A stretch of 40,537 bases of DNA, taken from contig JBHLNY010000003.1 of NCBI GenBank assembly GCA_048941065.1, forward strand, positions 1 through 40,537. Direction: 5' to 3'. This stretch comes from Promethearchaeota archaeon. GTDB lineage: Archaea; Asgardarchaeota; Lokiarchaeia; Sigyniarchaeales; SOKP01. Below the pieces are notes generated by a model. That model did no database searches and was not told the DNA's origin. It saw only the letters and a list, made by a program, of their open reading frames with translations. Both the position numbers and the translations under genes were made by a program. Shown here one piece after another: positions 1 through 40,537 of the stretch (the first letter of the stretch is position 1; each line of letters starts with the position of its first letter).

Positions 1-137
1 AAAATTGCTTTATCTATCCGTTTTTCTATTTATTAAGCATATTATCAAGGTATAGACGTTTAATGTAATTAAAAATGTTAATCCAAATCTTAAGCATCCA
101 AATTGTGTAAAAGTTTTATTTATGTATTTCTGTAGCA

Positions 138-1439
138 TTAATAATATCTTGGGGGAATCTTACGTAGGCCTTTTATTTTACCTTTTAGAATGGGATCATT
201 AGTATTTTTCATCCACTCAAATAATTTCTGACTTAATTCTATTTTAATATCTTTATAAGCAGAATTGTTAACAAGATTGTTCATTTCATTGGGATCTTTC
301 TGAAGATCATATAATTCTTCTTCACTTCGAGGATTATTAATAAAATCCTTCATAAATTTTCCAGAAGGATCTCTACCAATATCAGAAGGAATCTGATAAA
401 GAGTATTCGACATCTTAAAATTTTTAATATATTTATAATTTTCACTTCTAACTGCTCTTATAGGATCATAAACTTCATGATAGGTCTTTTCAGTATAAAT
501 TTCAGTTCTATGATTTTCAAGTTCGTCATTTAATATTTTTAAAAAATTTTTGCCTTCTATACCATTTGGAATTTGTACTCCAATTAAATCTAGTAATGTA
601 GGTAATAAATCAATATTACTGATCATTTGATCTATTACTAATCCTTGTTTTATTATTTCTGAATTTGGCCATGATATTAATAAGAGTGTTTTAATACCTG
701 GATCATATAAAGTACATTTTGCCCTAGGAAAAGCACCGCCATGATCTGTTGTATATAAAAAGATTGAGTTTTCCCTTAAATCATTCTCTTCTAACAGTTT
801 TAAGATTTTTCCTATATATAGATCAACAAGTTGTACAGCTCCATAAAAGTAGGCCAAATCTTCTCTAACAATCTGATTATCCGGTAAATATGGAGGAATT
901 TTAACGATATTTGGATCAACTGGTTCTGCCCATACTACAAATGGACGGTGAACTTCTGGTACTCCTATACAAACATAGAAAGGATTTTTATCTTCTTTAT
1001 GATGATTGAAAAAATCTATATAATTTTTCTCCATTTTTTTCAGTGAGTATCTAAATTCATAAGTTCTTTTGCTAACAGTATCATATCCTAATGAATAGGC
1101 ATTAAAACTTTCATGCTGAAATCCTAATAAATGAGTAGTGTATCCGCTTTCTTTTAAATACATAGCTAAAGTTTTATTATGTTCTGGCAATGTCCAACCA
1201 CGATCTACGAGACCCATCAATCCATTTTGATGGGGATAAAGAGAAGTTTGGATACTTCCACGGCTGGGACTACATTGAGGTGCAGTACAAAAGTAATTTG
1301 TAAATTTTACTCCATTTAGTGCTAAATTATCAATATTTGGAGTACTAAGGGAATTGGGAGTTTGAAAAGAATCATAACAGCCTAAGAATTGCCCTTGATC
1401 GTGAGTTATGAATAAAATAATATTTGGTTTTTCTTTCAT
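138..1439 (-). CDS. Sulfatase (N-sulfoglucosamine sulfohydrolase-like)
   Basis: 433 aa; KPNIILFITHDQG start, formylglycine motif CSPSR, TTDHG, ELYDLQKDPNEMNNL C-terminal sulfatase motif. Confidence 0.92.
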   Translation of the reverse strand: MKEKPNIILFITHDQGQFLGCYDSFQTPNSLSTPNIDNLALNGVKFTNYFCTAPQCSPSRGSIQTSLYPHQNGLMGLVDRGWTLPEHNKTLAMYLKESGYTTHLLGFQHESFNAYSLGYDTVSKRTYEFRYSLKKMEKNYIDFFNHHKEDKNPFYVCIGVPEVHRPFVVWAEPVDPNIVKIPPYLPDNQIVREDLAYFYGAVQLVDLYIGKILKLLEENDLRENSIFLYTTDHGGAFPRAKCTLYDPGIKTLLLISWPNSEIIKQGLVIDQMISNIDLLPTLLDLIGVQIPNGIEGKNFLKILNDELENHRTEIYTEKTYHEVYDPIRAVRSENYKYIKNFKMSNTLYQIPSDIGRDPSGKFMKDFINNPRSEEELYDLQKDPNEMNNLVNNSAYKDIKIELSQKLFEWMKNTNDPILKGKIKGLRKIPPRYY

Positions 1440-1666
1440 TTTTTTAAAGATATCTAATTTTTTGAATTAAAAAAAATTATCGTGAAACCGTTCTTTTACG
1501 AATTTTTATCTATATCTTGATAACATCAGGATATTATTCAGATATCATTTTTATTTCGAATTTTTACTTCAATTTATCTGAATTTATTAAGTATATGAAT
1601 TAGGTTTATATGTAAATTCTTTTTAATAAAAATAAGATTAGAGAGATTTCTTTATTAACTATTGTT

Positions 1667-2887
1667 ATGAACCAGGAAATTAGGGAAAAAGAAGCTGAAG
1701 TAGAGCATAAGGGATTTAAGATAATTGAAGCAATTATATATGTATTATTTTTCTTAGGTCCATTAACGGGGAATGTTATCTTAGTTCTATTTGGAGCCCT
1801 TTCCTCCGAATTTGAAGTATCTCCAGGCTCAGTATCAATTGCCATTCCATCATTTATGTTTCCATTTGCAATAGTTCAATTATTTTCAGGAGCAATTTCT
1901 GACATCAAAGGAAGGATTCCTATTATCATTTTTGGTTTATCAATTTTTGGATTGGGAATGTTTGTAGCAACTATTTCATTTTCATTATTATTGTACTTAA
2001 TTGCAAACGTTCTTGGTGGTATTGGTTTTGGATTTGTAAATCCAGTTTTAATAGCTTTAATAACAGATATTACAATTGAACCAAAAATTCCTAAAAAAAT
2101 GGGCTATCTTGGCTCAGCAGCGAATTTAGGAGTAGCAATTGGACCAATACTTGCTGGACTCTTGGTTATTATAGGGTGGCGATTTCTTTATCTATTATTT
2201 ATTTTAATTACTTTAATAGGCATTTTTATATTAATTTTTTTAAAAAAACCTCCTCAGCGAACTACTAAAGACTCAGGATTTCATCTTTTTCTTTCTCATT
2301 TGTCTCAAGAAATACGTAGATTTATTGTAATTCTAATGATCATATCAGCATTTTTAAGTTCACAGACTTACTTAGCTATAATTGTGTGGACTTCGCGAGC
2401 TTTCACACATATAATTGATGAAACTCTTGCGGGAATAATTATCGGAAGTGCTGGAATTATGGGAGCAATCTCAGGAATTATTATAGGATACATAATTAAA
2501 AAAAAGGGAGTTAGAATTGCATTACTAATTGGAATAATTTCATTATATATAGGAATTATTATTCTGCTAACAATTAGCGATATTACTAGGAATAATCTGC
2601 TTTTATTCACGACATTTGGTCTTATGTTTGTTGGTATCTCTGGAGGTTCTTTAATCCCTTCAATTATGTATTATAGCCAAACTTTATCTAAGGAGAGACG
2701 CGGAGCTTTAGCAGGGCTCGCTACAGCAGGTCAATTTATTGGAATAGCCCTTGTTCCTATAATTTATGAGTCAATTTTTCATGATAAAGGAATTAAATTG
2801 GTTTATTTTACAGTTTTTATAGTAGCTATCCTCCTTATTATTAGTTTTTCACTATTATACCATATAGAAAAAAGAGCTTCTAATTAA
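1667..2887 (+). CDS. MFS transporter (drug:H+ antiporter-like)
   Basis: 406 aa, ~12 hydrophobic segments, motif A-like GAISDIKGRIP, GVAIGPILAG antiporter motif. Confidence 0.88.
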   Translation: MNQEIREKEAEVEHKGFKIIEAIIYVLFFLGPLTGNVILVLFGALSSEFEVSPGSVSIAIPSFMFPFAIVQLFSGAISDIKGRIPIIIFGLSIFGLGMFVATISFSLLLYLIANVLGGIGFGFVNPVLIALITDITIEPKIPKKMGYLGSAANLGVAIGPILAGLLVIIGWRFLYLLFILITLIGIFILIFLKKPPQRTTKDSGFHLFLSHLSQEIRRFIVILMIISAFLSSQTYLAIIVWTSRAFTHIIDETLAGIIIGSAGIMGAISGIIIGYIIKKKGVRIALLIGIISLYIGIIILLTISDITRNNLLLFTTFGLMFVGISGGSLIPSIMYYSQTLSKERRGALAGLATAGQFIGIALVPIIYESIFHDKGIKLVYFTVFIVAILLIISFSLLYHIEKRASN

Positions 2888-2944
2888 ATAAAAAAAAATT
2901 AGGATATAAAAGTCTAGAATCATAATTTCAATCCTTTAGTTAAC

Positions 2945-5707
2945 TTACTTGGCTATTGTAAGTGCTGCTCCTTCATCAACTTTTTCCTCTGGTTTTGTTT
3001 TTTCTAAGAAATAAGGATCAATTATAGCAGATATCTGTTTAAAATCATAGTGTCTTGCATCAATCGCTTTTAATCGGCACGTTGCTGAGCATTTTCCGCA
3101 TCCTTTACATATCGCAGGGTTAATGATAGCTTTTTTAGTGGCAATACTAACATCCTCATATTCTTGTTTAGAGTCTGTAAGTGATATCGCTTTAAATTGG
3201 CAAACTTCAGCACATCTTCCACAACCATTACATTTTTTGGCATTAACTCTCATATCTTTAAAGAAACACTGAATAGATAACATGAATGAGAGATATTCTA
3301 ATTTCGTTGTTGAAATTTGTTTTACACTTAAGAATCTACTTGCTCGACCAGCTGCTGCATTTGATTGTGATATACAATCCTGAATATTTTTTGGCCATTG
3401 AGCACACCCACAAACGAAGATTCCATGCCCTGCAAAATCCAGAGGTCTTAACTTTGTATGTGCTTCAATAAAAAAACCGTTTTCATCAAGGGGAACATCA
3501 ATCATTTGTGATAAATCCTTTAAATCATTAGGTGGGATCATTGGAGTTGCTAATACTATTAGATCAGTATTAAATTCAATAATATTATTTGGATTAGAAT
3601 CATCTCTCAATTTAATTATATATTTTTCTGGATTCTGTCCTATTTTAATAACATCAGGAATATTTTCTAAATCATATCTAATATAATCGGCAATCTCTTT
3701 CCTTTCACTAAATAGTTCTTCAAGCTCTTTTTTAGCCATATGTAGATCTCTGAATAATACAAGTATCTTAACTCTTGGATTAATTTCCTTCAAGATTTCG
3801 ATATTTTTAATGGCATTACTACAACATACATTCGAACAATATGAGAACCCTCCTTTTTGTCTTGCTTTAACACATAGGATAATGCTCACATGTTTCAACT
3901 TATTAAGCCAAGAGATTTCTTTATCTTTTAGCTTTTTTTCCAGTTCTAAGAGAGTTAAGACATTTTTATTATCTTCATTATATTGAAAAAGACCAATCGG
4001 CTTAAATTCTTGACCTCCTGTTGCAATGATTATAGTTCCAACTCTGAACTGGTGAATTTTATTATTTATGTCTAAGAGGGTAACATCGTAATTTCCAATT
4101 GATCCAGTGATGTTCCTAATTTTTGAATTTAAAAATATTCTAATATTGACATTCTTTCTAACTTCTTCCTCAATATTAAAAAGAAAATCTGATGCACTTT
4201 GTTTAGTAGGGTACAACACATTGATAGAATTTATATTTCCTCCTAACTGTTTATCTTTTTCTAAAATAATTGTTTCAAATCCTTGATTACCTAGATTTAA
4301 TGCAGCAGTCATTCCAGAGATTCCACCTCCTATTACTAATGCCCTTGGATTAATACTAATTGTGCCTTCTTTTGGTAATATATCAATTTCCCTTTCTTTT
4401 AAATGTGAGTATCTTACTGGGCTTAATAATGTTGCTACTTCACTTGCAACAGCACTAGCATTAGCAACTGTTTCTGAAATATTCATTGGGCTTTGAGAAA
4501 AACCACATAAATAGACTCCTTCTTTTGTCGATAAAGATTTATCAAAGTAAGAGGCTGATTTGAGAAAATTGTATTGATCTATTTTGATTCCTAAGATTTT
4601 TGCTAATTTATCTGTCCCCTTTGAAGGTACCAATGGTGCTCCAAGAACAACTAAATTTGCTTTATAAGTTTCATCTTTTCTAGATTTCATATCTTTATAG
4701 TGTATAATTAAATCGTTTGTTTCTAGTTCTTCTTCAATATTTTGTATCTTACTATTAATATATTTGATATGATATTCCTCTTGAGCATTTTTAGTATATT
4801 CATAGAAATCTCGACCAAAAACTCTAATATTATGTCTAAAAACAGTAATTTGAGGAGTTTCAACATAAACCCTTGTTAAAATTGCATTTTTTGCAGTATA
4901 CATACAACATACACGTGAACAATAAGGAATATGATTCTCTAAATACCCTGAACCAGCACATTGTATAAATGCTATTTTCTCAGGTTCTTCTTCATCGCTA
5001 GGTCTTAAGATGTGAGTACCAAATGGCCCAGTTGGGCATAAGATTCTTTCATATTCTAATCCATTAACCACATTCTTATATTGATATCCCCATTTTGAAG
5101 ACAATTCTTCTCCCAGCATGTCAAATCCAGTAGCAACGACGATAGCACCTACATTAAATTCAATTTCTTGAGGTTCCTGATCAAAATCTATTGCCTCACC
5201 CTTGCAAACTTTTTTACATACCCCACATACTTCTCTGTTTAAAAATAAACATAATTTTGGGTCAATTAAATATACTGGAGGTGTTGCTTGGGGGAAAGGG
5301 ATATAAATTGATTTTCTTTTTCCTAAATTCATGTCAAAGATATTCGGGGCTTCAATCTTTGGGCATTTCGCAGCACAATCTCCACATCCCTTACACTTGG
5401 TTTCATCAACATATCTCGGGTTCTTAATTATAGATACCTTAAAATTTCCCGAGTTTCCACTAACTTTTTTAACCTCAGATAGAGTAAATAGCTCAATATT
5501 AGGATTCTTGTAAACAGCAACCATTTTTGGAGCAAGCATACATAAGCTACAGTCATTTGCTGGAAATATTTTATCAAATTGTGCCATATGGCCTCCAATT
5601 GATGCTTCTTTCTCTATTAAGTAAACTTTAAACCCTAATTCAGTCAAATCTAATGAGGTTTGGATTCCTGCTATCCCTCCACCAATTACTAAGACAGAAC
5701 CTTCCAA
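2945..5707 (-). CDS. hdrA: HdrA-like flavoprotein, double FAD-domain form lacking the internal Fe-S domain (TTG start)
   Basis: 920 aa; two VIGGG(I)xG Rossmann motifs, DCSLC, ferredoxin CKGCGDCAAKC, YCSRVCCMY, C-terminal 2x[4Fe-4S]; close paralog of 6554-9640. Confidence 0.9.
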   Translation of the reverse strand: MEGSVLVIGGGIAGIQTSLDLTELGFKVYLIEKEASIGGHMAQFDKIFPANDCSLCMLAPKMVAVYKNPNIELFTLSEVKKVSGNSGNFKVSIIKNPRYVDETKCKGCGDCAAKCPKIEAPNIFDMNLGKRKSIYIPFPQATPPVYLIDPKLCLFLNREVCGVCKKVCKGEAIDFDQEPQEIEFNVGAIVVATGFDMLGEELSSKWGYQYKNVVNGLEYERILCPTGPFGTHILRPSDEEEPEKIAFIQCAGSGYLENHIPYCSRVCCMYTAKNAILTRVYVETPQITVFRHNIRVFGRDFYEYTKNAQEEYHIKYINSKIQNIEEELETNDLIIHYKDMKSRKDETYKANLVVLGAPLVPSKGTDKLAKILGIKIDQYNFLKSASYFDKSLSTKEGVYLCGFSQSPMNISETVANASAVASEVATLLSPVRYSHLKEREIDILPKEGTISINPRALVIGGGISGMTAALNLGNQGFETIILEKDKQLGGNINSINVLYPTKQSASDFLFNIEEEVRKNVNIRIFLNSKIRNITGSIGNYDVTLLDINNKIHQFRVGTIIIATGGQEFKPIGLFQYNEDNKNVLTLLELEKKLKDKEISWLNKLKHVSIILCVKARQKGGFSYCSNVCCSNAIKNIEILKEINPRVKILVLFRDLHMAKKELEELFSERKEIADYIRYDLENIPDVIKIGQNPEKYIIKLRDDSNPNNIIEFNTDLIVLATPMIPPNDLKDLSQMIDVPLDENGFFIEAHTKLRPLDFAGHGIFVCGCAQWPKNIQDCISQSNAAAGRASRFLSVKQISTTKLEYLSFMLSIQCFFKDMRVNAKKCNGCGRCAEVCQFKAISLTDSKQEYEDVSIATKKAIINPAICKGCGKCSATCRLKAIDARHYDFKQISAIIDPYFLEKTKPEEKVDEGAALTIAK

Positions 5708-5874
5708 TGAATTTACCTCTTAAAAATATTAAATTAAATTCTTTTTCAAATATTTATTAGAAAAATCTCTTAACAAATCAGTAAAGAAAATTTTCGCTAA
5801 TTATAAGATGAGTATAAGCATTTATTTAAGTATTATGCTCAAAAATGTCGAATTCCATTAATAATATAAGATTA

Positions 5875-5893
5875 TTCTGAAAATTTTTCAGAA
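5875..5893. promoter_or_regulatory. 19-bp palindrome TTCTGAAAA-T-TTTTCAGAA upstream of the 920-aa hdrA; possible operator
   Basis: Perfect 9-bp arms in the 384-bp intergenic region; AT-rich so may be chance. Confidence 0.3.
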
Positions 5894-6091
5894 ATATTTG
5901 TTTGAAAGCAATAATTTTTTAAAGAAGAGTCTATCACTTTCGTGAATTTTGATCCAGATTGTTAAATAATTCTGTATCATTTATCGTAATTAGAAATATT
6001 GACATTCATTTTTTATTAAATTCAGTCATGATCACTTTTTCAACATTTTTAGAAAGAACTAGAGATTTTTATTTTCTTTATATAGATTTAA

Positions 6092-6532
6092 CTAAAGAAC
6101 CTTTAATGGTCCTAATTCCTTTATTTGATTTGTAAATTCTGTTATCAAATCAGCAAACCGCTTTCCTTCTGATGCACTTACCCATTCTAGTCTAACTCTT
6201 TTTTCATTAATTCCTAATTGCTTTATTATTATTTCATGTAATCTTCCAAATCTTTCTTGTGCATATTCATTTCCAGAAATATAATGACAATCACCAATAT
6301 GGCATCCAGTTATGAGTACCCCATCTGCTCCTTCCTTTAAAGCTTTAATTACAAATGAGGGATCAACTCTTCCAGAACACATTACACGCACAATTCTCAT
6401 ATTCGGGGGATATTGAAATCTGGAAACCCCTGCTAAATCTGCTCCTGCGTAGGAACACCAGTTACAACAAAAAACTAATATTTCTGGATTAAAGTCTGGG
6501 AATCTTCCTTTCGCTTTTGCTTTCGGCATCAC
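6092..6532 (-). CDS. mvhD: MvhD/FlxD [2Fe-2S] subunit, Cys form (start GTG 6532 or ATG 6529)
   Basis: FCCNWCSYAGADLAG, VMCSGRVD, GCHIGDCHY, WVSASEG are all MvhD signatures. Confidence 0.95.
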   Translation of the reverse strand: MMPKAKAKGRFPDFNPEILVFCCNWCSYAGADLAGVSRFQYPPNMRIVRVMCSGRVDPSFVIKALKEGADGVLITGCHIGDCHYISGNEYAQERFGRLHEIIIKQLGINEKRVRLEWVSASEGKRFADLITEFTNQIKELGPLKVL

Positions 6533-6553
6533 TTAACATTTCATTAAATATTT

Positions 6554-9500
6554 TTACACTTCTAATAAATATGACTCTATCATGGCAGTTATTTGGTCAA
6601 AATCGTATTGCATTATTGATATGGCTCCATTTGGGCAAGTGGCAGCACAAGTGCCACATCCTTTACATAATGCAGAATTAACAAACGATTTTTTTACTAT
6701 TAAGCTCACATCTTCAAATTCTTTAATAGATTCTAAAATATCTATAGCATTATACGGGCATACGGATTCACATTTTCCACATCCAATGCAATTTATTGGG
6801 TTCACTTCTGCGACTATTCCTGAAGTTTTAATTTCCTTGGCACTTAAAAACCTACTTGCCCTTCCTGCAGCTCCATTTGCTTGAGAAATCGAATCTTGTA
6901 TATTTTTTGGCCATTGTGCGCATCCACATAGGAAAATACCATCTGTGGCAAAATCTAGTGGTCTTAATTTTACATGAGCTTCTAGGAAAAATCCAGTTCT
7001 ATCAAGAGGCACTTTTAATTTTTTAGCTAATTCATCTAAATTATCTGCTGGAATTATGGGAGTTGATAATACAATTAAATCAGTATCAAATTCTAAAAAA
7101 TCTTGGAGATTGGTATCGTAAAATTTAATATTATATTTTTCAGGATTTTTACTTTTTTTACTGATGATTGGAAGATTATCTAAATCATATCTTAAAAATA
7201 TAGCATCCCTTCTATGTTTTCGATAATATTCCTCATACTTTTTCTTAGCCATTTGAAGATCTCTATAGAGTACGATAATTTCAAGTTCTGGTTTTAATTT
7301 TTTTAAAAGTCCAATATTTTTAATAGAATTCCCACAACAAATATTAGAACAATAAGTAATTCCTTCAGTTTGCCTCGCATTTACACACAAGATCGTTGTT
7401 ATTCGATCAATATTATCAAGCCAAGATTTTCCTTTATCTTTTAATTTTTGTTCTAATTCTAATTGGGTTAGAACATTTTTATTTTCTTTTTTATATTGGA
7501 ACAAATCCTTCGGTTTATATTCTTTACCTCCAGTAGCGACAATAATGGTCCCAATACTTAAGTCTTGAGTATTATTTTCTGAATCGATAATAGTTACCAC
7601 GTAATTACCAACATACCCTTTAATATCTTTTACTTTTGCATTTAGAAAGATTTGTATATTTTTATTTTGTTTAACCTTTCCAATAGTCAATTTAAGGAAG
7701 TTTGAGGCGTTTTCTTCGATAGGGTATAAAATATTTAAGTTATTTAAATTTCCGCCTAAGAAACTCTCTTTTTCTACTAAAAATGTTTTAAATCCTTGGT
7801 CAGCAATGTTTAAGGCGGCACTCATTCCAGCAATTCCACCACCGATAATTAATGCTGTTGGGGTGATCTTTAATAATTCTTCTTTCAAAGGTTTTAATAA
7901 TCTTGATTTGGCAATAGCCATTCTAATTAAATCTTTAGCTTTTTGAGTTGCTGCTTCTAAGTCATCCATATGAACCCATGAACATTGATCTCTAATATTT
8001 ACCATTTCAAACAAATATTTATTTAATCCTGCTTCTTGACAGGTTTCCTGAAATAAGGCCTCATGAGTTCTAGGCGTACACGAAGCTACAATAAATCTAT
8101 TTAACTTATGATCTTTTATTAATTCTTTAATTCGCGCTTGAGAATCAGAACTACAAGAATATAAATTATCTTCACAATGTACTACATTAGGTAAAGTTCT
8201 TACATATTCAGCAAGTAGAGGTACTTGAACATATTTACCTATATTAATTCCACAATGACAGATTAGAACTCCTATCCTAGGTTCATCCGTTGTTTTAATA
8301 TCTAATTCAGGTATTTCTAACTCTTTCTCTTTTACTTTATCAAATTTGACAGAATTTAAAAAAGCAGCAACTTGACCTGCTACACCACTTGCATCAGCAA
8401 CAGTTTCTGGTATATCCATCGGACCTTGACAAAATCCGCATAAAAAAATTCCATCTCTAGTCGATTGAGATTTATTAAAGTAATCTTTTTCCTTGAAGAA
8501 CTGATATTCATCCAGCTCTATGTCCAAAACTTTTGCTACATTTTCAGTTCCATTAGATGGAACTAATGGAGTAGCTAATACGACTAAGTTAGCTTTAAAA
8601 TCATCAAATTCTCCTGTTTTTAAATTTTCATAATGAATAATTAAATCATGAGTTTCGGAGTCCTCTTCTATTTTACTAATCTTTGTTTGAAAATATTTTA
8701 CACCATATTCTTTTTGGGCTCTCTGTGTAAATTCATAAAAGTTTTTACCATATGCTCTAATATCATGCCGAAATACAAAACATTGAGAATTATCAGAGTG
8801 TTCTTTTGTTATTATTGCTTCTTTTGCTGTATACATGCAACAAACACTAGAACAATAAGGTATACCTTCATGTAAATCTCTTGAACCTGCACACTGCACA
8901 AAAGCTATTTTTTCAGGTTCTTTTTGATCACTAGGTCTTAAAACATGACCCCCAAAAGGTCCTGATGCACACAAAATTCTTTCATATTCAAGAGCACTTA
9001 CAACATTATCATATTGATATCCCCACCTTGAAGATAGATTTTCAGCTGGCATATCAAATCCGGTAGCAACTACAATAGCTCCCACTTTTAACTCTAATTC
9101 TTTAGGTTTTTGTTCAAAATCTATTGCTTCAGCCTGACATACTTTAGCACATACACCACATACTCCTTTATTTATTTTTAAGCATAATTCAGGATCTATT
9201 AGATATACCGGGGGAACTGCTTGGGGGAAAGGAATATATGCTGACTTTCTCTTACCTAGATTCATATCAAAGAGATTAGGTACCTCTATTTTTGGACATT
9301 TCGCAGCGCAATCGCCACATCCTTTACATTTTGTCTCGTCTATATAACGAGGTTTCTTAAGAACTTTAATTGTAAAGTCTCCAGGTTTTCCTTTTACTTC
9401 TTGCACTTCATGATAAGTCATTAACTCTATATTGGGATTTCGAAATACTTCAACCATTTTAGGAGCAAGTATACATAGCGAGCAATCATTTGTGGGAAAA

Positions 9501-9640
9501 GTTTTGTCAAGTTGAGCCATTCTGCCTCCAATTGAAGGTGCTTTTTCCACTAAATAAACTTTAAACCCTAATTCAGTAAGATCTAAAGAAGTTTGTATCC
9601 CAGCAATGCCTCCTCCGATAACTAAGACTGATCCTTCCAT
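6554..9640 (-). CDS. hdrA: HdrA-like flavoprotein, permuted double FAD-domain form (Cys)
   Basis: 1028 aa; FPTNDCSLCILAPKM, inserted ferredoxin, YCSSVCCMY, internal IGVLICHCGINI/ASCTPRTHE/NIRDQCSW domain, second Rossmann motif, C-terminal ferredoxin. Confidence 0.93.
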   Translation of the reverse strand: MEGSVLVIGGGIAGIQTSLDLTELGFKVYLVEKAPSIGGRMAQLDKTFPTNDCSLCILAPKMVEVFRNPNIELMTYHEVQEVKGKPGDFTIKVLKKPRYIDETKCKGCGDCAAKCPKIEVPNLFDMNLGKRKSAYIPFPQAVPPVYLIDPELCLKINKGVCGVCAKVCQAEAIDFEQKPKELELKVGAIVVATGFDMPAENLSSRWGYQYDNVVSALEYERILCASGPFGGHVLRPSDQKEPEKIAFVQCAGSRDLHEGIPYCSSVCCMYTAKEAIITKEHSDNSQCFVFRHDIRAYGKNFYEFTQRAQKEYGVKYFQTKISKIEEDSETHDLIIHYENLKTGEFDDFKANLVVLATPLVPSNGTENVAKVLDIELDEYQFFKEKDYFNKSQSTRDGIFLCGFCQGPMDIPETVADASGVAGQVAAFLNSVKFDKVKEKELEIPELDIKTTDEPRIGVLICHCGINIGKYVQVPLLAEYVRTLPNVVHCEDNLYSCSSDSQARIKELIKDHKLNRFIVASCTPRTHEALFQETCQEAGLNKYLFEMVNIRDQCSWVHMDDLEAATQKAKDLIRMAIAKSRLLKPLKEELLKITPTALIIGGGIAGMSAALNIADQGFKTFLVEKESFLGGNLNNLNILYPIEENASNFLKLTIGKVKQNKNIQIFLNAKVKDIKGYVGNYVVTIIDSENNTQDLSIGTIIVATGGKEYKPKDLFQYKKENKNVLTQLELEQKLKDKGKSWLDNIDRITTILCVNARQTEGITYCSNICCGNSIKNIGLLKKLKPELEIIVLYRDLQMAKKKYEEYYRKHRRDAIFLRYDLDNLPIISKKSKNPEKYNIKFYDTNLQDFLEFDTDLIVLSTPIIPADNLDELAKKLKVPLDRTGFFLEAHVKLRPLDFATDGIFLCGCAQWPKNIQDSISQANGAAGRASRFLSAKEIKTSGIVAEVNPINCIGCGKCESVCPYNAIDILESIKEFEDVSLIVKKSFVNSALCKGCGTCAATCPNGAISIMQYDFDQITAMIESYLLEV

Positions 9641-10860
9641 TATTTCTTTGCTTCACCTTTTTTACTAGAGTTGACTAACTTTATATGTTTAAGTAAAAAT
9701 TCAGAGAAATCTAAAATTTGAATTGATGCAATATCTTCAAAGTCATCCTGAAGACAACTAAGGTGTATTCTGCATTTAGGACAGGAAGTTACCATTATAT
9801 TTCCTGCAGATTTTGCTTCTAACATACGCTTATATCGCAGGGCTTTAGATTTTTCATTACAGTTCATCCAAGAACTTACACCACAACATAACGCATCTTT
9901 CTTGTTATGCTTCATCTCGTTAAAATCATAACCTAATTCTTTGAATTCTTTAAAAATCTCTCGAACCTTTTCCATTATATTGTTATCTTTAGGTAAAAAT
10001 CTACTTAATCTACATGGATCATGATAAGTGAAAGGAATTTTCTCACTTTTTTTGTCTGGATTTTTAAATTCAATTACGTTTTCTTTCCAATTATCATAAA
10101 TATATTCGATTATATGTTTAACATCAAATTTATCATTAAAATCTTCAAATATATTGGGATAATCAACTCTAAATGTCCTATAACATTCAGCACAGGCAGT
10201 TACTATCGTAGAAATTCCCGCTTTTTTAAACATTTCAATATTTTTCTTAGCTAACTTAATAAATGTCTTCAATTTTCCTTGTCCCCAATAAATATCATGA
10301 CCACAACAATTTTCTTCTTTAAATACGACTATAGGTTCTTTTTCGATTTGGTATAATATTTTTAATGTACTTACCGCAATATTATCTAAATTCTCAAATT
10401 CATAATTAAAGAAGGGTAAACAGCCTACATAATATAAAATATTTCCCTTATCAGAAATTTTACATCCTTTAGGAATCCAATCAAGTGAGCGTTCAGGTGT
10501 TATATAAGGGCGACTCATGATTTCAGATATTGTCGTATAAATTCCTTTATGAGCGACAATTTCATCAGGTTTTTGTTTAACTGAATGTCTCATTTTATAT
10601 CTAGCAATTCTTACTATATCTGCAAAATTAATTTCTTCCGGACAATCTTTGAGACATTGATTACATGTTAAACAATCCCACAATTCACCATTTTCAAGTA
10701 CTTTATCTTCAAACCCTTCTAATATTAGTTGAATCATTTTACTTGGGGTATATTTTTGAACTTTGCTTAACTGACAGACACCACTGCAACGTCCACACTG
10801 ATAACATTTCTTAAGTAGATTCCTTAGATCTGGTTTATATATTTTTTCTAAATAATCCAA
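9640..10860 (-). CDS. HdrD/GlpC-like Fe-S oxidoreductase (HdrC-like 2x[4Fe-4S] plus two CCG domains)
   Basis: CYQCGRCSGVC and CLTCNQCLKDC; YVGC..ENCCG..TACAEC and YHDPC..LCCG..TSCPKC; stop overlaps the hdrA start (TAATG); true start may be further upstream. Confidence 0.88.
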   Translation of the reverse strand: MDYLEKIYKPDLRNLLKKCYQCGRCSGVCQLSKVQKYTPSKMIQLILEGFEDKVLENGELWDCLTCNQCLKDCPEEINFADIVRIARYKMRHSVKQKPDEIVAHKGIYTTISEIMSRPYITPERSLDWIPKGCKISDKGNILYYVGCLPFFNYEFENLDNIAVSTLKILYQIEKEPIVVFKEENCCGHDIYWGQGKLKTFIKLAKKNIEMFKKAGISTIVTACAECYRTFRVDYPNIFEDFNDKFDVKHIIEYIYDNWKENVIEFKNPDKKSEKIPFTYHDPCRLSRFLPKDNNIMEKVREIFKEFKELGYDFNEMKHNKKDALCCGVSSWMNCNEKSKALRYKRMLEAKSAGNIMVTSCPKCRIHLSCLQDDFEDIASIQILDFSEFLLKHIKLVNSSKKGEAKK

Positions 10861-10924
10861 TGTATCCGAAAATAATTTTTTCCGTTCGATATCTCTTTTT
10901 GATTCCGTTATGGTGATCTCATCT

Positions 10925-12025
10925 CTATTGTAGATTATTCATGAAATTTTTTTGACGTTTTAATTTTGATTGAGAATATTGGCTAATTAAATCTAGCATT
11001 TTTTTCTTTTTTGTTGCATCTAAATCTAAGTTATTAATTATTCCTGCATCTAATGCTTTTGAAAGAATCTCCTTTCCCTTTTTTGTTCGAGTTATAACAG
11101 TTGTATATTTATCTCGAGAGCCAAGGCCTCCAAAAGATATATCCGCATAGATGTTTGTAAAATCTCCGCAGGCATTACAAGCAGAGCGCATATAATCATT
11201 TAAATGATTAAAAGGCACGTGTATTATTTTACCATCTTTTAATCTAAAGATTAAATCCTCCTTGATATTGATTTTTTCAATATCACCAAATTTTATATTG
11301 AAATCTTTCTCAAATTTAGCAATTTGGGATTTATCAAATAAAAAGTTTTCATAACAGAAGAGACCAAGGCAAAGTTCAATATTTTCTGAAGGGGTGACCC
11401 CTAAATCTTGCATACATCTCATTGTATATATCTGGCATGGTGTACCTACAACTGCTAATTTCTTAAATTTATAATGGTTTAATTTAGGAATTGAATGAGT
11501 ATAAGTGCAAAACTTTTGAATTTCATTTAAGTGAGAGGATATATCTAGTTTAGCTCCAGATGCTTTCAATAAATCATACTTACTATCGGCAAATGTAGCT
11601 TCTCTTGAAAATGGAGCCTCTGTTTTGGAAACTACCGCTCCATCAATTAACTTTATCTCTATTAAGAAATTAATAATCGAGTTAACAACTCCACCATCAG
11701 TTCCATATTTTAGAAACTCTGAATCAGTAGCTTGACATGAATAAATATCTTCATAATACCCTATAGGCATTGTAACATAATCAGTAAACTTATAAGTTTT
11801 ATTAAGCTCATTATCTAAAATATGAGTCTGAGGACATATGTAATAACAAATTCCACATTCGAGGCATTTTTCCTTATTAATATATTCTGGAGGCTTATAT
11901 AGATCTTTAAGACCAATAACATCATACTCAGCGGAGCTACAAAAACTTACACATCCTCCACACTCTTGACATATCCCCTTCTCATGAACTTCGTTTATTA
12001 AATCTTGAAATGTTTTTGAACTCAT
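10925..12025 (-). CDS. FrhB/FdhB-family (F420-binding) protein with N-terminal ferredoxin
   Basis: CQECGGCVSFC, CLECGICYYICP, GTDGGVV, VVGTPCQ, GLFCYENF, CNACGDFT..ADISFGGLGS. Confidence 0.9.
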   Translation of the reverse strand: MSSKTFQDLINEVHEKGICQECGGCVSFCSSAEYDVIGLKDLYKPPEYINKEKCLECGICYYICPQTHILDNELNKTYKFTDYVTMPIGYYEDIYSCQATDSEFLKYGTDGGVVNSIINFLIEIKLIDGAVVSKTEAPFSREATFADSKYDLLKASGAKLDISSHLNEIQKFCTYTHSIPKLNHYKFKKLAVVGTPCQIYTMRCMQDLGVTPSENIELCLGLFCYENFLFDKSQIAKFEKDFNIKFGDIEKINIKEDLIFRLKDGKIIHVPFNHLNDYMRSACNACGDFTNIYADISFGGLGSRDKYTTVITRTKKGKEILSKALDAGIINNLDLDATKKKKMLDLISQYSQSKLKRQKNFMNNLQ

Positions 12026-12038
12026 ATTATTTAAACAT

Positions 12039-13544
12039 TTAAATTTTCTTATTTCTATTTAATTCAATTGGTTTACAATTTTTCCTTTTTGTTCCAGCAA
12101 TTCTTTCTAAAAGAGCTTGTCCTGGTTTAACTTCTTTTAAACTCTGAGACTCTATTAATCCTGCTTCAATAGCTCCTTGAAAAATCTCCTCACCTTTCTT
12201 TGTACGAGTGATAACAGAAGACCAACCTCCTTGGGAGCCTATTGAACCTACAGATACGTCTGCATAATCTGAGGTCAAATCTTCACAATAATGACAGTTA
12301 TTTCGGGCGTAAGATTTTACATCATTAAGAGGTACTCTTAAGTCTTCCCCTGAATCTAAATAAATGATAAATTTTCCACCGCTTATATCCATCTTTGACA
12401 CTTTTCTAAAATCCTTATCAAATTGCTCTTTAATTAATTTAAGTACGCCTTCATAAGGAAACGCCTCCATGCAAAAAAGCCCTATCCTATATTTAATATT
12501 ATTGAAAAAGGGTAAACCACTTGGAAATAAATTACTTTTTTCAATAGCATTTATCATACAAGGTGTTCCAACAACTGCTATCTTCTTGAATTTTTTTGTA
12601 TCATCAATAATAGCTAAAGTTGATGCATTTGCATATTTCGTTCCACCTGTCTTATATAAATCCTTTATATTATCTACAATCACAGGCTCTGGTTTCCAAA
12701 AATCTTTTGAATGCTGTACTGCTACAATTGCATCAACAAATTTATTCTTTAGTAAATATTCAAGTAACGAGGTTACAATCCCTCCATCTTGTCGTATTTC
12801 TTTAATATTATCCTTAGTTGTTGTGGCTGAATATGTGTTAACATATCCATTTATTTTTTCTGAAAAGTTAAGAGATTTATTAAGCCTTTTTATACTCAAT
12901 AAGGCTTGTTCAATTGAAAAAGAACGAGGACAAACAGAATAACATAATCCGCACTTCATACAAACTTCATCATCTATCTCAAGAGCATCTGCGGTTACTG
13001 CAATTGCATTGACAGGGCAAATTGAGGAACACCATCCACATTGGCAACATGCTCCAGCATCATATACAATAGAAACTGGTTCAAAATAATGTTCAATAAA
13101 ATCTTCTGGAAGTTCTTTCACTTGATATCGATAAAAATATTCTTTTTCTTCAACTTCCTTTTCTTCTCCCTTTATTTTTTTTATAACAGTTTTCGTCTTA
13201 ACTTCAATATGTTCTTCAATGTAACCCTGTTCTTTTAGATAAATTACATCCCTTATTACATTAGTAGGAGGAAATTCTTTGATTAATTCAGCAATTTCTT
13301 CCAAAAACAGAGGTTTCTTTCTCTTTAATTTATTCAGAACTAAATAACGTTCAGTTTCAGCATCAACCATCCCATCTAAGATGTCATAGAATTCTTCTTC
13401 TGTATATTTCCCGGCTTTTAAGATTTCATCTTTTGCTTCAAAAAAAGCTCTTACTTGGAAATTTCCTGAAGCTTTATACGTAGCTTCCATCAATGCATTA
13501 GGAGAGATTTTCTCGAACAATTTGTTATTTATAATTTGAACCAT
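12039..13544 (-). CDS. FrhB/FdhB-family protein with ~150-aa N-terminal helical/wHTH-like extension
   Basis: CCQCGWCSSICP, CMKCGLCYSVCP, RQDGGIVT, VVGTPCM, GLFCMEAF, CHYCEDLT..ADVSVGSIGS. Confidence 0.9.
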   Translation of the reverse strand: MVQIINNKLFEKISPNALMEATYKASGNFQVRAFFEAKDEILKAGKYTEEEFYDILDGMVDAETERYLVLNKLKRKKPLFLEEIAELIKEFPPTNVIRDVIYLKEQGYIEEHIEVKTKTVIKKIKGEEKEVEEKEYFYRYQVKELPEDFIEHYFEPVSIVYDAGACCQCGWCSSICPVNAIAVTADALEIDDEVCMKCGLCYSVCPRSFSIEQALLSIKRLNKSLNFSEKINGYVNTYSATTTKDNIKEIRQDGGIVTSLLEYLLKNKFVDAIVAVQHSKDFWKPEPVIVDNIKDLYKTGGTKYANASTLAIIDDTKKFKKIAVVGTPCMINAIEKSNLFPSGLPFFNNIKYRIGLFCMEAFPYEGVLKLIKEQFDKDFRKVSKMDISGGKFIIYLDSGEDLRVPLNDVKSYARNNCHYCEDLTSDYADVSVGSIGSQGGWSSVITRTKKGEEIFQGAIEAGLIESQSLKEVKPGQALLERIAGTKRKNCKPIELNRNKKI

Positions 13545-13599
13545 ATTTCCTTCAATTTTACAATATTTTTTTTAATAACTTTTCTATTAATATTTTTAA

Positions 13600-13667
13600 A
13601 CTCCCTCCATCGCGTGGATAGTTATCTTATAACCATAATTTATTTATAAGAATCATTCTAAGGGAGT
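13600..13667 (-). promoter_or_regulatory. Candidate SECIS element (eukaryote-like, non-canonical 3' core) in the 3' UTR of Sec-mvhD
   Basis: Starts 2 nt after the mvhD stop. mRNA ACUCCCU..AGGGAGU closing stem; AUGA (13653-13656); 8-bp helix UCUUAUAA/UUAUAAGA; AAA 11 nt after AUGA; extra UCCA-CGCGA-UGGA hairpin. Confidence 0.6.
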
Positions 13668-13669
13668 AG

Positions 13670-14113
13670 TTAATGGATTTTTCCTTTTTTTTTTCGTTTT
13701 ATTTCTAGCAAATTCAGTGGATTGGGTCCAATCTTCCTTATTTTTTCAAGCGTGTCTTCCACACTCCTCACTAATTTTTCAGATTCAGCACTACTTAACC
13801 AATACTGATTAACTCTTTGATTTCCAAAACCTCTTCGATCTAAGATTCTATTCGCTAAATCAACATGAGTCTGAGCTTTAAAATTTCCACTCTTATATTG
13901 GCATTCATCAGGTCGTCATCCAACGACCATAACACCATCTGCTCCAGATTTAATAGCATATAAGATATGCTTAGCATCAATTCTTCCTGTGCAACGTACT
14001 TTTATAATTTTAACCGAAGGTGTATATTTAAATCGAGACACACCTGCTAGATCAGCAGCACCATAACCTCATTTTAAACAAGCGAACATTAGTATATTTA
14101 AATTATTATCCAT
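13670..14113 (-). CDS. mvhD: MvhD/VhuD selenoprotein, 147 aa, two in-frame TGA (codon 15 at 14069-14071; codon 66 at 13916-13918); absent from ORF track
   Basis: Manual translation MDNNLNILMFACLKUGYGAADLAGVSRFKY..VRCTGRID..GADGVMVVGURPDECQYKSGN..YWLSSAES..IGPNPL..H*. Both TGA align to Cys of the Cys paralog (CNWC, GCH). SD GGAGGTGA in the hdrA 3' end. Confidence 0.93.
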
Positions 14114-14117
14114 CTGT

Positions 14118-16058
14118 TTAATCACCTCCTAATATCCCCTCAATTTCAGCATATAATTGATGATCTCTATAATACCGTATATCGATAGCTTGTGTAGGAC
14201 AACAACTAGCACATATACCACATCCATCACAATTAATTTCATCAACAATAGCTCCTTCAGTATCATCAATTTTAATAGCGCCTTTAGGACATTCTTTTTC
14301 ACATCTTCTACAAGAGATACAATAATCTTTATCTATTTGCGCAGTTATTAATTCAATGTCAACTTTTCCTGGAGCTGTTAATTCTGAGACTTTACTTGCT
14401 GCAGCTCTAGCTTGAGACACAGAGTATGCGATATCTTTCGGTCCTTGAGCAAAGCCGGCAATAAAAATACCCTTTGTTTTTGTTTCTTGTGGCATAAGTC
14501 CAAAATGACTTTCAGTTAAAAATCCATTTCGATCTACATCTAAATTCAGAATTTTAGCTATTTTTTCTGTCCCTTTTGAAGGTAATGCGGCAGAGGATAA
14601 TATAACTAGATCAGCATCAATTTTAATAATTTCATCAGTTAAAGATGAATAAACGCGAATATTTACATCTTTAGTTTCTGGATTTTCAGTTATTTCTCCA
14701 ACTTTTCCACGAATCATACGAATATCAGAGTCTTTTGCTCGTTGGTAATATTCTTCAAAACCTTTTTCATTAGTTCTTATGTCTATATAACAAATTGTAA
14801 TATTAGCATCGGGAAATTCTTCTTTTAGAAGCTTCCCATTCTTAAGTGCTAACATACAACATACGCCACTACAATAAGTTCTTTCTGTATCTCTACTTCC
14901 AACACATTGAATAAACACAATTTCTTTGGGCTTTTTATCATCTGACACTCTCCTAACATGCCCTTCTAATGGTCCATTAGGTGCTAGCATTCGTTCTAAT
15001 TGAGCTTGTGTAATTACATTATCAAATTCACCATAGCCATATTCCCCATAGGGTTCATAAATATCCCACCCAGTAGCGATAATAATAGTACCTACTTTAA
15101 ATGTTATTTCCTCTGGGACTTGACTAAAATCTATAGCATCTAATTCACAAGCCTCTACACAATTAAAACATTCAACACAGCTCTCTCTTTGAATATCGTA
15201 TAGAAATGGTACCGCTTGACCAAACGCAATATCAATAGCTTTACGAGCTCCAAGATTCTCATCAAAGTAGTTCGAAGTATAGACAGGGCATACTTCAGTA
15301 CAAGCTCCACAGCCATTGCAATCGTTATTAATATAACGTGGTTTCATTTCTACAGTTACTTCATAGTTTCCGACGTAACCTTCTACATTCTTAACTTCAG
15401 CATAGCTAAGAATTTCAATATTTTCATTTCTGTTAACTTCTAGCATTTTTGGACCGCAAATTCATATGGCACAGTCATCTGTAGGAAATGTTCTGTCTAA
15501 TTGAGCCATTCTTCCTCCAATCGTCGTTTTACTCTCAACCAAATAAACTTTTATTCCTGCGTTTGCAAGATCTAGGGCAGCATTCATTCCCGCAATTCCG
15601 CCACCTACTACTAAAGTAGCTTTTTCTACTGGAACGGTTTTGATAGGTACTACTTCTAATGTTTTAGCTCTCTCGATTCCACTCTTTACTAAGATTTTTG
15701 CTTTTTCTAATGCATCTTCATTACTTTCAGTACACCAAGAGCAATGTTCCCGTACATTAACCATTTGAAAATAATAAGGATTAAGATCTGTTTTGGCAAT
15801 TGAACCCCGGTAAATGGGTTCGTGAGTTCGCGGTGTTCAGGCTGAAGCAACTATACTGGTTAATCCTTTTTCTTTAATATCCTCTATAATTTCATTCTGA
15901 CCACTTTCAGTACACAAAAAGGCATGACTTTTTGAAATAACGACATCGTCCATCTCTTTAGCAAATTCTACTAGTTTGTCGCAATCCACTTTACCTCGAA
16001 TGTTTATACCTCATTGACAAGCATAGTATCCAATCCGATGATTTTTCTCATCTTTCAT
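14118..16058 (-). CDS. hdrA: HdrA selenoprotein, 646 aa, three in-frame TGA (codon 16 at 16011-16013; 74 at 15837-15839; 199 at 15462-15464)
   Basis: One continuous frame joins ORFs 14118-15446 and 15462-15764 and extends to ATG 16058: IGYYACQUGINI, ASAUTPRTHE, FPTDDCAIUICGPKM. Each TGA aligns to Cys in 6554-9640 (ICHCGINI, ASCTPRTHE, DCSLCILAPKM). Confidence 0.93.
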
Positions 16059-16308
16059 ACTCCTTTCCCCTTTCACCTCAATTACTCTTTTAAAATCAAT
16101 AATTTCTATTTTAAACTATTACAATCTTTATGGTATTTAAATTTTTAAATTTATTCATTTATCAAGATAAGGGAAATCCATTATCCAGTTTAATATTTTT
16201 AATTAAAATATACCATATAGAAAATTTTAATTTAGAAAATTAAGAGAAATAAAAAAAATTTTTTAAAAAATATGGAATTTTTGATTCATTTGAAAGACTT
16301 GTCTAAAT

Positions 16309-17451
16309 TTAATATTGCTCCTTTTGTTCAAATATTTTGAAATATTCATCTTTTTCAGTTAATAATTGTATGACTTTTTCTAACTCATCTACTTTTTGTT
16401 CAAGCATATCAATCTTTTTAAAATTATTGTAAAGAATCTTTCTAATCAATTTATTTTCAGAAATGCTAAAAGCTCCGACTCTTCTCCTGAAGAATTTATA
16501 TCGGCGATAAGCTTCTGAACGTTTTAAAAGATTAAAACGTACAGCCCATTTAACCATTGGCATAAAAAACTTTTTTGCACCAACTTTTTTCTTGACTTCA
16601 TTATAATAGTCTTCAAGAGTGTGTCTTTGATAATTTAAAAGCGTTTGAGATTTTTCTGTATCCATAAATCCACAATGAAAGTCCTTTTGTTCATATGCTT
16701 GTTCAGGTAAAAAATTTCGGCCTAATCCAAAAATCTCCATCATATTATTAATATAATCTCTATAGCTGGTTCTGCATTGTTCACCTCCTGCTATATGGAA
16801 AGTATCACCCCACACTTCATTACATTCAATAGCATTAACTAGAGCTAAACCAACGTCCTTTGTATCACATATCTCTATACAAGTATCCAAAGGCATATGA
16901 AACATCAAAGGATCCATTTCAAGTTTATTTACAGAAGTGATATAAGTTAATCGAAAAATCGCGAAATCAATTCCCGAATCCCGAATAATTTTTTCTGCTT
17001 TAATTTTAGTTGTCGCATAGTAATCACCGTTGCTTGGATTAAGAGGATCTGTAAGAATAATCATAGGGTTATTCCTTCGATCTCCATAAACAGCAATTGA
17101 TGATGTGAAAATTAATTTTGGTTTATTTTTTTGAATTTTTATAGCTTTTATTATATTTTTTATCCCCTCGACATTTACTTCTTCTGCTAATTCTGGAAGT
17201 TTATCCGCAATTGGGGGAATAATGGCTGCTAAATGAATAACAAAATCAACACTTTTTGCAGCTTTCTCAATATCTTCATAATTTCGTAAATCTCCCCATA
17301 AAATCTCAATTTGATTCTTAAATCTTTTAGCTATTTTTCGATTTTTCTTATTTTTAATATCAAAAGCTCTTATATTATAATCTCTCCTAAGCAATTCTTC
17401 TAATGTACTTAACCCTACATTTCCAAATGGACCTGTTAAAAGGATTTTCAA
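16309..17451 (-). CDS. NAD-dependent epimerase/dehydratase (extended SDR, 3-beta-HSD-like)
   Basis: TGPFGNVG, VIHLAA, TSSIAVYG, YATTK (YxxxK). Start placed at TTG 17451 after GGAGGAG SD rather than the ORF-track 17523. Confidence 0.88.
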   Translation of the reverse strand: MKILLTGPFGNVGLSTLEELLRRDYNIRAFDIKNKKNRKIAKRFKNQIEILWGDLRNYEDIEKAAKSVDFVIHLAAIIPPIADKLPELAEEVNVEGIKNIIKAIKIQKNKPKLIFTSSIAVYGDRRNNPMIILTDPLNPSNGDYYATTKIKAEKIIRDSGIDFAIFRLTYITSVNKLEMDPLMFHMPLDTCIEICDTKDVGLALVNAIECNEVWGDTFHIAGGEQCRTSYRDYINNMMEIFGLGRNFLPEQAYEQKDFHCGFMDTEKSQTLLNYQRHTLEDYYNEVKKKVGAKKFFMPMVKWAVRFNLLKRSEAYRRYKFFRRRVGAFSISENKLIRKILYNNFKKIDMLEQKVDELEKVIQLLTEKDEYFKIFEQKEQY

Positions 17452-17499
17452 ATATGTCTCCTCCTGAAAAATTTCATATAATTTTTTGATTATATAAAA

Positions 17500-17530
17500 G
17501 TTAGATATATCGTTATCTAACATATGTTAG
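17500..17530. promoter_or_regulatory. Overlapping inverted repeats, candidate PadR-family operator
   Basis: GTTAGATA-N6-TATCTAAC (17500-17521) and perfect 14-bp palindrome CTAACATATGTTAG (17517-17530), between two TTTATAT boxes upstream of the epimerase. Confidence 0.45.
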
Positions 17531-17659
17531 GTTTTTCGGAAATATAAATTTTTTGTATAAACTCATCAAACAAGGATTAAGCCTAAAAATGCGATTCTAA
17601 AAAAATTTTAAGAATTTTATAGTTTATAGCTATTCTAAACGAAATATTTAATTTTTATT

Positions 17660-18217
17660 TTATTTCAACTTTTTTATTCTTTGGTTAATTTCATTCACAA
17701 CGTTTTGTAATTTTTCAATTATGCTTGATAATACAATTCTTCGTTTATTAAGGATTTCTAGTTTTTCTTCATTGGTTTTATTTATTAAACTTTGGTCATC
17801 TATTATATCAGGTCCCATTAAATCTTCAAATTCGTTAGGAATAGTATCGTCTGTAATTCCCATGGTAGAGAGTACCATTGAAAGTAGAGATTTTCGCATA
17901 GTCTGTTGCCTTTCAATTAATTCTTTCACCATTTCTCTTCCTTCCGATGTTATCTCATATACTTTTCGCTCCCTTTTCCCGTCCATCTCAGTTGTAAATT
18001 TTATTAAACCTTTTTCAGTTAAAGAAGCAAGATGGGGGTATAAAGAAGAAGCTGTTGGATTCCAAACCCCATAAGTCCCATCGCTTATTACTTGCATTAA
18101 ATTGTAGCCATGAGAAGGGCTTTTTTCCAATGCTAACAAAATTAAAGTGCTGATATGCCCTTTTTTCATCGATTGCTCTATCGCATCAGCAATTTTATTA
18201 ATTTTTTTTTTATCCAT
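17660..18217 (-). CDS. PadR-family transcriptional regulator
   Basis: LILLALEKSPSHGYNL..SLYPHLASLTEKGLI..RKVYEITSEG. Confidence 0.92.
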   Translation of the reverse strand: MDKKKINKIADAIEQSMKKGHISTLILLALEKSPSHGYNLMQVISDGTYGVWNPTASSLYPHLASLTEKGLIKFTTEMDGKRERKVYEITSEGREMVKELIERQQTMRKSLLSMVLSTMGITDDTIPNEFEDLMGPDIIDDQSLINKTNEEKLEILNKRRIVLSSIIEKLQNVVNEINQRIKKLK

Positions 18218-18322
18218 GTATAATCAAAAGAGTGTCAATTATAGATAGATCTAATGTTGTAATTAATATAAGTTTAAAGTAGTAGAATTACAAAAAAGAA
18301 AAGAAAGGCATAGAAATTAATT

Positions 18323-19240
18323 TTAAGCCTTTTTCTTTCTTCTTTTCGATTTAGAGCCTCCTCCTGAAAAACCAGAAAAATTTAAATCACTTCCCCCACA
18401 TGCAATACCAATAACAATGAGAACAAGAACAATAACAACAATTACAGCGGCTATTACTAAGGCTAATAGCAAAATCCCTTCTATTTTGAAAAAAATGTAA
18501 ATCCACGGATCTTTTTCACTATTTTTCTGTACTGATTTAGCTCCATAAAACATAGTTGTTAGTGATACGACGAGTATATAAGCTAGAGAAATGGGGATTG
18601 TTAATAAGAAATTTCTAATTGAAAAGATTAAGAGAAAAATTCCTTCTAACATAGCCATCCCTACTAAAAAAATTATAATGTGCATCCATAAATATCCTTT
18701 GGAGAAATAATTTTCTCTTAAAATAGTACCCATCAAACAAACTATTAATATAGCCCCAAGTGATAAGAAAACGAACATATGAACCTGAGGTAAAAATTCT
18801 GTTATCATAATTATGGGTAGACTAAGTATTCCCGCTATAAAGCTAAATAAAAAAAAGATTATAAGGCCTAATTGAATTTTATTGGATTTAGCTATAAAAA
18901 ATAATAAAGTAAATAAGATAATTTCAATAATAATCATTGAAACGTAAAAAGCTAGAAATATTATAGTAAATTCAAGTTCTATAAAAATGGCACTAAATAT
19001 TATTTCACTAATTAACCAAATTGTTGCTCCTACTAACATGGTGGGTAAAATTTTTAGTAAAAAAATGTTGCGCTGAGAAGAAGTAAGAATATAGTTAATT
19101 TTCTTTTTAGCTTTAACAATATCTTCTTTTTTAGTTTCGACTTGTTTTGGGATTTTTTCAATTACTAGTTCACCACAGTTAGTACAGTATTTAACACCCT
19201 TTTCTAAAACTTTTCCACAATAAGTACAAAAATTTGGCAT
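18323..19240 (-). CDS. Zinc-ribbon-fused multi-pass membrane protein, Bax inhibitor-1/YccA-like
   Basis: FCTYCG..YCTNCG N-terminus; ~7 TM segments with a BI-1-like pattern (FLFSFIAGILSLPII); Gly/Ser then polybasic tail. Confidence 0.55.
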   Translation of the reverse strand: MPNFCTYCGKVLEKGVKYCTNCGELVIEKIPKQVETKKEDIVKAKKKINYILTSSQRNIFLLKILPTMLVGATIWLISEIIFSAIFIELEFTIIFLAFYVSMIIIEIILFTLLFFIAKSNKIQLGLIIFFLFSFIAGILSLPIIMITEFLPQVHMFVFLSLGAILIVCLMGTILRENYFSKGYLWMHIIIFLVGMAMLEGIFLLIFSIRNFLLTIPISLAYILVVSLTTMFYGAKSVQKNSEKDPWIYIFFKIEGILLLALVIAAVIVVIVLVLIVIGIACGGSDLNFSGFSGGGSKSKRRKKKA

Positions 19241-19394
19241 GCTTAATAATCAATTAAAAATCATTGGAGTATATTAAATAAATGAGTGGAACTAGTATTT
19301 TAAATTAATGTAGAAGTTGAAGATTTTCGGATCAAATATGCTTTCTCTACTAATTATTAAAGATGAAAAAAATAAAATTATTCATTTAGTATAG

Positions 19395-20132
19395 TTATTC
19401 TGGTATTAAATCTTGCTTTAAAAGTACTGTTAATGACAGTGGAATAATCCAGAGAAGTATTGAAAAGAGTAGCATCCATTCCCATAATGCTTCCATAGTT
19501 AATAGGAATATAATTAACATAATTATTGGTCCAAATATCCCGTAAATTCCAAATGCTTTATTTATTTTCATATCATATAAAACAATGATCCATCCAATGA
19601 AAAATGCTCCAAGGGCAAATCCTGCGAAGGAAAAGAAAGAAAATACATCATGATATCCAGCAAAATCGAGTAAATCATAATTTCTATCTTCAGACCAAAT
19701 ACCTACCCCGACATAAGCAAAATTTCCAATTAAACTAAAGAAAAAAGCATTACTACTCAATCTAAACCTAAGACGAGAATAGTGTTGGCGTCCTATGTCT
19801 TTTCTAGATGGTAAAGGAGCCATTAATTTCTCTATATAAAAAGTCAAAGGGATGGTTAATATACCTCCAATTATACATGTAATATCATATAAGATTGGAG
19901 CTGGTGTATGTTTTCTTCCTCCAAGATCAGAAATCATATGTGTCCAAATAGTATAACCATTTGGACCTAGTAAAGCAGCTATTATAACTTCAATTAGAAG
20001 TAAAGAAAGATAGGTTAGGATTACAATCAGAGAGATTTTTTTAACAAAATCATAATTAGTGACTATATTGTAAAATTTAGCTCTTATTTTATTTATAGAC
20101 TGGCGTATTGACATAATGATTTTCATAATCAA
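19395..20132 (-). CDS. Membrane protein, DUF998/Frag1-DRAM-like
   Basis: GYTIWTHMISDLG motif, conserved His (YHDVFS), LWEW; ~6 TM. Confidence 0.65.
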   Translation of the reverse strand: MIMKIIMSIRQSINKIRAKFYNIVTNYDFVKKISLIVILTYLSLLLIEVIIAALLGPNGYTIWTHMISDLGGRKHTPAPILYDITCIIGGILTIPLTFYIEKLMAPLPSRKDIGRQHYSRLRFRLSSNAFFFSLIGNFAYVGVGIWSEDRNYDLLDFAGYHDVFSFFSFAGFALGAFFIGWIIVLYDMKINKAFGIYGIFGPIIMLIIFLLTMEALWEWMLLFSILLWIIPLSLTVLLKQDLIPE

Positions 20133-20280
20133 TCTTTTATAAAATTAATGAAAACCTTATAGCAATCTTGATACATGAAATCTTGTAGAGAAGTAAGCAA
20201 AAGAATTTGCACAAGACGTAAATATTAAATACCTTATATGCTTATATTTTGAATAATCTAATGATTCTTTTTAAAAAAGT

Positions 20281-20940
20281 GTGATTTATATGGATAACAA
20301 ATTAAAAATTAAATTAGGAATTATTTTTCTTGGATTAGGAGTTGGTTTCTTACTTATAATTATTGGATTAGCATCAGTTCCACGATTACAGATACCTATA
20401 CCATTGGTAATTTTTGAAATTTTTCCGTTTGTTGGTTATGGATTTCTTATGTCAGGGCTTTCTTATAAAAATAAGGGAATAATGTTGATGGTTACTGGAA
20501 TAATTTTTATGTTACCAATGTGGATTCATGGTACTGTATTGCTTGTTAATCCAACCATAGCTTGGGTTGACTTGATAATAGCTATTTATATCACTTTACA
20601 TTTATTTTTAGCGCTTATATTCATTTTTCCAGCAATTTATTTAATTTATACACATATACCATCTCCAAAAATCCAATATTACAGTCCTTTAGTAGGTTGG
20701 TCGATAGGTATAACAATATTAACATTAATATGTACAACCATAATTACGACTGCAGGAGGCGCAATTGCAAATTCTAGTCAGGGAGTTAATTTTAGAGATT
20801 ATTTTTTCAATAGTTTTGGATACTGTTTAGGGCTAGGTTTTCTTTTAAGTAATCTTCTTATCGGTTTAGGTTATATACTTCAAGGAGCGGGGGTTTCTGG
20901 TTATTCCGTTCCATCGGGAGCTTCAATTCCCACTTCATAA
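20281..20940 (+). CDS. Hypothetical multi-pass membrane protein
   Basis: 219 aa ORF, ~6 hydrophobic segments, no recognised motif. Confidence 0.6.
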   Translation: MIYMDNKLKIKLGIIFLGLGVGFLLIIIGLASVPRLQIPIPLVIFEIFPFVGYGFLMSGLSYKNKGIMLMVTGIIFMLPMWIHGTVLLVNPTIAWVDLIIAIYITLHLFLALIFIFPAIYLIYTHIPSPKIQYYSPLVGWSIGITILTLICTTIITTAGGAIANSSQGVNFRDYFFNSFGYCLGLGFLLSNLLIGLGYILQGAGVSGYSVPSGASIPTS

Positions 20941-20991
20941 ATAGTATTCAAGTCTTTTTTATAGATAAACTACGTACGTATATCATTAATT

Positions 20992-21429
20992 ATGGGTATA
21001 ATAGCAAGATGTAAGGAAGAGGTAGGGATTTCTGCAGTTGATTTCTTTAGTTTTATTCATATAACTTTGGGATATTTAATTTTTTTAGCTTATTATGGTG
21101 CGTTCGATCTATTTTTTGGAATCTCTTTTAATCCTTATTACTTTGGCCTGAATTTTCTTGCAGCAATACTTTGGGAAACGATTGAGAATTTTATTCTCTA
21201 TGAAATAAAGCTTAAATATGACCATAGAAGAGATACTAAAATTAATTCTTTTATGGACATACTTTTATTTTATTTAGGAGGTTTAATAGGAATATATACT
21301 ATTTTTCTTAAGTTACCTTTATTTTTCATAAACACATGCATTGTTTTATCCAGTACATTGCTTATAACCGACATCTATGCTTTAAAAATATTAAAACCAA
21401 AAGAACATAAACAAGCAACTAAATCTTAA
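20992..21429 (+). CDS. Membrane protein, DUF2585-like
   Basis: DFFSFIHITLG, LWETIEN, DTKINSFMDI pattern. Confidence 0.55.
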   Translation: MGIIARCKEEVGISAVDFFSFIHITLGYLIFLAYYGAFDLFFGISFNPYYFGLNFLAAILWETIENFILYEIKLKYDHRRDTKINSFMDILLFYLGGLIGIYTIFLKLPLFFINTCIVLSSTLLITDIYALKILKPKEHKQATKS

Positions 21430-21576
21430 TATATTTCGATCAAATTAGTTCTTTATATATTGGCTATATATATAAGAAATTCTTCAAAACCTAATGGAAA
21501 ATATTTTTATAATGGAATGTTTTATCTTGATAATAATTAATTAAAGAGAATTTTTAAAAGATTTAAATTTCCCTTC

Positions 21577-23187
21577 ATGTCAAAACTCAATAGTCAACCC
21601 CTTGAAATATATAAGAAACGTAAAGAATTAGGATTAGAAAATTCTAAAAATTTATTGTCAGAAATTATTGAAACAAATAAAAGCAATAATATAAGACAAG
21701 AAGCGATCAAATATCTGGGATTAATTAGTAGTGATTCGCCATCATTGAAAAAAGAATGTTTTGATATATTCGAAAACCTGTTAATTACTGATGAAGGGAT
21801 TGAAATTAAATGTGAAGCAGCAAAAGCGATAGGTAAAATAAATTTTGAAAAAGGCTTGAAGCCATTAAGGTGGGTATTAGAACAAGACTCAGTAAATCAT
21901 AATGTTAAATTGTCAACCTTAAAGGCTATTAAAAAGATCAAATTTGAAGACTCTGAAATTCAGCTATTCATTAATGAGCTAGATAGTAGATATCCTTCTA
22001 TTAGACAATTTGTAAAAGATGAACTATTAAGCCTTACTCCAGAACTGTTAATTAATCGACTAGTAACATCTTTAAGAAAGAAAAAGTATTCAGAAGAACA
22101 TAAAATTGAGATTTTAAAACTAATTGGACATGATTTATCAAGCATTAATATAGCTTTTAAAAATATAAGCTATTTGAAAACAAAGTATCCTGAAATTGTA
22201 GATGAATTAATCCAAAATAAAGCATTAATATTAGATATCGTTACCCTGATTTTAAATCAGGAAGACTCAGAATTAATGGAGTGCGTTATTACAATTTTTA
22301 AAATCCTAGGAAAGGATGTAAACAGAGATTTAATTAAATTACTATTAGTTGATGATTTTATTGTTAAAAAGAATGCGATAATCTTATCGGGGAAACTAAA
22401 ATTAAAAGAAGCTGTAGATTTTCTGACATCTAATTTGGATGATATTTATAGTGAAGTTACTATAGCATCAATCATAGCATTAGGAGAAATCGGTGATATT
22501 TCTGCTGTTCCAGAGCTTTTAGATATTTTAAACATCGAAGATATTAGCTTTGAGTATACAGATTTAGATTTAAAATGGTTTATTATAGAAGCCATTAAAA
22601 AAATCTATATAAACAATCGCAAAGTATCTTATGATTATTTGTATTCACATTTAAGCTCTGATAATATTACAATTAAAGAAAATATACCGATTATTTTAGG
22701 GGAAATTGGGAAAGATGAATTTGTTGAACCTTTAATTAATTTATTAAAGATAAAAAATCTTGATGTTAAGAAAAATGCTATCATTGCTCTTGGAAAAATC
22801 GGAAGCATTAAGCCATTAGAAAATCTTATAGAAGTATTAGATGATAGTGATGCATACTGGTTAATTAAGAAGGTTGCTGCCGACGCTATTTATCATGTTT
22901 TTCAAAAAAATTGGTATAAAATAAAAGACGAAGACAATGAACTGAGAAGATTACTTAGTAAAGATATTGCGATGTTATCTGAATATCTAAGAAATAATGA
23001 TACAGAAAATTTCAAGGTTAAACTAAGTTTAATTAAATTTTTAGAAACATTTGGTGAAGAATCAGCATTGAGTGCTCTGTTAAAACGAGTAAACGATTTT
23101 CATAGAATAGTGAGAATTCACGCTTCAAATGCAATTAAGAAAATTGAAGAAAAGCTTGAAGAAAGCCAAGATTTAATGGATTCATAA
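21577..23187 (+). CDS. HEAT-repeat (PBS lyase-like) protein
   Basis: Repeated vk..Ai.aLG.ig...av..L units across 536 aa. Confidence 0.85.
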   Translation: MSKLNSQPLEIYKKRKELGLENSKNLLSEIIETNKSNNIRQEAIKYLGLISSDSPSLKKECFDIFENLLITDEGIEIKCEAAKAIGKINFEKGLKPLRWVLEQDSVNHNVKLSTLKAIKKIKFEDSEIQLFINELDSRYPSIRQFVKDELLSLTPELLINRLVTSLRKKKYSEEHKIEILKLIGHDLSSINIAFKNISYLKTKYPEIVDELIQNKALILDIVTLILNQEDSELMECVITIFKILGKDVNRDLIKLLLVDDFIVKKNAIILSGKLKLKEAVDFLTSNLDDIYSEVTIASIIALGEIGDISAVPELLDILNIEDISFEYTDLDLKWFIIEAIKKIYINNRKVSYDYLYSHLSSDNITIKENIPIILGEIGKDEFVEPLINLLKIKNLDVKKNAIIALGKIGSIKPLENLIEVLDDSDAYWLIKKVAADAIYHVFQKNWYKIKDEDNELRRLLSKDIAMLSEYLRNNDTENFKVKLSLIKFLETFGEESALSALLKRVNDFHRIVRIHASNAIKKIEEKLEESQDLMDS

Positions 23188-23340
23188 AATAATTTTATAA
23201 TTTTTACTTTATCAAAAATAAGTAAAGAGAAGTAATTAATTACCTATTTGTTGAATAATCTTTATTTTTTTTAATCCATTTATTTTAAATAAGATTTTAA
23301 TGAAATAATATAATTCAGAGTAATTAATGGCAATAAGAAG

Positions 23341-24828
23341 ATGAGTAAAGAAAAAGCAGAAGATAAATCCAAATACGATTATTCCTTTGACTATATTCAA
23401 AAAAAGTTAGAAGGAAAAAAGGATAGCTATGGAATGCTTATGAAAGAGATAATTCGAACGGGTATTTGCACTGAATGCGGTACTTGTGCTGCCGTATGTC
23501 CAGTTCTTGAGTGGGATGATCTAGCAGGCCAACCAAAATTAATAGGCAAATGCACAGGTTGTGGGATATGTTATAATCAATGTCCTAGAACCATCACAGA
23601 TCCTATTCAGTTAATGGGGGATTTCAAGTCTGGCTATGTAGCAAATACAAATATTCCTGAAGTAATTGGAGGACAGGATGGAGGGACAGTTACATCTCTT
23701 CTTTGTTATCTTTTTGATGAACATTTGATTGATGCAGCTATAGTCACAATGAAAGATGAGAATAATCCTTGGCATCCAGTAGCTCAAATTATTACAAGTA
23801 AGGATGATGCAATAAAAGCATCAGGTTCTATTTATAGTCATTCTCAAACTGTTGAAGCTCTTATGGATGCTATAAGAGCAGATTATAGATCTATTGCTTT
23901 TGTTGGTACTCCTTGTAATATCGATGCTGTTAACAAAATGACGAGTTCTCCAGCAGGAATGCTGAAATACTTTATGAGGGCTCATATATTAACTATTGGA
24001 TTATTTTGTATGGATTCATTTTCTCCAGAAGCCCTATATCCTACTTTTAAGAAAGATGGAATTGACCTGAAAAAAGTACAAAAAATGGATATAAATAAGG
24101 GGAAATTTCATATTTATTATGACCCTAAAGGAGATCCAGTTAAGTCATACACAATTAAAGAATTAGACAAGTTTAAATCTTCCAGTTGTAATTTTTGTAC
24201 TGATCTAACTGCTGAAAATGCTGATATCTCTGTAGGATCAGTCGGAAGCGGTCCAAATAAAAATACAGTATTTGCTAGGACAGGAATAGGTACTGAAATT
24301 GTTCAAGACGCTGCTGAGAAAGGTTACCTTAAAATAGAACCCTTTGATGCTATTAATTTAAACTCAGTTTTGTTCTTAGCTAAACTTAAAAAAGTTTCTC
24401 AATACACCATACAAAAAAGAAAAGTCTTTATTGTAAAGGATACCGAAGAAAAAGAAGTACCTAAGATTCAAACTGGACCTGAGGAGGAAAAGCCTGCTAC
24501 TGCTAAAGCTTTTGGTGCAAGGAAATTCTTAAGTGTTTCAAATGCATTAAATGAAGAAGACAAAATTTTGAATATCTCATTAACAAACACTATTGGATTT
24601 GTATTAGAAGATATGAAAATCAGAATTGTAACGGTGGAAGATTTATTCGAAAAAAGACCTTGGATAACCACTATTACAGAAATATTTCCCTATGAAACCA
24701 TTGATATAGGTTATCCTTTAGAAGTAGAAGAAAGTGAACCTATTAATGCAAATATTTTAGTTGAGGCATCAACAGAAGCTTTTGGAAAAATATTTTCCAG
24801 AACTCTTAAAATAACACCAAAGGAATAA
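23341..24828 (+). CDS. FrhB/FdhB-family protein with C-terminal beta-sandwich-like extension
   Basis: CTECGTCAAVCP, CTGCGICYNQCP, GQDGGTVT, FVGTPCN, GLFCMDSF, CNFCTDLT..ADISVGSVGS; ~130 extra C-terminal residues. Confidence 0.88.
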   Translation: MSKEKAEDKSKYDYSFDYIQKKLEGKKDSYGMLMKEIIRTGICTECGTCAAVCPVLEWDDLAGQPKLIGKCTGCGICYNQCPRTITDPIQLMGDFKSGYVANTNIPEVIGGQDGGTVTSLLCYLFDEHLIDAAIVTMKDENNPWHPVAQIITSKDDAIKASGSIYSHSQTVEALMDAIRADYRSIAFVGTPCNIDAVNKMTSSPAGMLKYFMRAHILTIGLFCMDSFSPEALYPTFKKDGIDLKKVQKMDINKGKFHIYYDPKGDPVKSYTIKELDKFKSSSCNFCTDLTAENADISVGSVGSGPNKNTVFARTGIGTEIVQDAAEKGYLKIEPFDAINLNSVLFLAKLKKVSQYTIQKRKVFIVKDTEEKEVPKIQTGPEEEKPATAKAFGARKFLSVSNALNEEDKILNISLTNTIGFVLEDMKIRIVTVEDLFEKRPWITTITEIFPYETIDIGYPLEVEESEPINANILVEASTEAFGKIFSRTLKITPKE

Positions 24829-24922
24829 AAATATATGAAATTTTTTTTAAAAAAGTTAAATGAAATAAAAAATTATAAAATTTAATCATAAAGAAAGATA
24901 CACAATAAAAAAGGTTGATAAG

Positions 24923-25831
24923 TTGAAAATTTCATTAGTCGGTTTATCTGGGTGTGGAAAGACAAGCTTGTATTCTGTAGCGTTTGCAGAAAAAAGCGCA
25001 CAAGAGACAAAGAGTCTATCTCCAACTATATTATATGAGACAAGACGCCATCCTTTTTTAGGTTTACAAGTTGGCATTTTTGATTTTGGAGGTCAAGAGC
25101 AATATCGAAAAGAATACATGGAAAAACCCGAAATTTTTCGAGGTACAGATATTCTTATTCCTATTGTGGATTTACACGATCCTAATAATTTTGAACAGGC
25201 AAAGGAATATTTTGTAGGTTTATTAGATGTATATCGAAAAAATAATGAAAAACCGAAAATTTTTCTATTTCTCCATAAATATGATACTGAGGATTACCAA
25301 AAAGAATTATTGGATACAAATGTTAAAAAAGCGAAGGAAATCTTCTTAGATTTATTCAAAGATTATGATTTTGAATATAAATTAACAAGTATTTATCTGC
25401 AAGATGAATTAGCAAAAGCTTTTAGGGATCTCCTAATCTCTTCTTATGCTGATTTAAAGGCTCATGTAGAAAAAGCAGAAACTCAACTTGATGAGATTAA
25501 AGCTAAAGTTATAATTGCAGATATTTCAGGAAATGTTATAGTTCATAATGTTCAAGGAGTGAGTAGTGGACTAACATTACGAGGAGACTTAAGAGATTTT
25601 ATTAATGCTTGCAACGCAGTTCGAGAAAACATCTTTATGTCAGATTCCGCTGACTTTAAAGGTAGAAACGAGGATGGAAAGGAGGTTGAGTTACATATAT
25701 TTAAATATATAATTTCAGTACTTGTTATGAAATCGGGAGAAATAGACAGGGAATCTCAAGATAAATTAAATACACTTTTAAATGATATGAAACTTTTTGC
25801 TGATTTAATTATTTCAGCTCATACAGAATGA
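24923..25831 (+). CDS. Rag/Gtr1-like small GTPase with C-terminal (roadblock/longin-like) domain (TTG start)
   Basis: G1 GLSGCGKTS, G2 PT, G3 DFGGQ, Rag-type G4 HKYD, G5 TSIY; ~120-aa C-terminal alpha/beta domain. Confidence 0.82.
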   Translation: MKISLVGLSGCGKTSLYSVAFAEKSAQETKSLSPTILYETRRHPFLGLQVGIFDFGGQEQYRKEYMEKPEIFRGTDILIPIVDLHDPNNFEQAKEYFVGLLDVYRKNNEKPKIFLFLHKYDTEDYQKELLDTNVKKAKEIFLDLFKDYDFEYKLTSIYLQDELAKAFRDLLISSYADLKAHVEKAETQLDEIKAKVIIADISGNVIVHNVQGVSSGLTLRGDLRDFINACNAVRENIFMSDSADFKGRNEDGKEVELHIFKYIISVLVMKSGEIDRESQDKLNTLLNDMKLFADLIISAHTE

Positions 25832-25895
25832 ATAATAAAAAAATAAGTCTATTTTTTATATTTCTTTATTTTTGAGATATTTAATCAATTATTAT

Positions 25896-26357
25896 TTATC
25901 TTTCAATGAAGTAAGCAAGATTATCAATGAATTTATCTACCTTATAGTCTTGATCAGGTTCAGCAGGTCCCTTAACTGCTGCCATCTTTATCTCTAAAAC
26001 TTCTGGAAGAATATCATTTGCAACATTACTATCTTCTAAAATTTTTCCCATTTTATCAAAATCATCATCCCATGGAGAGCCGTGAGTATAAAGAGTAGCT
26101 GCTTTTGGAATGGGTTGTTTCAGAAGTCCACTTAGTTTTTTTACAAAACCTTTTACTTTTTTATCAGGGCTACCAACTACGATACGAGCACCTACAAGTA
26201 ATACATCTGGTGGATCATTTGCAACATCGTCCGGAGTAATTTCTTTTACATTACTTATCTTCACATCATAGTTCTCTTTTAATCTACGTTCTATTTCTTC
26301 ACACCATATACCACAATTTCCATGTTTCGTATTATATATAATCCAAATTTTAGTCAT
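25896..26357 (-). CDS. Flavodoxin-like protein
   Basis: IWIIYNTKHGNC phosphate-loop-like start, DVLLVGA, flavodoxin-sized (153 aa). Confidence 0.7.
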   Translation of the reverse strand: MTKIWIIYNTKHGNCGIWCEEIERRLKENYDVKISNVKEITPDDVANDPPDVLLVGARIVVGSPDKKVKGFVKKLSGLLKQPIPKAATLYTHGSPWDDDFDKMGKILEDSNVANDILPEVLEIKMAAVKGPAEPDQDYKVDKFIDNLAYFIER

Positions 26358-26500
26358 CTATTCGACACCTATTAATTCTTTCATTGTTATTAATTGGTAT
26401 AAAAATTATGAATTGGAGTCCATCTTTTATAATACTTTATTAATCTTCATTTTTAATATTTCGGTTGAACAATAAAAAATTTATTCTATACTTACAGAAT

Positions 26501-26629
26501 ATGAATAAGGTGATAGCTAGATGTGCGTAGGCTAATAATAGTGCTATTATAAAGGAATATCGCGATAAGGATCCAAAGTGGAACGGTGTTTCTGAAATTA
26601 TTCAGATTTTACAAAAAAATTCAAGTTAG
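26501..26629 (+). pseudogene. Degenerate remnant of a tag 5' end
   Basis: MNKVIARCA*ANNSAIIKEYRDKD aligns to adjacent Tag MVKRCGWAIHNLQMREYHDKE; TGG->TAG at 26528-26530. Confidence 0.6.
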
Positions 26630-26640
26630 ATTAGAAAAAT

Positions 26641-27225
26641 GTGATTAGAATGGTAAAAAGGTGTGGGTGGGCTATTCATAATCTACAGATGAGAGAATAT
26701 CATGATAAAGAGTGGGGTACTCCTATACATGATGATCGTCTCCTTTTCGAATTTTTAATATTAGAAGGAGCTCAAGCTGGATTAAGCTGGAGTACAATTT
26801 TACAGAAAAGAGAAAATTTCAAAAATGCATTTGATAATTTTAATGCTAATAACATTGTAAAATATAATAATCAGAAAATCGAAGAATTAATGAATAATGA
26901 AGGTATTATAAGAAATAGATTAAAGATAAATGCAGTAATTGCGAATGCAAAGGCATTTTTAGGGGTCCAAAGAGAATTTGGTACATTTGATAACTATATT
27001 TGGCAGTTTGTAGATTATAAACCAATTGAAAATAATTTTAAGGAACTCTCAGAACTACCCTCAAAGACTGAACAATCAGAAAAAATGAGTAAAGATTTGA
27101 AAAAGAGGGGTTTTAAATTTGTTGGTCCAACCATCTGTTATGCTTTCATGCAAGCTGTTGGTATGGTTAATGACCATATCATCAATTGTTTTAGATATAA
27201 TGAAATAAACAAAATGCAGATATAG
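26641..27225 (+). CDS. tag: DNA-3-methyladenine glycosylase I (probable start ATG 26650)
   Basis: RCGW, YHDKEWG, LEGAQAGLSW, IIRNRLKI, GFKFVGPTICYAFMQAVGMVNDH..C. Confidence 0.96.
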   Translation: MIRMVKRCGWAIHNLQMREYHDKEWGTPIHDDRLLFEFLILEGAQAGLSWSTILQKRENFKNAFDNFNANNIVKYNNQKIEELMNNEGIIRNRLKINAVIANAKAFLGVQREFGTFDNYIWQFVDYKPIENNFKELSELPSKTEQSEKMSKDLKKRGFKFVGPTICYAFMQAVGMVNDHIINCFRYNEINKMQI

Positions 27226-27295
27226 AAGTTCAATTATTTTTATTTTAATAACAAAATTTTTATTTTTGTAATAGAATTTTCAAAGAGATAGAAAA

Positions 27296-27457
27296 ATGAG
27301 GTGCGAAGGATGTCTGCAGAAAGAAGGATTATTTATGTGCTTTTTTAAAGATAGGAAAAAAGAAGCTTATTTTTGCGCTAAATGTTTAGCTGAATTGTTA
27401 AGGAAAGATCCTTCTCAAATCTATAATATGAGTAAACTTGAATATACATGGAAATAA
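27296..27457 (+). CDS. Small CxxC..CxxC zinc-finger protein, 53 aa (not in ORF track)
   Basis: MRCEGCLQKEGLFMCFFKDRKKEAYFCAKCLAELLRKDPSQIYNMSKLEYTWK*; fills the gap and ends 6 nt before the convergent HAD gene. Confidence 0.65.
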   Translation: MRCEGCLQKEGLFMCFFKDRKKEAYFCAKCLAELLRKDPSQIYNMSKLEYTWK

Positions 27458-27463
27458 TTAATT

Positions 27464-28180
27464 TCATAACAAATTTAACAAGTCTATTAGATCTCCCTTA
27501 TAGGTGGGTTCAATATTACTTTGATTCAATCCTGTATTAGAATTAAGAATAAGAAAAGTTTGCATTCCTAATTGACCAGCAATCATATCTTTATCCTCAT
27601 CTCCAACCATCAAGCATGATTCAGCTGGATATCCAATAGTTTCTAGAATCTGTTCATAATATTGGAGATTTAATACGGATTTAGTAGCCCTACTATTTTC
27701 AATAGTAGTTATTAAGCAATATGGAAAGTCTGCTACACCTGCCCATTCTAATCTTTGTTTAATAGCAGTCAAAGGAAGCAGGGGCGTGGTTGCGATAACT
27801 ACATCATATCCTTTATCAAAGGCAGTTTGAATGACGGTCCTCGCTTCTGGTTTTCTACATGTATATTGACGTAAGTTAGAAAAACCTTTTTCATAGAACT
27901 TATCGAAATAAGGTTTAATTTCTTCATAAGAATACCCTTCCAATGGAAAAAAAGCATCAATATAAATTTCTATATTAGTTTTGCGTCCATCATTTTCTTC
28001 AACTGCTTTAGAGGCTTTAAGAATTTTAGCTATAAACTTTTTAGGCAAAATGATATGAGATACACTCTGAGCCAATAATTTTAAATAGTTGGATACAAAT
28101 GAATCTAAATCAATTTCAAGTAAAGTTCCATCTAAATCAAATAGAATAGCTTTTATTTGACTATCCAAACGTTCCTTCAT
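27464..28180 (-). CDS. HAD-superfamily hydrolase
   Basis: ILFDLDGTL, IATT, CLMVGDEDKD. Confidence 0.9.
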   Translation of the reverse strand: MKERLDSQIKAILFDLDGTLLEIDLDSFVSNYLKLLAQSVSHIILPKKFIAKILKASKAVEENDGRKTNIEIYIDAFFPLEGYSYEEIKPYFDKFYEKGFSNLRQYTCRKPEARTVIQTAFDKGYDVVIATTPLLPLTAIKQRLEWAGVADFPYCLITTIENSRATKSVLNLQYYEQILETIGYPAESCLMVGDEDKDMIAGQLGMQTFLILNSNTGLNQSNIEPTYKGDLIDLLNLL

Positions 28181-28447
28181 TAATCTGATTAGTATTTTTA
28201 CCTTTTTAATTGAAATTATGTAATTTGATTTAAATTTTTTCCTTTTTACCTTTTCCAGAAAAAAAAATCACTAATTTAAATGCGTTAAGATATTGTAAAT
28301 TTAAGAATATACTATTTGTAAAAAATAGAAAATAAACAAGCAATATATCTGCCAAATCCTTAATTCTTAACTATTAGTAATAAGGTTTAATAAAATCTTA
28401 TGCTTCTATAAAATTAATAAAAAAAACTTCATTAAATTAATCTAGAC

Positions 28448-29656
28448 TTGGTAAAACTAGAAATAGAAAAATTAAACCCTTCTGTGTTCATTGGAGATAA
28501 ATTACATATTAGGACTAAATTTAATTTTGAGGACGATACTTCTATTCTATGGAGTGGTATTAGATTAATTACTAATCCTCCCTGTGCTAAAGAACTTCAT
28601 ATTTCAAAAGAAGAAATATTTTCTAAAGGAAAATTCGAAGCAGGTAAATACATAAGAGAAAAGGCACTATTGATAAAAAATAATGTCGTGCCTACAATAA
28701 AAAATAGAAATCTAAATTATTTTATTAAATTAATTTTAAGACAACCCCATCCTCTTAATCCAGAAGAAGATTTGGTTATTAACAGAACTCAAGATATAGA
28801 AATTAAAACAAAAGATTCAGAACTTCAAACTAAAACACCAAAACCAATTTCATTTTCAATATCAGGCTTAAATGTGCTTCTTACTAAGGACATTTTTAAA
28901 CCAGGAGAAACTATTAAAATTAGTTTCACATCTGAGGAAATAAAACAAATTGAAGTACGATTACTACAAGAAGCGAACTTAGTCTGTTATTGTGAAGCAT
29001 ATGGACAAAATTGCCGAAAAGTTGAAGAACTTCCACCAGCTATTGCTGGAGATGCCAGAACGACTGATATTGATAAAGGATTTTTACTTTTAAAGGTTCC
29101 TGAAATTGCTGAACCAAGTCATAATTATTTATGGGAACCTACAGAAAAGGAATATTGGGGTTTCAAATATGGTGATTATACAAAATGGTCTCTTTTAATA
29201 ATAGGTAAGAAGAAACCTGAATATGGGAAAGAATTAATTAAATTTGAATTACCCATCTCAATAATAGCGAAACCTATTGTTGAAAGTAAAAAAGAGATAG
29301 ATATATTTTCGGGGGAACCTGTTGGAGCTCCTTCTTTGTTTGATGGAATCTCCTCTAAGTTTCAAAAAATCTATAAAATTGTTTCGATAGATTCGGATTT
29401 AGAAAAATATATTTTAAGAATAAAGAATATCTCTAAGAAAGATCTCGAGGGGGTCACTGTAAAAGTATCAGGGCTTCAAGAGGGTATTTTTGAGACTGCT
29501 CCAAACTTAACTGGATTTAATAAATGGAAACATGATGAAGAGAAACAAATTGTATATGAGACTAAACAGAATATTTCTGCACTGATATCTTTAATCTCTG
29601 ATAACTCTCAACAGAGTATAAGAATTCAATCACCAGTTTCTTCCGATTTTTTTTAG
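28448..29656 (+). CDS. Alpha-arrestin/Vps26-fold-like protein with extra C-terminal beta-sandwich domain
   Basis: GKFEAGKY..VVPT..LNYFIKLILRQP (arrestin_N-like); KDIFKPGETIKI..IKQIEVRLLQ..LKVPEIAEPS..FELPISI (arrestin_C-like); recognised by pattern only. Confidence 0.6.
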   Translation: MVKLEIEKLNPSVFIGDKLHIRTKFNFEDDTSILWSGIRLITNPPCAKELHISKEEIFSKGKFEAGKYIREKALLIKNNVVPTIKNRNLNYFIKLILRQPHPLNPEEDLVINRTQDIEIKTKDSELQTKTPKPISFSISGLNVLLTKDIFKPGETIKISFTSEEIKQIEVRLLQEANLVCYCEAYGQNCRKVEELPPAIAGDARTTDIDKGFLLLKVPEIAEPSHNYLWEPTEKEYWGFKYGDYTKWSLLIIGKKKPEYGKELIKFELPISIIAKPIVESKKEIDIFSGEPVGAPSLFDGISSKFQKIYKIVSIDSDLEKYILRIKNISKKDLEGVTVKVSGLQEGIFETAPNLTGFNKWKHDEEKQIVYETKQNISALISLISDNSQQSIRIQSPVSSDFF

Positions 29657-29688
29657 CTTATTATTTAAAAAATATTTAATTTAAAGAG

Positions 29689-30504
29689 TTGGTTAATTTT
29701 ACTTCACAAAACGATATACTAACTAAATCAATGATGTATTCCTTTTATTTTGAGGATCCTAAAGAACCAATTGAAAGAGAATTTGATAATGTTAGATTGA
29801 AATATTTATATTTTGAATCTGAATTGAAATTTAAAACCAATAAGAATGAAGCATTAAATGGTTCTTTATTGGAAGGGAAGGCAGTTTTAACTTATGATAA
29901 TGGAAAAATTGATTTAAACCAATTTGATATTTTTTTTATCCCTCCTGAAAAAGAATTCATTTTTCAACCAATATCTAAAAAAAGAAATAAAATATGCCTG
30001 GTTTTTACTCTTTCAGTAAATCACGAGGATGCTGAATTTGAGATTCAACGTTTTAATTTAAATAATTTTATTCCGAGAGGAGAATTAGGATCAGAACAAA
30101 AGATGACGACCTATAGAACTGTTTGGACTGCAATAAAGAACGATTTTTTTATGTCTGGCTTCACAAATATACCGAAGGAATCGTTAGAAAAAGGAGTTGT
30201 AACAAGCGTAAATTTAGAAGAGAATGAAATTTATTCTCATGTCCATCCTGATTTTCCAGAAGTCTATATATATTGTATTGATGATCTACATTTCGCTGTG
30301 ACTCAATATCTTATAAATTCTAAAGGTCAATCTGTTTGCAAGGATCTAACTAATGGAGAAGGCGTCTTTTTTCCTGGCAGTTTAGGTCATATTAACTTTT
30401 CTAAGCCATTTTATCACAATCTTAGATATTGTTTATATTTATGGATAATTCCTACATTTGGTAAAGCTGATGATATAAAGCCTTTTACGCTAAAATTTAG
30501 CTAA
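29689..30504 (+). CDS. Cupin-fold isomerase, IolB/KduI-like
   Basis: SHVHPDFPEVYIY..GVFFPGSLGH..LYLWI metal-binding pattern. Confidence 0.6.
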   Translation: MVNFTSQNDILTKSMMYSFYFEDPKEPIEREFDNVRLKYLYFESELKFKTNKNEALNGSLLEGKAVLTYDNGKIDLNQFDIFFIPPEKEFIFQPISKKRNKICLVFTLSVNHEDAEFEIQRFNLNNFIPRGELGSEQKMTTYRTVWTAIKNDFFMSGFTNIPKESLEKGVVTSVNLEENEIYSHVHPDFPEVYIYCIDDLHFAVTQYLINSKGQSVCKDLTNGEGVFFPGSLGHINFSKPFYHNLRYCLYLWIIPTFGKADDIKPFTLKFS

Positions 30505-31090
30505 CAGTTGAGATTAATTGGTTTTTATAATAGTCCTTAAATATTAATCTCAAAATATTCTCAAAAGAAGCAAGAATACCATGACCATTGATTGCAATAG
30601 TATATTCGGTATCAATGTTATCATATTTTTTATAATCTATCGCATCTAAGAAATCTTTTGAACTAAATTTATTAGGTAAGTCTTGTTTATTAAAGGCAAT
30701 AACTTTTGGAATTTTTATTAGAGAATCTTGGAAATAATTTTCCAATTCGTCCCAAGAGATAATATTTCGTTCATAGACACTTTTTTGAGAATCTGCTACA
30801 AAAATTATTCCATCAACTGCCCTTAAAGTTATGGGACGGGTTATCAAGTAAAAGTCCTGACCTGTAGTACTATAAGCATGAATTTTGATCTTCCATAAAT
30901 CATTACGGAATAATACAGTTCCATAATCAAAAAATAATGTTCTCTTAAGTGTGCTTTCAATACTATACACTCTATCTTTTTTACCAAAATGATTAAAAAG
31001 GGCTTTTAAAGAAGTTGTCTTGCCTGATAATGCTGGTCCAAAATAAACGACCTTAATTTGAATGCTTTTTTCTTCAGCAAAAATTATCAT
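30497..31090 (-). CDS. MglA-family small GTPase
   Basis: IKVVYFGPALSGKTT, RTLFFDY, TTGQ, VDGIIFVADSQ, NKQDLP. Confidence 0.88.
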   Translation of the reverse strand: MIIFAEEKSIQIKVVYFGPALSGKTTSLKALFNHFGKKDRVYSIESTLKRTLFFDYGTVLFRNDLWKIKIHAYSTTGQDFYLITRPITLRAVDGIIFVADSQKSVYERNIISWDELENYFQDSLIKIPKVIAFNKQDLPNKFSSKDFLDAIDYKKYDNIDTEYTIAINGHGILASFENILRLIFKDYYKNQLISTVS

Positions 31091-31174
31091 AATCTGATAG
31101 AGCTAATTTTAACTTAATTCTAAAAATAGACTTATAAAAGCCGAGAATTTTTAAAAGGTCCTTGAGAAAAGATA

Positions 31175-31573
31175 TTAAAATTTTAGTAGGTCCCCCTCTA
31201 CTTCACAAGCTAAAAGATTTCTTAAAATTAATAATTCAATTTCTCTCCTTAAAATATCATCACTTAATTCTAATTTAGTTTTTTTTCTAATAAATGAACT
31301 TAATTCTTGAAAAGAAATAATTTTTTTGCTTTTAGAAAGATAATAAATATTTTTCAATATTACTTGCTGATTATAGAGAGAATTGCAATTAGAATCAAGT
31401 TGATATAACTTATGGGTTAGATTATAATCAAAATCTCCCTTCTTCTCCACATTTTTCATTTTTTCTATTAAATTAATGGCTTCATTGTATCTTTCTTCTT
31501 TCATTAAATCTTGAGCTTTATTTAGTTGTTTAACAAACTCTTTATCATCCATAATGAAATAATCAACATTCAA
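31175..31573 (-). CDS. Hypothetical protein, helical N-terminus plus winged-helix (PCI-like) C-terminus
   Basis: TPR-like KAQDLMKEERYNEAINLIEK; ISFQELS..LSDDILRREIELLILRNLLACEVEGDLLKF. Confidence 0.5.
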   Translation of the reverse strand: MNVDYFIMDDKEFVKQLNKAQDLMKEERYNEAINLIEKMKNVEKKGDFDYNLTHKLYQLDSNCNSLYNQQVILKNIYYLSKSKKIISFQELSSFIRKKTKLELSDDILRREIELLILRNLLACEVEGDLLKF

Positions 31574-31623
31574 TTATTAATATCTTTAATATTATTTTTT
31601 AAATATTAAATCTTTTTTTATGC

Positions 31624-32427
31624 TTAAATTGTTTTCATGCTTTCAATTCTTTTGATGGTTGTTAATGCAATTTTAGCTTCAAGATACACACATTCCTTAT
31701 AATTCTTACTTCCCCAAGGAATATTCCATCCTTCAAGTAAATTACAATAACTATAGAAAATAGCACCAAACTTAACTCCTTTTAATTTACATATGGTTGC
31801 AAGAACATTTAATTCCCCATTTTCCATAGAAATCACGCCCTTATTTTGTAGTTTGCCTATTTCTTCACGTGTTATTGTATAAAATGCTTCTTTAGAACAA
31901 TTCTTGCCCGTATGATAATTATTAGTCCGGTTTTTTGTTTCTTCAACCAAGATTTCAACAATTCTAGGATCTATATCTAATTCTTCGTCTATTTCTCTTC
32001 CATAATGAATTGAAGTACCATCAATTCCAATTCCATGTGTTGGAATAATATAATCAAGAATTTTTACATTTTTCCCAATTCCCCAAGCACCACACACAAG
32101 TAATATTACTTTTGCTCCACAAGAGATAAGATCTTCTGTTAGTGAAGAAATTGGCGATGCTCCCATTGGTGGAGAAATAGCTGTAATTGGAATCCCTTGA
32201 TAGTTCCCTTTAAACATTTCACCTGCAGCATATGGATGATAAGAAGCGAGCCATTCAATCTTCTCTAAATTGGCTTCTTTTTTTAAATATTCCAACAAGG
32301 ATCCAGAGAAAAATAGGATTACATAAGGATCCACATTAAAATCTTCTCTTTTTTTCTTTGAGACTCTCACAGCCGTTTTTATAACGTCTTCTGATGATAC
32401 ACAATATTTTTTACTCATTTCTACCAA
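31624..32427 (-). CDS. Nucleoside phosphorylase (PNP/UDP family)
   Basis: PMGASP..EDLISCGAK..CGAWGI..DGTSIHY..EAFYT..SMENGE. Confidence 0.8.
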   Translation of the reverse strand: MVEMSKKYCVSSEDVIKTAVRVSKKKREDFNVDPYVILFFSGSLLEYLKKEANLEKIEWLASYHPYAAGEMFKGNYQGIPITAISPPMGASPISSLTEDLISCGAKVILLVCGAWGIGKNVKILDYIIPTHGIGIDGTSIHYGREIDEELDIDPRIVEILVEETKNRTNNYHTGKNCSKEAFYTITREEIGKLQNKGVISMENGELNVLATICKLKGVKFGAIFYSYCNLLEGWNIPWGSKNYKECVYLEAKIALTTIKRIESMKTI

Positions 32428-32605
32428 TATTTAATATTAAGATATTAATGATTTCATTATGAAATTTGATTACCTTTCTTTTATTAATTTTATTGGATAA
32501 TTTCTTGTTAAATGTAAATATTTTGAATAAAGATTAATAAAATATAAAACAAAGGTTTTAAGAGTTAATTTTTATATTCTATATTAAGAATTATAATATT
32601 ATTGA

Positions 32606-32845
32606 GTGAAGATAATGGATAAAGAAAAAGTTAAACAAGTAATTGATAAGATTCGTCCACAACTACAAATGGATGGGGGCGACGTGGAACTTCTTAGTGT
32701 AGAAGATGATGGTACTGTAAAGGTTAAGCTTTTGGGACATTGTGCTGGATGCCCTTACAGTCAACAGACAGTAAAGATGGGTATTGAACGAGCACTTAAA
32801 CAATTTGTACCAGAAGTTAAAGAAGTCGTCAGTGTTCCATACTAA
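32606..32845 (+). CDS. NifU C-terminal domain (Nfu) Fe-S carrier
   Basis: IRPQLQMDGGDVEL..GHCAGCPYSQQTVKMGIE. Confidence 0.93.
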   Translation: MKIMDKEKVKQVIDKIRPQLQMDGGDVELLSVEDDGTVKVKLLGHCAGCPYSQQTVKMGIERALKQFVPEVKEVVSVPY

Positions 32846-32945
32846 AATATTTCAGTTAAAACAATTTTTTCATACTCTTTTTTTAAAAAGTGATAATTGG
32901 AACGAAAACAGATTTTTCTAAATAAAAAAAAATAAAAAGAGAGAG

Positions 32946-33473
32946 TTAAATATACCTTTTCGTTAAAATCACGTCTTTGCCCAAATCTTGACTGTAAGTA
33001 AGTAGAAGATCTAGAATTTGTCTTCCCTTCAATTGTTTAAAAAAATGAAATTTAATATACTTAACTATTCTTTTAGAATCCTGACGATAGAAATGAATCC
33101 TAAAATCGACTCTATTTCTGGTGGTAGCTTGAGTTAATCCTATGTGATGACCTTTCACTTTCAATCTCATATAATCAAACTCTGACCAGTAAGTTGATTT
33201 TGTATGATGAGGTCCAATAATTTCAAATTTTTCTTTATCAATTACAAATCTTATCCAAAGTTTAAAGTAATAAAAATAAAAAGAAGCGAGACCAAGAGGC
33301 AGAAGTACAAGGCAATCGATAAAAATAAATACTGATAGCAAAATACCACCTTCAACAATTGCAAAACCAGTGATTATCATTAAGGGAACTGCAAAACAAA
33401 GCGTAAGACCAATTAAACCATAAGTTCTAAATTTGTGAGATTCAAATACTTCCATAGGTTTTATATAAAACAT
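32946..33473 (-). CDS. Hypothetical membrane protein (2 TM plus basic soluble domain)
   Basis: 175 aa ORF, two N-terminal hydrophobic helices. Confidence 0.6.
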   Translation of the reverse strand: MFYIKPMEVFESHKFRTYGLIGLTLCFAVPLMIITGFAIVEGGILLSVFIFIDCLVLLPLGLASFYFYYFKLWIRFVIDKEKFEIIGPHHTKSTYWSEFDYMRLKVKGHHIGLTQATTRNRVDFRIHFYRQDSKRIVKYIKFHFFKQLKGRQILDLLLTYSQDLGKDVILTKRYI

Positions 33474-33733
33474 ATTATTTTTTAAAACTTAACTAAAAAG
33501 AAGCATTGTATAAATAGACTCTTTTGTAAAGTTTGTTAAAAATTTAAATATAACTCAGATTTCAATCTGATTTTTCAAAAGAGATTATAAATAGCTATCA
33601 TCTTCTTTACAATAATTTTTATAGAATTACAACCTTCTCTTAAATGAATTCACAACACTCACTAAATCTTTAAAAATTATAAATGTAAAGAATTAAACCT
33701 TTAAAATTTCTTAGTAATTATTTATTTCACATT

Positions 33734-34417
33734 TTATTGATTTAGGAAATATAAAATATTATTACTATGACTTTTTTTGGAGATTACTCCAATTTCTTCC
33801 AAAATAGTTAAGTATTTTTGAACTGTATTTATGTGCATCCCTAAATTGGCGGAAAGTTGAGTTTTATTAACACCGGAATTATTTATTTTTAAGTAATCAA
33901 TCAATTTCTTACACTTTTTATTTGAGAGGTAATAATTTACTTTAACTTCTTCAAAATTTGTTTCTGAATCAAAATAAACATCATGGTTCTCGAGTTTTTC
34001 TTTTTTGATATAATTAAATTTTACGAGCATATTAAGATGCCATACAACTATATGGTTGCTAATATTGAGTCCTGAGACAATTTTATTAAAATATGTACCT
34101 GGATTTTTTACTATAAAATTATATATTCTTGTTCTTTTAATATTGTGAAGGATTTCTTCACTAGTTAATTTAGATCCCTCCACGATTAAATTTTTTTTTA
34201 CTAAAGATTTGAGTAAAGTTTCTATTCCATTTGTATTTATGTTAATTGAAGCTCTCCTGAATCTTGATTGGATGAACGGAAGTACTTTTTCAATATTAAA
34301 ATACCTATTTTTGTTTAAGTATTCTCGAACTACATTTAAAACAATTTCTTCTTGTTCTGATAGGATTATAGACATACTCATAACATTTTGCATTACTAGC
34401 ACTTCAGGAACTATCAC
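33734..34417 (-). CDS. Winged-helix (ArsR/HTH-type) transcriptional regulator with tandem HTH domains
   Basis: RTRIYNFIVKNPGTYFNKI..WHLNMLVK and GVNKTQLSANLGMHINTVQKYLTILEEIGVI; start overlaps upstream stop (GTGA) or lies at a downstream ATG. Confidence 0.8.
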   Translation of the reverse strand: MIVPEVLVMQNVMSMSIILSEQEEIVLNVVREYLNKNRYFNIEKVLPFIQSRFRRASININTNGIETLLKSLVKKNLIVEGSKLTSEEILHNIKRTRIYNFIVKNPGTYFNKIVSGLNISNHIVVWHLNMLVKFNYIKKEKLENHDVYFDSETNFEEVKVNYYLSNKKCKKLIDYLKINNSGVNKTQLSANLGMHINTVQKYLTILEEIGVISKKSHSNNILYFLNQ

Positions 34418-35712
34418 ATTTTGCTTTTTTCCATCATTTCTCTAATTATCTCTTCTCTTTCTTTTGGAGTTAACGCAAGCATCTCCTTGATAAATTCTTT
34501 TTTTTCATCTAAATCCCATTCAAATGTTTCTAGAGCTTTTAAAAAGTCTTGAGATAATGCAGTTAAGGGTACATCACCTAATTTTGCAATTTTCTCCAAC
34601 GCATTTTTTTCATCGAAAACTTGAAGTATTGAATGACTAATCTTCTTTGAAATTCCTTTTTTATCCTCATCAAGTAATGGAACTATATTTCTACTACTTA
34701 TAAAATGGTGAACAGTATAAGTAATAGCTATAGCAATACCAATAAGCAGAATTAGACCAATGAAAATAAAGGGGAAAAAGGGTTTCCATTTTGACTTCAC
34801 TATCTCTGTAATGCCAATTTTAGGATCATGATAAATATGAATTCCTCGTTGGTAATTGATATAAATCTTTTGTTCTTGATTATCATCATCGTCTACTTGG
34901 ATATCACTAACTTGAACTTTGTTAGGAATGCCATCAACAGTAGCATTCTCACTCCATGTAAAAAAACCTAAAAAAGTTTTATTGTTTTCGACGACTCCCT
35001 GCTCATTTGTTGCATAATGTTTTTTCTCATCAGGTGTATCATCTTCTTTTTCATAATCTATTTCTGAAGTGAGTTTTACGTATAAGGCAAGTTGAGAGTT
35101 GTCATCGGTATAGTTGAAATTATTGATTTCAATATCAATTTTGGCTTCTGTAGGAGTAATTAGTGTTTCATTAATCATATCAAATTCTTCGGAAATATGT
35201 AAAATAGCAGTAAATATACCATCAGTAGTGTTTACTATAAAACAATGTGAGGCACAATCACTTGAGATATTTGATACAATATAAATCACATTTTGAAAGG
35301 AATCTAATGCTACTTCTTGAATAACTTGATCAGATAATTCATTATAGATCCCATCAGAATCAAGATCGACATATTCGATGATTTTACGGAAAACTATACC
35401 AAATTCTAACTCAAATTCAGATTCTGATTCGCTATCATATTCTGATTCATAACTTACCTCAACATGAAACCCCTCTGTATTATTTTTAAGAACAAATTCA
35501 ATCTCGTCAACAGTATCCCCATTTCTTAAAATTGATTCAATTTCTATCTTATCTTCTTCAAACTCTATTTCTATATTTCTTTTATTTTTTTCTTCAAAAT
35601 CATCATCTACTCCATCACCATCATCATCAGAAGCAATGGAGAATCCAATGATAGAATTAAAAAATAAAAGACTAAATAAAAATAAGCTTAATATATAGTA
35701 TTTTTTCCCCAT
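34414..35712 (-). CDS. Acidic secreted, membrane-anchored protein with cytoplasmic tail; paralog of 35917-36942
   Basis: Signal peptide, DDDGDGVDD and YVDLDSDGIY Ca-binding-like motifs, IYHDPKIG, TM helix, ~95-aa cytoplasmic tail. Confidence 0.75.
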   Translation of the reverse strand: MGKKYYILSLFLFSLLFFNSIIGFSIASDDDGDGVDDDFEEKNKRNIEIEFEEDKIEIESILRNGDTVDEIEFVLKNNTEGFHVEVSYESEYDSESESEFELEFGIVFRKIIEYVDLDSDGIYNELSDQVIQEVALDSFQNVIYIVSNISSDCASHCFIVNTTDGIFTAILHISEEFDMINETLITPTEAKIDIEINNFNYTDDNSQLALYVKLTSEIDYEKEDDTPDEKKHYATNEQGVVENNKTFLGFFTWSENATVDGIPNKVQVSDIQVDDDDNQEQKIYINYQRGIHIYHDPKIGITEIVKSKWKPFFPFIFIGLILLIGIAIAITYTVHHFISSRNIVPLLDEDKKGISKKISHSILQVFDEKNALEKIAKLGDVPLTALSQDFLKALETFEWDLDEKKEFIKEMLALTPKEREEIIREMMEKSKM

Positions 35713-35797
35713 CTTAGTACTCTCAAAATAGTCTCTTTTTTGTTTTGTTTTAAATTTTTTTTAAAATCGTATCTGCCTATTTAATGCATTATTTAAC

Positions 35798-35825
35798 ATA
35801 TAAAGCAAACTGGTAAATTTCTGAA
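35798..35825 (-). promoter_or_regulatory. Shared promoter motif copy 1: TTCAGAAATTTACCAG-N5-TTTATAT
   Basis: 23/28 nt identical to 37021-37048; TATA box 86 nt upstream of ATG 35712. Confidence 0.65.
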
Positions 35826-35916
35826 GTACAGAAGTTTTAAATTTATTTTTTATTCATTACTATTATTTTAAGAAATTAGAAAAAAAAATTTGTTATTTTA
35901 AAATATAAATAGCTGT

Positions 35917-36942
35917 TTATGCTGTTCTACGTCTTCTTATAGCAATGATCGTTAAGATAGCAACTAATGCGATGATAGATCCAATAGAGATTGAAAGAAT
36001 AACTGGTGAAAGTGAAGATTGTGAATTTAAGGCCATAATACCTATTTTTGGATCATGATAAATATGCATTCCTCTGGGATAATTAAGATAAAGTTTTTGT
36101 TCGTAGTCATCATCATTATCAACCTGAATTTCGCTCGCTAATACTTTCTGAGACACTCCATCAATAGTGGCATTCTCAGTCCAAGTAAAGAATCCTGCAA
36201 ACCCATTATTAGATGTATATACACCTTCTTCATCTTCAGCATATCCTTTTTCCTCATCTTCCGTATGATCGTCTTCTTCATAGTCCGTTTCAGATTCAAG
36301 TTTTACATATAAAGCAAGTTGGGAATCACCATCGTTATAATCGAAATTGTTAATTTCTATATCAATCTTAGTTTCAGTAGGAGTAATTAAAGTATCATTG
36401 ACAATTGAAAATTCCTCTGACAAATAGATATGAGCTGTAAATACACCATCAGTCGTATTTACTATAAAGTAATGCAATTGAGTATCAAGAGATAGATCCA
36501 TTACGGTATAAATTGCTGGTTGAAATGAATTTAAAGCAATTTCTTGAACCTTTTGATCTATTGATTCATCGTAAACGCCATTATCATTGAGATCAACATA
36601 TTCTATAAGCTTTCTGAATGTCACTTCAAACTCTAGCTCAATTTCTGTTTCATTTTCAGATTCAGTTTCAATTTCGGATTCATAACCAATTTCAATATTA
36701 AGCCCTTCAGAATCATATTTTATAGTTAATTCGATTTCATCTTCCTGGTCACCGTTTCTTTGTGTTGATTTAAGTTGTATTTCATTACTATCAACCTGAA
36801 TTTCTATATCTCTTTTACTTAATTCTTCTAAATCATCATCTACACCATCATCATCGTCATCAGAAGCAACTGCTAATCCAAGTCCCAAATTAAAAACCAA
36901 TATTCCTAATAAGAAAAGTCCAATAAAATTATATTTTTTCAT
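35917..36942 (-). CDS. Acidic secreted protein with C-terminal TM anchor and basic tail
   Basis: Signal peptide, DDDDDGVDD, YVDLNDNGVY, LITPTETKIDIEINNF and IYHDPKIG shared with paralog, TM then RRRR. Confidence 0.78.
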   Translation of the reverse strand: MKKYNFIGLFLLGILVFNLGLGLAVASDDDDDGVDDDLEELSKRDIEIQVDSNEIQLKSTQRNGDQEDEIELTIKYDSEGLNIEIGYESEIETESENETEIELEFEVTFRKLIEYVDLNDNGVYDESIDQKVQEIALNSFQPAIYTVMDLSLDTQLHYFIVNTTDGVFTAHIYLSEEFSIVNDTLITPTETKIDIEINNFDYNDGDSQLALYVKLESETDYEEDDHTEDEEKGYAEDEEGVYTSNNGFAGFFTWTENATIDGVSQKVLASEIQVDNDDDYEQKLYLNYPRGMHIYHDPKIGIMALNSQSSLSPVILSISIGSIIALVAILTIIAIRRRRTA

Positions 36943-37020
36943 TATTTTATAACCCCTAATTTCATAGTTTTTTTATAAATTATAATAATTAGTTCTATGT
37001 TACTATGGTTCAAGGTCGTT

Positions 37021-37048
37021 ATATAAAATAGTCTGGTAAATTTTTGAA
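37021..37048 (-). promoter_or_regulatory. Shared promoter motif copy 2: TTCAAAAATTTACCAG-N5-TTTATAT
   Basis: Same motif and spacing as 35798-35825; TATA box 79 nt upstream of ATG 36942. Confidence 0.65.
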
Positions 37049-37236
37049 CCAAATCTTTTTATAAATATTGATTTTAGTAGATCTTTCAAGAATAATGATT
37101 TTAACAATTTTTGGAGAGAACTTATTAGAAGAGTGGTATATTAGCAACTGTATTGAATAGAATTTTTAGAAAAGTTAATTATCTTAGCATAATTTATAAA
37201 GATATAATTCTTAAAATTTCTAATTTTGAATAGATT

Positions 37237-38496
37237 ATGAATGAAACTAATAACGATAAAAAAGTAGAAACAGAAACTTCAAAAAAACAAGAGGAAGAAA
37301 AGCCAAAATATAAAGGACGAGTTAAAAAAACACAGGGTCAATTGATTCAGGAAGCTCTTGGTTTAAGTCCAATAGTTATCCAAGATGTTGAGAAAAAACT
37401 TTTTATGGCACGTTTTTTGGATTTTTTTTCTGAAGAGACACTAGATTTTATCTTTAATGATCGTACAATAGAACAATATACAAATCAAATAGGTACTTAT
37501 ATGGTATCTTTAAGAGAAAGTAAAGAGGAAGAAGATAAATTATTAACGCAAAGTTTCGAATCAAAGAAAATATTTGAGATTATAAAAAGAGTAAAAACTA
37601 ACGCAGAAGAACTTGCTATTAGCAAGGGTATAAAAACTTCAATGAATAAAAGGTTGCGTAGATTAACTTTATTAATCTCTATCCCTATGATTGCTCTAAT
37701 TTTTGGATTATCATTAATAGAAGGAATACTTTTCTTTCTCTTACCGGTATTTTGTCTATTTTGTATGGTACCCCAATTAATTAAAGGAAGCATTGTAAAG
37801 AAATGGTTTCAATTTAAAGATCAAAATAAAGATGAGGTATATACAAAAAATAGAGAGGACTTCCTGATTCTAAAAGGTTTTGCAAGCGAAATATTAGATA
37901 ATGTCAGGTCAAAGCTTATTGAATTGAAAGTTCCACTTCAATTGATAAAATTTACGTTATTCAGTAGGGATTATGAGAATCTCAGAATGATCAGTCACAA
38001 AAATGTAAGAGGGACTAATCAGTTTTTTTATACTTTTGACTATCCTCCAGATATAGAACCATTTCCTATACCTCAGAACCTTCAGCAATATGAAACTCCA
38101 ATTTTTCCGGATAAAGGTAAAGCAGAAAAACGTGAAAAAAATTTTATTATTCTCGCAGATATGAAAGGAAACGATGGAATAATTATGAATTTTATTCCAA
38201 CTCTCAAAGATGATTTAGCTGATAAAATTAATGACATGTTAAATGAATGTGAATTTAATAAAGCACCTGATGATTTCAAGAAAATAATTCCTGGTTATTC
38301 CCAAAACTTGGCAATATTTTGTCTATGCGGCGATGTTGCTAACATTAAGAATGTTCAAATTTGCAATTGGAAAAACCAGTTTAAATTTTACTTATTTGAG
38401 GGAAAAGAATGCAAATGCGGAGAAAGAATTTATGCTCTTTCAATAATGGATGAATCAGATGAAATACCAGAAGAATTGAAAGACATTTTTTCTTAA
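37237..38496 (+). CDS. Hypothetical membrane protein with TM hairpin and C-terminal Cys (zinc-ribbon-like) domain
   Basis: 419 aa; central hydrophobic hairpin; FCLCG..ECKCG near the C-terminus. Confidence 0.65.
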   Translation: MNETNNDKKVETETSKKQEEEKPKYKGRVKKTQGQLIQEALGLSPIVIQDVEKKLFMARFLDFFSEETLDFIFNDRTIEQYTNQIGTYMVSLRESKEEEDKLLTQSFESKKIFEIIKRVKTNAEELAISKGIKTSMNKRLRRLTLLISIPMIALIFGLSLIEGILFFLLPVFCLFCMVPQLIKGSIVKKWFQFKDQNKDEVYTKNREDFLILKGFASEILDNVRSKLIELKVPLQLIKFTLFSRDYENLRMISHKNVRGTNQFFYTFDYPPDIEPFPIPQNLQQYETPIFPDKGKAEKREKNFIILADMKGNDGIIMNFIPTLKDDLADKINDMLNECEFNKAPDDFKKIIPGYSQNLAIFCLCGDVANIKNVQICNWKNQFKFYLFEGKECKCGERIYALSIMDESDEIPEELKDIFS

Positions 38497-39854
38497 GTAT
38501 TATTTTTATTTCTTTTTATTTTTGAATAATAATCAAATAGTAGTCTATAACCTCGTACAGCACGCTCAATTTCATTTTCAAAAACTGGAATTTTTATCTC
38601 AGAAGCAGACTTAAATACTCGTTTAGCCCCTTCATGTTCTGCCTGTATTAAAATAGCTATAATTGGCTTATTAGGATAAGAATTTCTTATACTTTCAAAA
38701 ATATTAAAATCAAATTCAATTTCAATAAAAAATTCCAAAGCAAGAATTAAACCATCAACATTTTGATCTCTTAACAATGTACTTGCAGAGGTATTATATA
38801 TACCGCAAATTTTTATACCAATAAATTTCTCGGGTGGCCAATAATCAACAGGATTACCATAGGCACAAGTTGAACCACCAATTTTACTTGTAATGATATC
38901 TTGAGATTGTTTATTAGGTTTTGCTAAAGATAAATGTTGTTTTCTCATTTCTTTTACAATCAGATGAATGGCACCTGAGCTAGGTCCAATAATCCCTAAA
39001 TTGGGACCTTTAGGTTCTGGACACCATAAAAATATTTTAGCTATTTCAAAAAGTTCAATATAATTTAATACTGATATTCCTCCTGCTTTTTCTAATTGTT
39101 TTTCTCTTAATTCATCCTTACCGACATAAAAGAACAGGACTGGTTTATATGGAGAAATTTTCTTGACCGCTTCAATTAATTCATCTGAGATTTCCCTCAA
39201 AAATAGGGAAATGACTTTAACTGTTCTATCATTGAGAAAGAACTCGATAATATCTTCTTCACTAACATGGAAACCTTTTCCTAAATGTATTACTTTTGAA
39301 ATAGGCAATTTTTGTGAGGGTGTCCACCATCCTAATGCGCCTGCTAACCCACCGGATTGTGCAATAAAGCCTATACCCTCCTTTATGTTTTTATTTTCTC
39401 TCATTATATGTTGTCTAACAGGAATAATCGATGTCGTAAAGTTATCAATAAAGTTAATAATTCCAATCATCGAAGGTCCTAGATAGGTGATTCCAAATTT
39501 TTCACAGAGTTTATGCAGTTGTAATGTTAGTTCAGTATCATTAGTTCCTGTTTTTAGTTCAGATTGAATTGTTATGTACTTTATACCAAATTTTCCCAAC
39601 TCTTCAACAATACTTAAAATTTCTGTTCCTAAAACGATTACTGCTAATTCAGGAATTTCAGATAACTCTTCCAAAGAGTGATATGACTTAACTCCTAAGA
39701 TCTCATTAGCATTAGGATTTAAAATGTAGAGTTTGCCTTTATAAAAAATTTCTAAGAGATTTTTTAATACAGTATAACTAAAAGTGTAAGCTTTTCGAGA
39801 GACGCCTACAATTAATATGCTCTTTGGGTTAAAAAAAGGTTCTAAATTCTTCAC
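38493..39854 (-). CDS. Acyl-CoA synthetase (ADP-forming) alpha-subunit-like protein lacking the phospho-His loop
   Basis: FFNPKSILIVGVS CoA-binding domain, LGPSMIG, FIAQSGG, GPSSGA, GNPVD; no SHTG motif. Confidence 0.8.
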   Translation of the reverse strand: MKNLEPFFNPKSILIVGVSRKAYTFSYTVLKNLLEIFYKGKLYILNPNANEILGVKSYHSLEELSEIPELAVIVLGTEILSIVEELGKFGIKYITIQSELKTGTNDTELTLQLHKLCEKFGITYLGPSMIGIINFIDNFTTSIIPVRQHIMRENKNIKEGIGFIAQSGGLAGALGWWTPSQKLPISKVIHLGKGFHVSEEDIIEFFLNDRTVKVISLFLREISDELIEAVKKISPYKPVLFFYVGKDELREKQLEKAGGISVLNYIELFEIAKIFLWCPEPKGPNLGIIGPSSGAIHLIVKEMRKQHLSLAKPNKQSQDIITSKIGGSTCAYGNPVDYWPPEKFIGIKICGIYNTSASTLLRDQNVDGLILALEFFIEIEFDFNIFESIRNSYPNKPIIAILIQAEHEGAKRVFKSASEIKIPVFENEIERAVRGYRLLFDYYSKIKRNKNNT

Positions 39855-39983
39855 AATTATCTATTAAAGTAATTTTACAATTTTGGTATTTAAAATAAAC
39901 ATTATATAATATTCTATAAATTAACTAGATTTATTTAATTATTTCAAATGAATCATAGGTAATATTCGAGACTTAGATTTTTT

Positions 39984-40118
39984 ATGGTTGAACAGAGTAT
40001 TATTGCATTAGGTCTTTTATTTGGAATAATTAGTACCTTAATCCTTCATTTAGCTAAAGCTATGTAAAGGCAAGGAATAGAAATCTTCTCAAGAAAGTAT
40101 TGGGAAGTTTCTTCATGA
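39984..40118 (+). pseudogene. Probable remnant of a membrane-protein gene 5' end
   Basis: MVEQSIIALGLLFGIISTLILHLAKAM*RQGIEIFSRKYWEVSS*; TM-like helix, protein-like sequence continues past TAA at 40065-40067. Confidence 0.35.
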
Positions 40119-40172
40119 ATATTTTTAAGAAAACAAGCGAACATCTAAAAATTAAAGTACAAAAAGATTAGG

Positions 40173-40537
40173 TTATACTGTGGCAAATTCTAATTCATAA
40201 ATAGGTACTTCTTTTCTTTTCTTATCGTCATATAGTGGCAATCCTGACTGCTTCAGGAGTTCTGGAGTTCTATACTGAAGAACAACAATTTGACATGAAC
40301 TAGCTACTTTCATACTTGCTACTCTAAGTCTATCTCTCACTAATGAAAGATTTCTTATATAAATGCCTACATCTACAATTATTTGGCCTGCTTTAACACG
40401 GGCACATACTCCAGTAGATCTCCCAAAAGAATTCCTCATACCTGATTGTACTCGATCAGCACCAGCAAAAGCTAACATTCTATTTTCTCGTATTTTTTGA
40501 AATGGTTTTGGTCGTATACGAAGTCGAAAATTTTGTC
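40173..40537 (-). CDS. rpl10e: Ribosomal protein uL16 (L10e), 5'-truncated by the window edge
   Basis: Frame open to the edge: QNFRLRIRPKPFQKIRENRMLAFAGADRVQSGMRNSFGRSTGVCARVKAGQII. Confidence 0.93.
   Translation of the reverse strand, partial: QNFRLRIRPKPFQKIRENRMLAFAGADRVQSGMRNSFGRSTGVCARVKAGQIIVDVGIYIRNLSLVRDRLRVASMKVASSCQIVVLQYRTPELLKQSGLPLYDDKKRKEVPIYELEFATV

Follow-up and report, generated by a model that had tools for sequence, protein, structure and literature searches.

A putative SECIS element with a predicted kink-turn and three-way junction downstream of the hdrA–vhuD gene pair in a Lokiarchaeia genome

The window analysed here is a stretch of 40,537 nucleotides from the genome of a Promethearchaeota archaeon of the class Lokiarchaeia. 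On its minus strand, directly behind an hdrA–vhuD gene pair, lies an RNA element (13600..13667) that is probably a functional Lokiarchaeota-type SECIS, decoding the five in-frame UGA codons of hdrA and vhuD from one mRNA. The core of the element reads as a canonical kink-turn, with a predicted 3-bp C helix (UAG/CUA), an AAU bulge, a tandem of G·A and A·A pairs and an NC helix, and we infer a kinked three-dimensional shape for it. The C helix continues on its 3′ strand directly into a 3′ hairpin (P3), and P3 directly into an outer stem (P1), so that the kink-turn forms one of the arms of an almost gapless three-way junction.

The hdrA gene (14118..16076, minus strand) comprises 652 codons from a GTG start to a UAA stop (14120-14118), with in-frame UGA at codons 22 (16013-16011), 80 (15839-15837) and 205 (15464-15462), and its product matches Fer4 families and Pyr_redox_2 in Pfam. 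The vhuD gene (also mvhD or frhD, FlpD family; 13670..14125, minus strand) is a reading frame of 151 codons that ends in UAA (13672-13670) and contains two in-frame UGA, at codon 19 (14071-14069) and codon 70 (13918-13916); its product matches PF02662 FlpD (E = 1.1e-43). There are two start candidates, a GTG at 14125, which lies 8 nt inside hdrA, and an AUG at 14113, the latter being the more likely start. Just upstream of this AUG is the sequence GGAGGUGA (14129-14122). Between the hdrA stop UAA and this AUG lies ACAG, the 4-nt spacer that an earlier note on this DNA had described. The SECIS element lies 13 nt past the vhuD stop (minus strand, 13667..13600), and the five UGA are located 2357, 2183, 1808, 415 and 262 nt upstream of its AUGA, the first of these distances agreeing with the approximately 2.35 kb given in that note.

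On the 3′ side, the element adjoins an A+T-rich spacer (13545..13599, minus strand), which begins with the TATA-box-like UUUAAAAAUAUU and ends with GAAGGAAAU before the AUG of the first conserved downstream gene. This gene (12039..13544, minus strand) encodes an FrhB/FdhB-like protein of 501 aa (Pfam FrhB_FdhB_C, E = 3.9e-43), and beyond it (its start being at 13544) lie further frhB-like and hdrB/C-like genes.

The extent of the whole element is given by the match of a covariance model (13591-13672) together with the minimum free energy (MFE) fold, and the RNA sequence of the earlier note, read on the minus strand from 13667 to 13600, is correct letter for letter. All of the following parts are on that strand. 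The 5′ strand of P1, ACUCCC (13662..13667), forms six contiguous pairs with the 3′ strand GGGAGU (13600..13605), and the U at 13661 closes the outer-strand reading ACUCCC(U) (13667-13661). The C helix is read from the sequence, its 5′ strand UAG (13658..13660) pairing with CUA (13621-13619). UAGA occupies 13660-13657 and AUGA 13656-13653, followed by U at 13652; in kink-turn nomenclature this segment (13652..13657), which contains AUGA, provides the bulge A-A-U (13657-13655), G1b (13654), A2b (13653) and a U at 3b (13652). The upper or NC helix, P2 (13625..13651), has 8 bp in the MFE fold, formed by UCUUAUAA (13651-13644) and UUAUAAGA (13632-13625), and is capped by an 11-nt apical loop, AUAAAUUAUGG (13643-13633). 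This loop opens with AUAAA and closes with G; its penultimate nucleotide is G, where A is commoner, a variant also present in three other elements of our sample (L076, L002 and L018). The 3′ core strand (13619..13624) reads UAAC (13624-13621) and then UA, which places U at 3n (13624), A at 2n (13623) and A at 1n (13622), next to the CUA of the C helix (13621-13619). It is followed by P3 (13606..13618), in which UCCA and UGGA enclose the loop CGCGA.

Folding with RNAfold, a check proposed in the earlier note, yields a structure with the three helices at −16.1 kcal/mol; the C helix UAG/CUA, of 3 bp, is not part of this MFE structure. Since the z-score is only −2.16 and 6 of 200 shuffled sequences fold at least as well, the fold of the single sequence is weak evidence by itself, and the weight of the evidence for the putative element is in the comparison with relatives.

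Two covariance models were used in the searches. The core model R1 was built from six elements of the source genome, the window's element among them, and the full-length model R2 was built from 45 elements of relatives, with the window's element left out. The element sample comprises 79 distinct elements from 77 fetched loci and the window. One element with a 12-nt loop (C72), which MAFFT misaligned, was left out of one alignment (A3) and is unlisted in the R1 search of its own genome. A genome-wide pattern scan gave 547 matches, 159 of which passed a loop filter; it was noisy and was used only for picking candidates.

R2 matches the window at 13591-13672(−) with 72.1 bits (E = 5.5e-17), in line with the statement of the earlier note that Lokiarchaeota possess eukaryote-like SECIS elements. 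Inside the hdrA–vhuD stretch, R1 run unfiltered finds nothing above approximately 11 bits besides the element itself, which is the only one near the pair with either model. Two weaker matches elsewhere in the window were rejected on reading: that at 20255-20300(+) (R1, 20.1 bits, E = 0.058) has no complementary stem, and that at 11244-11323(−), the next best for R2 (19.6 bits), is without AUGA and lies inside a downstream gene. Both models detect the lokiSECIS motif only, and another kind of recoding signal inside hdrA would be outside their reach. Rfam at gathering thresholds gives no match in the window, SECIS families included; with E up to 10, the sole match in 13400-13800 is snoU43 (16.9 bits, E = 4.7), which was taken as chance. 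The euryarchaeal GAA_A bulge flanked by G-C pairs is absent from the fold and sequence of 13590-13675, as judged by reading and not with a dedicated model.

A search with the VhuD protein identified 17 orthologous loci in metagenome-assembled genomes, mostly titled Promethearchaeota archaeon, at 67-93% identity; each locus was taken with flanks of up to approximately 3 kb, giving a total length of 3.8-6.5 kb. The search also matched two distant Cloacimonadota loci, in which R2 finds no element. Within the 17 orthologous loci, R2 detects exactly one element each, directly after vhuD. The two vhuD UGA are at the same positions in the parsed orthologues, and the hdrA frame contains 3 to 6 UGA. 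An FrhB/FdhB-like gene follows the SECIS in 17/17 loci, and the order hdrA–vhuD–SECIS–frhB-like–frhB-like–hdrB/C-like is kept on one strand wherever the contigs reach, which places the element in the middle of a conserved gene cluster, as the earlier note had proposed. The spacer before the next gene is approximately 40 to 60 nt long in most orthologues, likewise in most with a TATA-like A+T opening. The pairs of the element covary among these orthologues: in the alignment of the 17 loci found by protein (A6), 84.9% of cells are paired, compared with 73.2% after shuffling and at most 54.3% when the strands are slid, A6 being fitted to the model and related genomes being non-independent samples.

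The five UGA of the window match Cys positions of paralogues. Codons 22, 80 and 205 of hdrA align with Cys in all three Cys-type hdrA paralogues of the same genome (tblastn), and the two UGA of vhuD correspond by eye to the Cys of NWCS and of GCH in Cys-type paralogues. The source genome, a 3.5-Mb draft of 31% G+C in 410 contigs with 6.8% contamination, contains a tRNA-SeC with anticodon UCA and SepSecS (486.9 bits, above the curated cut-off); family searches of it for selB and PSTK gave scores below the curated cut-offs. Similar elements follow other UGA-bearing genes of this genome. Among its vhuD paralogues, an element is found after four of four UGA-bearing copies and after none of the six Cys-type copies.

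Given that the element is the only SECIS near the pair and sits inside a conserved same-strand cluster, the best reading is that one element serves all five UGA in two cistrons, as the earlier note had it. On this reading, hdrA and vhuD would be carried on one mRNA, and vhuD would be initiated 4 nt past the hdrA stop, behind a strong Shine–Dalgarno sequence. The RNA 3′ of vhuD would fold into the kink-turn, with UAG/CUA, AAU, the G·A and A·A pairs, a 9-bp NC helix and the A-rich 11-nt loop, and the outer stem and the short G+C-rich 3′ hairpin would hold this kink-turn in the three-way junction. The Sec-specific elongation factor, carrying Sec-tRNASec, would then be recruited by this structure itself or by way of a presumed kink-turn-binding protein, and the factor would decode the five UGA, 262 to 2357 nt upstream and in both cistrons, as selenocysteine. 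Such action would have to extend over a distance and across a stop/restart junction. Sec insertion is in this sense the putative function of the element.

An alternative is that the element serves vhuD only, and that the three UGA of hdrA are read by way of another signal, be it a structure in the coding region or a SECIS-independent mechanism. The restriction of our searches to the lokiSECIS motif leaves space for such a signal, and in five loci (L020, L027, L030, L031 and L033) a SECIS directly follows hdrA with no vhuD open reading frame between them, so that hdrA can have an element of its own. However, each hdrA–vhuD pair in the 17 orthologous loci has exactly one element, and the two genes in these orthologues overlap by up to 8 nt or are separated by at most 28 nt, too little for a second element to fit between them. 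RNAz applied to the coding sequences with 200-nt flanks has returned no other conserved structure, according to the main text of Mariotti et al. 2016 (PMC4989117). Moreover, hdrA terminates in UAA in the window and in 17/17 parsed orthologous loci, never in UGA, as one would predict for an mRNA in which UGA encodes Sec; HdrA always terminates in UAA or UAG in that same main text. We therefore regard a vhuD-only role as unlikely, and favour one element for both genes.

The kink-turn core is well conserved across the 79 elements. Adjoining the bulge, the −1b·−1n pair is G-C in 77 elements, U-A in one and A-U in one; the −2b·−2n pair is A-U in 45, U-A in 20 and C-G in 2; and the third pair of the C helix is U-A in 53. 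In the MAFFT alignment, 87.4% of the cells of these three pairs are paired, with the covariation of the C helix coming chiefly from the −2b·−2n pair. In 74/79 elements the bulge reads AAU. Position 2n is G in 46 elements and A in 33. The A of the window's element at this position is kept in its four closest orthologues, and an element of another genus with an identical upper stem (L076) has it too. The P3 stem is likewise unchanged in the four closest orthologues, with differences confined to its loop.

The outer stem and the 3′ hairpin are more frequent than expected from the composition of the flanks. Under a strict rule, P3 (at least 4 bp, starting 1 to 4 nt after the core C) is present in 69/79 elements and in 67/1,580 shuffled flanks, and P3 together with P1 (at least five contiguous pairs) in 44/79 elements and in 4/1,580 shuffled flanks. 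When the core hairpin is constrained, 53/79 elements have a strict three-way junction as their MFE structure, compared with 20/790 shuffled flanks. A looser three-way-junction criterion separated poorly (65/79 versus 109/395 shuffled) and was replaced by these stricter rules. The extra hairpin and the outer stem, which the earlier note had viewed as an oddity of this locus, are hence the rule in the family. The P3 loop contains GC or GU in all 69 cases. In a class of elements referred to here as class B, the 3′ hairpin is longer and the outer stem is weak or absent.

The alignments point in the same direction. In a MAFFT alignment of 45 rows (A4), 85.0% of cells are paired, compared with 69.7% when shuffled and at most 55.7% when slid; its rows were preselected by our own three-way-junction test, so that the alignment leans towards structure (45 of 52 used; L005, L025, L032, L042, L054, L057 and L058 omitted). 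In the alignment of all 79 matches (A5), which, like A6, was fitted to the model and samples related genomes, the values are 88.8%, 59.7% and at most 55.1%, and 20/20 pairs have changed on both sides. By helix, P1 in A5 is 80.3% paired (7/7 model pairs changed on both sides), P2 99.2% (8/8) and P3 83.6% (5/5). The possibility that the apical and P3 loops pair with each other was also considered; inspection of 79 loop pairs by eye showed no covariation, identical apical loops being combined with many different P3 loops, and the idea was dropped.

A second alternative takes the structure to be mainly a 3′-end, termination, processing or stability element of the mRNA, or a regulatory kink-turn that binds L7Ae, with P1 and P3 unrelated to Sec. 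The adjoining A+T-rich, TATA-like stretch and the next gene approximately 46 nt on could mark the end of one transcript and the start of another, P1 is not a constant part of the class-B elements, and snoU43, the weak match in Rfam, is a box C/D RNA. On the other hand, P1 encloses the SECIS core, P3 lies inside P1, and both covary. Elements of the P1/P3 type follow UGA-bearing genes of several families, namely three VhuD groups, a gene for a Prx-like protein, and hdrA without an intervening vhuD open reading frame, and they are missing after the six Cys-type vhuD paralogues. There is also no U run after P1 in the window, where the sequence is UUUAAAAA. A role mainly at the 3′ end is thus very unlikely, and a part in selenocysteine decoding remains the preferred reading. 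That the UGA are instead true stops or assembly errors in broken genes, with the hairpin a chance A+T-rich structure, is barely credible: the draft is fragmented and partly contaminated and the z-score of the fold is modest, but the same UGA positions, aligned with Cys, recur in orthologues from 17 other assemblies, the frames are open for 652 and 151 codons, and the element scores at E = 5.5e-17 with a model built without it.

By its AUGA, stem and loop sizes, loop composition, GA/AA position, location and score with our own model R2, the window element agrees with the lokiSECIS. In the main text of Mariotti et al. 2016 (PMC4989117), this type is described as AUGA, a 9-bp stem, an 11-nt loop with adenines first and G last, and then GA, with AA only in VhuU. 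The window element shares the AUGA, followed by one nucleotide and 8 Watson–Crick pairs (9 bp with a basal U·U), the 11-nt loop with an A-rich start and a final G, and the site just after vhuD; it also shares the single element for an hdrA–vhuD tandem, the multi-Sec HdrA and an hdrA ending in UAA. It differs from that description in its core, which is AA and not GA, and in the nucleotide preceding the loop-final G, which is G and not A. The same main text states that all HdrA–VhuD tandems have a single lokiSECIS downstream of VhuD, with up to six UGA over approximately 2 kb, and likens the shared lokiSECIS to SelP (SELENOP). The 'extra stem' mentioned there refers only to methanogen VhuD elements.

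The Asgard eSECIS-like type I elements described in the main text of Huang et al. 2024 (PMC11227280) are also related: Lokiarchaeia hdrA and frhD have AUGA_AA cores, with one element common to hdrA and frhD. The window element resembles them in this core, in being shared and in the model of a lower stem with an internal loop; however, the published model consists of two helices.

The interpretation in the earlier note is therefore partly supported: it is right in substance, is already published, and the oddities it reported are normal for the lineage. Its main inference is a rediscovery, as Mariotti et al. 2016 and Huang et al. 2024 already state it in their main texts. The core UAAC, which the note had taken to be an atypical variant, has the A at 2n found in 33/79 elements and in the four closest orthologues, and AUGA_AA is in print. 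The shared element, the span of approximately 2 kb and the parallel with SELENOP are likewise found in the main text of Mariotti et al. 2016. What remains of interest is the computationally inferred architecture, a conserved kink-turn combined with a junction.

The type I eukaryotic SECIS has in common with the window element the AUGA...GA-type kink-turn core, unpaired loop adenines, the 3′ position and action on distant UGA. The upper helix of eukaryotic SECIS is approximately 12 to 14 bp long. That of the window element is shorter, at 9 bp, and the window element further differs from eukaryotic SECIS in its regular 3-nt bulge, its Watson–Crick C helix and a third helix on the 3′ strand. The lokiSECIS stem is described as shorter than the eukaryotic one in the main text of Mariotti et al. 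2016 (PMC4989117). The vhuD SECIS of Methanococcales and Methanopyrus keep the euryarchaeal GAA_A bulge and G-C clamps, of which the window element, by reading, has none. SELENOP and other multi-Sec mRNAs are alike in that several UGA on one mRNA are decoded from 3′ signals; SELENOP, however, has two SECIS and one reading frame (PMC4989117, main text), whereas in the window one element would serve two cistrons.

The k-junction of the TPP riboswitch, as described in the available text of Wang et al. 2014 (PMC4005666), also unites a kink-turn and a three-way junction, and its third helix likewise belongs to the non-bulged strand. In the k-junction that helix branches off immediately across from the loop, whereas in the window element the C helix CUA/UAG comes first. 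A k-junction in the strict sense was rejected, since CUA, which pairs with UAG, separates the 1n A from P3; the predicted structure is a standard kink-turn beside a junction. An A at 2n is tolerated in the k-junction, according to the main text of Huang et al. 2024 (PMC11227280).

The conserved three-armed fold of the element seems to be undescribed in print. The main text of Mariotti et al. 2016 (PMC4989117) does not describe the outer stem, the 3′ hairpin or the UAG/CUA helix, although supplement S4 may show them; the words 'junction', 'lower stem' and 'helix' are absent from that main text, and 'hairpin' is present in one reference title only. Similarly, the main text of Huang et al. 2024 (PMC11227280) has no third helix, which Supplementary Fig. 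S11 or Table S4 may show; 'hairpin' and 'three-way' are absent from it, 'junction' is restricted to a reference title, and 'k-junction' is used only in citing the GA_AA pairing. The available text of a 2026 review (PMC13188914) makes no mention of a kink-turn-plus-junction architecture. A search of the literature on SECIS with a three-way junction or k-junction, as far as its texts were available, found no Asgard SECIS architecture of this type, and the k-junction only in Huang et al. 2024.

It is possible, although on balance doubtful, that the SECIS of this family is more than a plain eukaryote-like hairpin, the required parts of the signal being the kink-turn and a three-way junction closed by P1 and the G+C-rich P3 (with GC or GU in the P3 loop), in which P1 and P3 fix the kink-turn and the fixed lengths of P2 and its loop position the A-rich loop. 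Such an arrangement could let one element serve up to eight UGA in two cistrons, and might account for the failure of a lokiarchaeal SECIS in Methanococcus maripaludis, as stated in the available text of Peiter and Rother 2025, according to which no Asgard SECIS has so far proved functional. SBP2 is not known in archaea, according to the same text and the main text of Mariotti et al. 2016 (PMC4989117). If the C helix, P1 and P3 belong to the signal, search models for Asgard SECIS should include them, the extended three-way architecture being absent from the published minimal models; reporters should carry the full element of approximately 68 nt; and the hunt for an archaeal SECIS-binding factor can begin with proteins that bind regular kink-turns.

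The distribution of the elements is centred on the family of the window. R1 finds them in 131/131 genomes of this family, at approximately 4 to 9 per genome (roughly 700 elements altogether), and in 0/19 genomes of three other families of the same order. Among 150 other genomes of the phylum, R2 matched 25/25 of the window's family, 4/5 genomes of one other family (weakly), 1/3 of another, and 0/117 of the remaining genomes, which represent 24 further families. Our searches also turned up UGA-rich reading frames that have no Pfam match and are followed by SECIS elements; these frames may be undescribed archaeal selenoproteins.

Among the loci orthologous to the hdrA–vhuD pair of the window (L078–L094), the open reading frames of hdrA contain up to six in-frame UGA codons, a maximum reached in L090; the count is an upper bound, as these frames may extend 5′ of the actual start codon. 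With the two UGA codons of its vhuD, L090 contains up to eight per pair (again an upper bound), which exceeds the six given in the available text of Mariotti et al. 2016 (PMC4989117). At five loci (L020, L027, L030, L031 and L033), a SECIS element with an AAC core lies directly 3′ of hdrA, and no intervening vhuD open reading frame was read; in two of the five, the UGA of the AUGA motif doubles as the stop codon.

The spacer that follows the SECIS element in the window (13545–13599, minus strand) starts with a TATA-like A+T stretch. This stretch lies approximately 45 nt before the start codon of the frhB-like gene and is conserved in most of the spacers of L078–L094. It could be an internal promoter, and the SECIS element could therefore mark a transcript boundary. 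Elsewhere on the minus strand of the window, region 3017–9640 comprises more hdrA-like segments and a Cys-type mvhD (6496–6107) that has neither an in-frame UGA nor a SECIS element. The window thus carries Sec-type and Cys-type hdr/mvh clusters side by side.

A reading frame with two consecutive in-frame UGA codons is present in the same genome (contig C312, L001:2595–3092), with relatives in L016, L040, L052, L054, L055, L057, L058, L064, L065 and L066. These frames, approximately 150 to 180 codons in length, carry motifs such as H-A-D-U-U-A-D or G-C-U-U-E-K (U, residue at an in-frame UGA). The SECIS element that follows them has a weak outer stem, and its 3′ hairpin is long. A Pfam search assigned no family to these frames, and neither the available text of Huang 2024 (PMC11227280) nor that of a 2026 review names them among archaeal selenoprotein families. 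Adjoining them in three loci (L058:1487–1726, L064:855–1079 and L066:571–816) are small frames, 75 to 82 codons long, each with its own 3′ SECIS element and at least four in-frame UGA codons that form part of a Cys-rich pattern (U-L-x-W, U-x-U, P-U-L); the L064 frame had no match in a Pfam search. Three short frames (L028:1542–1745, L072:587–796 and, on contig C320 of the window's own genome, L006:645–809), the latter two lacking a meaningful Pfam match, combine a hydrophobic stretch with a single UGA near the C terminus, within a G-G-G-U or G-I-G-U motif, and a SECIS element comes next on the 3′ side.
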